Assembly: GCA_963805945.1 (NCBI GenBank)
Contig: CAWDVP010000003.1
Location: 96,001 to 160,000 of the forward strand
Direction: 5' to 3'
Length of the DNA stretch: 64,000 nt
Origin: Vulcanimicrobiota bacterium
GTDB lineage: Bacteria > Vulcanimicrobiota > Vulcanimicrobiia > Eremiobacterales > Eremiobacteraceae
Part shown: piece after piece, positions 1 to 64,000 of the stretch
Numbering within the stretch: the stretch's first letter is position 1
Layout of the letters: every line of letters starts with the position of its first letter
Notes under the pieces: generated by a model
Database searches by the model: none
Seen by the model: the letters and a program-made list of their open reading frames with translations, nothing else
What the model was told of the DNA's origin: nothing
Program-made: the position numbers and the translations under genes

Positions 1-662
1 ACAACGACGTGCAGGTCATCGTGCTCACCGGCGCGGGCGAGAAGTTCTTCTGCGCAGGCGCGAACATCGCGATGCTGCAGAAAGTCGACCCGACGTTCAA
101 GTACTATTTCTGCCTGCACGCCAACGAGACGCTGACGCGGCTCGAGCAGACGCCGAAGCTGGTGATCGCGGCGCTCAACGGGCACACCGTCGGCGGCGGC
201 CTCGAGATCGCGATGGCGGCGGACATCCGGCTCGCGCGCAAGAACGCGGGCAAGATCGGCCTGCCCGAAGTGGCGCTGGGCGTCCTGCCGGGCACCGGCG
301 GCACGCAGCGGCTCACGCGGCTGCTCGGCCGCGCGAAAGCGCTCGAACTCATGATCACGGGCCGCACGTTCTCGTTCGAAGAGGCGCAAGAGCTCGGACT
401 CGTCACCGAACTGTATGAGGGCGACGGCGCGTCGTTCATGAAGGACGTCTTCACCTACGCCGCACAGTTCACCACGCCGAACAAAGCGGCCAAGGCGGTC
501 GGCAACATCAAGCGGGCGGTCGTGTCGGGCGGCGAAGTGCCGTTCTCCGAGTCGCTCGCGATCGAGCGCGAACTGCAGCAGCTGCTGTTCCAGAGCGGCG
601 ACGCGAAGGAAGGCCTCAACGCGTACGTCGAGAAGCGGATGGCCAAATTCAAGGCTACGTGA
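1..662 (+). CDS. Enoyl-CoA hydratase/isomerase (crotonase) family protein, 5' truncated by window edge
   Basis: Crotonase motifs FCAGAN, ALNGHTVGGGLEIAMAADIR, GLPEVALGVLPGTGGTQRL. Confidence 0.9.
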   Translation, partial: NDVQVIVLTGAGEKFFCAGANIAMLQKVDPTFKYYFCLHANETLTRLEQTPKLVIAALNGHTVGGGLEIAMAADIRLARKNAGKIGLPEVALGVLPGTGGTQRLTRLLGRAKALELMITGRTFSFEEAQELGLVTELYEGDGASFMKDVFTYAAQFTTPNKAAKAVGNIKRAVVSGGEVPFSESLAIERELQQLLFQSGDAKEGLNAYVEKRMAKFKAT

Positions 663-682
663 GAGCAAACGTCACCACGTCT

Positions 683-708
683 GTAGGGGCCGACCTTTAG
701 GTCGGCCC
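683..708 (+). repeat. GTAG-family REP
   Basis: GTAG-GGGCCGACC-TTTA-GGTCGGCCC; same family as the copies flanking the RAYT. Confidence 0.9.
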
Positions 709-725
709 ACGTCTATGCGGGCAGC

Positions 726-1646
726 ATGAGATCACGATTGATGACCATGCGCGACGCGATCGCGCAGCACGTGCCGGACGGCTCCTCGGTCGCGCTCGGC
801 CTCGCGCTCGAGGCGCTCATCCCGTTCGCCGCCGGCCACGAGCTGATCCGCCAACAGCGGCGCGATCTCACGCTCATCGGCCCGATCTCCGACATCCTGT
901 TCGACCAGCTCATCGGCGCGGGCTGCGTCAAGACGGTGATTGCCGCCTGGGCGGGCAACGTCAGCGCGGGGCTCGGCTACAACTACCGCCGCGCCGCCGA
1001 GGACGGCGTACCGCACAAGATCCGCATCGAGGACAACTCGAATTTCACCATCGCACTCGGGTTGCTCGCCGGCGCGCTCGGCGCGCCGTTCATCCCCGCG
1101 CACACGCTGCTCGGCTCCGACATCCTCAAGACCAATCCCAATCTGCGTCCGGCGGCCTCGCCGCTCGACCAAGAACAGGTGCTGCTCGTGCCGGCCCTCG
1201 TCCCCGACGTGACCATCCTGCACGTGCAGCGCGCCGACGAGACGGGCGGCTGCCATTGCTGGGGCAATCTCGGCGTCAGCGAAGAGGGCGGTTTGGCCGG
1301 CAAGAAGGTCATCGTCGTCGCTGAGGAGATCGTCGCGTCGTCCGTGATCAAGAGCGATCCGAATCGCGTGCTCGTGCCTCCAGAGCGCGTGACGGCAGTC
1401 GTGCACGAGCCGGGCGGCGCCCACCCGTCGCCCGTGCAGGGCATGTACGGCCGCGACACCGAGTTCTACCACGAATACCACGTGCAGACGAAGACGGCCG
1501 AGGCGTTCGCGCAATGGCGGCGGCGCTGGGTGGACGGCATCGGCTCGCGCAACGTCTATCTCAAGCTGCTCGGCGGCGAGCGCTGGGGCGCGCTCCAGAT
1601 CAAACACCAGAAGCTGGCCGCGCCCGTGAACTACAGCGCCTCATGA
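726..1646 (+). CDS. CoA-transferase subunit A (GctA/CatI-like)
   Basis: PFAAGHELIRQ, DQLIGAGCV, ILHVQRADE, HEPGGAHPS motifs. Confidence 0.88.
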   Translation: MRSRLMTMRDAIAQHVPDGSSVALGLALEALIPFAAGHELIRQQRRDLTLIGPISDILFDQLIGAGCVKTVIAAWAGNVSAGLGYNYRRAAEDGVPHKIRIEDNSNFTIALGLLAGALGAPFIPAHTLLGSDILKTNPNLRPAASPLDQEQVLLVPALVPDVTILHVQRADETGGCHCWGNLGVSEEGGLAGKKVIVVAEEIVASSVIKSDPNRVLVPPERVTAVVHEPGGAHPSPVQGMYGRDTEFYHEYHVQTKTAEAFAQWRRRWVDGIGSRNVYLKLLGGERWGALQIKHQKLAAPVNYSAS

Positions 1647-2407
1647 AGGCCGCCTACACGCCTTCGGAACTCATGGTGGTGGCCGCCGCGCGCGAGATCA
1701 AAGACGGCGAGGTGGTGTTCGTGGGCATGCGCCTGCCGCTCATCGCGTTCGCCGTGGCCAAACGGCTGCACGCGCCCGACGCGGTCGGCTTTTTCGAGAA
1801 CGGCGTCATCCGCGACACGCCGTCAGCCGAACTGCTCTACACAATGGGCGATCCGCCTAACATCGAGGGCGCGCTCATGTGCTGCCGCATGACGACGGTG
1901 ATGGGGCTCATGCAGAAGGGCGAGGTGGATCTCGGTTTCCTCGGCGGCGCGGAAGTGGATAAGTTCGGCAACCTCAACACCTCGTACATCGGCGATCCAT
2001 ACGCGCCCGAGGTGAAACTGCCTGGCAGCGGCGGCGCGGGCGACATCGCCTCGCTCGCCAAGCGCTTCGTCACCATCATCGAGCACAACCCGCGCAGGCT
2101 GGTGGAGCGCGTCGGTTACATCACCTCGCCCGGCAACGGCGACGGCGCGCACTGGCGCACGAGCGAGGGCCTGCCGCGCGGCGGGCCGGCGGCGATCATC
2201 ACCACGATGGGCGTGCTGCGCTTCGGCTTCGAGTCCGGAGAGGCGTATCTGGACACCATCCATCCGGGCATGGCGCTCGACGAGGTGAAGAAGAACACCG
2301 GCTGGCCGCTTCAGGTGACGCCGGTGCTCAGGACGACGGACGAACCGACGGACGAAGAGCTGCGCATCATCCGTGAGATCGACCCGCAGCGCTTCTGGAC
2401 CTCATAG
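1643..2407 (+). CDS. CoA-transferase subunit B (GctB/CatJ-like)
   Basis: ATGA overlap with subunit A; ELMVVAAAREI, GFLGGAEVDKFGNLN, LPGSGGA. Confidence 0.88.
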   Translation: MKAAYTPSELMVVAAAREIKDGEVVFVGMRLPLIAFAVAKRLHAPDAVGFFENGVIRDTPSAELLYTMGDPPNIEGALMCCRMTTVMGLMQKGEVDLGFLGGAEVDKFGNLNTSYIGDPYAPEVKLPGSGGAGDIASLAKRFVTIIEHNPRRLVERVGYITSPGNGDGAHWRTSEGLPRGGPAAIITTMGVLRFGFESGEAYLDTIHPGMALDEVKKNTGWPLQVTPVLRTTDEPTDEELRIIREIDPQRFWTS

Positions 2408-2423
2408 CTAGGTCGAGGCGAAA

Positions 2424-2460
2424 AGCAAAGAGGCGCGCCGTAGCCGGCGCGCCCTTTTGC
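2424..2460. terminator. Probable bidirectional intrinsic terminator
   Basis: Hairpin GGCGCGCCG-TAGC-CGGCGCGCC with A-rich/T-rich flanks between convergent genes. Confidence 0.65.
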
Positions 2461-2483
2461 GTGAGACTGTCGCGTATCGGGTT

Positions 2484-3422
2484 CTACGGTCCGAACGCGA
2501 TGCCGTAGGCGTTGGCCACGGTGAAGACGAGGGTCGCAGTGCTCGTGGCCGAGATGGGCGCCGGAATCTCGTAGACGCCGCCTGTGCTGGATACGGCCCA
2601 GAGGTTGCCTGCGGCATCGAAAGCCGTGCCTTGGACGTAGGTCGCCGCCGTCACGAGCAGACCGAATGCACGCGTGCCGGTGCCCGAGACGAACGGCTGG
2701 TTGAATACGTCGATCGTGCCGTCCACCGTGGCGTTCGCCACGAAGACGCGATTGCTCGCGTCCACCAGCAGCCCGTAGTTGTCCTGGTTCGGCAGGACGA
2801 CCGCCGTGGGCACGCTCGCCGCGCTGAACGGCGGCACGAACTTGAGCGTCGAGGTCGTGCTCGAGACGTAGAGGTTGCCCGACGAGTCGAAGCCCATGCC
2901 GTACGGATAGCCGAGACCGTTCACAACCGCGTTGGCGGTGATCTCGTAACTGTCGGTGGCGGCCGCGGTGACCGGTCCGTTGAAAACGTCGATGCAGCAC
3001 GTAGCGCTGTTGAGGACGCCGACGTAGATCGTGCCCGTCGAATCTTCGGTCACCGACTCTGTGTCGGTATGGGCCGTCGTCAGCGCGAACGCCGGCGTGC
3101 TCGCCGCCGAGATCGGCGGTGTGTACACATCCACGGTCGGCACTGAGTTGAGCGGTACGAAAAGCCGGCCGGCCTTATCGACGAAGATCTCTGCGGGATC
3201 GTTGAGACCCGAGATCGTGCCGGTCGGGGTGCTTGTTCCCGAAAGCGGTAGAGAATAGATCTGCACTCCGCCGGCCACGGCGAAGATCGACAGATACATG
3301 TGCTTGAACGAGGGCGTCGGCGTTGGGCCTGGGCTATTCGTGGTCGACGTATTGCAGCCCGCGCCCAGCGATACGATGGCCGCGCCGATAATGCACAGCC
3401 CGAATAATTGAAGACGCTTCAT
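2484..3422 (-). CDS. Lipoprotein with NHL-like/beta-propeller repeats
   Basis: Lipobox LGAGC, PT linker, repeated (G/F)xD..G(N/R)L(Y/F/W)V units. Confidence 0.75.
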   Translation of the reverse strand: MKRLQLFGLCIIGAAIVSLGAGCNTSTTNSPGPTPTPSFKHMYLSIFAVAGGVQIYSLPLSGTSTPTGTISGLNDPAEIFVDKAGRLFVPLNSVPTVDVYTPPISAASTPAFALTTAHTDTESVTEDSTGTIYVGVLNSATCCIDVFNGPVTAAATDSYEITANAVVNGLGYPYGMGFDSSGNLYVSSTTSTLKFVPPFSAASVPTAVVLPNQDNYGLLVDASNRVFVANATVDGTIDVFNQPFVSGTGTRAFGLLVTAATYVQGTAFDAAGNLWAVSSTGGVYEIPAPISATSTATLVFTVANAYGIAFGP

Positions 3423-3524
3423 CAAGAGAATATCTCCTCATCATATAGGGTGGTATGCACAGGAGGTTGCCGTCCCCGAAAGGGGTATCCTCCATTCCCA
3501 GGCCATTCTCATGAGAGGTGCCTC

Positions 3525-4712
3525 GTGAAGAGAATGTTCGCGTTTTTGTTCGCTTTCATCGCGCTGCAGACGCCAGCCCTCGCCTCAAGCGACGACGCGC
3601 GTCTTAGCGCATCGCTGCATAACGTGCTCGGCGACTACCTCGCCAGCAGAGAGAAGATCGAACACATCTCAGCGGCTTCATTGAGCGTGAGCTTCCGTGC
3701 TGATGCGAAGAACCTCGACGTCGCGGCCGGCACGACCAGTTACGCCGGCACGGTCCCGATCACGCCGGCGACGCTCTTCCAGATCGGCAGCAACACCAAA
3801 GCGTTCACCGCGGCGACGCTGCTTCAGTTGGAAGCCGAGGGCAAGCTCAGCATCGACGATACGGTCGGGCTGTGGCTGCCGCAATATCCGGCGTGGAAGG
3901 CGGTGACCATCCGGCACCTGCTCGACATGACGAGCCCGATCCCCACGTATGACAACACGCCCGCGATGCAGCGCGGAGAATCATCCATCCATCGCCGCTG
4001 GACCGCAGCGCAGCTTGTCGCGTTCGTGGATCCGGTCTACGGGCACGCGCCACCGCCGACGAAAGGCTGGTCATACTCCAACACCAACTACCTGCTCGCG
4101 CAGATGATCATCGAGCGCGCGACGGGCGCGAGCTATGCGAGCGAACTCAGCCGGCGTTTCTTCGGGCCGCTCGGTCTGACGAGCACGTACTACAGCCCCG
4201 ACACCTATCTGGCGTCCGTCACGGACCGCATGGCGTCAGGGTATTTCTGGAGCTCCGACCCCGACAACGCATCGCTGTCGCAACTCTATGGCCTCGACAT
4301 GCGGCTCGCCGACATGTCGTGGGCGCAAGGCGCCGGCGGCATCGTCTCGACGCCCGACGATCTCACGCATTGGGTGCGCGCGCTCTATCAAGGGGACGTG
4401 CTGGCCGCCGCGCAGCGCAAGGAGCTGCAGCGCGTCGTGTCCGACAGCGCGGGTCTGCCGATAGGCAGCGCCACGGCCAAACAGCCGAAGGGGTTCGGCC
4501 TCGGCGTCGGTCAGCTCTATAAGCCTGGCCTCGGCACGTTCTGGTACTATGAAGGCGAGACGATGGGATATCGCATGCTCTACGCATATTTTCCCATGAG
4601 CGACCTGGTCATAGCAGTAGGGCTCAACAGCCAGCCCAACGCCAAGGAAGATCACATCGGCGAGCTCATGTTCATGGTGTATGAGACATTACACAAGGCC
4701 GGACGTGTGTGA
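3525..4712 (+). CDS. Secreted serine hydrolase, beta-lactamase/D-Ala-D-Ala peptidase family
   Basis: Signal peptide; FQIGSNTK (SxxK), YSNTNY (YxN), TIRHLLDMTS. Confidence 0.88.
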   Translation: MKRMFAFLFAFIALQTPALASSDDARLSASLHNVLGDYLASREKIEHISAASLSVSFRADAKNLDVAAGTTSYAGTVPITPATLFQIGSNTKAFTAATLLQLEAEGKLSIDDTVGLWLPQYPAWKAVTIRHLLDMTSPIPTYDNTPAMQRGESSIHRRWTAAQLVAFVDPVYGHAPPPTKGWSYSNTNYLLAQMIIERATGASYASELSRRFFGPLGLTSTYYSPDTYLASVTDRMASGYFWSSDPDNASLSQLYGLDMRLADMSWAQGAGGIVSTPDDLTHWVRALYQGDVLAAAQRKELQRVVSDSAGLPIGSATAKQPKGFGLGVGQLYKPGLGTFWYYEGETMGYRMLYAYFPMSDLVIAVGLNSQPNAKEDHIGELMFMVYETLHKAGRV

Positions 4713-4772
4713 CGGCTCTCCATGGGACCTTCCGGGGAGGGGAGGCCGCGGAAGGTGCATAAAGGGTCGGGC

Positions 4773-5621
4773 ATGATACGCAAAACAGGCGTCTTAGACG
4801 CGCTCAAACCCTTGTGCTACGGCCTCGCGCTCGTGGTCGCGCTGGCGTGCTCCGCGCAGTCCGCGCTCGCGCAGGACACCGATGCGACGCTCGCGCCGCT
4901 GACCGTCGCCGCGGCGCCGCCGCCCAGCACCAGCAAGGATTCATGGCAGTACACCGTCACGCCGTACATCTGGTTCACGGGTCTTGCCGGTTCCGCAAGC
5001 GTCGGCCCATTCGGAGCGAACTTCAACGTGCCGACCTCCACGATCCTGAGCCATCTCACCGGTGTCGCCCTGATCGAGGGCGAGGCGCATCACGATCGGC
5101 TCGGCGTGCTGGCCGACGTGTTCTACGCGAATCTCAAAGACACCAAGACGAGCCAGCTCGGGCTCATGCAGAACCCGGGCAGCGCCTCGTTCACCAACGC
5201 CATGCTCGTCGTCAATCCCGACGTCACGTACAAGATCATCGACCGCGACGACTACTCGGCTGAGATCCTTGCGGGGGTGCGCTATTGGGATGTGAGCGGC
5301 CGGCTGCAGTTCACGCCGAACACTCTTAACCTCGGCCCGTATACGGGCAACTCGACCTGGGTAGACCCGCTCATCGGCGCGCGCATCAAGGTGCCGTTCG
5401 GCGACAAATGGGGAGCGTACTACTGGGGCGATATCGCCGTCGGCGGCGGTTCGGCCCGCGACTGGCAGACCATCGGCGCCGCGACCTATAAGGGCAGCGT
5501 CGCGACGACGTATAGCCTCGGCTATCGGTACCTGTACGATCTCAAGACAAACGGCGGCAACGTCGCGGTCAACATGAGCATCAAGGGCCCGTTCGTCGGG
5601 TTCACCTTCAAACTGAAGTAA
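4773..5621 (+). CDS. Putative outer-membrane beta-barrel protein
   Basis: Signal peptide; WQYTVTPYIW, WVDPLIGAR, LGYRYL, terminal GPFVGFTFKLK amphipathic strands. Confidence 0.7.
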   Translation: MIRKTGVLDALKPLCYGLALVVALACSAQSALAQDTDATLAPLTVAAAPPPSTSKDSWQYTVTPYIWFTGLAGSASVGPFGANFNVPTSTILSHLTGVALIEGEAHHDRLGVLADVFYANLKDTKTSQLGLMQNPGSASFTNAMLVVNPDVTYKIIDRDDYSAEILAGVRYWDVSGRLQFTPNTLNLGPYTGNSTWVDPLIGARIKVPFGDKWGAYYWGDIAVGGGSARDWQTIGAATYKGSVATTYSLGYRYLYDLKTNGGNVAVNMSIKGPFVGFTFKLK

Positions 5622-5629
5622 GCCACCGA

Positions 5630-5656
5630 CGGTCGAATACATTCGACCGCTCCATA
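5630..5656 (-). repeat. GGAG-type REP-like palindrome
   Basis: Reverse complement TATGGAG-CGGTCGAA-TGTA-TTCGACCG; matches copies at 34042 and 55106. Confidence 0.8.
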
Positions 5657-5675
5657 CGATACGAAACGATACGAG

Positions 5676-6317
5676 TCAAGACGCCGCGTGTGAGAACAGC
5701 GGCGTCTTCGCTAATCCGTTGATGATGAACTGGATGGCCAGCGCGGACAAGATGATGCCGAGCAGGCGGGTGAGCACGCCGACGCCGGTCTTGCCGATCC
5801 AGCGCAGCACGAACGCGGAACCGCGCATGCACAGCCAGGTCGCGAACAGCGCCAGCGCGTAGGCCGCGTAGACGATGGTGAGCTTCACCTTGTCGCCGTG
5901 GCTCAGGCTCACCAGGAGCAGCACGGTCGCGATCGTGCCCGGGCCGGCGATCATCGGGATCGCCAGCGGGAAGATCGCCGCGTTCTCGCGCTCGATCGCC
6001 TCTCGCTCCTCTTCCGGTTTGGCGCGCGCGCCCGAGGGCCTCGCGAAGAGCATGTCGATCGAGATGAGCAGCAACAGCAGGCCGCCCGCGATCTCGAACG
6101 CCGGCAGGGTGATGTTCAGGTAGATGAGCACGTAGTGTCCGAGCAGCGCCATGAACAAGATCACCGCTGCGGCGATGATCACCGCGCGGTCGATCATGCG
6201 CCTGCGGGCGTCGGGCGGCGCGGATGCGGTCACCGCGAGCGACAGCGGCACCATGCCGACCGGATCGATGATCGTCAGCGCGGTCGCGAACGCGGTGATG
6301 GCGAAGTTGAGTTCCAC
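5676..6317 (-). CDS. MarC family membrane protein
   Basis: IIDPVG, AIFPLAIPMIAGPGTI, LTRLLGIILSALAIQFI. Confidence 0.92.
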   Translation of the reverse strand: MELNFAITAFATALTIIDPVGMVPLSLAVTASAPPDARRRMIDRAVIIAAAVILFMALLGHYVLIYLNITLPAFEIAGGLLLLLISIDMLFARPSGARAKPEEEREAIERENAAIFPLAIPMIAGPGTIATVLLLVSLSHGDKVKLTIVYAAYALALFATWLCMRGSAFVLRWIGKTGVGVLTRLLGIILSALAIQFIINGLAKTPLFSHAAS

Positions 6318-6339
6318 GAGCCGCTACTTCGCGGCGGGG

Positions 6340-9027
6340 CTAGCGGCCTCCACCCGATTCCACCAGACCCACGAACTTCTCGACCAGTTCGGGATCGAAC
6401 TGCGTGCCGGCGCGGCTGCGCAGCTCGCGCACGGCCTGGTCGTACTCGATGCGTTTGTGGTACGGCCGGTCGATGACCATGGCGGAATAGGCGTCGATGA
6501 GCGAGACGATGCGCGCGAGGAACGGGATGTCCTGGCCGGCGAGCCCCTCGGGATAGCCCTTGCCGTCATAGCGCTCGTGGTGGTAGCGCACCGCTTTGGA
6601 GGCGTCGGCGAAACCCGGGATGCTCTCGATGAGCATGGCGCCGATCGTGACGTGGCGCTTCATCAATTCGTATTCCTCGGGTGCGAGGCGGCCGGGCTTG
6701 GCGAGCAGGTGCGCGGGCAGCGCGATCTTGCCGACGTCGTGCAGCACCGAGGCGCGCAGCAGCGAGTCCATGTCTTCCTTGTTGAGCGCCAGCACGTTGG
6801 AGAATTCTCGCGCCACCCGGTTGACGTGCTCGAGGTGGCTGCGCGTCGAACGGTCACGCGCCAGCAGCGCGGCGAGCAGCTCCGAGACCAGCCCGAAGTC
6901 GCCCTCGAGCCGCAGCTGCGTCGTGCCGATGCGCTGCAGCCGCGTGGCCGGCCGGCCCATGCGCTTGCTCTGGTAGAGCGCCGCGTCAGCTTTGGCGATG
7001 AGATCCGCGGGCGTCTCCGCGTCTTGCGGGAACAGCGCGTAGCCGATCGAGCACTTCACCGGGATGGCGGCGCCGTCCGCGAGACGAAGATCGCGCTCTT
7101 CGAGCTCCGCGGTGACGCGGTTGATGATGTTCTCGGTCTGCTCGCGCGTCGTGTCCGGCAAGACCACCATGAACTCATCGCCGCCATAGCGGCCGACGAC
7201 GTCGCTGGAGCGCACCGCCGACAGCAGCACCGAGGTCACCATCTTCAGCGCGTCGTCGCCGACGAGGTGGCCATACGTGTCGTTGACGTTCTTGAAGTTG
7301 TCGAGGTCCATCATGACCGCCGCGACGGTCTGGCCGCTCGTGCGCGAGCGCCGCAGCTCTTCCTCGAGCCGCGTCTTGAGGTAGCGGTGGTGATAGACGC
7401 CGGTCAACGGGTCTTGATCGGCGCGCGATTCGGCCTGGTCGTAGAGCTGCGCGTTCTGCACCGCGACCGCGAGCTGCTCGGCGATGGCGGTGAGCAGGCG
7501 CACGCTGGAATCGTCGTACGCGCCCTCGCGATAGGCCTGCGCCGACATCACGCCGATGCACTTGTTGCCGAGGCGCAAGGGCGCCATGGCCATCGAGCGG
7601 ACCTTGGTCTCTTTATCCGTGCCGACGACGCCGTGCGGCTGGTTGTTGATCTCTTCGAGCGTCTGGAAGACGAGCGTGCGGTTCGAGGTGATGACGCGTT
7701 CGGCGATCGAGCTCTTGACGGGCTGGTCGCCCGGCTCGATCACGTTGTTGCCCTCGGAGAAATACTCCATGTGGAGCGCGTTGCCGTCCTCGGTGCGCAG
7801 GGCCACGAAGAAGCCAGGCGCCTCGATGACGCGGCGCACCTCTTCGCACACCGTCTGGTAGAGCGTGCCGAGCGACAGCTGCGCGGCAAGCGCGCGCGAG
7901 ACCTCGGAGAGCAGCTTCAGCTCGCGGGCGCGTTGGTCGGCCTGCACGACCGCCTGCGAGTTCTCGACGGCGATCGCGGCCTGCTCGGCGACGGCGACGA
8001 CGAGGTCGCGATCGCGTTCGCTGTACGCGTGCGCGCGCGAGCTCTGGACCGAGATGACGCCGATGGTGCGCGCGCCGATGCTCATGGGGACGACGAGCGC
8101 GGAGACGACGTCTTCGCTGTTCGCGTCGCCGTGCATGATGACCGGATACGGTTTCCAATCCTCCGGCGTGCGCATCAGCAGCGGCACGCCCTCGCGGAAC
8201 ACCTGGCCGCACAGCGAGCCTTGCAGCGGCATCGGCTCGACGACGTCGAGCACGCGATAGTGGTCGACGCAGTAGGGGATGGTCATCAGACCCTGTTCCC
8301 AAGAACCGAGCGCCACCCAGAACGTGGATGCGTCGAGCACGCCGCCGAGCAGGCGATGCAGGCGGTGGAACAGCCGTCGCAGATCGCGCTCCGACGCGAG
8401 CGCGCGGGCGGTCTCGAGCATGAGCCGCAGCTCTTGGCTGCGCGCGCGCGCCTCTTCGGCCGCGTTCTTGTTGCGGACGACGAGCGCGGCGACGTCAGCG
8501 GCGGCGGCGACGAACTCGAGCTCTTTCTCGCCGAACACGCTGTCGCGCGGATTGCGCACAGCGAGGTAGCCGAGGTTGCGGCCGTCGTGGCGCACCGGTG
8601 CGATGATCACCGAGCCGATATTGCTCGGGATGCCGCGGCTGGCGAGCGTCGCGGCGTTGGCCGGGCGCCCGAATTGGAGCGCGCGTCCGGCGCGCATCGC
8701 CTGTGCGACGAAGCCGCGTTCGATGACGGGCAGCGAGTTGCGATCGTCGAGGTTGCGCTGATAGCGGATGCGGAAACCATCGCGCGCCGTCGGATCGGCG
8801 GTCGCCGCGACGAGGATCGGCGTGTCGATGTACGAGCGCAGCGCGGTGTGGACGTGGCTGAAGAACTGCTCCTCGGGATGTCCGGCGGCGAGCGAGAGCA
8901 GCTGCGCGTAGAAGGATGAGTCCCACGTCAGCGACGGGGATGATTCGGTTCGCAGCAGCGGGTTGAAGCCGGGCGACGCCGGCTTGCCTGCGCCCGCTGC
9001 CGGAAGGCCTCTTCCGAACTGGGGCAC
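6340..9027 (-). CDS. Multi-GAF sensor with GGDEF diguanylate cyclase and HD-GYP phosphodiesterase domains
   Basis: Three GAF-like segments; DLDNFKNVNDTYGHLVGD, RSSD I-site, GGDEF; LHDVGK, HHERYDGKGYP. Confidence 0.92.
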   Translation of the reverse strand: MPQFGRGLPAAGAGKPASPGFNPLLRTESSPSLTWDSSFYAQLLSLAAGHPEEQFFSHVHTALRSYIDTPILVAATADPTARDGFRIRYQRNLDDRNSLPVIERGFVAQAMRAGRALQFGRPANAATLASRGIPSNIGSVIIAPVRHDGRNLGYLAVRNPRDSVFGEKELEFVAAAADVAALVVRNKNAAEEARARSQELRLMLETARALASERDLRRLFHRLHRLLGGVLDASTFWVALGSWEQGLMTIPYCVDHYRVLDVVEPMPLQGSLCGQVFREGVPLLMRTPEDWKPYPVIMHGDANSEDVVSALVVPMSIGARTIGVISVQSSRAHAYSERDRDLVVAVAEQAAIAVENSQAVVQADQRARELKLLSEVSRALAAQLSLGTLYQTVCEEVRRVIEAPGFFVALRTEDGNALHMEYFSEGNNVIEPGDQPVKSSIAERVITSNRTLVFQTLEEINNQPHGVVGTDKETKVRSMAMAPLRLGNKCIGVMSAQAYREGAYDDSSVRLLTAIAEQLAVAVQNAQLYDQAESRADQDPLTGVYHHRYLKTRLEEELRRSRTSGQTVAAVMMDLDNFKNVNDTYGHLVGDDALKMVTSVLLSAVRSSDVVGRYGGDEFMVVLPDTTREQTENIINRVTAELEERDLRLADGAAIPVKCSIGYALFPQDAETPADLIAKADAALYQSKRMGRPATRLQRIGTTQLRLEGDFGLVSELLAALLARDRSTRSHLEHVNRVAREFSNVLALNKEDMDSLLRASVLHDVGKIALPAHLLAKPGRLAPEEYELMKRHVTIGAMLIESIPGFADASKAVRYHHERYDGKGYPEGLAGQDIPFLARIVSLIDAYSAMVIDRPYHKRIEYDQAVRELRSRAGTQFDPELVEKFVGLVESGGGR

Positions 9028-9163
9028 GTTCTTAATCGCTCACGTCCTCTTCCGGATAGGGTGGTGCAGATGTGACCTCCGGCACCGGGCATATGTGACA
9101 CCCGATACCGCCGAGCAAGCCAGCCCAAGGGGGCCCGGGGCGGCTGCCCGAAGCCCGAGGGCC

Positions 9164-9496
9164 GTGCGACGCTCTATTGGACTTATCGTCATTCTCTTGG
9201 CCTTCGCGACCGGGTGTAACGTCCCGCCGCCCGACACGGTGAAGCCGGGCACGCTCACCGGCGTGGTGACCGGGCCGAACGGCCCGGTGGTGGCCGCCAA
9301 CGTGAGCGTCACCCCGTCGGATAATTCCTATCATGTGGGACAGACGGACTCCCAAGGCTATTATATCATCACAGGCATTCCGCCGGGGTCGGTGGTGGTG
9401 TCGATCTCCGCTCCAGGCTATCAGACCTACAACGCTAGCGTGATGATCCCGGCCAACGGCACCGTCACCCAGAATGCGAGCCTCAGCCAGTCGTAG
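9164..9496 (+). CDS. Small lipoprotein with carboxypeptidase-regulatory-like domain
   Basis: Lipobox ATGC; GTLTGVV...TDSQGYY..GIPPG...SAPGY. Confidence 0.75.
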   Translation: MRRSIGLIVILLAFATGCNVPPPDTVKPGTLTGVVTGPNGPVVAANVSVTPSDNSYHVGQTDSQGYYIITGIPPGSVVVSISAPGYQTYNASVMIPANGTVTQNASLSQS

Positions 9497-10814
9497 CCGG
9501 CTGCAGGCCGGGTTCGGCGGCCCGCGCTGCGTACGCCTCGTCGAGGACCTCCACCAAGTGTTTCACCCGCGTCGACAAGCCGCGCTCGATCATGCCGGCT
9601 TGGATCTGCATGTGACAGCCGGGGTTGCCCGTCACCAGATAGTCGGCGCGCGCCGCCGCGATGGCGTCGAGCTTCTCGGCGAGGATGGTCGCCGACATCT
9701 CGGGCTGCGTGAGGTTGTAGACGCCTGCCGCGCCGCAACAGCGGTCCGCGTATTCGAGCTCGACGTAGTCAAGTCCGGGGATGCGCGCGAGCAGTTCGCG
9801 CGGTTGCCGGCGGATGCGCTGGCCATGCGCGAGGTGGCATGCATCCTGGTACGTGACGCGTTTCTTCACTTCGCCGAAATCATCGCGCACGCCGAGGTCG
9901 TACAAGAACTCGCTGATGTCCTTGACCTTGTGCGAGAACTCGCTCGCGCGGTCCGCGTAGAGCGCGTCGTGGCGCAGGAGCTCGCCGTATTCCTTCATCG
10001 CCGCGCCGCAGCCGGCTGAGTCGAGCAGCACCGCGTCGACCTTCGCTTCCTCGAAGACGTCGATGTTGCGTTGCGCCATCGCGATCGCATGCTCTCGTTC
10101 GCCGGCATGCAGGTTGAGCGCGCCGCAGCACCACTGCCCGCGCACGACGACGACCTCGCACCCGTTGTGTCGAAGCACGCGCGCCATGGCCTCGTGCACG
10201 TGGGCGAACAGCGAACCCATGACGCAGCCGACGAACAGGCCGACGCGCGCGCGTCGCTCTCCCTCGGCCGGTATCACCTCGGGCAGCGCGCCGCTGGGTG
10301 CAGCTGCAGCACGCGGGATCATGCGCACGAGCCTGCGCGCGCGCGCCGGCAGCACGGAGGCGGCGAACGAAGCGAGCGCCGGCCAGCGCTGCAGCAGTTG
10401 CGCCGGCGCCATGAAGAGCTTGAAGAGGCGTTCGTCCGGCAGCAGCCGATCGAACGCCAGATGACGGAAGCGCCGCCAGCCGCGCCGCTGGGGCGTCAAC
10501 TCGCCGCGCTCCTCGATCTGGAAGCGCGCGTACTCGAGCAGCCGGCCATACGGGACGCCGGACGGACAGGCGGTCTCGCACGCGCGACAGCCCAGGCACA
10601 TATAAAGATGCTCGGCGAGGTGCGCATCGATATCCGCCCCCCCGTCGGCGACTTGCTTCATTAGGAAGACGCGTCCGCGGGGCGAGTCCGATTCGAGGTG
10701 CAGCTCGCGATAGGTGGGGCAGGCCTGCTCGCACAGGCCGCAGCGCGTGCAGCGGCCGAGGTCCTCGTCGGCCGGACGCTCCGGCCCGGCATAGCCTTTC
10801 GGCTCGAGTTTCAC
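9483..10814 (-). CDS. glcF: Glycolate oxidase Fe-S subunit
   Basis: Two CxxCxxCxxxCP motifs and two CCG domains; downstream of glcDE. Confidence 0.85.
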   Translation of the reverse strand: MKLEPKGYAGPERPADEDLGRCTRCGLCEQACPTYRELHLESDSPRGRVFLMKQVADGGADIDAHLAEHLYMCLGCRACETACPSGVPYGRLLEYARFQIEERGELTPQRRGWRRFRHLAFDRLLPDERLFKLFMAPAQLLQRWPALASFAASVLPARARRLVRMIPRAAAAPSGALPEVIPAEGERRARVGLFVGCVMGSLFAHVHEAMARVLRHNGCEVVVVRGQWCCGALNLHAGEREHAIAMAQRNIDVFEEAKVDAVLLDSAGCGAAMKEYGELLRHDALYADRASEFSHKVKDISEFLYDLGVRDDFGEVKKRVTYQDACHLAHGQRIRRQPRELLARIPGLDYVELEYADRCCGAAGVYNLTQPEMSATILAEKLDAIAAARADYLVTGNPGCHMQIQAGMIERGLSTRVKHLVEVLDEAYAARAAEPGLQPATTG

Positions 10815-12134
10815 CTAGATGCCTCCACGCATGCGTCCTGGATCGAAGGTGCCGGTCGGGTCGAACGCCGCCTTGAGACGGCGCTGCAGCTTCACCGGAC
10901 TGGCGGCAGGCAGCGGCGCGAGGAATTCGTCCGCTCGCTCCGGTGGCACGGCCAGGTATGTGGCGCTCCAGCCGCTGTGCTCCAGCTGCTGCCAAAACGC
11001 CGCGCCAGGTTCGCGCCACGCCTCGACCGGCACGTGCGCGAACAGCACGCCTACGCTCGGATGGGCGCTGATCTCGACCTCGGGCCACGCGTCGCGCACG
11101 GCCTTCGCCAGCCCGAACGTCTGCGAGGGCAGCGCAACGAATTTCGCCACGACATAGCGGTCGTGCGGATATTGAGCGCCGCCGGCGAGCTCAACGAGAT
11201 CCGACCAGGTCGCCGCGACGAGCTCCGCGTCGAGATCGCGCAATTGAAGCGCGCCTGCGGCCCGACACTCGGCGGCCGAGCCTTCGAACTGCGCTCCGGT
11301 GGCCGAGCGCGAGCCGCCGCAGCGCACGACGAGCGTCCACGCGCCTGCGCCGCCGCGCAACGCGGTCGTGCGCGCCGCCGCGCGAGCGTCGTGAAGCGTC
11401 GTCGCGAGCACGAAAAGCGGCGAGCGCGCGATCGCTGTCGCCGCGGCGCATGCCGCCGCGCCGTCGTCGAACACGGCGACGAGCAGCCGCCCCGTCGCGG
11501 GCAGCGGCGCGACCTTGAGCGTGATCTCCCCGATGAGGCCGAGCGTGCCGTACGATCCGATGAACGCCTTGTGCGAGTCGTACCCGGCGACGCTCTTCAC
11601 GACTTTCGCGCCGCTGAAAGCGACGACGCCGTCGGACAGCGCGACGCGCATGCCGAGCACGTTGTCGCGCAGGGCGCCGTAGCGCTGGCGCAGGGCGCCG
11701 GTCGCGTTGGCCGCCAGCGTGCCGCCGATGGTGGCGCGCGCGGCGAACGGCGGGTCGCACGGGAAGAACTGGCCGTGCGCGTGTAGCGCCGCCTGGAGCT
11801 CGTGCAGCGGCGTTCCGGCGGCGACCGTCGCGGTGAGATCGCCGGGCGTATGCGCGAGCACGCCGCTCAGTTCGGATGTGTCGACCACCGCGTCGATCTC
11901 GCGCAGCGCCGGCGGCCTCTCGGATTTCGTGCCCGCGCCTCGGATGATGCAGGTGGCGCGCTCGGCGGCGATGATCGCGACCGCGCGCGCGCCTTCCTCG
12001 ACGGTGCGTGGCGAGAGGACGAGTTTCGGCGTGACGCCGGCCACGCGGAAGCGCTCGACTTCTTGCGGGTGCACGCGAAAGCGCGCGCCGAGCACTTCCT
12101 TGAGCGCGACGGTGAAGGGCGTCGAAGCGAGCAT
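10815..12134 (-). CDS. glcE: Glycolate oxidase FAD-binding subunit
   Basis: ATIGGTLA, KVVKSVAGYD, GSYGTLGLI, AFDPTGTF. Confidence 0.8.
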   Translation of the reverse strand: MLASTPFTVALKEVLGARFRVHPQEVERFRVAGVTPKLVLSPRTVEEGARAVAIIAAERATCIIRGAGTKSERPPALREIDAVVDTSELSGVLAHTPGDLTATVAAGTPLHELQAALHAHGQFFPCDPPFAARATIGGTLAANATGALRQRYGALRDNVLGMRVALSDGVVAFSGAKVVKSVAGYDSHKAFIGSYGTLGLIGEITLKVAPLPATGRLLVAVFDDGAAACAAATAIARSPLFVLATTLHDARAAARTTALRGGAGAWTLVVRCGGSRSATGAQFEGSAAECRAAGALQLRDLDAELVAATWSDLVELAGGAQYPHDRYVVAKFVALPSQTFGLAKAVRDAWPEVEISAHPSVGVLFAHVPVEAWREPGAAFWQQLEHSGWSATYLAVPPERADEFLAPLPAASPVKLQRRLKAAFDPTGTFDPGRMRGGI

Positions 12135-12146
12135 TGCGGGCGGCGC

Positions 12147-13599
12147 CTAGAAGGCAGGCCCGGCTGCCGCGGCGACCGCAGCAGGCAGGCTCTGCAGTCG
12201 CCGTGCCGCTTCGCCGCAGCGCCGCGAGGTGGGGAAGACTTTGCGCGGGTTGCTCAAGCCTCTGTCGCCGAACGCCGTCTTGACGCGCGCCATGAGGTCG
12301 AGATCGCCGGGCGAGAACTGCAGCGCCATGCAATCGCGCTTTTCGGTGCCGATGCCATGCTCGCCAGAGATGCTGCCGCCTCGCTCGACGCACGCGCGCA
12401 GGATCGCTTCGCCCGCGACGATGGCCAGCTCGACGTCGCCCGGCTTCTTCTCGTCGAACAGGATGAGCGGATGGAGGTTGCCGTCGCCCGCATGGAAGAC
12501 GTTGGCGATGCGCAGCCCGAACTTCGCGCTGATCGCGGCGATCTCGTCGAGCATCTCAGGCAGCATGCTGCGCGGGATCACGCCGTCTTGGACGTAGAAG
12601 CTCGGGCTGATGCGACCCATCGCGCCGAAGGCGCCTTTGCGGCCCTTCCAGATGCGTTCGCGCTCGTCGGCGCTGGTGGCGAAACGCACCTCGCGCGCGC
12701 TGTCGCGCCGGCACACGTCGCGCACCGCCGCAGCCGCTTCGTCGACTGCGGCGCTCACGTCGTCCACCTCGACGATGAGGATCGCCTCGGCGTCGGTCGG
12801 GAAACCTGCGTGCGCGAACTCCTCGATCGCCTGCGTCGACAGCCGGTCCATCATCTCGAGCGCGCCGGGGATGATGCCCGCGGCGATGATATGCGACACG
12901 GCGTTCGAAGCGTCGTGCACCGAGTCGAACACCGCGAGCAGCGTGCGCGAGGCCTGCTGGATCGGCGTGAGCTTGACGACGACCTTGGTGGCGATCCCGA
13001 GCGTGCCTTCAGAGCCGACGAACAGCCCGAGCAGGTCGTAGCCCGGGGCGTCCACGGTCGCTGCCGCCCAGCCACGTGAGCTCGCCGTCGGGCGTGACGA
13101 TCTCGACCCCGAGCGTGTGGTTGGTGGTGACGCCGTAGGCCAGGCAGTGCAGGCCGCCGGAGTTCTCGGCGATGTTGCCGCCGATCGTGCATGCCGCCTG
13201 GCTTGACGGATCGGGGATATAGCACAGGCCGAAGCGCTTGACCGCCGCGCTGATGTCCGCGTTGATGACGCCGGGTTCGACGATCGCGAGCCGATTCTCG
13301 ACGTCGATCTCGAGGATGTGGTTGAGCCGGGCGGTGGCGATCACCACGCCGCCCATCTCGGGCACGGCCCCGCCGGAAAGTCCCGTGCCGGCGCCGCGCG
13401 CTACGTACGGGTAGCCGCGCTCGTTGCAGGCGGCCACCACGGCCGCGATCTCCTCCGCGCTGCCGGGCAGCACGACGACCTCGGGCAAAGCCTGGTCCAC
13501 CGAGCCGTCGTACTGGTAGTTGCGCAGGTCTCCGCCGGCAGAAAGCGTGTGTGACGCGCCGACCAGGCCGGCCAAGCGTTTGACGAATCTCGCATCCAT
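12147..13599 (-). CDS. glcD: Glycolate oxidase subunit, frameshift near 13055
   Basis: N-part ARGAGTGLSGGA, PDPSSQAACTIGGN; C-part GSEGTLGI, FHAGDGNLHP, GEHGIG in a different frame. Confidence 0.85.
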
Positions 13600-13682
13600 G
13601 AGCAACGCAGACTGTTCGTGCTGGCGGGCGCCCACGACCTTCGCAGGGCAGGGAGCGGGAGAGGCGAACGCTATGCCCGCTC

Positions 13683-14006
13683 ATGCAGATAGAACGAGTC
13701 GAATGCACGCCGCAGCGCGAGGTCTACAACCCCGGTGACGTGCTCGACATCGCCGTCCGCTTCCGCGACGGTTTCGTCGGCCAGTGCGAGGCAGGTCTCG
13801 TCCGGCGCAACGGCGCGCCGCCGGCCGATTTCGCGCGGAACGTCCTGGCGCGCAGCAACGATAGGCTCTACGAGGGACAAGTGCAGGTGCGCGAGGACCT
13901 GGTCGGCTCGTGCGTCCTGCTGGTCCGGCTCACCCCGGTCAAAGGCCTGCCGCAGACGCTGCCTGAGGGCGAGCGGATTTTCGAGGTCCGCCCGATCAGG
14001 CCGTGA
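13683..14006 (+). CDS. Hypothetical protein
   Basis: 107-aa ORF filling the intergenic space, GGAGAGG upstream. Confidence 0.55.
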   Translation: MQIERVECTPQREVYNPGDVLDIAVRFRDGFVGQCEAGLVRRNGAPPADFARNVLARSNDRLYEGQVQVREDLVGSCVLLVRLTPVKGLPQTLPEGERIFEVRPIRP

Positions 14007-14124
14007 CCGCCGCCCGCTCGGCAGGAGACGGCCGCGTGGTCCACAAACGCGCGCAACGATTCGGACAGTCTGCACATCTGAACATCATCACTGAAGCACC
14101 ACCGCTGCCTTGGAGGACGAGACG

Positions 14125-14498
14125 ATGAGGCGCAAAGCAAAGGGCGCGGCCAAGAAGAAGGCCGCGACGAGAAAAGTCAAACGCACCGTCAAGAAGGCGA
14201 AGCGCACGGTCAAGCGCGCCGTGAAAAAGGCGACGCGCAAGAAGGCCAGGACGGTGAAAAAGACCGTCAGAGAAAGCGAAGAGGACCGTCGAAGAAAGCG
14301 GTGAGGAAGGCGGCGCCTAAGGTCAAAGCCGCGGTCGCCGCACGCGCAGCGGCCAAACACGAGCCGCTCATCCCGGCGCTCGACGACGCCGAGGGCGGCG
14401 TGCTGGTCATCGAGGAATTCGAAGAGGAAGAATTCGAGGAAGAGCCATTCGCAGAGGAAGAGGAAGATCTGCATCCGGAGCATCCGGAAGAGTATTAG
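14125..14498 (+). CDS. Lys/Arg-rich histone-H1-like protein with acidic tail, frameshifted near 14270-14292
   Basis: GGAGGA RBS; KKAKRTVKRAVKKA repeats continue as RKAAPKVKA...EEFEEEEFEEEPF after removing two apparent single-base insertions. Confidence 0.65.
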
Positions 14499-14510
14499 CC
14501 CTCACGCGGC

Positions 14511-14590
14511 GTAGGGGCCGACCTTAGGTCGGCCCTTTCTTTTTCATGTAGGGGCCGATCTTCAGATCGGCCCTCGAATTTATTCGACCG
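14511..14590 (+). repeat. Two tandem GTAG REPs (14511-14535, 14548-14573) plus a partial GGAG-type palindrome
   Basis: GTAGGGGCCGACCTTAGGTCGGCCC; GTAGGGGCCGATCTTCAGATCGGCCC; then TCGAATTTATTCGACCG. Confidence 0.88.
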
Positions 14591-15479
14591 ACGCGACGGT
14601 CGACGGCCCACCCGCATACGCCTCGCGCGTGTCGGGCAGTTGCGCGAACGCCCCGCGCCGCTGCAGCGCGTACAACACGGCGATTCCGATGGCCAGCACG
14701 GCGATACCGTACAAGCCTGCTTCGGGCCCGAACGAGCCGCCGGTGAGCAGATCCGGACCGCTCACGGTCTGCGTCAGCACCGACTGCGTGCCGATCCCGC
14801 TGACCTGCGCGCCCAGCACCGGTCCTTCAAAAAGATTCCAGCCGAAATGCGTGCCTAGTGCGAGCCACATCGATTTCGTCCATACGATCGAGAGGCATGC
14901 CCATAGGCCGAAGCCCGCGATATCGGCCGCTGCGATCCACGGATGGGCGCCGATGTTCGGGTTGCCGAAATGCAGCACCGCGAACAGCGCGGACGACACG
15001 AGCGCGGCGGGCCAGAAACCCATCTCCTCCCACAAGTTCTGCAAGACGTAGCCTCGGAATTGCATCTCCTCAGAGATCGCCGCGGCGGCGAACAGCACGA
15101 CCAACGCGGGCAGGAAGCGCAGATCGGCCGCGAGCGGCGACACGCCCGTCACCTTGAGCTCGCCGAACGCCGCTTCGCATGCGAACAGCAGCAGCTGCAT
15201 GCCGGTGCCCAACAAGAGCCCGATGGTGAGCAGGCGCCCCCAACGCGTGCGCAGCGGCATACCCAACGAGTCGATGCTGCGACGATCGAGGAACCTGCGC
15301 AGCCCAAAGCTGATGCCGACGACGAGGATCGCCGAGACGACCTCGAAGAGCGCGATGCCGCCGCCGGCGCGCACGATGCCGGACAAAAGATACTGCGCGA
15401 TGACCACGAGCATGGCGTAGATCACGACCCGAAAGACAGGCCGCAACCGGTCGTCCTTGAGGAAAAGACGCCGAAGCAT
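14580..15479 (-). CDS. CPBP (CAAX/Abi) intramembrane metalloprotease
   Basis: EEMQFRGY, FAVLH, HFGWN motifs; multiple TM helices. Confidence 0.9.
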   Translation of the reverse strand: MLRRLFLKDDRLRPVFRVVIYAMLVVIAQYLLSGIVRAGGGIALFEVVSAILVVGISFGLRRFLDRRSIDSLGMPLRTRWGRLLTIGLLLGTGMQLLLFACEAAFGELKVTGVSPLAADLRFLPALVVLFAAAAISEEMQFRGYVLQNLWEEMGFWPAALVSSALFAVLHFGNPNIGAHPWIAAADIAGFGLWACLSIVWTKSMWLALGTHFGWNLFEGPVLGAQVSGIGTQSVLTQTVSGPDLLTGGSFGPEAGLYGIAVLAIGIAVLYALQRRGAFAQLPDTREAYAGGPSTVASVE

Positions 15480-15537
15480 CGGGGGCTTTTTGGCGGGTTC
15501 AAAGGGCCGACCTGCCCGGTCTTGAACTCAAGCACGT

Positions 15538-16746
15538 ATGCAGACCGACGTGTCGAAAACAGAACTGAATCTCTGGCTCGCCTTCACCGATGAAGCCAAG
15601 ACACATCGCCTCTACAGCGCCTACGCGCTCCAAGCGATGAGCGAAGGACATCCGGAAGCCGCAGAGGCGTTCATGGAAGCGGCAGGCGATGAGATCGTGC
15701 ACGCGCTCCTCCATCTACGGGCGCTGGGCGCAGTGAAGAGCACGCGCGAGAATCTCCAGCAAGTCGTCGAGCACGAGGCTGCAGAGACCCAGCTCGTCTA
15801 TCCCCGCTACATCGCCGAGGCGAAGGCCGAGGGGCGCGCCGATGCGCTGGCGGGCTTCGAGCTCGCGATGGCGCGCGAGCAGCAACACGTCAAGCTGTTC
15901 GAAGACGCGCTGTCCGCGCTCGATCGCACGTCGGGAGACGGCGTCGCGCCGTCGTTCCTGCGCGCCGAGCCTCGCGTCGCGGCGGCGCACACACGTACCG
16001 CCGCCGGGGTCGAGAAGATGACCGGCCCGGCCGAGGTGACGGAAGAGCGCGAGCGCATCGCCTCGCGCACGCGCATCGGCGCCTTCGTCTTCGGCGCGCA
16101 AGATGGACTGCTCACCACGGTGAGCGTCGTCTCAGCGTTCTTCGGCGCCCAGGAATCGAACGCCAACATCCTGCTCGCGGGTTTCGCCACGGGCGTCGCG
16201 GGCATGGTCGCGATGACCGCCGGGCAGTTCCTGTCTTCCAAAGCGCAATCCGAGGTGCATCGTTCCGAGATCGAGCGCGAGCTGCAAGAGATCGCCGAAC
16301 ATCCGGCGGAGGAGCTGGCGGAACTGGTCGAGATCTACCGTCTCCAGGGCATGGCGCCGGAGCAGGCGCGCGATGCCGCGCTGGCCGTCTCGAAGGATCC
16401 GAAGAAGATGCTCGAGGTGATGGCGCGCGGCGAGCTCGGCATCGACACCGAGCCCTCCGTGAGCCCGCTCAAAGACGCCGCGGTCATGGCGCCGTCGTTC
16501 ATGCTCGGCGCGATCGTGCCGATCCTGCCTTACGTGTTCTCCACGCAGACGCCGGCGTTCGTCACTTCGATACTGCTGGCGTGCCTCGCGCTGTTCGCGA
16601 TCGGCGTCGTGAAGTCGCGCGTCGCCGGCGGCAGTCCATGGCGCTCCGGTCTGGAGCAGTTCGTCATCGGCGCCGGCGCGGGCGTCATCGGCTACATCGT
16701 CGGCACACTCGTGCCGCGCTTCTTCGGGGTGCGCTTCGTCGGCTGA
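15538..16746 (+). CDS. Rubrerythrin/ferritin-like di-iron domain fused to VIT1/CCC1 transporter (MbfA-like)
   Basis: DEAKTHRLY, DEIVHA, EQQH di-iron motifs; FGAQDGLLT and AMTAGQFLS VIT1 motifs. Confidence 0.85.
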   Translation: MQTDVSKTELNLWLAFTDEAKTHRLYSAYALQAMSEGHPEAAEAFMEAAGDEIVHALLHLRALGAVKSTRENLQQVVEHEAAETQLVYPRYIAEAKAEGRADALAGFELAMAREQQHVKLFEDALSALDRTSGDGVAPSFLRAEPRVAAAHTRTAAGVEKMTGPAEVTEERERIASRTRIGAFVFGAQDGLLTTVSVVSAFFGAQESNANILLAGFATGVAGMVAMTAGQFLSSKAQSEVHRSEIERELQEIAEHPAEELAELVEIYRLQGMAPEQARDAALAVSKDPKKMLEVMARGELGIDTEPSVSPLKDAAVMAPSFMLGAIVPILPYVFSTQTPAFVTSILLACLALFAIGVVKSRVAGGSPWRSGLEQFVIGAGAGVIGYIVGTLVPRFFGVRFVG

Positions 16747-16751
16747 TCCGA

Positions 16752-16777
16752 GGGCCGATCTAAAGATCGGCCCCTAC
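16752..16777 (-). repeat. GTAG-family REP
   Basis: GGGCCGATCTAAAGATCGGCCCCTAC. Confidence 0.9.
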
Positions 16778-16793
16778 ATGGCTGGCGAGCGCG

Positions 16794-17216
16794 TTACGGC
16801 CGGTCGTCTACCCAGACCGCTCCCTCGGGCGTGTGCTCTTTTTTCCAGATCGGCGCGATCCGCTTGAGTCGATCGATCGCGAAGCGGCAGCAGTCGAACG
16901 CCGCCGCGCGATGCGGCGCTGACACGGCGATGACGACGCTCACGTCGCCGACCTCGAGCGACCCGACGCGGTGATGGATGGCGATGTCGGTGATGGGGAA
17001 CTGCTTGCGCGCCTCCGCCGCGATGTCGGCGAAGACCCGTTCCACCATCTCCGGGTACGCCTCGTACTCGAGCAGGGTCACCTTGTGGCCGCGCGCTTCG
17101 TCGCGGACGCGTCCGACGAACGTGACCACGCCGCCCGCGCCGTCCTGCGAGATGATCTGCGCGGCGAGGTGCTCGTCGAGCGGTTCCGCGGTGAGGACGA
17201 AATGGCGGCTCGTCAT
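16794..17216 (-). CDS. moaE: Molybdopterin synthase catalytic subunit
   Basis: GGVVTFVGRVRD, LEYEAYPEM, HRVG, PIWKKE. Confidence 0.95.
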   Translation of the reverse strand: MTSRHFVLTAEPLDEHLAAQIISQDGAGGVVTFVGRVRDEARGHKVTLLEYEAYPEMVERVFADIAAEARKQFPITDIAIHHRVGSLEVGDVSVVIAVSAPHRAAAFDCCRFAIDRLKRIAPIWKKEHTPEGAVWVDDRP

Positions 17217-17458
17217 CCGCCGGCCACCGGGGGCAGGAGCGCGAGTTCGTCGCCCTCGTGCAGCAGCGTCTCGGGCGCGGCGAGTTCGCGATTGACGGCA
17301 AAGGCGATCGAACCGGCGGGCGCGGCGAGCTGCGGGTGCGCCGCCGTGATGCTCACGAATGCAGCGGCCGCGGTCGCGCCGTCCGGTACTTCGATGTCAA
17401 GCGCTCCGCGGCCCAGCGTCTCACGCTGAGAGGCGAAAAGCCGCACGCTGATACGCAT
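17213..17458 (-). CDS. moaD: Molybdopterin synthase sulfur carrier
   Basis: VRLFAS...GDELALLPPVAGG with C-terminal GG. Confidence 0.92.
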   Translation of the reverse strand: MRISVRLFASQRETLGRGALDIEVPDGATAAAAFVSITAAHPQLAAPAGSIAFAVNRELAAPETLLHEGDELALLPPVAGG

Positions 17459-17577
17459 ACAGTCCCGGACACTACGGCGCGCGCCTGCCTTCCTCCCTGG
17501 CACGTTGATGGCGCTAGGAGTTGGGGCACGGAAGTACAAGTCGTCCCTCCCCCTTCGACTAGCGAGGAATAAACGCC

Positions 17578-18189
17578 ATGCCGTTCACCGTGCCCGCTCT
17601 TGACTACGCCTATGACGCGCTCGAGCCGACCATCGACAAAGAGACGATGACGCTGCACCACGACAAGCACCATGCCGCCTATGTCAACAACCTCAATGCG
17701 GCCATCGAGAAGCACCCGGAATTGGCGAACAAATCGGCAGAAGAGCTCATCAAGGATCTCGCCGCCGTGCCCGATGACATCCGCGGCGCCGTGCGCAACA
17801 ATGGCGGCGGCCACGTCAATCACTCGATGTTCTGGACGATCATGGGTCCCGGCGGCGGCGGCGACCCCAAAGGTGCGCTCGGCGACGCCATCAAGAGCAC
17901 CTTCGGCGACTTCGAGACGTTCAAGACGCAGTTCAACGACGCCGGCGTCAAGCAGTTCGGCAGCGGCTGGGCCTGGCTCGTCCTCGCCGGCGGCAAACTG
18001 CTCATCACGAGCACGGCCAATCAAGACAACCCGATGTCGGCCGGCCAGGTCCCGATCATGGGCAATGACGTGTGGGAGCACGCGTACTACCTCAAGTACC
18101 AGAACCGCCGCCCCGACTACCTCAAGGCCTGGTGGAACGTCGTCAATTGGGACGCGATCGGCAAGCGCTTTGACGCCGCGAAGAAGTAG
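17578..18189 (+). CDS. sodA: Mn/Fe superoxide dismutase
   Basis: [28 protein letters not shown]. Confidence 0.95.
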
Positions 18190-18195
18190 GCGCCG

Positions 18196-18966
18196 ATGAG
18201 CGGACTGCTCGCGGGTAAGACCGCGTTGGTGATGGGCGTCGCGAACCGCTGGAGCATCGCGACCGCCATCGCCAAGGCGCTCCACGCCCATGGCGCGCGC
18301 CTCGCGCTTACCTACGAGGGCGAGCGCACCAAAGACGAGGTCGAGAAGCTCGTCGGCGAGCTGGGCGGCGGGCTCGCGCTGCTGTGCGACGTCGCCAAAG
18401 ACGAGAGCCTCGCGGAGCTGCGGACGACGCTCGAGTCGAAGTACAAGACGCTCGACATCGTCGTGCATAGCATCGCATTCGCGCGCAAGGAAGAGCTGGC
18501 CGGCAAGTACTACGCGACCTCGCGCTCGGGCTTCGGCGTAGCGCTCGACGTGAGCGCGTTCTCGCTCGTCGCGCTGTGCCGCGAGCTCGCGCCGATCATC
18601 GCCGAAAACGGATCGGTGATGACGATGACCTACCTCGGCTCGGTGCGCGCGGTCCAGAACTACAACGTCATGGGCGTCGCCAAGGCGGCGCTCGAAGCAT
18701 CCGTCCGCTATCTCGCGGTGGATATGGGCGAGCGCGGCATCCGCGTCAACGGCATCTCCGCCGGCCCTATCAAGACGGCATCGGCGCGCGCGGTGAGCGG
18801 TTTCACCGCCATCCTCGGCGAGGTCGGCCAGCGCGCGCCGCTGCGGCGCAACGCGACCGCGGATGACGTCGCCAATATGGCGGTCTTCCTGGGAAGCGAT
18901 CTGTCGTCGGCGGTCACAGGCCAGGTCATCTACGTCGACGCCGGCTACAATATCGTCGGAATCTAG
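18196..18966 (+). CDS. fabI: Enoyl-ACP reductase
   Basis: GVANRWSIA, HSIAFA, YNVMGVAKAALE, SAGPIKT. Confidence 0.95.
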   Translation: MSGLLAGKTALVMGVANRWSIATAIAKALHAHGARLALTYEGERTKDEVEKLVGELGGGLALLCDVAKDESLAELRTTLESKYKTLDIVVHSIAFARKEELAGKYYATSRSGFGVALDVSAFSLVALCRELAPIIAENGSVMTMTYLGSVRAVQNYNVMGVAKAALEASVRYLAVDMGERGIRVNGISAGPIKTASARAVSGFTAILGEVGQRAPLRRNATADDVANMAVFLGSDLSSAVTGQVIYVDAGYNIVGI

Positions 18967-19036
18967 CCGCGACGAGAGGTCAGCAGAGCGCGGATGGACA
19001 ACGTTGGGGTCCGCTGCGGCACAAGGGGGATACGTG

Positions 19037-19246
19037 ATGGGCCTAACATGGAAAGATGTCGAAGACATCGGGTTCGAATTAGCACAGGCTCATCCGGATG
19101 AGGATCCCGGCCAGGTGCCGTTGCCCGAACTTCTGCAAATGGTGACCGACCTTGACGATTTCGAGGACGACCCGGAGCGGGTGGACGAAAGCACGCTGCA
19201 GCGTATCGCCGCCGCTTGGCACGTGGAGTTCGCCGAAAAGGCGTAA
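19037..19246 (+). CDS. iscX: Fe-S cluster assembly protein IscX
   Basis: LTWKDVEDIG...HPDEDP...DFEDDP...LQRIAAAW. Confidence 0.85.
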   Translation: MGLTWKDVEDIGFELAQAHPDEDPGQVPLPELLQMVTDLDDFEDDPERVDESTLQRIAAAWHVEFAEKA

Positions 19247-19252
19247 CCTCGG

Positions 19253-19927
19253 ATGAGCCGGCTCGGCCTGTTCCCGCTGCGCAGCGTGCTGCTGCCGGGC
19301 GCCGCGCTCCGGCTCCACATCTTCGAAGACCGCTATAAAGAGATGATCGGCGCCTGTCTTGAATCGGGCGACCCCTTCGGTGTCCTGCTCGATCGCGCTG
19401 ACAAAGAGGTGGGGGACGACCTGGACCCGGTGCAGGTCGGGACGGCTGCGCAGATCGCCGAGGTCACCCACCTGCCGCACGGCCGGCTCTTCATCGTCAC
19501 CCGTGGCACGAGGCGCTTCCGCACCGAGCGCATCCTCCAGAAGAAACCTTTTTGGGCCGCCGAGGTAACCTATCTGGGCGAACCGGTCGGCTCCGGTGAG
19601 GCGGCCACCCTCCAAGCCATCGCAGCCGAGCGGTTCACCGATTATCTGCAGGCGCTGCTGGCGCTCTTCAAGCGCGAACTGGACAGCGTCCAGATGCCGG
19701 ATGACGCGAACGAGTTCTCCTATCTGATCGCGGATGCGCTGCAAGTGGAGATGCCGGTCAAGCAGAAGCTGCTCGAGGCGCCGAGCGCGGCTGCGCGCCT
19801 GCGTGATGAAGTGGCAATCCTCGAGGGCGAGACGACGCGGCTGCGTGAACTCGCCGCCGCGGGGGTGCAGGCCGCCGACGCCGATCGAGAGCAGACGCCC
19901 TTCAACGTTCGCTTCTCCGTCAACTAG
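19253..19927 (+). CDS. Lon protease N-terminal (substrate-binding) domain protein
   Basis: LFPL.SVLLPG..L.LHIFEDRY..MI; GTRRFR. Confidence 0.88.
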   Translation: MSRLGLFPLRSVLLPGAALRLHIFEDRYKEMIGACLESGDPFGVLLDRADKEVGDDLDPVQVGTAAQIAEVTHLPHGRLFIVTRGTRRFRTERILQKKPFWAAEVTYLGEPVGSGEAATLQAIAAERFTDYLQALLALFKRELDSVQMPDDANEFSYLIADALQVEMPVKQKLLEAPSAAARLRDEVAILEGETTRLRELAAAGVQAADADREQTPFNVRFSVN

Positions 19928-19935
19928 GCCGCCTG

Positions 19936-20520
19936 ATGACTCATCCGGGCGTCGGATTGCTTCGCCAGCGGCTCGCGGCGCGCGCGCCGCGCCGGCTGCA
20001 CGAGCCTGACGCCCGCCGGGCGGCGGTGCTGGTGCCGCTGGTCGGCGAGGACGCCGAGCTGCAGCTGATCTGCTTCGAGCGCACGCATGAGGTCCTGGAG
20101 CACAAAGGTGAGATATGCTTTCCCGGCGGCTCGATCGAGCCGCACGACGCCGATGAGGCGGATGCCGCGTTGCGCGAAGCCCACGAGGAGCTCGGGCTGC
20201 CGCGCGAGGCGATCGAGATCATCGGTAGCCTCGACGACGTGCACACCGTCGCCAGCAGCTACGTCATCACCCCGATCGTGGGGCATCTGAAGACCATGCC
20301 GCAACTCGTGCTCGATCCGATCGAGGTCGCGCGGCCGGTCGTCGTCTCGCTGGAGCAACTGCGGGCACCGGGCGCGGAGGGCATGGAGTGGCGCGAATGG
20401 CGCGGCACGCAGCGCCAGATCTTCCATTACCCGGTATCGGGCGGGCGCATCTGGGGCGCGACCGGCCGGATCCTGCACGACCTGCTCACGGTGTGGGCGG
20501 GCAACGCGGTGCGCTCATGA
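19936..20520 (+). CDS. Nudix CoA pyrophosphatase (NudL-like)
   Basis: [36 protein letters not shown]. Confidence 0.9.
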
Positions 20521-22508
20521 GCGCGGTGAAGGCCTGCGAGCGTTGCGGCAAGCGCCCAGCGGCAGGCGTGCTGCCTGGATTCAAAGACGGCCGATTCACC
20601 AATGTGAGTATGTGCGACCAGTGCATGGAAGCGCAGAGCAAGAGCAATCTCGCGTTCGCGGGCGGCGCGGCGCTTGCCGCGCTCGCGCTCGGCGTCGGCG
20701 CGGTCGTGCTCGGCGAGCGCATCAGCCGACCCAATCGTGACGACGCGCCGCCTGCGGGGCCGATCCCGCCGCGCAGTCCGGTGTTCTCCGGCGCCGGCCG
20801 CACGCCGACGCTCAACTCGTTCTCGCGCGACCTCAGCCGCCAGGCGGCTGAGGGCAGGTTGGATCCGGTCGTCGGCCGCGACGTCGAGATCGAACGGGTC
20901 GTGCGCATCTTGGCGCGCCGCACCAAGAACAACCCGGTGCTCATCGGCGACGCCGGCGTGGGCAAGACCGCGATCGTCGAAGGCCTCGCGCAGCGCATCG
21001 CGCGCGGCGAGGTGCCCCGCACGCTCGCCGGCAAGCGCATCGTCGCCCTCGCGCTCGGCGGCGTGGTGGCGGGCACGAAGTACCGCGGCGAGTTCGAGGC
21101 GCGCCTGCAGCGCGTGATCGAGGAGCTGTCGCGCGCCAGCGACGTCATCGTCTTCATCGACGAATTGCACACCATCGTCGGCGCCGGCAGCGCCGAAGGC
21201 TCGACCGTCGACGCCGCCAACATGCTCAAACCCGCGTTGGCGCGCGGCGAGATCCGCTGCATCGGCGCGACCACGTTCGACGAGTACCGGCGCCACATCG
21301 AGAGCGACGAGGCGCTGGAGCGGCGTTTCGCGCCGATCGTCATCGAAGAGCCCTCGCCCGAGGCCGCGCTCGAGATGCTGCGCGCCAGCCGCGACCGCTA
21401 CGCGCGCCATCACGACGTGCGCATCGGTGACGCGGCGCTGCGCGCGGCCGTCCAGCTGTCCGCTCGGTATATCACCGATCGCTACATGCCCGACAAAGCC
21501 TTCGACGTGCTCGACGAGGCGGGAGCGCTGGTGGCGATGCGCGGCGGCGGCGAGGTCGGACCCGAGGACGTCGCGCGCGTCGTCTCGAGCTGGACCGGCG
21601 TGCCCATCGAAACGGTGGCCGCCGCGGAGGCGGAGCGCCTGCTCTCCTTTGAGACATTGCTGCGCAAGCGCATCGTCGGCCAAGACGATGCGGTCCGCGC
21701 CGTGGCCGAGTGCGTCCGCCGCGCCCGCGCCGGCATGAAGGAGCATCGCGGCCCGATGGGCGCGCTGCTCTTCGTCGGACCCACCGGCGTCGGCAAGACG
21801 GAGCTCGCGCGCGCCACCGCGGCCGCGCTGTTCGGCAGCGACGACGCCCTGCTGCGCTTCGACATGTCCGAATTCTCGCAGCCGCACTCGGCGGCGCGGC
21901 TCGTCGGCGCGCCGCCCGGCTACGCGGGGCACGAACGCGCAGGGGAGCTCACCGAAGCTGTCCGCCGGCGCCCGTATAGCGTCGTGCTGTTCGACGAGAT
22001 CGATCGCGCGCATCCGGAAGTTCTCGCGCTGCTGCTGCAACTGCTCGACGACGGGCGTCTCACCGACGCGCAATCGCGCGCCGTCGATTTCCGCAACGCG
22101 CTCGTCATCCTCACCGCGAACGCGCCCGCCGGCACCGATTTCGCGCAGCTCGGCGCGCAGTTCTCGCACGAGCTCATAAACCGGCTCGATGACGTCGCCG
22201 TCTTCCACCAGCTCGGGCGGGAAGATATCCGAGCGGTGGTCGCGCACGGGGTGAAGATGCTGGCGGCGGCAGCGGCCGAACAGGGTATCGCGCTGCGCGT
22301 GACGGATGCCGCGCTGGACGCGCTCGCCGCCGAGGCGGACGACCACCATCAGGGCGCGCGCCTCGTGCGGCGCGTGCTCGAGCGGCGCTTGAGCGCACCG
22401 CTGGCCAAAGCAGTGCTCGCGGGGACGTTCGTCCGCGGGCAAACCGTCAAGGCCGACGTGCGGCCGCAAGGAAAGATCGGGTTTGAAACATGCGATTCGT
22501 CGTCTTGA
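20517..22508 (+). CDS. Class I Clp/Hsp100 AAA+ ATPase with N-terminal CxxC/CxxC and hydrophobic segment
   Basis: [45 protein letters not shown]. Confidence 0.88.
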
Positions 22509-22759
22509 TCGACTACACGGACATGGACGCGCGCAATCGCGCGCTCGAAGCGCACCGGGCGCATCTCGCCGCCGGCCGCGAGGCCGGAAAGGTGGTGGAG
22601 TCGGGCGCCTTCGCAGACGGCAAGGGCGGCATGTACGTGTTGGAGCTGCCCGACGAGGCTGCAGCGCGGGTTTTCGTGGACGCCGATCCATACCGGACGC
22701 AGGCGAAGCTTGCGATGACGATACGTCAGTGGAACAGCACGAAGGGCACGACGCCGTAA
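22490..22759 (+). CDS. YciI family protein
   Basis: R....AHRAHL....G.....GAF, F...DPY. Confidence 0.8.
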   Translation: MRFVVLIDYTDMDARNRALEAHRAHLAAGREAGKVVESGAFADGKGGMYVLELPDEAAARVFVDADPYRTQAKLAMTIRQWNSTKGTTP

Positions 22760-22761
22760 CG

Positions 22762-23531
22762 ATGGCCGCTCAGTTCGACGCCGTCAAAGAAGCGACCGAC
22801 GCGTTCTCGTTGCTGTTCAAGGGGCGCAACTGGCTCTTGGGTGCGCCGACCGTCGCCGGGCTCTTCATCGTCATGGTCATCGTCGGCGTCGTGCTGGTGT
22901 TGGCGATCGGGCCGGATATCTTCCGCCAGATCCTGGGCGGCTCGCAGACGCCCGAGATCTCGCCGGGCGGATCATCGTGTTCGTCGTGTCGATAACGCTC
23001 GGCGTCCTGCTCGCCACCGCCGTGAGCATCTTCACCTACGCGTGGACGCTGGTGGCCGCGGAGCCTGTATGGCTCGGGCAAGAACCGGCCTGGGACCGGG
23101 GCTTCAATCGGGCGGCGAAAAAACTGCTCAGCCTGGCGGTTTACGTGATCCTCGTCGGCCTCATGTCGATCGTGTCCATCATCACCATCGTCGGTCCGAT
23201 CATCATCGCGTTCTTCACGATGTACGCGCCCGCACGCATCCTGTTCGCTGACAGGACGGCGACGGACGCGATCGGCGATTCGTTCAAGATGGCGAGCGAG
23301 AACATCACGCCGACGATGATCCTCGTGCTGGCGTTCATCGTCGTCTACATCATCGGGTTCGTCGTCGTCATGGCCTTGGGGTGGATCCCGCTCGTCGGCA
23401 TCGTCGTCCAGTTGGGGTTCCAATGGCTGTTCAGCGCGTATATCGCGCTCGCCATCGTGCGCTTCTACGACATCCTCAACACGTCAAGCGGCGCGCCGCC
23501 GTTCTCGATCATCCCCGAGACGAACGTCTAG
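22762..23531 (+). CDS. Integral membrane protein, frameshift near 22970; paralog of 26914-27690
   Basis: FDAVKEATDAFSLLFKGRNW N-terminus; hydrophobic C-part in another frame. Confidence 0.65.
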
Positions 23532-23549
23532 GGGCCTCATCGGTCCGAT

Positions 23550-23614
23550 GTAAGGGCCGATCTTTAGATCGGCCCTAAGCCTGTCCATGTAGGGGCCGAT
23601 CTTTAGATCGGCCC
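23550..23614 (+). repeat. Two REPs upstream of the RAYT (23550-23575 GTAA variant; 23589-23614)
   Basis: GT(A/A)(A/G)GGGCCGATCTTTAGATCGGCCC twice in direct orientation. Confidence 0.9.
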
Positions 23615-23653
23615 TCTCTAGACGAGCTCCCGCGACGCCTTGATAAAGAGCGA

Positions 23654-24109
23654 GTCACCCAGCGCCCGCCTCGCCTCAAGGCGTTTGACTATCACGCAGC
23701 TCGTTCATACTTCGTCACGTGGTGCGTGCGCGAACGAAGGCCTGTATTCCGGGATGCTTTGCCGGTTAACATCGCACAGGATACGATTCTCGACTTTAGA
23801 CAACGAGCTTGGTACGCTCTCTATGCTTACTGTGTGATGCCTGACCACATACATGTTGTCATGAAGTCACTGGGCGGTGAGAGACCTCTGTCGCGCATCG
23901 TGGCCACGCTCAAGGCGAGCATCGCGCATCGTTGCCGTTTGGCGGGAGTTTCTCTTGAGTGGCAGCACGGCTACTATGATCGAATCGTGCGAGAGTACGA
24001 ACGGTCGGACGAGTTCGTCAAGTACGTCCTGCTCAATCCCGTGCGAGCAGGGCTCGTCGTGCGCTTCGAAGACTATCCATATGCCGGCCTGGTCGATGCG
24101 TGGCACTAG
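23654..24109 (+). mobile_element. REP-associated tyrosine transposase (RAYT/TnpA-REP, Y1 HUH); start codon uncertain
   Basis: Frame reads RLKAFDY...YFVTWC upstream of the listed GTG; YCVMPDHIH (HUH), WQHGYYDRIVR, YVLLNPVRAGL...DYPY; flanked by REPs. Confidence 0.9.
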
Positions 24110-24180
24110 GAGCCGACCTAAAGGTCGGCCCCTACACACGGCGTGCAAAAAAAGGGGCCGATCTAAAGATCGGCCCCTAC
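24110..24180 (-). repeat. Two REPs downstream of the RAYT (24110-24135, 24155-24180)
   Basis: GAGCCGACCTAAAGGTCGGCCCCTAC; GGGCCGATCTAAAGATCGGCCCCTAC. Confidence 0.9.
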
Positions 24181-24195
24181 AGACGTCGGCTGGTG

Positions 24196-25101
24196 CTAGG
24201 CGGAGTGCTCCTTCAACATCTGGTGGATGCGGCCCGTGATGGCAAGCGAATCATCCCACTTGCGCTGCCAGAGGTTGCGCCCGAAGATCAGGCCGGTGAC
24301 GCCTGCCTCCATCGCCACACGCGCCTTGCGCAGCAGATCGTCGTCGCCCATCTTGCTGCCGCCCGAGAGCAGCACCAGCGTGCGCCCCGCCGACTTGACG
24401 ACCTTCGCGATCGCCTCTTCCTCGGTGACCTTCAAGGTGTTGTAGGGCTTGGGCTGTTTGTCGAGATCGCCGCTGACCTTGGGCTCGTTGAGCTTCACGA
24501 TATCCGCGCCCATCTCGCACGCCATGCGCGCGGCATAGTCGACCGCGTAGAGCGAATCCTGGCCGCCCTTCTCCTTGATGGCGGAACCGCGTGGATACGA
24601 CCACACGACGAGCGGCATGCCGTAGCGATCGCAATCTCGGCGCACCGCATCGAGCTGCGCGATGTCCTCGGCCTGGCGCGGGCTGCCTACGTAGAGCGTG
24701 TAGCCGACCGCATCGGCGCCGATGCGCACCGCGTCCTCGACGCCTGACGTCATCGGGGAGAAAGGGGCGTCGTCGCTGGGCACGTTGGTCTTGCCGTTGA
24801 CCTTGAGCAGCAGCGGTATCTTGCCGGCGTACGGACCGAAGTATTTCTTCGCCAGCCCTATATGGCAGGCGACCCCCGAATAGTTGCCGTCGATCGCCAA
24901 GCGGAAGATGTAGTCCATGTCGATGCTCTCGGGGTTGTCGAAGAAGTCGACCGGACCATGTTCGATGCCCTGGTCGATCGGCAGCATGAGCAGCGTGCCG
25001 TTGGCGGGCCCGTATTCGTACAGCATCCGATGAAGCCGGGCGTGTTTGCCGGGCGGGAGCCGTAGATCGGAGAGCGTGGGCCGGCGCACCTTCGTCAACA
25101 T
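24196..25101 (-). CDS. Class I fructose-bisphosphate aldolase (DhnA/FbaB type)
   Basis: LPIDQGIEHGP, GADAVGYTLYVGS, WSYPRG, MGADIVK, IFGRNLWQ. Confidence 0.92.
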   Translation of the reverse strand: MLTKVRRPTLSDLRLPPGKHARLHRMLYEYGPANGTLLMLPIDQGIEHGPVDFFDNPESIDMDYIFRLAIDGNYSGVACHIGLAKKYFGPYAGKIPLLLKVNGKTNVPSDDAPFSPMTSGVEDAVRIGADAVGYTLYVGSPRQAEDIAQLDAVRRDCDRYGMPLVVWSYPRGSAIKEKGGQDSLYAVDYAARMACEMGADIVKLNEPKVSGDLDKQPKPYNTLKVTEEEAIAKVVKSAGRTLVLLSGGSKMGDDDLLRKARVAMEAGVTGLIFGRNLWQRKWDDSLAITGRIHQMLKEHSA

Positions 25102-25219
25102 GAAAGACCTCCAGCAGTGAGGCGGAAGTCCGGGGCTTCTCCGCGCCGCCGCCGGGCACCTAGGGTCGCGGTCGCCGCGTGCAGAGAAGAAAGCGCGGCC
25201 GCGCGTCAAATGAGAGGGC

Positions 25220-26233
25220 GTGGACGTATACGACATCACCGTCATCGGCGGCGGACCAAGCGGCTTGTTCGCGCTGTTCTACGCCGGCATGCGCGGCGCG
25301 AAGGCCAAAGTGATCGACGCGCTGCCGGAACTGGGCGGCCAGCTCTACGCGCTGTACCCGGAGAAGTACATCTACGACATGCCGGGCATCCCGGCGATCA
25401 CCGGTCAGGCGCTGGTGAACGATTGCGTCGAGCAAGCGTTCCAGTGGCCGCACGCCAAGTGCCTCGAAGAGCGGGTCGTGCACATCGAAAAGCTCGCGGA
25501 CGGCACGATCAAGATCCTCACCGACAAAGCCGAGCATCACAGCCGCACGGTCATCCTCGCATCGGGCATCGGCGCGTTCACGCCGCGCAAGCTCGCCGCG
25601 CCATCGGCGGCCGCCTTCGAGGGCAAAGGCGTGCACTACTACGCGCGCAACTTCGACGTCTTCGCCGGCCAGCGCGTCATCGTGGTGGGCGGCGGCGACT
25701 CCGCCGTCGACTACGCGCTCGCGATCGAGAAGAAAGCCAAAACGGTGGCTGTCGTGCACCGCTCGCAGTTCCGCGCGCATCCGCATACCGTCGAACAGCT
25801 GCGAAGTTCGCCGGTCAAGATCTATCAGCCCGATCACGAGATCAAAGAGGTCCATGGCGACGGCTTGGTCGAGGCGGTCACGGTTCTCCAGACCAAGACG
25901 AAAGAAGAAGAGCGGATCGAATGCGAGGCGGTGCTGTGCGCGCTCGGCTTCGTGTCCGATCTCGGGGAAGTGAAGAAGTGGGGCATCGAGCTCGACGGCA
26001 ACGGCATCAAGGTGGACACCGCCACCCAGGAGACGAGCGTCAAGGGCATCTACGCAGCAGGCGACGTCATCTCGCACGCGGGCAAGCTCAAGCTCATCGC
26101 CTGCGGAACGTCTGAGGCGGCGATCGCCGTTAACCAGGCGATGAACTACATGGACCCGAGCCAAAAAGTGCAACCGGTGCACTCGAGCAATCTCACCCTG
26201 CCGATCTCCGCGAAGGTCGGCGCGCAGCCGTGA
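25220..26233 (+). CDS. Ferredoxin-NADP+ reductase (TrxR-like, YumC type)
   Basis: IGGGPSGL, GGQLYALYPEKYIYD, GGGDSAVD, IYAAGD, KLKLIA; no CxxC. Confidence 0.88.
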   Translation: MDVYDITVIGGGPSGLFALFYAGMRGAKAKVIDALPELGGQLYALYPEKYIYDMPGIPAITGQALVNDCVEQAFQWPHAKCLEERVVHIEKLADGTIKILTDKAEHHSRTVILASGIGAFTPRKLAAPSAAAFEGKGVHYYARNFDVFAGQRVIVVGGGDSAVDYALAIEKKAKTVAVVHRSQFRAHPHTVEQLRSSPVKIYQPDHEIKEVHGDGLVEAVTVLQTKTKEEERIECEAVLCALGFVSDLGEVKKWGIELDGNGIKVDTATQETSVKGIYAAGDVISHAGKLKLIACGTSEAAIAVNQAMNYMDPSQKVQPVHSSNLTLPISAKVGAQP

Positions 26234-26850
26234 TCGCCGCGATCGCCGTCGCGGCGGCGATGAGCCAGGCCGTGACGCATTCGCCGGCCGAAACGGTGCT
26301 GCACAACATGGCCGCGGTCAACGCGTCGGTGAAATCGTATGAGGTGCGCTGCCATTTCGACGCCTCGGTGCGCACGTTCATCACCCTGCCACTCGCGCTC
26401 GACGCGACCTATTACTTCAAGCAGCCCGATCATGCACAGCTCGTCTTCGACACCGTGCCGACGTACGCGAAGAGATTCCAAGACTTCTACGCGTCGTCCG
26501 GTACGCCGGCGACGTGGCCCAAGAGCTATCGCGTGAGCCTGCAGCTGCCGGCGGCCAGCAACCCGGCCGGCATGCTCGTGCTGCGGCTGGATCCGAAAAA
26601 GCAGAGCAATCTCGACTACGTGCTCATGACGGTCGACCCTGCCAACTACGGCATCGTCGCCCAGCAATGGATGTACAAAGACGGCTCGAGCATCAACGTG
26701 ACGCAGAGCAATGAGATCGGCGCATCGTACGTGCTGCCGAAGCAGGAGACCGCCGACTTCAACTTCCCGCGCTACAAGGCGCACGTGGTGGCCGCGTTCG
26801 GCGACTATCAGATCAACGCGCCGGTCGACGACTCCATCTTCACGAAATAA
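26230..26850 (+). CDS. LolA-like fold secreted protein
   Basis: YYFKQPD near N-terminus, INAPVDDSIF C-terminus. Confidence 0.55.
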   Translation: MIAAIAVAAAMSQAVTHSPAETVLHNMAAVNASVKSYEVRCHFDASVRTFITLPLALDATYYFKQPDHAQLVFDTVPTYAKRFQDFYASSGTPATWPKSYRVSLQLPAASNPAGMLVLRLDPKKQSNLDYVLMTVDPANYGIVAQQWMYKDGSSINVTQSNEIGASYVLPKQETADFNFPRYKAHVVAAFGDYQINAPVDDSIFTK

Positions 26851-26877
26851 AAAGGGACCGGCAGTGCCGGTCCCCCT
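26850..26877. terminator. Probable intrinsic terminator
   Basis: AAAA-GGGACCGGC-AGT-GCCGGTCCC between convergent genes. Confidence 0.65.
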
Positions 26878-26913
26878 CGTTCGTCCTCTATAGTGTCCGA
26901 GCGAAGCTCGGGT

Positions 26914-27690
26914 TTACGCGGTCGGTGCCGCGGGAGCCGCCGTCGCGCTGCCCGTGAGCAGGCTGTAGAAGCGCATGCTGGCGAGCGTGGCGTACGCGCC
27001 GACGAGCGCACCCACAGCCAGGCCGATGATGTTGCCGAGCAGCGGTATCATGCCGAGCACGGCGTTGATGATGCCCGAGGCGACGCCGACCACGATGAAT
27101 CCTAAGAAGAGCATCGCGGTCGGGCCGAAGTTCTCGCGCGAGAGCTTGATGGACGCGCTGATCGCGCCGGTGCCGCTCTCGTTCCCCATCATGATGTAGG
27201 GCAGGCAATACAGGCAGAACAGTCCGATCAGGATCGGCACGATCACCGTCCAACCCAAGAGGCAGATCACGAGCGCAGCGATGATGCCGAAGACCAGCAG
27301 CGGTCCCAGCTTCGCCATCGCCTTGTTGAAGCCGCCGCTGATATCTGGATCGCCGCCGCCCCACATGGGCGCTGCGGCCGCGTACGCCCAGCCGTAGGTG
27401 AACATGCCGATGCCGAAGGCGACGAGCACGCCGACCAAGACGAGCAATCCGCCGAAGCCCAAGAGCGCAGGCAGGATCGCGGCGGGCGACATGTGGCCGG
27501 AGGCGCCGCCGTACATCGCAGCGGCGATGGACGGACCGAGCGCCAGGACGAAGGTGAGGCCGACCACGGCCACGGCCACGAGCGTGCCGATCAGCAACGG
27601 CACGGCCAGCATCCAGTTCTTCTTCTGGAAGAGCAATGAAAACGTTTTCGTGAGCTCAGCGACGGCATCGAATGAAGCGGTCATCGTCAT
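26914..27690 (-). CDS. Integral membrane protein; paralog of 22762-23531
   Basis: [29 protein letters not shown]; several TM helices. Confidence 0.7.
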
Positions 27691-27824
27691 CTCCTCGACG
27701 GACGGGAAAATTGGCCGCGCCTCAGATGTCTGTGCGACGTCGGCGGCTGGATGGGCCGTTCGCGCGGCAGGAGGTTTCCCCTTTGTCACACCCCGGGCCG
27801 GGAATCGCTCCGGTATCCCGCAGA

Positions 27825-28646
27825 ATGGAAACAATCCCAAACATAGATGTGCGGAGCAACACTGTGACCGACGAACTGGTCGTGGCCGGACGCGCCTTCC
27901 AATCGCGTCTCATCGTAGGCACCGGAAAATTCTCGAGCCCCGAAGTCATGGCAGACGCGCTCGCCGCGGCGCAGACGCAGCTCGTCACGGTCGCGCTGCG
28001 GCGCGTCGATCTCGACGCGCCGGCGAATCCCATCACCGATTTCATCGACCGCGATCGCTATCTCATCATGCCGAACACCTCGGGCGCCGCTGACGCGGCC
28101 GAAGCGGTCCGGCTCGCGCGCTTGGCGCGCTCCGCCGGATTGCCGACGTGGATCAAGGTCGAGGTGATCCCCGATCCGCGCTACCTCATGCCGGACCCGA
28201 TCGAGACGCTCAAGGCGTGCGAGCAGCTCGTCGCCGATGGCTTCACCGTCTTGCCGTACATCCAGGCGGATCCGGTGCTTGCCAAGCGGCTTGAAGAGGT
28301 CGGCGTCGCCGCCGTCATGCCGCTCGCCGCGCCGATCGGCTCCGGCCGGGGTATGAAGATGGAGACGGCGATCGCGATCATCATCGAGCAGGCGACCGTG
28401 CCCGTGGTCGTGGACGCCGGACTCGGCGTGCCGTCGCACGCAGCGGCCGCCATGGAGATGGGTGCGGATGCGGTGCTCGTGAACACCGCCATCGCCGCCG
28501 CCGCGAATCCCGCGAAGATGGCGCGCGCCTTCGCTCTCGGCGTCGAAGCCGGGCGCAGCGCGTGGCTCGCGGGAAGATCCCCCGAATTGTCGACCTCATC
28601 GGCGTCGAGCCCGCTCACCGGGTTTCTCGGCTCGCCGCAGCGCTGA
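27825..28646 (+). CDS. thiG: Thiazole synthase
   Basis: [43 protein letters not shown]. Confidence 0.95.
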
Positions 28647-28651
28647 ACGCC

Positions 28652-29786
28652 ATGGGGTTCTCCAGCGAATACGATCCGGCCGTCGTCGCCGAACTGCTCG
28701 TGCGCAACAATCGCGCCTCGACAGGACGCGGTGCTCGCCGCGGCGCGCGGCGGTGCGCCGACCCCCGAGCGCGCAGCCGCGTTGCTGTCGCCCGCTTCCG
28801 ACGATGTGCTGGAGGAGCTCGCCGCGCTCGCGCACGCGTCGACCGCGGCGCGCTTCGGCAAGACGATCGGGCTCTACGCGCCGCTCTACCTCTCGAACGA
28901 ATGCGTCTGCACGTGCACGTACTGCGGCTTCTCGATGGGCCTGCCCATCAAACGCCGCACCCTGCGCATCGACGAGGTCGTGCGCGAGGCGCGCACGCTC
29001 GCGCAGCGCGGCATCCGCAACATCCTGCTCGTCTCGGCCGAACATCCCAAGCACGTCGGCGTCGAATACGTGGCGCAGACGGTGCGCGAGACGAAGCTGA
29101 TCGCCCCCTATGTCGCGCTGGAGATCGCCGCGGCAGATGAAGATGATTACCGCCGCTATGTCGCCGCCGGCTGCGACGGCATCGTGCTGTACCAAGAGAC
29201 CTACGATCCGGTCGCGTACGCCGCCCACCATCTCGGCGGCCCGAAGAAGCGCTTCGCGTGGCGCCTGGACGCTCCCGAGCGGGCGTCGCGCGCCGGCGTG
29301 CGCCACCTCGGCATCGGCGCGCTGCTCGGCTTGTCGGACTGGCGGCACGAGGCGCTCGCGCTCGTGATGCACGCGCGTTGGCTCGAGCGGCACTGCTGGC
29401 GCTCGCAGATCAACGTGTCGCTGCCGCGGATCAATCATGCGGAGGGCGGCTACGTGCCAAAGCACGCGGTCGATGACCGCGATTTCGTGCATTTCCTCAT
29501 CTTCTTGCGTTTGGCGCTGCCGACGGCGGGCATCTCGCTCTCGACGCGCGAGACCCCCGAGATGCGCGAGCGTCTGGTGCCGCTGGGCGTGACCTTGATG
29601 AGCGCCGGGTCGAGCACCGAGCCGGGCGGCTACGGCGAGCCCGGTGCGGCAGGTGAGCAATTCGAGCTCGAGGATCTGCGCTCGCCCGCGGAAGTCGCCG
29701 CGCGGCTGCGCGCGCTCGGCTACGATCCCGTCTACAAGGATTGGGAGATCATGGCGCCGGCGGTGCACGAGGCGGCGGCTGGATGA
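28652..29786 (+). CDS. thiH: 2-iminoacetate synthase (radical SAM), frameshift near 28725
   Basis: YAPLYLSNECVCTCTYCGF, YQETY, LSTRE, SAGSSTEPGGY; in thi operon. Confidence 0.9.
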
Positions 29787-29992
29787 GCGCGGTGACGTTC
29801 TCCGCCAACGGCAAACGGCGCAGCGCGGATGCGGGCACGACCGTCGCGGAGCTGTTGGCCGCGGCAAAGCTCGAGCCGATGCAGGTGTTCGTGGAGTACA
29901 ACGGCGAGCCGCTTGAACGCGACCGCTTCGGCACGACGACGCTCGCCGAAGGCGACGCGATCGAGATCGCGCAGATGGTCGGAGGTGGATAG
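29783..29992 (+). CDS. thiS: Thiamine sulfur carrier
   Basis: VEYNGE...GDAIEIAQMVGGG. Confidence 0.92.
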   Translation: MSAVTFSANGKRRSADAGTTVAELLAAAKLEPMQVFVEYNGEPLERDRFGTTTLAEGDAIEIAQMVGGG

Positions 29993-29993
29993 C

Positions 29994-30659
29994 GTGGCGA
30001 CGGTCTCGCGGCGCCTCGACGCCATCGCGCTCTATCTCGTCATGGGGCCGCCGCGCGCGCCGGTGCGCGATCTTCTAGCGGCCGCCATCGATGGCGGCGT
30101 CGGCATGGTGCAACTGCGCGACAAGGCGCTTGCGGACCGCGACCTCGTCGCGCTCGCCGCCGCCTGTGCGACGTTCTGCCGCGAGCGCGGCGTGCCGTTC
30201 ATCGTCAACGATCGCGCGGACATCGCGCTCGCCGCGGGCGCCGACGGCGTGCACGTGGGGCAAGACGACCTGCCGGTGGAAACGGCCCGCGCGCTGCTCG
30301 GACCGCAGCGCATCATCGGCGTCTCCACGCACACGCCGCAGCAGATCGATGCCGCGCGGGCGACGAGCGCCGACTACATCGGCGTCGGCCCGATCCACGA
30401 AACGCCCACGAAGCCCGGCGTGGCTGCGGTGGGCACCGATCTCGTCCGCTACGCCGCCGCGCACGCGGGCCAGCCGTTCTTCGCGATCGGCGGCCTCGAC
30501 CCGGCCAACGTGGCCGAGACCATCGCCGCGGGTGCCTCGCAAGTGTGCGTGCTGCGCTGGGTCACGCAGGCGGCTGATCCACGCCGCGCGGCGCGCGAGA
30601 TGCGCGACGCGATGCAGGCGGCGACGCGCTCCATGCCGGACGCCGCGTCGGCCCGCTAG
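29994..30659 (+). CDS. thiE: Thiamine-phosphate synthase
   Basis: VQLRDK, IVNDRADIA, GVHVGQDD, GPIHETPTKP, AIGG. Confidence 0.95.
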   Translation: MATVSRRLDAIALYLVMGPPRAPVRDLLAAAIDGGVGMVQLRDKALADRDLVALAAACATFCRERGVPFIVNDRADIALAAGADGVHVGQDDLPVETARALLGPQRIIGVSTHTPQQIDAARATSADYIGVGPIHETPTKPGVAAVGTDLVRYAAAHAGQPFFAIGGLDPANVAETIAAGASQVCVLRWVTQAADPRRAAREMRDAMQAATRSMPDAASAR

Positions 30660-30670
30660 CACTTGACGCC

Positions 30671-31249
30671 ATGAAGAAGATCGACGAAGCGCTCGCCAAG
30701 CGGCTGCCGCCCGGACAGTACGCCGTACGAGATTTTCCGGTGCTGCACGTCGGCGCGGTGCCGGCCTTCGATCCGAAGACCTGGCGCTTTCGCGTCTTTG
30801 GATCCGTCGACAACCCGTTTGAATTGGATTGGGAACGATTCACCGCGCTGCCCACGAAGACGGTGCGCACCGACATCCACTGCGTGACGCGCTGGACGAA
30901 GTTCGACACGACCTGGACGGGCGTGCCGTTCTCGGAGATCGCGAGACTCGCCCGCGTGCGATCCTCGGCGAAGTTCGCGGTCACGCTCGGCGCCAACGAG
31001 TACAGCGCGAATCTGCCGCTCGAGGTCGCCCTCGGCGACGACGTGTTGTTCGCGTATCTCTATGAAGGCAAACCGCTCGAGCCGATCCATGGCGGTCCGA
31101 TGCGCATGTTCGTGCCGGCCCGTTATTTCTGGAAGAGCACCAAGTGGTGCGATGGGGTGGAGTTCAGCGACGAGGACAAGCCCGGCTTCTGGGAGCAACG
31201 CGGCTACCACAACGACGGGGATCCGTGGCGGGAAGAGCGCTACTGGTAG
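30671..31249 (+). CDS. Sulfite-oxidase-like molybdopterin oxidoreductase (YuiH-like)
   Basis: RLPPGQ, DIHCVTRW, HGGPMR, YFWKSTKW, GFWEQRGYH. Confidence 0.9.
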   Translation: MKKIDEALAKRLPPGQYAVRDFPVLHVGAVPAFDPKTWRFRVFGSVDNPFELDWERFTALPTKTVRTDIHCVTRWTKFDTTWTGVPFSEIARLARVRSSAKFAVTLGANEYSANLPLEVALGDDVLFAYLYEGKPLEPIHGGPMRMFVPARYFWKSTKWCDGVEFSDEDKPGFWEQRGYHNDGDPWREERYW

Positions 31250-31456
31250 TTACGGAGCGGTCGTACCGGACTCGAATTCGGGCGGCCGGTTGGGGCTCGC
31301 CGGTTCGCGCTCGGCGACGGTGAATCCGGCCTCGAGCGCAGTGCGCTCGCAGGTCTCGCAGACCTTGACCGTATCGACGCGGCGCGGCTCGTGCCGGTGG
31401 GCGAATGAGTGGAGGCCGAGGTTCTTCTGGCTCCCACAGAAGGCGCATCGTGACAT
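31250..31456 (-). CDS. Small putative zinc-finger protein
   Basis: CAFC...CETC; fills the gap between genes. Confidence 0.55.
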   Translation of the reverse strand: MSRCAFCGSQKNLGLHSFAHRHEPRRVDTVKVCETCERTALEAGFTVAEREPASPNRPPEFESGTTAP

Positions 31457-31505
31457 TTCGCCTATATGACCGGATTTTCGCCCGGACGTTACAAAGAGAG
31501 CGGGC

Positions 31506-32438
31506 ATGCGAGCCGGCACTCCTACCCTAGTCGCAGCCATCGTCTGCGCAGCAGCGGCGACGTTCTTCGTGCTCCGGCCGTTCCAGGCAGCACTGCACGG
31601 CTGGCAGTTCGCGGTCGCCGCGGCGCTTGTCGGCGCGGTGCTGCTCCTGCAGGGCATCGCGGGCCTGCGCCCGCTCACCGACGAGGAACGTTTCGCGGCG
31701 CTCGGCGCGTTGGGCGGCGCTCTGCTGTGCGCGGCGATGGTCGCCGCAGCGTTCGCAGTCGGGCCGCCGCACGAGATCGCCGGTGCGCCCGGCCAAGCGA
31801 CCTCGGTGATGCCCGGGGCCAGCGTCTTCGTGGACTACCCGGCCGCGGCGGACGCGATGTTCGTACCGGGAGCCGCGCTCGTTCCCGTCGCCGTCGTCGC
31901 GGGCAACACGCGCAGCGAGTTGAACGACGGCGACCAGATGAAGGTGGGCCAGTACGTGCTGCGCGCCGAAGCTGGGCCGATGGCAAAGGTCCGCGCGACG
32001 TCGCCAAGCGGAGGCCGGGTCACCGTGACCCAGCCGCAAGGCGCTGCCTTCGTCTCGCCGTATCTGCTCTTCCCCGCGCGCAATGGCGCGCAGCGGCTTG
32101 ATCTCTTCGCGGTGCCGCCGCTGCACCGCACCGTCAACGTCGTCTACTACGATTCGTACCGCGACGACTCGCGCCACATCTCGATCCCGTCGCCGTTCGT
32201 GATCGTCCAAGTCGCCGAAGAGAACGGCGGCGAGCTCTTCCGCGGTGCGACGGTGAGCGGCAAGACCATCCACGGCGGCGGCGTGAACCTCACCTTTTTG
32301 ATCGGCCGGTATCCGCTCGTGATGCTCGGATCCGCGCCTGCCACGCTGCCATATATCGCGGGTCTGCTGATGCTGGTGGCAGGGCTTACCGGCCACATCA
32401 TCACCGTGCTGCGCGCACCGCAGCGGGCGAAAGCATGA
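31506..32438 (+). CDS. Hypothetical membrane protein with extracytoplasmic beta-rich domain
   Basis: Three N-terminal and one C-terminal hydrophobic helices; ATGA overlap with the next gene. Confidence 0.65.
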   Translation: MRAGTPTLVAAIVCAAAATFFVLRPFQAALHGWQFAVAAALVGAVLLLQGIAGLRPLTDEERFAALGALGGALLCAAMVAAAFAVGPPHEIAGAPGQATSVMPGASVFVDYPAAADAMFVPGAALVPVAVVAGNTRSELNDGDQMKVGQYVLRAEAGPMAKVRATSPSGGRVTVTQPQGAAFVSPYLLFPARNGAQRLDLFAVPPLHRTVNVVYYDSYRDDSRHISIPSPFVIVQVAEENGGELFRGATVSGKTIHGGGVNLTFLIGRYPLVMLGSAPATLPYIAGLLMLVAGLTGHIITVLRAPQRAKA

Positions 32439-34033
32439 CGTCCGCATTCGCGCGGTTCGGCGTCCTGCTATCGGCGCTCGCCGCGCTCGCGCTGCCGTCG
32501 GCGGCTCATGCCTCGCTCGAGTCGCCGCCTGAGGGCTTGCGCCGCACCACGCTGACGCTGAGCGACGTGCTCATGCGCTACAGCCAAGCGCTCGGGGCGG
32601 CGTCGCACGAGACGCGCTTCGAGCAGTGGCACGTGAGCGAGGGCGGGTTGTCCGGCACCTATGTCGAGCGGACGGAAGGGCTCGAGTACGCGGACCGGCT
32701 GGAACTCGGGCCGTTCGTCACCATGACCGGCAGGCATCAAGGGCAGGGTTGGAGCCAGGACGAGAACGGACTGACCGTGCTGCGGCAAGACATCCATCAG
32801 CGCACGACGATCAGCGAGCGCGCGGTGGAGTACGCGCTCGATCATCCCGAGGCGCCCGGTCAAGGTATCGAACTGCTCGGAGAATCATCAGCGCCTGTCG
32901 ATGCGTTCGTGGTCCAGATCCATCCGTCGGGCGGCCGTCTGGTATGGCTGTTCTTCGACGCCGGCAGCGGGCTGATCGACCGTGAGGAGAGCGTCGTCGC
33001 GGAGCGGCGCGTCGTGACGACCTACGACGATTTCCGGCGCGTCGGCGACACCACGCAGGCATGGCATCATCATGTGAGCGACGGCAGTCCGAATAACGAC
33101 GAGGACTGGACGCTGATCTCGCTGCGCTTCGACGAGCCGATCGCCGCGACGGAGTTCGAGATCCCCGCTGACCGGCGCGCGCTTGTGGAATTCCCCGCTG
33201 GGCAGACCTCTGTCCGGCTGCCTGCGCGCATCGTCAACGGCAAGGTGATCGTGCGGCTCACGGTGGCGGGCCGGGGCTTGGACTTCCTGCTCGACTCCGG
33301 CGCGAGCGACATCGTGTTCGACGCGAGCGTCGCGACGTCGATGCACCTGCAACAGTACGGCAGGACGACGCAGGAGATCGCCGGGCGCTTCGACCGCTCG
33401 CGCGCGATCATACCGGAGATACGCGTCGGTGATCTCCAGATGCACGACGTCGTCGTGTCGACGATCCCGTTCGAGCTGGCGTCCAATCCGGACACCAAGG
33501 TGGTCGGATTGCTGGGCTTCGATTTCTTCAAGGATGCCGTGGTGCGCGTGGATTATCACGCGGGCCGGGTGGACGCTTACGAACCGGCGCATTTCAGCCC
33601 GCCGGACGGTTCCTATACGCTGCCCGTGGCGCTTGACGACGGCGTGCCGCTGGTGAGCGCGGAGATCGGGGGCGCGCGTGGAGATCACTTCATCCTCGAC
33701 ACCGGCTCCTCGTTCACCATCCTGTTCTCCGCCTTTGCGGCGGACCACCCGCAGGCGGTGCGGGCCACTGGGATCCTCGGGCTCGGCGACGCCGCCCGCG
33801 AGCCGGTGGCGGGCGTCGGCGTCGGCGGCCTGATCAGCCTCACGCCGGGCGTCGTCAAGGTGATGCGCTTCGGCGGGGCGGAGTTCGACGACGTGCCGGT
33901 GTACGTCACGCGATCATCCCGCGCGCTCGAGCGCGAGGATGAGGACGGGCTGATCGGCGCGCCGACGCTGCAGCGCTTCGTGGTCTATTTCGACTACGCG
34001 CGCGGCCGCGTCGATCTTATCGCCGCGACCTGA
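32435..34033 (+). CDS. Secreted protein with two retropepsin-like aspartyl protease domains
   Basis: FLLDSGAS and FILDTGSS; GLLGFDF and GLIGAP. Confidence 0.85.
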   Translation: MTSAFARFGVLLSALAALALPSAAHASLESPPEGLRRTTLTLSDVLMRYSQALGAASHETRFEQWHVSEGGLSGTYVERTEGLEYADRLELGPFVTMTGRHQGQGWSQDENGLTVLRQDIHQRTTISERAVEYALDHPEAPGQGIELLGESSAPVDAFVVQIHPSGGRLVWLFFDAGSGLIDREESVVAERRVVTTYDDFRRVGDTTQAWHHHVSDGSPNNDEDWTLISLRFDEPIAATEFEIPADRRALVEFPAGQTSVRLPARIVNGKVIVRLTVAGRGLDFLLDSGASDIVFDASVATSMHLQQYGRTTQEIAGRFDRSRAIIPEIRVGDLQMHDVVVSTIPFELASNPDTKVVGLLGFDFFKDAVVRVDYHAGRVDAYEPAHFSPPDGSYTLPVALDDGVPLVSAEIGGARGDHFILDTGSSFTILFSAFAADHPQAVRATGILGLGDAAREPVAGVGVGGLISLTPGVVKVMRFGGAEFDDVPVYVTRSSRALEREDEDGLIGAPTLQRFVVYFDYARGRVDLIAAT

Positions 34034-34041
34034 CCGCGACC

Positions 34042-34068
34042 TATGGAGCGGTCGAATTCATTCGACCG
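34042..34068 (+). repeat. GGAG-type REP-like palindrome
   Basis: TATGGAG-CGGTCGAA-TTCA-TTCGACCG. Confidence 0.8.
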
Positions 34069-34082
34069 CAAGGAGACCTCGA

Positions 34083-35289
34083 ATGCCGAAGTCCGTTGCC
34101 TCTCGCACGATCGTCAGCGCCAAACTGCTCGTGCCGAGCGCGCGCGGCAAAGCGCTGACCGCAGCCGCCGTGCTCATCGAAGACAGGCGCATCAAGGCGA
34201 TCGGGCCGCGCGCGCGGATCGAGCGGCTCGCGCGGGGCGCGACGAGGATCGACGCGTCGCGCTTCACCATCATGCCGGGCATGATCAACCTGCACGCCCA
34301 CCTCGATTCGGATTGCGGTCCCGACTTCTTGGTCTCCGCGATCATGCTCAGCGAACAGGCGTCGGTGCTCCTGTCGGTGGACAGCGCGCGCCGCACTTTG
34401 AGCGCAGGCGTCACGACCGTGCGCGACCTCGGCACGAAATACGCCTGCTGCCATCGCGGTGCGCGACGCGATCGCGCACGGCTGGGTGACAGGGCCGCGT
34501 ATCCTGTCGGCGGGCAAGCTGGTGTGCATGACCGGCGGACACGGCTGGTTCATCGGCCACGAGTCCGACGGACCCGACGAGATCCGCAAGAGCGTGCGGC
34601 AGAACCTGAAGCGCGGCGCCGACTGCATCAAGGTGATCGCCACCGGCGGCGTGCTGTCGCCGGGCGTCGAGGTGGGCGCGTCGCAGCTCGACCCCGACGA
34701 ATTGGAGATGGCCGTGCGCGAGGCGCACAAGGCCGACCGCCGCGTCGCCGCACACGCCATCGGCAACCAGGGCATCAAGAACGCGCTGCGCGCGGGCGTC
34801 GACACGATCGAGCATGGCTGCTATCTCGACGCCGAGGCTATCGCGTTGTTCAAGAAGCACGGCGCGACCTACGTGCCGACGCTGTGCGCGCCGCATTTCC
34901 TCATGGCGAACCTCGACGTGGTGCCGCCGCATGTGGTGCGCAAGACGAAGCAGGTGTACGACGCGCATCGCGAGAGCTTCAGGCTGGCGCTGCGCAAGGG
35001 CGTCACCATCGCCGCCGGCACGGATGCCGGCACGCCGTTCAATTACCATGACGCGTTCGCCACGGAGCTCGAGCTCATGACCGGGCTCGGCATGAGCCGC
35101 GAGGCCGCGCTCGACGCCGCGACCGCCGGCGCGGCGAAGGCGGCGGGTCTCGCCGATGCCGGCACGCTGGCAGAAGGCATGTCCGCCGACCTGGTGCTGC
35201 TCGAGGGCGATCCGCGCAAGGATATCTCCGCGACGAAGCGCGTGCGCGGCGTGATGGTGCGCGGCGCGTTCAGCTGGACGGGGGCGTAG
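34083..35289 (+). CDS. Amidohydrolase (Xaa-Pro dipeptidase-like), frameshift near 34445
   Basis: MPGMINLHAHL, GVTTVRDLG; then IKVIATGG, AAHAIG, TIEHG, AGTDAG. Confidence 0.88.
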
Positions 35290-36924
35290 GTGCGATATCT
35301 GGTCATCGTGCTGGCAGCCGCGGCGCTGCTGAGCGGCTGCACGAAGATATCCACCAGCACCGGGCCGGGGACCGGCGGCAACCCATGGACGCATCATGGC
35401 GTCTTGCGCATGGGGTCGTACGAGGATCTCGACAACCTCAATCCGATACTGTCGACCGAGCTCTTCGTCACCGATGTGTGCCAGCTGATCTATTCCGGTC
35501 TCATCGACTATGACGATCACGGCGAGGCCATTCCCGACGTGGCGCTGGCCGTGCCGAGCCGCGCCAACGGCGGGATTTCGGCGGACGGCACGACGATCGT
35601 CTACCATCTGCGTCACGGCGTCACGTTCTCCGACGGCGTGCCGCTGACGTCGGCGGACGTCAAGTACACGTGGCAGCAGATCGTGAACACGAAGAACAAC
35701 GCCGCCACGCGCTATCCATACGAAGTCATCGCCGGCGTGGACACGCCCGACGCGTACACGGTCGTCGTGCATCTGCGCGAACCGTTCTCGCCCTTCGTCG
35801 GCTACTTCATGCGCAACGGCACGGTCGGCTCCATCCTGCCGAAGCATGTGCTCGCGTCCTATCCTGATCTCAACCGCATCCCGTTCAATATCCATCCGGT
35901 CGGCAGCGGTCCTTTCGTCGTCGACCGCTGGCAGCCGGGCGTTCAGCTCAGCTTGAGCGCGAACCCGAACTACTGGCGCGGCCGGCCGAAGCTCAAGCGG
36001 ATCGAGTATCGCATCATCCCCAATCAGAACACGCTGCTCACGCAGATGGGCACGCATGAGGTCGACTTCTACTTCCTCGCGCCGGAAGCGCAGTATTCAC
36101 AGCTCAAGCAGATGCAAGGGGTGCGCGTGACCGCGCGGCCCAACCTGACCTTCGAGCACATCAACTTCAACTGCGTGAAGCCGCCGCTCGACGATATCCG
36201 CGTGCGCCAGGCGATCGCCTATGCGATCGATTGGAACCGGCTGCGCGACGACGTATACCTCGGGCTCGGTGCGCAGGGCATGTCGGACATCTGGCCGACC
36301 TCGTGGGCGTATGCCGCGGACGTCCTACCCTACCCGCACGATCCGGCCCGCGCACGTTCGCTGCTGGCGGCGGCCGGCTGGCAGCCCGACGGCAAGGGCG
36401 GGCTCGTAAAGAACGGCGAGACGTTCGCGATCACGATCAGTACGGTGGCCGGCGTGACGTCGCGCGCCAAGGCCGAACTGCTCATCCAGCAGGACCTCAA
36501 GGCGGTGGGCATCGACCTGAGCGTCCACAACAATCCGGCCAACATCTTGTTCGCGCCGTACGGCGCCGGCGGCATGCTCGCACGCGGCCAATTCGACATC
36601 GCGCTCTTCGCCTGGAGCTACGGCGTGCCGGAGCCCGATGACACGCAGACGCTTGGCGCCGACCAGATCCCGCCGGCGGGCGAGAACTACACGTTCTGCG
36701 CGGATCCGGTGCTCGACGCGATGCAGAAAGGCGCGCGCACCCACTACGATCGCGCGACGCGGCGCTCGTACCTGGTGCGCTTGCAGCAGCGCGAACACGA
36801 GCTCGTGCCGCGTTACACCATCGTGTGGCGCGCGAACATCAACGCGGTGAACTCAGATATGAAGAACTTCAAGCCGGCCCCGGCGGTGAGCGACTTCTGG
36901 AATTCCTGGGAGTGGGATATCTAG
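35290..36924 (+). CDS. ABC peptide/nickel substrate-binding lipoprotein (SBP family 5)
   Basis: Lipobox LSGC, LRHGVTFSDG, PVGSGPF, VRQAIAYAID. Confidence 0.92.
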   Translation: MRYLVIVLAAAALLSGCTKISTSTGPGTGGNPWTHHGVLRMGSYEDLDNLNPILSTELFVTDVCQLIYSGLIDYDDHGEAIPDVALAVPSRANGGISADGTTIVYHLRHGVTFSDGVPLTSADVKYTWQQIVNTKNNAATRYPYEVIAGVDTPDAYTVVVHLREPFSPFVGYFMRNGTVGSILPKHVLASYPDLNRIPFNIHPVGSGPFVVDRWQPGVQLSLSANPNYWRGRPKLKRIEYRIIPNQNTLLTQMGTHEVDFYFLAPEAQYSQLKQMQGVRVTARPNLTFEHINFNCVKPPLDDIRVRQAIAYAIDWNRLRDDVYLGLGAQGMSDIWPTSWAYAADVLPYPHDPARARSLLAAAGWQPDGKGGLVKNGETFAITISTVAGVTSRAKAELLIQQDLKAVGIDLSVHNNPANILFAPYGAGGMLARGQFDIALFAWSYGVPEPDDTQTLGADQIPPAGENYTFCADPVLDAMQKGARTHYDRATRRSYLVRLQQREHELVPRYTIVWRANINAVNSDMKNFKPAPAVSDFWNSWEWDI

Positions 36925-36929
36925 CCGGA

Positions 36930-37973
36930 CTACATCACCAGCGCGAGCTTGCCGAGGAACTCACCCGTCACCAAGCGCTCAAAGGCCTTGCGGCCCTGGT
37001 CCAGCGGATACTCCGCGTCGATGACCGGTTTGATGCCCGCGCGTTCGACGAAGCGCAGCAACGCCGCGAACTCGAGCGGCGATCCCATGCTCGTGCCCGC
37101 GATCGTGATCTGACGCCAGAAGACGCGCGCGAGATCGGCGGGCGGATTCGGCCCGCCGGTCGCGCCGGGGACGACGACCGTGCCGCCCTGGCGCACGCAA
37201 CGCATGCTCGTTCCCCACGTAGGCTCGCCGACCGAATCGATGACCGCGTCGACGCCGTCGCCTCCCGTGAGCTTGAGCACGGCCTTTGCGGCCTCTTTGC
37301 CGGCGAGCAACCCTGCGATTGCGCCCTGGCGCTTGGCGAATTCGAGCTTGGCCTCCGAGCGCGACGAAGCGATCGCGTTGATGCCGGCAGCCGCGGCGAG
37401 CTCGATCGCCGCGGTGGCCAACCCGCCGCTTGCGCCCTGCACGAGCACCCAGCCGCCTGGCCGCAGCTGCGCTTTGTTGAACAGCGCGCGATACGCGGTG
37501 AGGTACGTCGTGCCGAGCGCCGCGGTCTGCGAGAACGAGAGCGCTTTCGGCTTGGGCAGCACCGCAGAGGCCGGCACGACGACGTATTCAGCGAAGGACC
37601 CTTCTCTGTCGCCGTCGCTGAGCAGCGTGAAGGTGCGGCACAGCATGAGGTCGCCGCCCTGGCAGCCGCGACAGTGCCCGCAGAATCGTACGGGGTAGAC
37701 CGCGACCTCCGCGCCGACGGGCGGTGCGCCCTCGGGCGGGTCGCCGCCGTACGCCTCGACGATGCCCGCGGCGTCGCAGCCGAGTATGCGCGGGGGCGTG
37801 ATCGGGTAACCGACGACGCCGCGCAGCGTGAAATAATCGTGATGGTTCACCGTCGCAGCGCGCACCCGGACCAGGGCCTCGCCGGGGCCAGGCCGCGGGG
37901 CGGGCCGCTCGCCGAACTCGAGATTCGCGAGCGGCGCGTCGCCGCCCAACGCGGTGGCATACAGAGCGCGCAT
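36930..37973 (-). CDS. Zinc-binding alcohol dehydrogenase family oxidoreductase
   Basis: ILGCDAAG, CGHCRGC...C, VQGASGG, GKLAL. Confidence 0.88.
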   Translation of the reverse strand: MRALYATALGGDAPLANLEFGERPAPRPGPGEALVRVRAATVNHHDYFTLRGVVGYPITPPRILGCDAAGIVEAYGGDPPEGAPPVGAEVAVYPVRFCGHCRGCQGGDLMLCRTFTLLSDGDREGSFAEYVVVPASAVLPKPKALSFSQTAALGTTYLTAYRALFNKAQLRPGGWVLVQGASGGLATAAIELAAAAGINAIASSRSEAKLEFAKRQGAIAGLLAGKEAAKAVLKLTGGDGVDAVIDSVGEPTWGTSMRCVRQGGTVVVPGATGGPNPPADLARVFWRQITIAGTSMGSPLEFAALLRFVERAGIKPVIDAEYPLDQGRKAFERLVTGEFLGKLALVM

Positions 37974-37974
37974 C

Positions 37975-39291
37975 CTATGGAGACCTCCGTGGTGCGATGA
38001 GGACGTTGGTCGGATAGCCGCATGTCGGCGCCGGTTCGCCGATGCGCCGGAGCGTGTGGGTGTCGAAGACGTCGACGCGATCGTCACGGGCGCTGGGCAC
38101 GTACAGCCGGCCGGCGTCGGCGTCCACCTTCGGAGTCCAGGGAAGTCTCCCCGTGGGCAGCGCGGCGATGCGCCGCATCGTGGGCAGCTCGAAGACGATG
38201 ACGTTGGAATCGCCCTCGTTAGTGACGAAGAGCCGGCCGGCACGGGAATCCACGGCCGCGCCGATGGGCAGCGCGTTCTTCGACCCGGTATCCACCGACC
38301 CGCCCAGCCGCAACAGCGACGGCAGCGCGAACATCTCGACGCCGGAGTGGGAGCGGGCGCCGCTCAGGTACGGCGTGTCGTTGTCGGTGACGAAGAGCAG
38401 GCGTCGCGTCGCGTCGAGCGCGATGCCGAACGGGCGCGTGCCTGTGGCGACCCGATCGATGATGCGCGCGCCGCCCCGGCCGTCGAACGAATATCGCAAC
38501 ACCTCATCGCTGTTGATGTTGGTCACGTAGAAGATGCGCCCGCCCGGTTCGGCGACGATCCCCTCGGGCGTCTCGCCTGCGGCGACCGAGCCTGCGGCGA
38601 GCGGCCGGCCATCGACGATGCGGAAGAAGAAGACGCCCGGCGCGCCCTTCGCCGCGAGATTGTCGGTCACCGCGAAATAGCCGCCGGCTAGCGCGGCCGC
38701 GCCACTGAAGCGCGAACCCTGCATCGGCTCCGACGGCGTGGCGCGCATCGTGCGCAGGTCCACCGCCATCACGCGTTCTTTCGCCGCGACGAGCACGAGT
38801 CCGCGCTGCGCGTCGACCGCCATCCCTGCGGGCAGCTCGGGCGCGAGCAGCATGCCGCTGCGCCGCAATGAGGCGGCCTCACGGACGTCGAGCGATGCTT
38901 CTTCATAACACGAGACGAGTACGAGGGGCACATCAGGCGGGGCACTGTCGACGCGGACGCGAGCCGACGCGGCGACCGCTCCGGCCTGCGCGACGACCGT
39001 CACCGCCCCGCTCGCCTCCAGGGGCGCTGCGTAGACGCCGCTCTCCGAGATCGTGCCCGGGCCGACCACGCTCCAACGCACGGGCGCTTTGCCGTCACCG
39101 CCGACGAGCGTCGCATGCATCGCGATCGACGAGCCCGCGAACACCGACGCGTCGGCGGGCGAGATCTCGATGCGCGTCGGCAGCGAGAGCGCATGCTGCT
39201 GCGCGACGTAGGCGGAGAGACCGGCGCTGATGACGACGGCGACCCCGAGACCGACGAGAGCCGGCTTCAGCGAACCAGTCCGACGACGCAC
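37975..39291 (-). CDS. Ig-like plus YncE/YVTN beta-propeller protein
   Basis: EISPADASV, GVYAAP; repeated TG..P.GI...D....L(F/Y)V. Confidence 0.75.
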   Translation of the reverse strand: MRRRTGSLKPALVGLGVAVVISAGLSAYVAQQHALSLPTRIEISPADASVFAGSSIAMHATLVGGDGKAPVRWSVVGPGTISESGVYAAPLEASGAVTVVAQAGAVAASARVRVDSAPPDVPLVLVSCYEEASLDVREAASLRRSGMLLAPELPAGMAVDAQRGLVLVAAKERVMAVDLRTMRATPSEPMQGSRFSGAAALAGGYFAVTDNLAAKGAPGVFFFRIVDGRPLAAGSVAAGETPEGIVAEPGGRIFYVTNINSDEVLRYSFDGRGGARIIDRVATGTRPFGIALDATRRLLFVTDNDTPYLSGARSHSGVEMFALPSLLRLGGSVDTGSKNALPIGAAVDSRAGRLFVTNEGDSNVIVFELPTMRRIAALPTGRLPWTPKVDADAGRLYVPSARDDRVDVFDTHTLRRIGEPAPTCGYPTNVLIAPRRSP

Positions 39292-39917
39292 GATACGATG
39301 GCCGCGGTGCCGACGATGGCGCCGACCACGAGCAGCGCGGGCCGTTTCGCCATCACCGCGATCGACGCGAGCACGATGGAGACCTGGAACAAGGCGACGG
39401 CGATGTCGAACGCGAGCTTCTTGCGCTCGGTGACGCGCATCTGGTCCAACAGATCCGATCGTTCAGCTTCGAACTGTCGCGCTTGTGTCCCCAAGGCCAC
39501 CTGGCGCGTGCGGTACTTGCGCTGCTCGGCGTCGAAGCGAGCGCGGATGGCGGCGGTCGCCGCGACCACAGAGAATTCGGAGGCGAGATGCGCCTTGAGG
39601 CTGTCGGCCTGGTATTCCGCCCACGTGTCCGATGCTTTGGTCTGGGCGAGCACCGCTTCGTTGCCGTGTTGCAGCAGGGAATCGGCAAGCCTGCCACCGT
39701 AGAGGCTCGACAGGCCCGCCGCAACGGCAAGGATGGCGACGGCCAAGGGGACATAGCGGAGCGACTCGTGCGGCACGCCCTCCTTTTCGAGGAGTTCGCG
39801 CGCGTGCTCGGCGTGTTCCAGACCTTCGTGGGCGAGATAGTCAGGCACGGCCGGCTCTAGTTCGGGCGCTGGGCTTGCCTGGCCTTCGAGGGGCCGGCGG
39901 GGACGAGCGGGGTTCAT
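39267..39917 (-). CDS. DUF4337-like membrane protein
   Basis: ASDTWAEYQADSLK, ALFQVSIVLASIA; start uncertain. Confidence 0.7.
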   Translation of the reverse strand: MNPARPRRPLEGQASPAPELEPAVPDYLAHEGLEHAEHARELLEKEGVPHESLRYVPLAVAILAVAAGLSSLYGGRLADSLLQHGNEAVLAQTKASDTWAEYQADSLKAHLASEFSVVAATAAIRARFDAEQRKYRTRQVALGTQARQFEAERSDLLDQMRVTERKKLAFDIAVALFQVSIVLASIAVMAKRPALLVVGAIVGTAAIVSCVVGLVR

Positions 39918-39994
39918 CCGTGATGCGCCGCACGCCCGAGTTTGCCGATACACACTATACTAATACCACCGACCCGTCCGAGGTGAGCTGACCG

Positions 39995-40486
39995 ATGAAC
40001 AACCTCCTCCGATCCGTCCTCTGCCTGGCGTTCGTCGCCGTCCTGGCGGCGCCGGCGCTGGCAGCGCCGAAGGTCGCTCCCGCTGACGAGTACTTCGGAA
40101 AATTGAAGATCAGCGCGCTCGGCATCGACAACATGATCCGCGACACCGACGTGCGCGAGTCGTTCGACCCCACTCAGGCTTCGCGGCTCTACGGCGCGCT
40201 CATGAACGCCGAGGACGCGCTGCTCGATTGGGCGAGCAAGTACCCGCAGGACTCGTGGATCCCCAAGCGCGCCTATCTCTTGTCGCACCTCTTCTGGCGG
40301 ATGAACACGCCCGAGGCGACGGCTGCGGCGGAGAAATGCCGCGGCGTGATCTTCAAGTATTTTCCCACGAACCATTACGCCGCGCTTGCCAAGAGCGAGA
40401 CGGCAAGCTCCTTCCTGGCCTCCCTGACGTCGTCGACGGCAGCGATCTCAAGTCCGTCGCCGCAGCCCGCTCCCACCACTAAATAA
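39995..40486 (+). CDS. Secreted hypothetical protein ('APADEYFG' family)
   Basis: Signal peptide; APADEYFGKLKISALGI, WASKYPQDSWIP. Confidence 0.75.
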   Translation: MNNLLRSVLCLAFVAVLAAPALAAPKVAPADEYFGKLKISALGIDNMIRDTDVRESFDPTQASRLYGALMNAEDALLDWASKYPQDSWIPKRAYLLSHLFWRMNTPEATAAAEKCRGVIFKYFPTNHYAALAKSETASSFLASLTSSTAAISSPSPQPAPTTK

Positions 40487-40527
40487 AAGCGCGGAGGCCC
40501 TCCACCGGACGGCGCGAAGCACGAGGC

Positions 40528-41100
40528 ATGCGTGTTCCTTTCAGCGCGGCGCTGGCGGCGCTCACGCTCGTGGCGTCGAGCGGCGCGGCCTCGGCGGCGT
40601 CAGCGCCGGTCGACTCCGGGAAATGGCTCGAGATCCAGATCGTCGCTCAGCCGCTGCGCCCGCCCGCGCAGGCGCCGGCCGACGAGTACTTCGGCGTGCA
40701 GCGGCTCAGCAATCTTGGCATCCGCAGCATGCTCCACGATATGATGATCGAGGGGACGTCGCCGCTGGCGCTGCCGCTGCAGATGCAGCGCATAGCGGGC
40801 ATCGAGTCCGCCTTTCCGCCGTGGCTCGAGAAGTATCCCGACGACAGCTGGCTGCCCCGCGAGATGATCGACTTCGCGATCTTCCTCCAAAGCAAGCAGC
40901 AGCCGTTCACCGACGATCTCGCCGCAGGCTATCTAATGTACTTGAGCCTGCGCTTTCCGACAGCGTCCGCCGGCAGGACGGCCGCGAAGATGCTCGCCGC
41001 ATACGAGCCGGTCGCGCCGTTCGACATCTTGACCATTCCGAATCCGGCGCTACACACGAACGTGCCGGACTACATGTTCCCGAAGATCCGCCGCCGCTAA
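40528..41100 (+). CDS. Secreted hypothetical protein ('APADEYFG' family)
   Basis: Signal peptide; APADEYFGVQRLSNLGI, WLEKYPDDSWLP. Confidence 0.75.
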   Translation: MRVPFSAALAALTLVASSGAASAASAPVDSGKWLEIQIVAQPLRPPAQAPADEYFGVQRLSNLGIRSMLHDMMIEGTSPLALPLQMQRIAGIESAFPPWLEKYPDDSWLPREMIDFAIFLQSKQQPFTDDLAAGYLMYLSLRFPTASAGRTAAKMLAAYEPVAPFDILTIPNPALHTNVPDYMFPKIRRR

Positions 41101-41109
41101 GCTTTCCGG

Positions 41110-41373
41110 GGCGCCGCGTCGAGTCGGTCCTGCGCCTCGGCCGCTCGCCGAATTCGGAAATTAGATATCGGCGGCTGCTTTCGCGCGCTCAGAATCCTCG
41201 GCTTTCAGGACCGGCTCGACCCCCGGCGCCTGCATCGCTAGGTCGCGAAGCTGCCGGAAGCGCCCAAGCCGGGGCGCTGGCGGAGGCGAAAGCCGACGCC
41301 ACCGAGGCGCGGGAGCTTCAAGTATCCCGAATGGAGCGCCGTCCCCGGCGGGGCGCTTCCGGAGCTCGCGACC
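41110..41373 (+). other. Structured intergenic element (candidate ncRNA or MITE)
   Basis: Long inverted-repeat pairs 41110-41132/41206-41230 and 41241-41265/41351-41373; internal UGGCG-GA-GGC-GAAA-GCC-GA-CGCCA hairpin. Confidence 0.5.
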
Positions 41374-41398
41374 ACAACGCTGAGAGCCACGATTGGGC

Positions 41399-41431
41399 AA
41401 AAGAAAAGAGCGCCTCCGGAGAGGCGCTCTT
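41399..41431 (-). terminator. Intrinsic terminator of the 41452-42897 gene
   Basis: AAGAGCGCCTC-CGGA-GAGGCGCTCTT followed by a T-rich tail on the minus strand. Confidence 0.8.
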
Positions 41432-41451
41432 CGCGTTGTGCGGGCTTGCGT

Positions 41452-42897
41452 CTAGAACCGCAGGCCCAGGCCGAGGTACGGACCCGAGTGCGAACGCGGG
41501 TACGTCTGGCCGTTCATCCCGGGACACGTGCTGGCCGGGTTGAGGCCCGAGCAGCTGACGATGTCAGTCGCTTGACCCTGCATGCGGTTGCCGCTGAAAC
41601 CGCCATACACGTAGATCGGCGAGTTACCGATGATGTACGAGACGCCGATGTCGTACTTGCTGATGCCGTACCGCTCGCGGTACTTGTTACCGAAGTTCGA
41701 ACTCATCGGATCGTTCACTTGGTACGTGCCGACCATGTTCGGGTAGTAGAAGTACGAACCGAACCACGTGAAGCCGCCCTTCGGATCGAGATTCGGCAGC
41801 GCCTCGAGACCGATGCCTTCACCTCTCAGCACCGGATACCCGTAGCTGGTGGTGAACTGGCCGTACGAGACGCCGACGCCCAGCCAAGGCCGCGCGATGG
41901 TGTACTCGGCACGGATGTCGACGTTCGCATCCTTGCCACGGAACGGCGGCGTGTAGCACATGCCGCCATCGATCGTGCTGAACACGGTCGTCGGATCACC
42001 GGGCAGTTGCGCACCGGGGCTCGCCTGCAGCGACGTGTGGCAGATCTGGTTCGGATCGTTCGGACCCGGCACCACGCCGTTGATGGTCGAATTGAACGTG
42101 TCCTGACGGAAGTCGATCTTCGCCGCGAACTCGCCCGCTTTGTAGGCGCCGGCGATGACGTAGGATCCACCGACGTCCTTCTGACCGGCCGCGAACTCGT
42201 TGTAGACGCGGCCTGACGTCAGACCGGCCTGCGCGAATCCGCGATAGACGAACGGCTTCGGCGTCGGTGTCGGCGGAAGCGTCGGCACTGGCGTCGGGGC
42301 GATCGTCGGCGGTGCGGTCGGGATCGGCGTCGGCGGGATGTAGCGCACCACAGCGATGCGGCGATCCGGCACCCACTGGACGTATGCGCCCAGGGCTTCG
42401 GACATCACGCGTATCGGCACGACGAGGACGCCCTTGTACATCTCGGGCGGCACGTCGAGCGGACGGGCCTCTCCGTTGATGACGGCTTCGGTCTTGCCGA
42501 GCGTCACTTGCACCGAGGCGCCCGGCTTCTGCGCCGTGACGGACTTGCTGGCAGCATCGTAGGTGACCTGAGCTCCCATTTCTTCGAACATGCTGCGCAG
42601 CGGCACCATGATGACGCCGTTCTTAACGATGACGGCAAGCACGCGGTTCTGCTTGAGCCGATCGGGATTGGCGTACACGTGGCGATCATTGTAAATTATC
42701 GGGATCTCACCTGACGGCGGTGAGCCGAAGTCAGCTATGGCGACCTGCGTGCCGGACGTTGCCAAAGTTGCCGTTCCGGACGCGATCGTCGCTTTGACCG
42801 CGGCAGCGTTGACAGCCGAACCGTCAGCGAAGCTGGGGGCGATCCCCGCGGCAACGAACAGCGTTGCTACGAAGGCCGCGACGTGGAGTTTTCTCAA
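41452..42897 (-). CDS. Copper-amine-oxidase-N (stalk) domain + Pro/Thr linker + putative beta-barrel
   Basis: GGAGGG RBS with TTG start; VPLRSMFEEMGAQVTYD, LDVPP..YKG..VVPIR.MSEALGA; ends GPYLGLGLRF. Confidence 0.8.
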   Translation of the reverse strand: MRKLHVAAFVATLFVAAGIAPSFADGSAVNAAAVKATIASGTATLATSGTQVAIADFGSPPSGEIPIIYNDRHVYANPDRLKQNRVLAVIVKNGVIMVPLRSMFEEMGAQVTYDAASKSVTAQKPGASVQVTLGKTEAVINGEARPLDVPPEMYKGVLVVPIRVMSEALGAYVQWVPDRRIAVVRYIPPTPIPTAPPTIAPTPVPTLPPTPTPKPFVYRGFAQAGLTSGRVYNEFAAGQKDVGGSYVIAGAYKAGEFAAKIDFRQDTFNSTINGVVPGPNDPNQICHTSLQASPGAQLPGDPTTVFSTIDGGMCYTPPFRGKDANVDIRAEYTIARPWLGVGVSYGQFTTSYGYPVLRGEGIGLEALPNLDPKGGFTWFGSYFYYPNMVGTYQVNDPMSSNFGNKYRERYGISKYDIGVSYIIGNSPIYVYGGFSGNRMQGQATDIVSCSGLNPASTCPGMNGQTYPRSHSGPYLGLGLRF

Positions 42898-43164
42898 CCT
42901 GTTACCCTCCTGGCTCGAAAGTGAAATAATATCTTTGATCCCCGTCTTCGTTGCGCTGGCTCCGATCGACCCGGCACTTTTCATGCCGCCACGCCCGCGA
43001 ACGGGAGACACACACGACGTGTCCCCAAAAAAGCAACCCTCAACCACACGGAAGTCCGGTGAAGGCCGCATTATGGGACTTTTCCCGTGCAGAACAGCAA
43101 GCCCTCCAATAGCATGAGGCTTTGCCGTCGCCGGTTCTCTTTGCGGGACACCTGAGTTGAGCCG

Positions 43165-43207
43165 AAAAAAGAAGATGGCGGCGGCGTCATTGACGCCACC
43201 GCCATTT
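43165..43207 (-). terminator. Intrinsic terminator of the 43229-44596 gene
   Basis: ATGGCGGCGGCGTCA-T-TGACGCCACCGCCAT inverted repeat with T6 on the minus strand. Confidence 0.75.
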
Positions 43208-43228
43208 CGGCGATTCGGGTTTTCCGCT

Positions 43229-44596
43229 CTAGAAGCGGAAGCCGAGGCCGACGTAGGGACCGGAGTGGGTCTGGTTGATCGGCGCGGCGTTGGTATGGAC
43301 CATCACGTCGCCGCCCCAGCCGCCGTACAGATACACCGGAATCGTCTTGCTGAACGATAGGGTGAGTCCGACGTCGTAGTTCTGCTGCCGATACGTCTGG
43401 CGGTATGTCGTGTTGAAGTTCGGGCTGTTCGGGTCGTTGACCGTGTAGTTGGCGCCCATGCTCGGGTAGTAGAAGTAGGATCCGTACACGCTGAACGTGT
43501 TCTGCAGATCAGGCAGTTTCTCGAGGCCGAAGCCAAAGCCGTTGAGCTTCGGATAGCCGTAGTTGGTCGCATCGCCATCGTAGCCGACACCGATGTAGAT
43601 GTGCGGATTGGCGACCATGTATTCCAAGCGTGCCTCACCGACGGTTTGGCGCGCCTTGAACTGCGGCACGTAGCACTGCCCGCCGTCGATCGTGTTGAAG
43701 ATCGTCACGGGAGTGCCCGGCAGCGACGGGTTCGGCGATAGCGACGGGTTGCAGATCTGGTTGGGATCTGTGAGCAGCGGCACCGTGCCGTTGACCGTCG
43801 TGTTGTACTGGTCGGAGATGAGTCCGGCCTTGATGGCGAACTTGTCGAACAGCAGCGCGCCGGAGTACTGGTAGCTTCCGGTCGTCGTCGCTTGCGCGGC
43901 GAATTCGTTGGAGACGCGGTGGAAGGTGTACGCTCCCTGGACGAATCCGGTGTACGACGGAGCGGCCGGGGCCGGCGTCGGCGTCGGAGTCGGGGCGGGT
44001 GTTGACGGCGGCGGCGGCGGAGCCGTCGGCGGCGGTGTCGGGATCGGCGTCGGCGGGATGTAGCGCACTACGGCGACGCGGCGATCCGGCACCCACTGGA
44101 CATATGCGCCCAGGGCTTCGGACATCACGCGCACGGGCACGACGACGGCGCCTTTGTAGATCTCAGCCGGCACGTCGAGCGGACGGGCCTCGCCGTTGAT
44201 CGTGGCTTCGGCCTTGCCGACCGTCACCTGGACCGAGGCGCCTGGCTTTTGGGCGGTCGCGGTCTTGCTCGCGGCATCCCAGGTCACCGAAGCACCCATG
44301 GCTTCGAACATGCTGCGCAACGGCACCAAAATCGTGCCATCCTTGACCAGCGCTGCGAGAACGCGGTTCTGCTTGAGCCGGTCGGGATTCGCATAGACGT
44401 GATGGTCGTTATAGAGGATGGGAATTTCGCCCGACGGCGGAGAGCCGAAGTTCATGGGTGCCATGGCATCGGCGACACGCACGCTCGGGGCGGCGAAGGC
44501 CTGACCGTGGGTGTCCGCCATACTCGGCCCTGCCGAGAAGGCGAACGCCGCCACGGCAAGAGCCGCGACCGCGAAACCAGTGTGCAATTTCTTCAA
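43229..44596 (-). CDS. Copper-amine-oxidase-N (stalk) domain + Pro/Thr linker + putative beta-barrel (paralog)
   Basis: AGGAGG RBS with TTG start; same domain order; ends GPYVGLGFRF. Confidence 0.8.
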   Translation of the reverse strand: MKKLHTGFAVAALAVAAFAFSAGPSMADTHGQAFAAPSVRVADAMAPMNFGSPPSGEIPILYNDHHVYANPDRLKQNRVLAALVKDGTILVPLRSMFEAMGASVTWDAASKTATAQKPGASVQVTVGKAEATINGEARPLDVPAEIYKGAVVVPVRVMSEALGAYVQWVPDRRVAVVRYIPPTPIPTPPPTAPPPPPSTPAPTPTPTPAPAAPSYTGFVQGAYTFHRVSNEFAAQATTTGSYQYSGALLFDKFAIKAGLISDQYNTTVNGTVPLLTDPNQICNPSLSPNPSLPGTPVTIFNTIDGGQCYVPQFKARQTVGEARLEYMVANPHIYIGVGYDGDATNYGYPKLNGFGFGLEKLPDLQNTFSVYGSYFYYPSMGANYTVNDPNSPNFNTTYRQTYRQQNYDVGLTLSFSKTIPVYLYGGWGGDVMVHTNAAPINQTHSGPYVGLGFRF

Positions 44597-44657
44597 AACG
44601 GATCCTCCTAAGATTTCTTCGAAAACGACCCTGGCGGTCGCCAGTGCCGAAAAACTG

Positions 44658-44686
44658 ATTATACCCAACGCGCTTGGGCTTTTCAC
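44658..44686 (-). promoter_or_regulatory. Sigma70-type promoter candidate
   Basis: GTGAAA-17 nt-TATAAT on the minus strand, about 60 nt upstream of the start. Confidence 0.6.
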
Positions 44687-44900
44687 GAGCTTCCGCCATT
44701 CTGCTGAGACGTGTCCCGCGAGTGGCTTCGGTGTGGGGCGCTGGCAGCGGCGCGGTGCGGTCCCATACCCCTCCTGGCTTCCTCTGATTCCTCCTCAATC
44801 CCTCCGGCAGTGGGGCTTTCCGGTCACGCGACGAGACATTAATAGCATGGCTCACGCACGGGCGGACAGCACAAGCCGCAGCGCGAAACGCGAGCGTATT

Positions 44901-45680
44901 ATGCCCGAAGTGACCGTGCGCGTGACGCTCCTCGAGAAGTCACCGTCTCCCACCGCGATGACTGCGACCGCCGCTCGCACGTGCTATTCGGCCAACGCGC
45001 CGGACGCGATCGTGGAGCGCTGGCGCACCCAGCCTGAAGATATGATTAAGACGGTGGATCGGGTGCGCATCGCGGGCCATCACTCGACGCTCGAGCACAA
45101 TATCTACGTGTTCGGCGTCACCGGCCTCTCGCGCGCGGCATCGCATCAGCTGGTGCGTCACCGCCATCTGCAATTCGATCAGCAAAGCCAACGCTATCTC
45201 GCGTTCAAGAACGCCGAGTTCCCGTTCGTCAAGCCCAAACGCATCGCGTCGCTGCCCGAGGTGTCCGCCAGATTCGACGCGCTCATGCACGAGGCCGGGT
45301 TGGCGTATCAGGCGATGCTTGCCGCCGGCATCCCAAGCGAAGACGCGCGCTTCGTGCTGCCGAACGCGACCGCGAGCCAGCTGGTGGTGTCGGGCAACGC
45401 ACGCGCATGGTATGAGTTCCTCACGTTGCGCACGTGCAACATGGCGCAATGGGAGATCCGCGAGATGTCGTTCCAGGTGCTGCGCGTCCTCAAGCGCGAG
45501 GACCCGGTGCTGTTCAAGGATGCGGGCGCGACATGCGTGCGAGGATTTTGCCACGAACCGCAAGGCCCGAGCTGCCCGCGTTACATCGCGGTGGCGAAGG
45601 CGCAGATCAAAGAAGCGGAAGGCGCGCAGCGCTGGCTCACGGCCAGTGCGGATAAGAAGAACGCGAAGACGGTCGAATAG
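44901..45680 (+). CDS. thyX: FAD-dependent thymidylate synthase
   Basis: GHHSTLEH, SRAASHQLVRHR...QQSQRY, EDARFVLPNA, AQWEIR. Confidence 0.95.
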   Translation: MPEVTVRVTLLEKSPSPTAMTATAARTCYSANAPDAIVERWRTQPEDMIKTVDRVRIAGHHSTLEHNIYVFGVTGLSRAASHQLVRHRHLQFDQQSQRYLAFKNAEFPFVKPKRIASLPEVSARFDALMHEAGLAYQAMLAAGIPSEDARFVLPNATASQLVVSGNARAWYEFLTLRTCNMAQWEIREMSFQVLRVLKREDPVLFKDAGATCVRGFCHEPQGPSCPRYIAVAKAQIKEAEGAQRWLTASADKKNAKTVE

Positions 45681-45686
45681 GCTCGA

Positions 45687-45712
45687 GGGTCGATCTAAAG
45701 ATCGACCCCTAC
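45687..45712 (-). repeat. GTAG-family REP (compensatory variant)
   Basis: GGGTCGATCTAAAGATCGACCCCTAC. Confidence 0.88.
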
Positions 45713-46248
45713 ATAATCGTCCGCAGGTCGGCGTCGAGCATCTCCGGCGTCAGCTGCCCCACGTGCACCGCGCGCAGTACGCCGCCCGCGTCGATGAACA
45801 ACGTGGCGGGGATCGCGTTGACGCCGTACACCTCGACGGCGGGTCCGGTGTCGATCACGATCGGATATGTGACGCCGTGCGCGGCCGCGAAAGCGCGCAC
45901 CTCATGCGGGCCTTCTTGTTGATCCACGCCGAGCACCGTGAGACCGCTGGCTCTCGCGGCGACATAGCGCGACTCGACGAGCGGCAGTTCCGCTTTGCAC
46001 GGCTCGCACCACGTCGCGAAGAAATTGACGACGAGCGGCCGGCCGAAGAACGTGCTCAGCCGGCGCGCGTGTCCATCGAGCGTCACCAGCGAGACATCGG
46101 GCGCGGGCGCGCCGATGGCGGCACGGCCGTACGTGACCCCGGTGCCCGCGCGGAAACGCACGAGATCGACATAGAGAAGCGCGGCGGCGAGGCAGAAGAG
46201 CACCGCCACCACGATCCATCCCAGGCGATAGCGAGCATCGACGTTCAT
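45709..46248 (-). CDS. TlpA/ResA family thiol-disulfide reductase
   Basis: N-terminal TM, NFFATWCEPCKAE, IPATLFID. Confidence 0.92.
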   Translation of the reverse strand: MNVDARYRLGWIVVAVLFCLAAALLYVDLVRFRAGTGVTYGRAAIGAPAPDVSLVTLDGHARRLSTFFGRPLVVNFFATWCEPCKAELPLVESRYVAARASGLTVLGVDQQEGPHEVRAFAAAHGVTYPIVIDTGPAVEVYGVNAIPATLFIDAGGVLRAVHVGQLTPEMLDADLRTIM

Positions 46249-46317
46249 GGGACGGCGGATTCGACGCAGGCGCGGACGATTCCGTGTGACGGAAGACCAC
46301 GACCGCACAAAGTTCGC

Positions 46318-46336
46318 ATATTCGATTGTTGACTAT
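46318..46336. promoter_or_regulatory. Possible MarR operator
   Basis: AT-rich imperfect palindrome ATATTCGA-TTG-TTGACTAT between divergent tlpA and marR. Confidence 0.4.
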
Positions 46337-46375
46337 ATAAAGGATGGCGGCCGGCGCGGACGGAAGGCGCCGCGC

Positions 46376-46879
46376 ATGGCCATCAACGCAGCGCGCACGC
46401 GCGCGACGGGTCGGAGCGGCGCCGCGAAGCGCGCCGTCAACGGCGCGCACGCCCCGGGTTCTGATGCCTGGCGCCTCATGATCGAGTTCTTCCAATCGCA
46501 ACGCCATCATTTCGAGCGCGCCGCCGCCTCCTTCGACCTCACCAAACAGCAGTCGCACGCGCTGCACGTCCTCACCAACGACGGACCGCGCTCCATGAGC
46601 GAGCTCGCCGAGATCCTCGCGTGCGATGCGTCCAACGTCACCGGTCTGATCGACCGGCTCGAGGCCCGCGAACTCGTCGAGCGGCACAGCGTGCCCAACG
46701 ATCGCCGCATGCGCATGCTGGCGGTGACGCCCGCCGGCGCCCGCCTGTATCGCAGGCTCGCTGCGCGGGTCGCCGAAGCGCCGCCGGCCATCGCCGCTTT
46801 GCCGCAGGAAGAGCAGCGGCAACTGCGGGGCATGCTGATCCGCTTGCTGCAGCAGACCCGCCGAGCGAGCGCATCGTGA
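46376..46879 (+). CDS. MarR family regulator
   Basis: SMSELAEILACDASNVTGLIDRLE...DRR....VTPAG. Confidence 0.92.
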   Translation: MAINAARTRATGRSGAAKRAVNGAHAPGSDAWRLMIEFFQSQRHHFERAAASFDLTKQQSHALHVLTNDGPRSMSELAEILACDASNVTGLIDRLEARELVERHSVPNDRRMRMLAVTPAGARLYRRLAARVAEAPPAIAALPQEEQRQLRGMLIRLLQQTRRASAS

Positions 46880-46965
46880 GGGAGAAACTTCGCCCCGGCG
46901 CTGGAGGTATCGGAAGGGTAACGCCTTCCACGGCAAACCTCAGACGAAAGGACTATGCTTTTCCG

Positions 46966-48210
46966 ATGAACGTCCGCAACTGGCGCATGGCCATGGCGTG
47001 CGTCGCCATGGCGGCGACGATCGCGTCGCTCGCCGCATGTTCCAAAGGAGACCAGCAGAAGAAGGCCCCCGCCCTCCCCGTCTCCGCGATCGCCGCGAAA
47101 CGCAGCGACATCACGCAGACCTTCTCCCTCACCGGCGTGGTCGCGCCGCGCCAGCAGGCGGTGCTCTCGTCGGTCGCCTCCGGCGAAGTGCAAGACGTCT
47201 ACGTCCACCTCGGGCAGCACGTGACCGCCGGCCAGCCGCTGGTCCGGATCGATTCCGCCGTCTTGCAGGCGCAAGCCGCGCAGGCGGCCGCGCATCTCGC
47301 GTCGGTGCAGGCGACGAGCACCGGCGGCGACGCGACCACGAAAGCCAACCTCGTCTCGGCGAAGGTCGCCTACGGCAACGCCGAGTCGAACCTCCACCGA
47401 AACCAAGCGCTCTTCAAGCAAGGCTACGTGAGTCAGACGGCGCTCGATCAAGCGCAGAACGAAGCGGCCGTCGCCGAATCAGCGTACGAGGCGGCGCAGG
47501 TCGCCGCCCAAAACGCCAGCATGCAATCGGGCGACAGCACCGCCAAGGCGGAGCTGGCGAGCGCGCGAGCGCTGCTCGACGCCGTCAATATGCAGATCGC
47601 GCAGACGAACGTCTCCGCGCCGTTCGACGGCATCGTCACCGCGCGCAGCGTCGACCGCGGCGCGCTTGCCAGTCCGGGCACGGCGCTCGTCACCGTCTCG
47701 CAGCTCGACCCTGCGTGGGTGAACGTCGGCATCCCGGATGACAATCTCGCCTTCGTCAAGACCGGCACGCCGGTGGACATCACGGTCGACACGATGCCTG
47801 GCCGCGTCTGGCATGCCCACGTCGACGTGGTCAACGCGGCCGCCTCCGCCGGCACGCTGAGCTACCTCACGCACATCGTCGTCCCCAATCCGGACACGAC
47901 GCTGCGCGGCGGCATGGTCGCCAACGTGCGCTTCCAGCAGGCGACGCATCGCGACGTCGTCGTCGTGCCGCGCGTGGCGGTGTTCCAGACCGAAGCAGGC
48001 AATGCGTTGTACGTAGTGGTGGACGGCAAGGCGAAGTCGGTGCCGGTGAAGACCGGCCTGCAGACCCAAGACATGGTCGAGGTGTCCGGCATCGAGCCGG
48101 GCGCGCAGGTCATCACGCAGCGGCCGGACTCGTTGCAGGACGGCTCCGTCGTCAGCGTGGTAGCTACCCAGGACGGCCCCGCACCATCTGCATCGCGGAC
48201 ATCGCAATGA
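46966..48210 (+). CDS. Efflux membrane fusion (periplasmic adaptor) lipoprotein
   Basis: Lipobox LAAC; G..VTAGQPL, APFDGIV, LRGGM, VKTG. Confidence 0.9.
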   Translation: MNVRNWRMAMACVAMAATIASLAACSKGDQQKKAPALPVSAIAAKRSDITQTFSLTGVVAPRQQAVLSSVASGEVQDVYVHLGQHVTAGQPLVRIDSAVLQAQAAQAAAHLASVQATSTGGDATTKANLVSAKVAYGNAESNLHRNQALFKQGYVSQTALDQAQNEAAVAESAYEAAQVAAQNASMQSGDSTAKAELASARALLDAVNMQIAQTNVSAPFDGIVTARSVDRGALASPGTALVTVSQLDPAWVNVGIPDDNLAFVKTGTPVDITVDTMPGRVWHAHVDVVNAAASAGTLSYLTHIVVPNPDTTLRGGMVANVRFQQATHRDVVVVPRVAVFQTEAGNALYVVVDGKAKSVPVKTGLQTQDMVEVSGIEPGAQVITQRPDSLQDGSVVSVVATQDGPAPSASRTSQ

Positions 48211-48244
48211 ACAGCGGACACACACGACGAGTAGAGGAGAGAGT

Positions 48245-49654
48245 ATGACCTGGCGCATCGCCACATGGTGCTTTGTTCTGATGATCGCTGCGACCGGGCG
48301 GTCGTATGCGGCTGCGGTGCCGACCATGGCGCCGCTGCCGACCCCGACGCCGTACGCGACGGCGACGCCGATGCCGGGCGGCGCCTCCATCGCCGGCTCG
48401 CCTGCGCCGCTGACGCTGCAACAGGCGAAGATGATCGCGGTCAAGCAATCGCCGACGCTCGAGCTCGCGCGCGCCTCGCTCGATCTCGCGGGCGGCACGC
48501 TCGAAGTCGCCAACAGCGCGGCATATCCGAACATCAGCGCCTCGGGCAACGCCGGCCGCACAAAAGGCAACATCAGGGCCGGCGCGGTCGGCAGCGCCAC
48601 CTCAGCCTTGTTCACCTCCAACAACATCAGCGCGAACATCAGCCAGCTCATCTTCGACGCCGGCAACACGTACGCGAAGATCAGCAGCGCGAAGCACAGC
48701 GAGAACGCCGCGCGCTTGAACGCGCTGCATTCGGTGGACACCGTGCTGTTCAACGTCGCGCAGGCGTTCTACACGGCGCTGCAAGCGCGCTTCCTCTACG
48801 AGTCGGCGATCGAAGCCCGCAAACTCGCCGAGGTCCAGGAGCAGCTCGTCGAAGCGCAATTCAAAGCGGGCGTCGCCTCGAGGGCCGACGTCCTCACGGC
48901 GCAGCTGCCGGTGGCGCAGGCGCGCCTTGCGGAAGTCCAAGCGGCCAACGGCGAGCAGTCCAATATCGCCGCGCTCCTCAACACCATGGGGCTGCCATCC
49001 GACACGCCGGTGACGCTCGTCGCGCAGCCGGCGCAGACGGTGCCGGTGATGCCGACATACGCCAGCGTCGAGGCGATCGCCGCGGCGCAGCGCACCGACC
49101 TCCAGGCGGCCAATGAGTCGTTCACCGCGGCATCGCGCCTCGTGCGGGCCGCGCGAGCCGCGAAGTATCCGAAACTCGTGGCGACGGGCAGCATCGGCAG
49201 CGCAACGACCGGTCAAGACGGCGCCGGGAACTTCGCCACCAACGGCGGCAACTACACGAGCACGTACAATTTCGGCGTGGCGCTGACGATGCCGATCTTC
49301 GATAGCGGCTTCACCAACGGCGAGGTCGCGATCGCGGAGGCGAACGAGCGGAGCGCGCAAGCGAATCTCACCACCACCCAGCTCAACGTGTCGCTCACCG
49401 TGCGCCAAGCGTACTTGGCCGCACAGACGGCGATCCAAGGCGTCGGCGCGGCGAAGGTAGAGCTGGATCAGGCGCAGACCGTGCTCGACGTCACCAACGC
49501 GCAGTTCAAAGCCGGCGTGACGACGCTGCCGCTGCTGCTCAACGCGCAGGTCGGCCTGACGAAGGCGCGCTCGGACTACATCAACGCGCTGTTCGCCGCC
49601 TACACCGCGGAGCAAAGCCTGTTCTTGGCCGAGGGCGTCATCTCGGCGCGTTGA
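48245..49654 (+). CDS. TolC family outer-membrane factor
   Basis: Two OEP repeats (AYPNIS...IFD; KYPKL...MPIFDSG), FKAGV. Confidence 0.9.
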   Translation: MTWRIATWCFVLMIAATGRSYAAAVPTMAPLPTPTPYATATPMPGGASIAGSPAPLTLQQAKMIAVKQSPTLELARASLDLAGGTLEVANSAAYPNISASGNAGRTKGNIRAGAVGSATSALFTSNNISANISQLIFDAGNTYAKISSAKHSENAARLNALHSVDTVLFNVAQAFYTALQARFLYESAIEARKLAEVQEQLVEAQFKAGVASRADVLTAQLPVAQARLAEVQAANGEQSNIAALLNTMGLPSDTPVTLVAQPAQTVPVMPTYASVEAIAAAQRTDLQAANESFTAASRLVRAARAAKYPKLVATGSIGSATTGQDGAGNFATNGGNYTSTYNFGVALTMPIFDSGFTNGEVAIAEANERSAQANLTTTQLNVSLTVRQAYLAAQTAIQGVGAAKVELDQAQTVLDVTNAQFKAGVTTLPLLLNAQVGLTKARSDYINALFAAYTAEQSLFLAEGVISAR

Positions 49655-49725
49655 CGCCGATGATGCGCGCTCGCCCGCGCGGACGCGCAAAGGGCGCGCC
49701 AGCGCGCGGCGAGAACGGGTCAGGC

Positions 49726-50118
49726 ATGCACCGGATGAACGGCCGTGCGCTCGTCGTCGCGGTCCTTATGCTGGCGACGGCCGGTCTGACGGCCTGTCAA
49801 GAACATACGAATTCGCCCGTCGTCACCATCAACATACGCGGCGACCGGGGCGAGAACTCGTTCGCGCCCGGCAACGTCTCGGTCAATATGGGGACGCTCA
49901 TCACATGGGTCAACCAGGATTCGCAGCCGCACACGGTCACCTCGCCCGGCGCTTTCGATTCGGGGCCGATCGCGCCCAACGGCGGCCGCTGGTCGTGGGT
50001 GGCGCATCTGCCCGGCACGTGGACCTACACGAGTCTCACCAATCCGAACATGAGCGGCTCGATCACCATCGTCGTGCCGGGGCCGCAAGCAGCGCAGCCG
50101 CCGCCCGCGTCGCAGTAG
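49726..50118 (+). CDS. Cupredoxin/plastocyanin-like lipoprotein with degenerate copper site
   Basis: Lipobox LTAC; FAP..V.V..GT.ITWVN.D..PHTVT, FDSG; YTSLTNPNMSG. Confidence 0.75.
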   Translation: MHRMNGRALVVAVLMLATAGLTACQEHTNSPVVTINIRGDRGENSFAPGNVSVNMGTLITWVNQDSQPHTVTSPGAFDSGPIAPNGGRWSWVAHLPGTWTYTSLTNPNMSGSITIVVPGPQAAQPPPASQ

Positions 50119-51755
50119 TGCGGCGACTCGCGGCGCTCGCGCTCATCCTGTGCGCGACCGCCTGCACCAAGATCAGCACGGAAGTCTCGCATACCGGGCC
50201 CGCCAATGGCGGCACGATCCCAGGCACCCTGCGCTACGCGGATATCGAAGAGCCGATCTCGCTCAATCCGCTGCTGCGGCTCGACGCCGTCGGCACCGAT
50301 CTCGACATGTTCATGTTCGGTTTCTTCTTCAATATCGACGACAAGCTGAACTACGTGCCGGAGCTCGCGCTCGAGGTGCCGACCTACGCGAACGGCGGCA
50401 TCAGCAAGGACGGGAAGACGCTCACCTATCACCTGCGCCACGGCGTCAAGTGGCACGACGGCGTGCCGTTCACGTCGCACGACGTCGTCTTCACCACGCA
50501 CGCGATCCAGAATCCCGCCAACAATCTGCAGTCGCGCTCGGGCTGGGAGCAGATCGTAAGCGTCGAGGCGCCCGACGACTACACCGTCAAGTTCCACCTC
50601 AAGAAGATCTACGCGTCGGCGATCGCGACATATTTCGCCGAGAGCGGACTCTATCCGATCTTGCCCGCGCATCTGCTCGAGAAATATCCCAATCTCAACC
50701 AGGTCCCGTTCAACGTCGCCCCGGTAGGCACCGGTCCGTTCAAGTTCGTCAAGTGGGTCCATGGCGACCGCATCGAACTCGCGGCCAATCCGGATTACTG
50801 GCGCGGAGCTCCCAAGCTGAAGCGGATCATCTACAAGATCATCCCCAACGACAACACGATCATGACGCAGTTGAAGACCCACGAGATCGACGCATGGTTC
50901 CGCGCGGCGACGAGCATGTACCCGCAGATCCAGCAACTCCCTTCATACGGCTTCCGCGTGCAGCTCGAACCCGGGCTGCTCTACTCCCATCTCGACCTCA
51001 ATCAGAAGAACCCCATCTTCACCGACCTACGCGTCCGGCAAGCGATCAGCTATGCGATCGACCGGCGCAAGATCATCCACGACGTGACGCATGACGTCCA
51101 GATCCCGGGCTACGCGAATCAAGCGACGATGTCGTGGGCGTATGAGCCCAACGTCGTGCATTACGACTATGACCCAGCCAAAGCGGCGCAGCTGCTCGAT
51201 GCAGCCGGCTGGAAGCTGGGCGCCGACGGCGTCCGCGCGAAGAACGGCAAGAAGCTCGCGTTCAACCTTTCCGCCGCGGCGGGCGGCGCCACCGGCGAGG
51301 CGACCGAACTGATCATCCAAGAGGAGCTGCGCGCCGTCGGCATCGACGCCTCGGTGAAGAACTACCCGACCGTCCTCTACTTCGCCGGCTACCAGCAGAA
51401 CGGCATCCTGCAGAAGGGTCTGTACGATGCCGCGCTGTTCGCGTGGGTCGCGGGCGTCGATCCAGATGACGAGTCGCTGTACGCGAGCTATAGGTTCCCG
51501 CCCGATGGGCAGAACAGTCTGTATTGGGTCGATCCGGCCATCGATCAAGCCGAGAAGGGCGCGCTCGGAAGCTACGACCAGAACGAGCGCAAGAAGTATT
51601 ACTCGATCATCCAAAAGGAGATCGCGTCGCAGGCGGTCACGATCGTGCTGTACTATCAGCGCCAGATCTTCATCACGTCGAACGATCTGACGGGTTTCGT
51701 GCCCGCGCCTGCCACGAGCAGCAACTGGAACTCTTGGGAATGGGAGATGCGCTGA
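50118..51755 (+). CDS. ABC peptide substrate-binding lipoprotein
   Basis: ATAC lipobox, LRHGVKWHDG, PVGTGPF, ends WNSWEWEMR. Confidence 0.92.
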   Translation: MRRLAALALILCATACTKISTEVSHTGPANGGTIPGTLRYADIEEPISLNPLLRLDAVGTDLDMFMFGFFFNIDDKLNYVPELALEVPTYANGGISKDGKTLTYHLRHGVKWHDGVPFTSHDVVFTTHAIQNPANNLQSRSGWEQIVSVEAPDDYTVKFHLKKIYASAIATYFAESGLYPILPAHLLEKYPNLNQVPFNVAPVGTGPFKFVKWVHGDRIELAANPDYWRGAPKLKRIIYKIIPNDNTIMTQLKTHEIDAWFRAATSMYPQIQQLPSYGFRVQLEPGLLYSHLDLNQKNPIFTDLRVRQAISYAIDRRKIIHDVTHDVQIPGYANQATMSWAYEPNVVHYDYDPAKAAQLLDAAGWKLGADGVRAKNGKKLAFNLSAAAGGATGEATELIIQEELRAVGIDASVKNYPTVLYFAGYQQNGILQKGLYDAALFAWVAGVDPDDESLYASYRFPPDGQNSLYWVDPAIDQAEKGALGSYDQNERKKYYSIIQKEIASQAVTIVLYYQRQIFITSNDLTGFVPAPATSSNWNSWEWEMR

Positions 51756-51757
51756 CC

Positions 51758-53432
51758 GTGCACCACCACCACCGCGCCGCGGCCATCGGCCGCGCCATCC
51801 TCGCCGCCGCGCTGACGGCGGCGCTGCTCAGCCGGCTGCTCGAAGGTCTCGCAGAGCACCGGCGTGCCCGCTGCCGGCGGAGGCACGATTCCAGGCACGT
51901 TGCGCTACGCCGACATCGAAGAGCCGAACTCGTTGAACCCGCTGCTGCGGCTCGAGGCCGTCAGCACCGACCTCGACATGTTCGTCTTCGGCTATTTCTT
52001 CAACTTGGACGACAAAGAGCGTTGGGTGCCTGAGCTGGCACTGGAAGTGCCGACCTCCGAGAACGGCGGCATCAGCAAGGACGGCCTCACCCTGACCTAC
52101 CATCTCCGCCACGGCGTCAAGTGGCACGACGGTGCGCCCTTCACGTCGCACGACGTCGTCTTCACGACGCACGCGATCCTCAACCCGGCGAACAATCTGC
52201 AGGCGCGTTCCGGCTACGACCAACTGGTCGCCTCCGACCCGGTGGACGCGCCCGACGACTACACGGTCGTCTTCCATCTCCAGCGGATCTACGCGCCGGC
52301 GGTCGCCTCCTTGTTCTCGGAGAGCGGCAACTATCCGATTCTGCCGGCGCACCTGCTCGAGAAGTACCCGGACCTCAACCACGTGCCGTTCAACACCGCT
52401 CCGGTGGGCACGGGCCCGTTCAAGTTCGTGAAGTGGGTGCACGGCGACCACATCGAGCTGGTCGCCAACCCCGATTACTGGCGCGGTCCGCCGAAGCTGA
52501 AGCGGATCATCTACAAGATCATCCCGAACGATCAGACCATCTTGACCCAGCTCAAGACGCACGAGATCGACGCGTGGTTCCGCGCGCCGTCGAACCTGTA
52601 TCCCGAGCTCAAGGCCCTGCCGGACTACCGGGTGCAGCTGGAGCCGTCGAACCTCTTCGCGCACATCGACCTCAGCATGAAGAATCCTATCTTCAACGAT
52701 ATACGCGTGCGCCGTGCCATCAACTTCTCGATCGACAAACGCAAGCTCATCCACGACGTCGCGCACGACGTCCACGAACCCGCGTATGCGGATGAGCCGA
52801 GCTTCTCGTGGGCGTACGAACCTGACGTGGTGCATTACGATTTTGATCCGAAACAGGCGAAGCAGCTGCTCGACGAAGCGGGCTGGGTTCCCGGGCCGGA
52901 CGGCGTGCGCGTCAAGGACGGCCAGAAGTTGGCGTTCAACCTCAGCGCGGTCGCCGGCGGCAAGACCGGCGAAGCCACGGAAGCGCTCGTGCAGCAGATG
53001 CTCGCGCAAGTGGGCATACAGGCGAGCATCAAGAACTATCCGGCGACGGTGCTCTTCGCAAGCATCCAAGACGGCGGCATCCTGATGAAAGGCAGCTACG
53101 ACGCGGCGTTCTACTCGTGGGTCGCCGGCGTCGATCCCGGGGACGACGAATCGCTGTATGCATGCTACAAGACCCCGCCGCGAGGCCAGAACGTCCTGTA
53201 CTGGTGCGACCCGCGCATGGACGCCGCGCAGAGGGGCGCGCTGTCCTCGTACGACCAGGCGACGCGCAAGAAGTACTACTCGACGATCCAGAAGCTGCTG
53301 GCGTCGGAGTCGGTGACCATCTTCATGTGGTTCGCGCGCCAGATCTACGTCACGTCGCCGAACCTCAAGAACTTCAAGCCGGCGCCGGCCGTGACGAGCA
53401 ATTGGAACAGCTGGGAATGGGAGATGCAATGA
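51758..53432 (+). CDS. ABC peptide substrate-binding lipoprotein, frameshift in signal peptide near 51830
   Basis: Close paralog of the previous gene; LAGC lipobox restored by removing one base. Confidence 0.88.
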
Positions 53433-55098
53433 GCATGAAGGTTTCTGTGGGCGCGGCGTTCGGCCGCGCCTTTTTTGTCTTCGCGATGGCCGCGGCGCTG
53501 CTCGCCGGCTGCACGAAAGTGTCGCAGAACGCGGGCCAGCCCCAGCACGTCGGCGCCGGGCCGATCCCGGGCGTGCTGCGCTACGCCGAGATCGCCGAGC
53601 CCGACACGCTCAACCCGCTGCTCACCACGCAGACCGTCACCGCGGACATCGAGTACATGGCGTTCACGTTCTTCTTCAATTTCGACGACAAGCTCAACTA
53701 CGTGCCGGAAGCGGCGCTCGACGGTGCCGACCTTGCGCAACGGCGGCATCTCCGCGGACGGCAAGACCATCACGTATCACATGCGTCACGGCATCACGTG
53801 GCAAGACGGCACGCCGCTCACGGCCAAGGACGTCGTCTTCACGGTCCATGCCATCATGAATCCGGCCAACAACGTCCAAGTGCGCACCGGCTACGACCAG
53901 ATCGCCGCGTTGGATGCGCCCGACGACTACACCGTCGTCGTCCACATGAAACGCATCTTCGCGCCGATCATCGCGTACTTCATGTGCCAGCAAGGCGGCT
54001 TTCCGATCGTGCCCGCGCACCTGTTGGCGCAGTACCCGAACGTCAACAAGCTGCCCTACAACACGCTGCCCATCGGTTCGGGGCCTTTCAAGGTCACCGA
54101 ATGGGTGCACGGCGACCACCTGACGCTCGTCGCCAATCCCGAGCTACTGGCGCGGTCCGCCGAAGCTCAAGAAGATCGTCTACCGCTTCATCGCCAGCGC
54201 GACGACGATCAAGGTGCTGCTGCAGACGCACGAGATCGATGCGTGGTTCCGCGCCGATCCGAACTTCTACGAGCAATTCAAGGAGATGTCGGGCTACGAC
54301 GTCGTCGTGTCGGATCAGAACCTGTTCGGGCATATCGACTTCAACGTGAAGGATCCGATCCTCGCCGACATGCGCGTCCGAAAAGCGATCGAGTACGCGC
54401 TGGACCGCAAGGCCTTCGCCCACGACCTCTCGCACGGCGTCTACCTGCCTGGCACGAGCGACATCGCTCCCTATAGCTGGGCGTATCCGCACGACCTCCC
54501 GCTGTACGACAACGATCCCGCGGCGGCGCGCGCGCTGCTCGACGCGGCAGGATGGACGCCTGGTCCCGATGGCGTGCGGGTGAAGAACGGCGTGCCGTTA
54601 GAGCTGCAGATCTCCTACACCAGCGGCAACACGCTTGGCATCGCGCTCGCGTCGGTGACGCAGGCGAAACTGCGCGATATCGGCATCCATCTCACCCAGA
54701 AATCCTATCCGGCCTCGCTGTACTTCGACTCCGCGCAGAACGGCGGCATCCTCAACAGCGGCAAGTATCAGATCGCGTACTACGGCTGGGCGAGCGGCGT
54801 CGATCCGGACAACTCGTCGCTGTACGACTCCGACCAGTTCCCGCCGGGCGGCCAGAACTCGCTGTTCTGGGCCGATGCCAAGGTCCACGCCGCCGAGGTG
54901 GACGCGCTCGGGACCTTCGATCAGGCGCGGCGCATCCGCGACTACGCGATCATCGAGCACGAGCTGATCGAGCAGGTGCCGACCATCTTCGTGTTCCACG
55001 AGCGGCGCCTTGACGTCGTGAGCAGCAGTTTCAAGAACTACATCCCGTCGCCGGCGACGTCGTCGTTCTGGAACACCTGGGAATGGGAGATGCAATAA
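53429..55098 (+). CDS. ABC peptide substrate-binding lipoprotein, frameshifts near 53720 and 54141
   Basis: LAGC lipobox; SBP motifs spread over successive frames; ends WNTWEWEMQ. Confidence 0.85.
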
Positions 55099-55105
55099 AC
55101 AGGTT

Positions 55106-55132
55106 TATGGAGCGGTCGAATTTATTCGACCG
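55106..55132 (+). repeat. GGAG-type REP-like palindrome
   Basis: TATGGAG-CGGTCGAA-TTTA-TTCGACCG. Confidence 0.8.
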
Positions 55133-55142
55133 GGCAGCGGTT

Positions 55143-56042
55143 TCAGCCAGGCGGCGCGAGCACGCGCGCGCCGAGCGGCACGAGCGCGATCTCCGCGCGA
55201 TCGATACGCGACACCTCGCCGTCGAGATGCATCGCCACCGGCCGGTCAAAGGCGATGGTGAGCGCGTCGGCGCGTAGCGCCGTCACGGTCGGCTCGCCTT
55301 CGTGCACGCCTGCTCGGATGCGCTGCAGCAGCGCGAAACGGCCGATGAAGCCGCGCAGATCGGCGAACGCATAGCAGTCGAACATGCCGTCGTCCATGCG
55401 CGCCTTCGGCGCACCGAGGAAACCGCCGCCATACCATCTGCCGTTGCCGATCGTGATCATGATGAGGTCGTCGAAACGCTGCGAGCCGGCGGCCGTCACC
55501 ACGGTCGCGCCGACCGGCCGCACTGCGAACAATCCGCCCACCGCGGCGACGTAATACAGCAGGCCCTTCGCGAAGCCGCGCACGCGGATGCGCGCCGTCG
55601 TGCTCGCGACTTCCGCGTCGAGGCCGATGCCCACGCAGTTGAGGAAGCGAGTGCCGTTGGCGGTGCCGTAGTCGATCCGTCGTTCGTTCCCCGCGGCCAG
55701 CGTCGCAAGCGATCGCTCGCCGCGCTCGATGCCGAGCATCACCGCGACGTCGTTGCCCGAACCGCACGGCACGAGGCCGAGCGTGACCGCGCTCGGATCC
55801 GCGATGGCGTTGAACGTGAGGCACAGCGTGCCGTCGCCGCCGACGCACACGACAAGCGGCGGCTGCGCGCCGTGGGGCAGCGCGCGTATGGCTTCATTAA
55901 GTCGCGCGGCGAAAGCCGGCGTGAGATCGGGCTCGATGATCGCTTGCGGTGGTCCGCCAAGCGCCTGCTCGATCGCGCGCAGCAACCCAGGTGCGGCGCC
56001 TGAGCCGGCCAAAGGGTTGGCGACGGCGACATAGGGCTTCAC
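55143..56042 (-). CDS. Diacylglycerol/lipid kinase family (YegS/DAGK)
   Basis: ANPLAG, GGDGT, PCGSGND, GIGLDA, NGRWYGGG, LDGE. Confidence 0.9.
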   Translation of the reverse strand: MKPYVAVANPLAGSGAAPGLLRAIEQALGGPPQAIIEPDLTPAFAARLNEAIRALPHGAQPPLVVCVGGDGTLCLTFNAIADPSAVTLGLVPCGSGNDVAVMLGIERGERSLATLAAGNERRIDYGTANGTRFLNCVGIGLDAEVASTTARIRVRGFAKGLLYYVAAVGGLFAVRPVGATVVTAAGSQRFDDLIMITIGNGRWYGGGFLGAPKARMDDGMFDCYAFADLRGFIGRFALLQRIRAGVHEGEPTVTALRADALTIAFDRPVAMHLDGEVSRIDRAEIALVPLGARVLAPPG

Positions 56043-56129
56043 GCCGGCGTCAACAAAGCGCAGGTCGGTGGCATCGCGCGGCTTTCGGCATCGTCCGGCA
56101 GGCTTCTTACCTTGGGGGAGATTCTCGAG

Positions 56130-56954
56130 ATGAACGGTCGCACAGGGCTCTTTCTCGCCGTGGCCGTCGCCGCCGCATCGCTGTGCGGCGCGACGCCGCC
56201 GCCCAAGGCAGCTCCTTCGCCCACGCCAGGTCCGGCCTCGAACGCGCCCGGCGACGAGTACTTCGGCCGCCAGAAGCTCAGCTATCTCGGGATCAACAAC
56301 ATCTTCCGCGACGAGGCGATCCGCATCGGCGAGCATACGACGGATCTCGGCGAGATCAACAAACTTGACGCCGCAGCCGATGCGCTGCACGCGTGGTCGT
56401 CGAAGTATCCCCACGACCAGCAGCTTCCGCGTTCCTACTTCCTGGGCCAGCTCGCGTTCCGGCGTGTCTGGACGCTCGACGGACAGGAGATCGCCTGGTC
56501 ATACATGCAGATCCTCGTGACGAGGTTCCCGAGCACGTTCTTCGGCAAGGCGATGAAGTCGAGTCTTGCGCGCGGCTTCACGATGAACTACTACGCGGCC
56601 CCGTTGCCGTGCCCCACGCCCACGCCGTTGCCGCCGACGCCTTTACCGAAGGGCGTGCGACCACCGCCGCCCACCGCGACACCGCCGCCCACGCCGAGCC
56701 CTACGCCGACGCCTGAGCCGACGCCGAGAAATCCGAAAGAGCCGACGCGGAATATCATGGAGGCTCCGTGCGTACCGCCGCCGACACCGGAACCGACGCC
56801 GACGCCGACGCCGCTCGCAACGGCCACGCCAAAGGCCACGCAGACGCCACGAGCGACCGCTACGCCGGTCGCGACCGCGACGCCGGAGGACGCGACGCCG
56901 GCGGCGACGGCGACGCTGGCAGCGACCGCCGCGCCGACCGCGACGCCGAAATAG
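56130..56954 (+). CDS. Secreted 'APGDEYFG' family protein with long Pro/Thr/Ala tail
   Basis: APGDEYFGRQKLSYLGI, WSSKYPHDQQLP; PTPTP repeats. Confidence 0.75.
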   Translation: MNGRTGLFLAVAVAAASLCGATPPPKAAPSPTPGPASNAPGDEYFGRQKLSYLGINNIFRDEAIRIGEHTTDLGEINKLDAAADALHAWSSKYPHDQQLPRSYFLGQLAFRRVWTLDGQEIAWSYMQILVTRFPSTFFGKAMKSSLARGFTMNYYAAPLPCPTPTPLPPTPLPKGVRPPPPTATPPPTPSPTPTPEPTPRNPKEPTRNIMEAPCVPPPTPEPTPTPTPLATATPKATQTPRATATPVATATPEDATPAATATLAATAAPTATPK

Positions 56955-57956
56955 CTACGCGGACCAGGATTTGAAGCTGCGCGAGAACTCCGCCACGAGT
57001 TCGTGATCGGCGTTGGGCGCCTGACCGCTCGTCGTGAGATAGTCGCCGATGATGAGACCGTCGGCGCCCGCGACCAGGCCTAGCACTTGCTGTTCTTTGA
57101 GCGTCCGCTCGCGTCCGCCTGAAAGCCTGATCAGCGCCTGCGGCAGCGCGAAGCGCATCATCGCCACCGCTCGTAACGCGTCGCCGAAGGGCAGCAGGGC
57201 CCGCTCGCCCAGCGGCGTGCCGACCCGCGGATCGAGGAAATTCACCGGCACCTCTTCGGGTGCGAGCATCTGCAGGTCGCAGGCGAGATCGACGCGATCC
57301 TCGAGCGACTCGCCCATGCCGAAGATGCCCCCGCTGCACAGCTCGAGCCCTTCGGCGCGCACCGCGCGACAGGTCTCGAGCCGTTCGTCATACGTGTGCG
57401 TCGAGCAGATGCTCGGGAAGAAGCGTGGCCCGGCTTCGAGATTGTGATTGACCTTCGCGACGCCCGCGTCTTTGAGCCGGCGGATCTGTTCGGGCCGCAT
57501 GATGCCAAGCGAGACCGCCACTTTGAGCGGCGTCGCGGCACGCACCGCGCCGACGCAGCGTATCACCTGTGCGAGCACGCCCTCGTTAGGCCCGCGCACC
57601 GCGATGACCAGACAGAATTCGGAGGCGCCGTTGCGCCACGCGCGCTGCGCCGCCGCGACCGCCTCGTCCTCGCGCATGAGCGGCCGCACGGCGACGTCGG
57701 TGTGGAAACGCGCCGATTGCGAGCAGAACGCGCAATCCTCGGAGCACGCTCCGGTCTTCGCGCTCACGATGCCCTCGAGGTTGACGTCCTCGCCGGCGAG
57801 CGCACGCGCGCTGCGCACGCGCAGGCTGCGCCGAAGCAGCTCGTCGCGCTCGTCGTCGCTCGTGCGCAGGATGCCCTCGAGCACGGCGCGCGGCGCCGGC
57901 GCGTGCCGCTCGGCGAGGTCGTCGAGCGCGGCGTACAGCGACGGGTCCGTGAGCAT
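56955..57956 (-). CDS. bioB: Biotin synthase
   Basis: KTGACSEDCAFCSQS, NHNLE, CSGGIFGMGE, VPVNFL, GDYLTT. Confidence 0.95.
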   Translation of the reverse strand: MLTDPSLYAALDDLAERHAPAPRAVLEGILRTSDDERDELLRRSLRVRSARALAGEDVNLEGIVSAKTGACSEDCAFCSQSARFHTDVAVRPLMREDEAVAAAQRAWRNGASEFCLVIAVRGPNEGVLAQVIRCVGAVRAATPLKVAVSLGIMRPEQIRRLKDAGVAKVNHNLEAGPRFFPSICSTHTYDERLETCRAVRAEGLELCSGGIFGMGESLEDRVDLACDLQMLAPEEVPVNFLDPRVGTPLGERALLPFGDALRAVAMMRFALPQALIRLSGGRERTLKEQQVLGLVAGADGLIIGDYLTTSGQAPNADHELVAEFSRSFKSWSA

Positions 57957-58630
57957 CAAGCGGCTCCTCGTGCGGCGAGCGGCCCTGCGATCGCCGCCAG
58001 TCTTCCGGCATCCGCCTGGATGCCGTGCGGGATGAATGCTGCGACGTGCAAGCCGCGCGCCTCCATATCCTCTCGCGTCGAGTCTACGTACCACGCCGGG
58101 CTCGGGCCGAAGCGATCGCACACGATCGCATCCGTGCACGGCCGGCCGATCGAACGCAAATACTCTGCGATGGCGAAACTATGGCTGAGGACGCCGAGGC
58201 GCAGGCCCGCGACGAGCACGATGCGATACTCGGGCAGCGCGCGCGCCACATCGCAGACGTATGCCGATGCCGAGAGCGGCGTCAGCGCGCCGCCGCACGT
58301 CTCGACGACGACCGCATCCGTGCCGGCTTCCGCCGCGCGGACGATCGCGGCGCAGCGCTCGACCGTCGGCGCCGGGATCCCCGCGGCCCGCGCCGCGGCG
58401 CTCGGCGCGGCGGCGAGTTCGAAGCGCAGGCCGTCCACCAGCGTCAGCCGCTCGTCCGCGCCGACGACGGCGCGCAGCGCGACGAGATCGGAATGTTCCG
58501 CCGAGCCGGTCTCCACGGGTTTGCAGGCGGCCACGTGCAGCCCATCACGCAACAACGCCGCGCACAGCGCGGCGGAGGCCGTCGTCTTGCCGATGTCGGT
58601 GTCAGTCCCGACGAGCAAGAAGCGTCGCAC
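57956..58630 (-). CDS. bioD: Dethiobiotin synthase
   Basis: GTDTDIGKT, KPVETG, VVETCGG. Confidence 0.92.
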   Translation of the reverse strand: MRRFLLVGTDTDIGKTTASAALCAALLRDGLHVAACKPVETGSAEHSDLVALRAVVGADERLTLVDGLRFELAAAPSAAARAAGIPAPTVERCAAIVRAAEAGTDAVVVETCGGALTPLSASAYVCDVARALPEYRIVLVAGLRLGVLSHSFAIAEYLRSIGRPCTDAIVCDRFGPSPAWYVDSTREDMEARGLHVAAFIPHGIQADAGRLAAIAGPLAARGAA

Positions 58631-59756
58631 AGGTCTGTTCTATGGCAGCGGCGAGAAAGTCGATGTCGTTCTGGGTGTGAGAAGCCGTGAGTGAGAAGCG
58701 GATGCGGCTCGCGCCGTCGGGGACGGTGGGCGGCCGGATCGCCGGCGCGAAGACGCCGCGCTCGAGCAGGCCGCGCGCGACCGCGAGCGCGCCGCCGGCG
58801 CTGCCTACTATAAGGAAGAGCAGATGCGGCGCCGCCTCGGCGTCGCCGGCGACGTCGAGGCCTGCCGCCGTGAGCCGCTCGCGCAGCGACGCGCCTAGCG
58901 CGCGGATGTGCGCTCGCTCGGCGTCCATATGCGGCACGAGTTCGAGCGCCGCGCGCGCCGCGCGCACGACCGGCGGCGGCAGCGCCGTGTCGAAGATGAA
59001 CGAGCGCGCCGCACTGACGAGGTATTCGATCGCGGTCGTGGGTCCGGCGATGAACCCTCCGAGCGAGCCAAGCGCTTTTGACAGCGTGCCGAGCAGCACG
59101 CCGTCGGTGCGCCGCGCGAACGCAGTACCGCTGCCGACGCCGCGATCGCCCACCACGCCGATGCCGTGCGCGTCGTCGATCAGCGTGCGCCAGCCAAAAG
59201 CGTGCGCGCGCTCGGCCAACTCAGGTAAAGGCGGCGCGACGCCGTCCATGCCGTAGATGGCCTCGGTCACCAACAGCGATCCCGGGCGGCCTTCGGGCAG
59301 CGAGCCGGCAGGGTAGACGGATTTCGCCACGCCGCTCAGACGGATGCCGTCGATGAGCGAGGCGTGATTGCGCTCGTCGGAAAGCACGGCAGACGCGCCG
59401 CGTGCGAGCGCGGGAATCGCGCCGACGGCGGCGAGGTAGCCGCTGGAGAACACGAGCGCCGCTTCCTGGCCGAGAAACACGGCAAGCTCACGCTCGAGGG
59501 CGGTCAGCTCGGCGCGGCTTCCCGAGAGCAGGCGCGCGCCCGTCGCGCCCGCCGCGTCGGCGGAGCGCTGCGCGGCCAGCACGCGCGCGTCGCGCGACAA
59601 GCCGAGATAGTCGTTGGAACAGCAGATGAGGACGTCGCGGCCGTCGAGCGTGCCGCGCGCGCCATCGCACTGAAGATCGACGATGCGCCGACGCAGCTGA
59701 CGCTCGTCCAATCGTTCGAGCGCGCGTGCCGTCCAGTCGAAGGGGCGTTCAGGCAT
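58602..59756 (-). CDS. bioF: 8-amino-7-oxononanoate synthase
   Basis: SNDYLGL, NHASLIDG, DDAHG, TLSKALG, AIRPPTVP. Confidence 0.93.
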   Translation of the reverse strand: MPERPFDWTARALERLDERQLRRRIVDLQCDGARGTLDGRDVLICCSNDYLGLSRDARVLAAQRSADAAGATGARLLSGSRAELTALERELAVFLGQEAALVFSSGYLAAVGAIPALARGASAVLSDERNHASLIDGIRLSGVAKSVYPAGSLPEGRPGSLLVTEAIYGMDGVAPPLPELAERAHAFGWRTLIDDAHGIGVVGDRGVGSGTAFARRTDGVLLGTLSKALGSLGGFIAGPTTAIEYLVSAARSFIFDTALPPPVVRAARAALELVPHMDAERAHIRALGASLRERLTAAGLDVAGDAEAAPHLLFLIVGSAGGALAVARGLLERGVFAPAIRPPTVPDGASRIRFSLTASHTQNDIDFLAAAIEQTCATLLARRD

Positions 59757-61043
59757 CGAGCAGCCGCTCGATCGCGCCGCTGAGGTCGCTCAATTCTTGT
59801 TCGGTCGAGGAGAGCGGCGGCACGAGGAGCAGCGTCGCGCCGACGGGCCGCACGAAATGGCCGGCATCCCACAGCGCTTCGCACAGCGCCCAGGACTGGG
59901 TCGGAGCGTCCGCCGCCGGTTCGAGCCCATCGCGCAGTTCGATGCCCGCGACGTAGCCGATGCGCCGCACGTCCGCGATGCGGCGGTGCGCTTTGAGCGC
60001 GTCGAGCCGCGCGTGCCAGCGCGGCGCCCGTTCCTGGACGTGCGCGAGCGTTTTTTCGACGCCGAACAGGTCGAGATTCGCGAGCGCGGCCGCGCATGCG
60101 ATCGGGTTGCCCGCATAGGAGTGGCCGTGGTAGAAGTGGCGCGCCTCGCCGTAGTCGCCGAGGAAAGCGTCGTAGATGCGCTCGGTGACGAGCGTGACGG
60201 ACAGCGGCAATGTACCGCCCGTGATGCCCTTGCCGAGCAGCAGCATGTCGGGTTCGATGCCCGCCTGCTCGAACGCGAACATCGTGCCCGTGCGTCCGAA
60301 GCCCGTCGCGATCTCGTCTGCGATGAGCAGCGTGCCGTTCGCCCGGCACAGCGCGGCGACGGCCGCGAGCATCTCGGGAGCCATCAGCCGCACGCCGCCG
60401 GCGAACTGCACGATGGGTTCGACGATGACCGCGGCGACCTCGCCGGCATGCGTCTGCAACGTCCGCTCCAGCGCGCGCAAGTACGATTCATCCCACGGCA
60501 GCAGCTCGACCGGAAAGCGCAACGCGCTGAACGGCTTGGCGAACTGCTCGACGCCGGAGAGGCTCATCGCGCCGGTCGTGTCGCCGTGGTAGCCGCGCCG
60601 GTGCGCGATGAACAGCGTGCGCGGATGTCCTTGCAGATGCCAGAACTGCACCGCGATCTTCAGCGCTGCCTCGACCGCGCTCGCGCCGTCGCCGGCATAG
60701 AAACACCGCGTGAGCGATGCCGGCATGAGCGCCGTGAGCCGTGCCGCGAGGACTGCGCCGCCGGCACATTGGACTGACCGAGCAAGGTGGCGTGATCGAG
60801 CGTGCGCGCCTGCGTCGCGATGGCCTCGACGATCGCGGGATGGCAGTGGCCGTGGACGGTCACCCAGATGGAAGAGCTCGCATCGAAGATCGCGCGGCCG
60901 TCGGTATCGTAGAGATAATTGCCGCTCGCGCGCTCGATCAGATGCTCGCGACCGCGATAGGCCGCCATCTGCGTGAACGGGTGCCACACGTGCGCACGAT
61001 CGGCTGCAAGCGCCACTTCGGCGGTCGTGGACCGAACCATCAT
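59749..61043 (-). CDS. bioA: DAPA aminotransferase, frameshift near 60760
   Basis: VWHPFTQM, HGHCHP; then YHGDT, DEIATGFGRTG, KGITGG, HGHSYAGNP. Confidence 0.92.
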
Positions 61044-61183
61044 CAGGCGGGCGCTTCGCTCGGGGCGCGGTGTTGTCCCGCGCGAAAAGCGAATGGAGGA
61101 AGCGTGAGCGACTTCCTCCCGCCGATATGACGAGACCGCCACGGGTTTTGTTACACACGCCGCCGAAGCGCAGTACGACCGCA

Positions 61184-62368
61184 ATGATCGTCCTTGGCCG
61201 GTTCTCCGGCATCGAAATCCGCGCACACTACTCGACGCTGCTCGTCTTCGGTGCGCTGACGAGCATCCTCGCGTACGGCTATTTGCCCGTCGTCACACCT
61301 GCCGCCGGTCCGCTCGAACGCCTGGCCGTGGCCATCATCGTCGTCACGTTTCTCGCAGGCTCGATCGTCGCGCACGAGCTCGGCCATGCCTGGGTCGCGA
61401 CGCGTCGCGGTCTGACCGTCAGCGGCGTCACGCTCTACCTCTTCGGCGGACTCGCGCAGATCAGCGGCAGCAGGTCGACGCCGACCGACGACATCGCGAT
61501 CGGTCTCGCCGGCCCGACGGTGAGCGCGCTCGTCGCCGCCATCTTCCTCGCCGGCGCCGCGGCGCTCATGCCCATCAACAAGCAGACGGCGCTGCTGCTC
61601 TCCGACATCGGCTTCGCGAACGCGCTGCTCTTCATCGTCAACGCGCTGCCCGGCTATCCGATGGACGGCGGCATGGTGCTGCGCGGCTTGATCTGGAAGG
61701 CGAGTGGCAACGTCGTCGCCGCCACACGGCGCGCGACGATGTCGGGCAAACTCTTGGCGTACGCGATCGCCGCCGCCGGCATCTGGATGCTGCTGCGCGG
61801 CGACGTGCTCGAGGGCATGTGGGTCGTCCTCATCGGCTGGCTGCTCGCAGGGCTCGCGGAAGGCGCGTACCGTTCGATCATCGTGCGCATCGCGCTCGAG
61901 GGGCTGCACGCCAAGGATCTCTGCGCGCGCGACCTGCCGTTGCTCCAGACCTCGGATTCGGTCGCGGCCGCGTCGGCGATGTTCGGCGCGGGCGCGTCGT
62001 CGCGCGTGCTCGGCGTGATGTTCGGCGAGCGCTTCGCCGGCTTGGTCAGCGACGTCGACGTCGCACGCGTCGCGCCGGATCAGGCGCAGTCCGTCACGGT
62101 CGCGTCCGTCATGCAGCGCGCCGGCGGCCAGCCGACGCTCGATGCCGAGTGCGATGCGCTCGATCTGCCGCACGCGGCGGCCTTGAGCGCGGCTCGCTGC
62201 GTGGTCGTCGTGGACGAGCGCGGCGACTATCTCGGCATCGTGCGCCAAGAGGACATCGCGCGCTATGTCGACATGATCGAGGCGCTCGCGAACTCGGCCG
62301 AGGTGTCCACGCGCCGGCTCAAACGGCTGTTGCCGAAACGGCCGGTGAATGTGGGGGTCGATCTTTAG
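61184..62368 (+). CDS. Site-2 (M50) metalloprotease with CBS domains
   Basis: HELGH, AGP, NALPGYPMDGG; CBS-like C-terminus. Confidence 0.9.
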   Translation: MIVLGRFSGIEIRAHYSTLLVFGALTSILAYGYLPVVTPAAGPLERLAVAIIVVTFLAGSIVAHELGHAWVATRRGLTVSGVTLYLFGGLAQISGSRSTPTDDIAIGLAGPTVSALVAAIFLAGAAALMPINKQTALLLSDIGFANALLFIVNALPGYPMDGGMVLRGLIWKASGNVVAATRRATMSGKLLAYAIAAAGIWMLLRGDVLEGMWVVLIGWLLAGLAEGAYRSIIVRIALEGLHAKDLCARDLPLLQTSDSVAAASAMFGAGASSRVLGVMFGERFAGLVSDVDVARVAPDQAQSVTVASVMQRAGGQPTLDAECDALDLPHAAALSAARCVVVVDERGDYLGIVRQEDIARYVDMIEALANSAEVSTRRLKRLLPKRPVNVGVDL

Positions 62369-62418
62369 ATCGACCCCATGCGGCGTAGCTAACGGCCGAC
62401 CTAAAGGTCGGCCGCTAC
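62351..62418. repeat. Inverted REP pair (REPIN/BIME-like): 62351-62376 (+) and 62393-62418 (-)
   Basis: GTGGGGGTCGATCTTTAGATCGACCC and reverse complement GTAGCGGCCGACCTTTAGGTCGGCCG. Confidence 0.85.
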
Positions 62419-62426
62419 ATTGGCCG

Positions 62427-62954
62427 TTAACGCGTGATCTCGATCTCCAGCGCGTTGTTCACCCGATTGAAGTAGTTGAACAGACCGATCGAGCAGATGA
62501 TCTCGACGATCTGCGCGTCGCTGTAGTGCCGTCGCAGATCATCCCATAACGGTTGCGCGAGGCCCGTCGCGTCTTTGGTCAGCGCCTCTGCCGCGGCGAG
62601 CGCGGCCTTCTCAGCGTCGTCGAAGCGATCGCTGTTCGCGTAGTCGCGCAGCGCTGCGATCGTCGCGTCATCCGCTCCGGACCGCCTTGCCAAGGCGGTG
62701 TGCGAGGCCATTCAGTATTCGCACGAATTGAGCGTCGACGTAAGCGAGATGCACAACTCCTTGAGCCGCTGCGGCACAGCGCCGTCGCGGGTGACCGCGG
62801 CCATATGCTCCGCCGCGGTGCGCATGATCTCGGGCGAGATCGCGAGCGTGCGGAACATGTTCGGATAGTTGCCGCGCGCCTTGAAGAAGCCCTCGAGCAC
62901 CGGCTTGGCGGCTTCGGGCGCGTCCTTCGGATCGAGAGCGGGAAGTCTGGGCAT
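62427..62954 (-). CDS. AhpD/carboxymuconolactone decarboxylase family protein, probable selenoprotein (UGA at codon 81)
   Basis: One 175-aa frame MPRLPALD...LKELCISLTSTLNSCEY-[TGA 62714-62712]-MASH...FNYFNRVNNALEI. Confidence 0.8.
62681..62699 (-). promoter_or_regulatory. Bacterial SECIS-like hairpin
   Basis: ACCGCCTT-GGC-AAGGCGGT, perfect 8-bp stem starting after a 12-nt spacer 3' of the TGA; G first in loop. Confidence 0.7.
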
Positions 62955-62996
62955 ACAGGAAGCATCCGTTACACCCGGCAACTTCCTCGACCTTCG

Positions 62997-64000
62997 ATGA
63001 AAGCAACGCGCAGTCGCAACGCTGACATGTTCGCACGCGCCGCCGCATCCATCGCGGGTGGGGTCGATTCGCCGGTGCGCGCTGGCGTGCCCATGGGCGG
63101 GCCACCGCCCGTGCTGGAGCGCGCGCAAGGCAGCCGCGTCTACGATGTCGACGGGCGCGAATACATCGATTATGTGTGCGCCTATGGTCCGGTGCTGCTC
63201 GGCCATGCTGACGCGCGCATCACACGCGCGGTGCAGGCCGCGCTCGCTGATGGTGCGGTGTTCGGCGCCACGCACCCGCACGAGGTACGGCTCGCCGAGC
63301 GCATCCGCGGACACATGCCCTCGATGGAGCGGCTGCGTTTCGTCAATACGGGCACCGAGGCGTGCATGAGCGTGATGCGCGTCGCGCGCGCGTTCACGCA
63401 GCGCGAGACGATCGTGCGCTTCGCCGGCAACTATCACGGCCACAGCGACGAGATGATCTTCTCGGCGGGTGCATCGTCGAACTCGGCGCCGACGCTCGCT
63501 TCAGGTGTCACGCGCGCCGTCATCGCGGGCGTCGCGGTCGCGCCGTACAACGATCTCGACGCGGTCGAAGCGCTGCTGCTCGACAGGACCGTGGCCGCGC
63601 TGATCCTCGAGCCGGTCGTCGGCAACATGGGTCTGGTGCTGCCGGGGGACGGATACCTGGCCGGCCTGCGCGCGCTGTGCGATCGCGCCGGCACGCTGCT
63701 CGTGTTCGACGAGGTGATCACCGGCTTTCGGCTCGGCATGGGCGGCGCGCAGGCGCGCTACGGCGTGCGGCCGGATCTCACGTGCATCGGCAAAACGCTG
63801 GGCGGCGGCCTGCCCATCGCGGCCTTCGGCGGCCGTGAAGACGTCATGGCCGCGCTCGCACCGCAAGGCACCGTGTTCCAAGGCGGCACGTTCGCGGGCA
63901 ATCCGGTCTGCGTCGCCGCCGCGCACGCGTTCCTCGACGCGCTCGAGAGCGATCCTCATTTCCACGCTCGGTTGGAGACGCTTGCGCAGCGGCTCGCGCG
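62997..64000 (+). CDS. hemL: Glutamate-1-semialdehyde 2,1-aminomutase, 3' truncated by window edge
   Basis: Manual translation: GGVDSPVRA, DVDGREYIDY, RFVNTGTEACM, EPVVGNMG, FDEVITGFR, GKTLGGGLP. Confidence 0.9.
   Translation, partial: MKATRSRNADMFARAAASIAGGVDSPVRAGVPMGGPPPVLERAQGSRVYDVDGREYIDYVCAYGPVLLGHADARITRAVQAALADGAVFGATHPHEVRLAERIRGHMPSMERLRFVNTGTEACMSVMRVARAFTQRETIVRFAGNYHGHSDEMIFSAGASSNSAPTLASGVTRAVIAGVAVAPYNDLDAVEALLLDRTVAALILEPVVGNMGLVLPGDGYLAGLRALCDRAGTLLVFDEVITGFRLGMGGAQARYGVRPDLTCIGKTLGGGLPIAAFGGREDVMAALAPQGTVFQGGTFAGNPVCVAAAHAFLDALESDPHFHARLETLAQRLA

What the first reader, a model, noticed from the sequence alone, without database searches (positions are those of the whole stretch)
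62427..62954. Hidden selenoprotein: AhpD-like CxxU with SECIS-like hairpin
Seen: the ORF track splits this gene into 62712-63443 and 62427-62711, but both are one frame joined by a single TGA. It reads N-S-C-E-Y-[TGA]-M-A-S-H, and a perfect ACCGCCTT-GGC-AAGGCGGT hairpin follows after 12 nt. Known: AhpD/CMD proteins have N-x-C-x-Y-C-x-x-x-H, so the TGA sits exactly at the second redox Cys. Bacterial SECIS elements are short hairpins just 3' of the UGA with a G in the apical loop, and Sec-containing AhpD-like proteins are known in other bacteria. Inference: a 175-aa Sec oxidoreductase, implying Sec decoding in this lineage. The other broken genes here are indels, not in-frame stops.
Basis: partly seen in the sequence, partly recalled or inferred. 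Interest (0 to 1): 0.82.

Follow-up and report, generated by a model that had tools for sequence, protein, structure and literature searches.

The report
AhpD-like selenoprotein hidden by internal stop
This is one small redox-enzyme gene whose internal TGA "stop" very likely codes for the rare amino acid selenocysteine; genes of this kind were already predicted in other bacteria, so it is a sound but fairly ordinary find, here in soil Eremiobacterota.

Summary
Observation confirmed: 62427-62954 (-) is one 175-codon frame with a single TGA (62712-62714) in N-S-C-E-Y-TGA-M-A-S-H, and an 8-bp hairpin with a GGC loop lies 12 nt downstream. The genome holds selA, selB, tRNA-Sec and a UGA-containing selD; selD carries a one-base insertion, probably an assembly error (44 of 178 tested genes are frameshifted). 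Of 87 close homologous genes (this one included), 76 have TGA at this codon and 11 have Cys. A stem of 6 or more pairs stands at the same offset in 74 of 76 TGA genes and 0 of 11 Cys genes, with compensatory changes in 7 of 8 pairs. Sec decoding is therefore very likely (about 0.95), though not shown by experiment. The protein folds like AhpD-type enzymes and keeps their Glu/Cys/Tyr/(Sec)/His relay. It most likely works as a selenol peroxidase or disulfide reductase; a Bmp8-like dehalogenase is a minor rival. CxxU AhpD-like selenoproteins have been predicted since 2005, so this is a new member of a known kind. The scan noted the same kind of gene before, in Gemmatimonadales.

The parts
62427..62954 (-). 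Gene for a 175-aa AhpD/CMD-family protein (TIGR01926-like), read through one TGA
   Evidence: Pfam CMD E 1e-16 over residues 41-124, across the TGA; TIGR01926 78.4 bits over 3-171, cut-off 81.8; GC3 0.86 and 0.83 in the two halves
62712..62714 (-). In-frame TGA, codon 81, predicted selenocysteine (second position of CxxU)
   Evidence: TGA in 76 and Cys in 11 of 87 close homologues
62681..62699 (-). Predicted bacterial SECIS: 8-bp stem, GGC loop 20 nt after the UGA, local fold -11.8 kcal/mol
   Evidence: conserved with compensatory changes; fits the four constraints given in PMC13188914 Fig 2 legend
62721..62723 (-). Cys78, first position of CxxU, likely the resolving cysteine
   Evidence: Cys in 84 of 87, Thr or Ala in 3; Thr in 77-80 of 120 protein-database hits
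62757..62759 (-). Glu66 of the predicted proton relay
   Evidence: 87 of 87; same spacing as PA0269 Glu36 and Mtb Glu118
62700..62702 (-). His85 of the predicted proton relay
   Evidence: 87 of 87; same spacing as PA0269 His55 and Mtb His137

Best explanation
This is a single AhpD-like gene whose in-frame UGA is very likely decoded as selenocysteine with the help of the hairpin behind it, giving a 175-aa C-x-x-U enzyme that likely reduces peroxides or the disulfides of partner proteins. Shown: one frame, TGA at the second redox Cys, a hairpin tied to the TGA across relatives, sel genes in the genome, AhpD fold and relay residues. Inferred from established bacterial Sec biology: SelB binds the hairpin and delivers Sec-tRNA(Sec) to codon 81. 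Inferred for catalysis: Glu66 and His85 activate Sec81; Sec81 attacks the substrate; Cys78 resolves it as a selenenyl-sulfide; a lipoyl- or thioredoxin-type system re-reduces it. The substrate and the partner are not identified.
For: Machinery: selA 501.8 bits, selB over its cut-off and 630 aa intact, tRNA-Sec 78.4 bits with TCA anticodon, selD with its own C-A-G-TGA. Homologues: 76 TGA and 11 Cys of 87; stem of 6 or more pairs in 74 of 76 versus 0 of 11; G first in the loop in 76 of 76 versus 1 of 11. Pairs: 90.5% of cells paired versus 68.4% shuffled and 23-46% when slid; 7 of 8 pairs have changes on both sides (73 sequences, 59 distinct). Cys forms fall at several places on the tree; starred branches force at least 4 changes (quick tree). 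selA passes its cut-off in 23 of 25 TGA-bearing genomes tested (25 picked by hand of 72) and in 1 of 5 Cys-bearing genomes outside Eremiobacterota. All 7 relatives whose close copy has TGA hold selA and tRNA-Sec. Model pLDDT 96.2 with U modelled as C; matches to AhpD-like structures at TM 0.82-0.88. Relay spacing is the same as in PA0269. A second UGA gene, a TxxU peroxiredoxin, and selD have hairpins too.
Against: No RNA, ribosome or protein evidence. No reads of the source sample. selD is frameshifted in this assembly; it has one extra base against six relatives, and a related-strain contig lacks that base, so an error is likely but not proven. The hairpin is not thermodynamically unusual on 60 nt (z -0.18). 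Homologues are kin, so the counts overstate independence; one clade gives 42 of the 76. Within Eremiobacterota all 6 genomes with a close Cys form also hold selA, so selA does not discriminate there. One Cys gene (L110) has a 5-pair run. The score on TIGR01926 is just under its cut-off. Neighbouring genes differ between phyla and give no lead on substrate. The best structural match by E-value is the debrominase Bmp8, not a peroxidase.
Confidence: 0.8

Rival explanations
1. It is a selenoprotein, but it works as a reductive dehalogenase like Bmp8, with selenium attacking a carbon-bound halogen in the way deiodinases do.
For: Bmp8 is the best match by sequence (E 1.2e-15) and by Foldseek E-value (8e-10, TM 0.85). 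Bmp8 Asn170 aligns with Asn163, kept in 84 of 87; that Asn170 is catalytic is recalled, not read here.
Against: Identity is only 26-27%, and peroxidase-like AhpD structures fit as well or better by TM (0.87-0.88). Bmp8 has His three residues after the second Cys, where this family has Ser, with His at +4 as in AhpD. The Bmp8 cysteine mutated in the ligand complex (C82A) aligns with Cys78, not with the Sec. I saw no shared halogenase cluster among the larger neighbour groups (groups judged by eye).
Confidence: 0.07
2. The TGA is a true stop and the next ATG restarts translation, giving two peptides of 80 and 94 aa (a split AhpD).
For: In this genome the codon after TGA is ATG, and the ORF list shows a 94-aa ORF from it.
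Against: Only 17 of 76 TGA homologues have ATG next; 34 have AAC. No purine-rich ribosome site is seen before the ATG. The split would remove the second redox residue and cut the catalytic helix 79-91. It does not explain the hairpin.
Confidence: 0.02
3. The TGA is a sequencing error or a recent nonsense mutation in a pseudogene.
For: The assembly is error-rich: 44 of 178 tested genes are frameshifted.
Against: The frameshifts are indels. The same TGA stands in 75 other genes from at least three phyla, and contigs of related strains in three runs cover the codon with no change listed (8 rows not shown).
Confidence: 0.01
4. UGA is read through with another residue (Cys or Trp) by a variant tRNA or a changed genetic code.
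For: Three database proteins show W or G at this site (P0033, P0103, P0112); these are more likely gene calls under other code tables (inference).
Against: The only TCA-anticodon tRNA scores as tRNA-Sec, lies 5-7 kb from selAB, and tRNA-Trp(CCA) is present. The codon alternates only with Cys in the 87 close homologues.
Confidence: 0.02

Closest known systems
AhpD-like selenoprotein (COG2128, TIGR01926, CxxU), predicted in the Sargasso Sea survey (PMC1088965), as 'AhpD-like 1' in the GOS survey (PMC2398784) and in Table 1 of PMC13188914
   Same: CxxU motif, best NCBIfam model TIGR01926 for this protein, all 52 aligned members match it, SECIS just 3' of the UGA
   Different: Score 78.4 is under the 81.8 cut-off; I could not compare it with the published representative sequence; this clade comes from Eremiobacterota, Acidobacteriota and Chloroflexota genomes rather than marine reads. 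The family is listed as predicted, not experimentally verified.
AhpD-like peroxidases PA0269 (P. aeruginosa), DR1765 (D. radiodurans) and M. tuberculosis AhpD
   Same: All-helical fold (TM 0.88 to DR1765, 0.73 to PA0269, 0.60 to Mtb AhpD); relay Glu-12-Cys-x-Tyr-Cys-xxx-His as in PA0269
   Different: Sec in place of the second Cys; about 28% identity; no ahpC beside it (neighbours are an aminotransferase class III gene and an M50 peptidase-CBS gene)
Bmp8 tetrabromopyrrole debrominase (PDB 6OHI, 6OHJ)
   Same: Best match by E-value in both PDB searches; C-x-Y-C motif; aligned C-terminal Asn-Arg
   Different: His at +3 replaced by Ser; Sec does not sit at the C82 position; no bmp-like cluster seen
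NCBIfam (seleno)protein models NF053654 (YciW-related), NF041238, NF041047
   Same: Same superfamily; weak matches
   Different: 70.3 bits against a cut-off of 310, and 47.2 against 175: not a member of these

Membership tests
Bacterial selenoprotein | In-frame UGA aligned with a conserved Cys of homologues | tested here: met
   76 TGA and 11 Cys of 87; aligns with the second Cys of solved structures
Bacterial selenoprotein | SECIS: loop 3-9 nt, stem 4-16 bp, G in the first two loop positions, 16-37 nt from UGA, MFE at most -7.5 | tested here: met
   3 nt, 8 bp, G first, 20 nt, -11.8 kcal/mol; bSECISearch itself was not available
Bacterial selenoprotein | Hairpin under selection only when the codon is UGA | tested here: met
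   74 of 76 versus 0 of 11; covariation
Bacterial selenoprotein | selA, selB and selC in the genome | tested here: met
Bacterial selenoprotein | Intact selD | tested here: inconclusive
   Present with a one-base insertion; probably an assembly error; unbroken in 11 of the 12 relatives searched, not found in one 72% complete genome
Bacterial selenoprotein | Selenium found in the protein | not testable with these tools
   needs 75Se labelling or mass spectrometry
AhpD-like / CMD superfamily | CMD domain and AhpD core domain above curated cut-offs | tested here: met
   PF02627 61.1 versus 23; TIGR00778 37.3 versus 27.8
AhpD-like / CMD superfamily | Helical hairpin with Glu, Cys-x-x-Cys(Sec), His relay | tested here: met
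   E66, C78, Y80, U81, H85
TIGR01926 peroxidase-related subfamily | Score above 81.8 bits | tested here: inconclusive
   78.4 bits over the full length; best model, just under the cut-off; some homologues reach E 1.7e-31
AhpD peroxidase / AhpC reductase | Peroxide or disulfide reductase activity | not testable with these tools
   needs an assay
Bmp8 debrominases | His three residues after the second Cys (its role is recalled, not read here) | tested here: not met
   Ser in 83 of 87
NF053654 and NF041238 (seleno)proteins | Score above the curated cut-off | tested here: not met
   70.3 versus 310; 47.2 versus 175

The most novel reading that the evidence does not exclude
This clade is a selenium-dependent reductive dehalogenase of soil bacteria: a Bmp8-fold enzyme that uses Sec to strip halogens from aromatic compounds, a bacterial parallel of the animal selenium deiodinases, hidden from databases because gene callers cut it at the UGA.
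Probability: 0.07. Interest if true: 0.75.

Novelty: new member of a known kind. Interest (0 to 1): 0.3.

Why it matters
It corrects an annotation: ordinary ORF calling cuts the gene at its active site. None of the 120 listed full-length protein hits was closer than 72%, although DNA relatives at 83% exist. It also shows that Sec machinery is common in this class (selA in 57 of 61 genomes, tRNA-Sec in 46 of 61). Three paper searches found nothing on that subject, though the BSepDB database may already hold these genomes. The clade is a clean natural experiment: Sec, CxxC and TxxC versions of one enzyme, with the hairpin absent wherever the codon is Cys. AhpD-like selenoproteins are still listed only as predicted in PMC13188914, so one assay would move a whole family to verified.

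Tried and rejected
Reads of the source sample: none listed; best share 0.15, and no RNA holder listed, which says nothing on expression. Folding energy as proof of the hairpin: not significant on 60 nt. A genome-wide scan for other selenoproteins by a loose hairpin rule: too many hits to use, and the output was cut. Rfam on 62200-63100: two chance-level matches, no SECIS family. Promoter and terminator consensus scan: nothing. Gene neighbourhood as a lead to function: synteny holds within the family but differs between phyla. A Sec formate dehydrogenase in the genome: the one PF00384 match has no stop. A second CMD gene in the genome: none found with PF02627. How databases name the two halves: the look-up could not be made, so this stays open. 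The primary Bmp8 mechanism paper: not found; only passages of a review were seen. One search aligned the wrong stretches and was not used. The careful tree did not finish; the quick tree has long-branch outgroups, so I draw no order of events from it.

Full report
1. Observation. Twelve bases after the TGA stands ACCGCCTT-GGC-AAGGCGGT, 62681-62699. It folds locally at -11.8 kcal/mol. Its 3-nt loop, 8-bp stem, first-position G and 20-nt spacing meet the four constraints of the bacterial SECIS model as given in PMC13188914 (passages and Table 1 seen). Against chance: 21 of 54,126 TGA triplets in the genome's six frames have this geometry, and 1 of 20,000 synonymous redraws of the peptide gave an 8-pair stem. 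Against over-reading: a loose rule passes 4,813 TGAs, and on 60 nt the z-score is -0.18, with the hairpin in the centroid but not in the minimum-energy fold.

2. Organism and machinery. The closest named relatives are Eremiobacterota (Vulcanimicrobiota) genomes at 63-83% identity. The genome is 2.3 Mb, 82% complete. It holds selA (501.8 bits), selB directly behind it (630 aa, unbroken), tRNA-Sec with a TCA anticodon about 5 kb away, and selD with its own in-frame TGA in C-A-G-[TGA]-A-S-K. selD is frameshifted near codon 110. It has one extra base against six relatives, and a contig of a related strain (24 other letters in 611) lacks that base. Of 263 ORFs taken from 400 kb of a same-genus genome, 178 had an orthologue-like match, and 44 of these are frameshifted here. 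An assembly error is the likely cause, but reads of this strain were not available. Among 61 genomes of the class, this one included, selA passes its cut-off in 57 and tRNA-Sec is found in 46. selD is unbroken in 11 of 12 relatives, with TGA in 4.

3. Homologues. I examined 109 loci (79, 30). One gave no match, 15 were under 41% identity (a threshold set after seeing the table) and 6 were duplicates; 87 remained, the window's own copy included. Of these 76 have TGA at codon 81 and 11 have TGC or TGT; no other codon occurs. A run of 6 or more pairs at the same offset is present in 74 of 76 TGA genes and 0 of 11 Cys genes; the first loop base is G in 76 of 76 versus 1 of 11. The stem differs between clades (GCCTT/AAGGC, GCGCA/TGCGC, GCCGC/GCGGC, GCTTT/AAAGC, GTCTT/AAGAC), with changes in the encoded residues. 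On 73 TGA sequences (59 distinct), 90.5% of cells pair, against 68.4% in shuffles and 23-46% when slid, and 7 of 8 pairs have changes on both sides. The structure was taken from the window sequence and the rows are kin (one Thermoanaerobaculia clade gives 42 rows), so these numbers overstate independence. Still, Cys forms sit in separate clades of Acidobacteriota, Chloroflexota and Eremiobacterota; starred branches force at least 4 changes (quick tree with 5 distant Cys rows added), and every Cys clade lacks the stem. selA passes its cut-off in 23 of 25 hand-picked TGA genomes (of 72) and in 1 of 5 Cys genomes outside Eremiobacterota (completeness not given). Inside Eremiobacterota the 6 genomes with close Cys forms also hold selA. 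Contigs from three runs cover the codon with no change listed there; 8 rows of that table were not shown. Unpublished genomes G010, G013, G016, G075, G080, G086 and G090 are inside these counts; no conclusion depends on them.

4. Protein. Pfam CMD spans the TGA. The best NCBIfam model is TIGR01926, at 78.4 bits against a cut-off of 81.8; the AhpD core domain passes. The model from a 52-row alignment has pLDDT 96.2 (U modelled as C), with residue 81 in helix 79-91. Foldseek gives Bmp8 first by E-value (TM 0.85) and AhpD-like proteins such as DR1765 and 2PRR at TM 0.87-0.88. E66, C78, Y80, U81 and H85 repeat the spacing of the PA0269 relay Glu36, Cys48, Tyr50, Cys51, His55 (PMC3141380, passages seen). 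E66 and H85 are kept in 87 of 87, Y80 in 85, C78 in 84. Of 120 listed protein-database hits, 77-80 (two patterns) have Thr at the first position and 32 have CxxC. The second position is thus the one that is kept, which fits Sec81 as the attacking residue. That Cys133 is the attacking residue of Mtb AhpD is recalled and was not read here.

5. How it most likely works. SelB binds the hairpin and brings Sec-tRNA to the UGA (established biology, PMC13188914 passage). Glu66 and His85 likely activate Sec81, which attacks a peroxide or a partner's disulfide; Cys78 likely resolves it; a lipoyl- or thioredoxin-type system likely restores it. PMC8945050 and PMC6300522 (passages seen) describe these roles for AhpD and a peroxide-sensitive DR1765 mutant. 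I put Sec decoding at about 0.95 and the whole statement at 0.8. Neighbours give no lead: the gene is divergent from an aminotransferase class III gene and convergent with an M50 peptidase-CBS gene; the order is kept within the family but not across phyla. The Bmp8-like dehalogenase reading keeps 0.07: the fold and Asn163 fit, but Bmp8's His at +3 is Ser here and the Sec is not at its C82 position. A stop-restart split fails because only 17 of 76 TGA genes have ATG next.

6. What is known. CxxU AhpD-like selenoproteins were predicted in 2005 (PMC1088965, passages), counted at 299 sequences in the GOS survey (PMC2398784, passages), and are listed with TIGR01926 among 'predicted with high confidence' in PMC13188914 (section 7 part 1 read). 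Searches for Eremiobacterota + selenocysteine gave 0 papers, WPS-2 + selenocysteine 1 and Vulcanimicrobi + selen 5; by listing and abstract start, none is on the subject. The library lacks most subscription papers. BSepDB (PMC13326102, passages) screened 64,762 genomes. Its supplement was cut at 47,278 rows, so I could not see whether this phylum or gene is in it. The scan's own notes report the same kind of gene in Gemmatimonadales, and two other UGA genes in this genome.

7. Verdict. Real, well supported, and a new member of a known predicted family. Interest 0.3.

Noticed in passing
window 62354-62418: Two inverted GTAG-type palindromes (REP-like pair; the label is recalled) lie between this gene and the convergent M50 peptidase gene; 85 short matches genome-wide.
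   Followed up: partly
G000:C2:352218-352598 (+), L143: A BCP-type peroxiredoxin with T-S-G-[TGA] at C2:352329 and a 7-pair hairpin behind it: a second likely selenoprotein.
   Followed up: partly
G000:C2:536047-536977 (-), L010 and L011: selD has a Sec-type TGA and a 7-pair hairpin with a GTG loop 33 nt on, while five same-genus relatives have no stop in selD; it also carries a one-base insertion.
   Followed up: yes
whole assembly G000: About a quarter of tested genes (44 of 178) are frameshifted, so broken genes in this genome should be read with caution.
   Followed up: yes
L022, L023, L105; P0002-P0023 and many others: A sister group has T-x-x-C (N-S-T-P-Y-C) with no hairpin, at the same locus in the same family; it makes up most protein-database hits.
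   Followed up: partly
L120 (G012:C10:20868-21176): A more distant CMD gene (35%) with C-G-L-[TGA]: another likely CxxU selenoprotein of a different subgroup.
   Followed up: no
window 56955-61226 (-): A biotin synthesis cluster by eye (bioA-, bioF-, bioD-, bioB-like ORFs; labels recalled); the bioA-like gene appears split over two frames.
   Followed up: no
G000:C3:57766-58824, L141: The only molybdopterin oxidoreductase match has no internal stop, so no Sec formate dehydrogenase was found in this 82% complete genome.
   Followed up: partly
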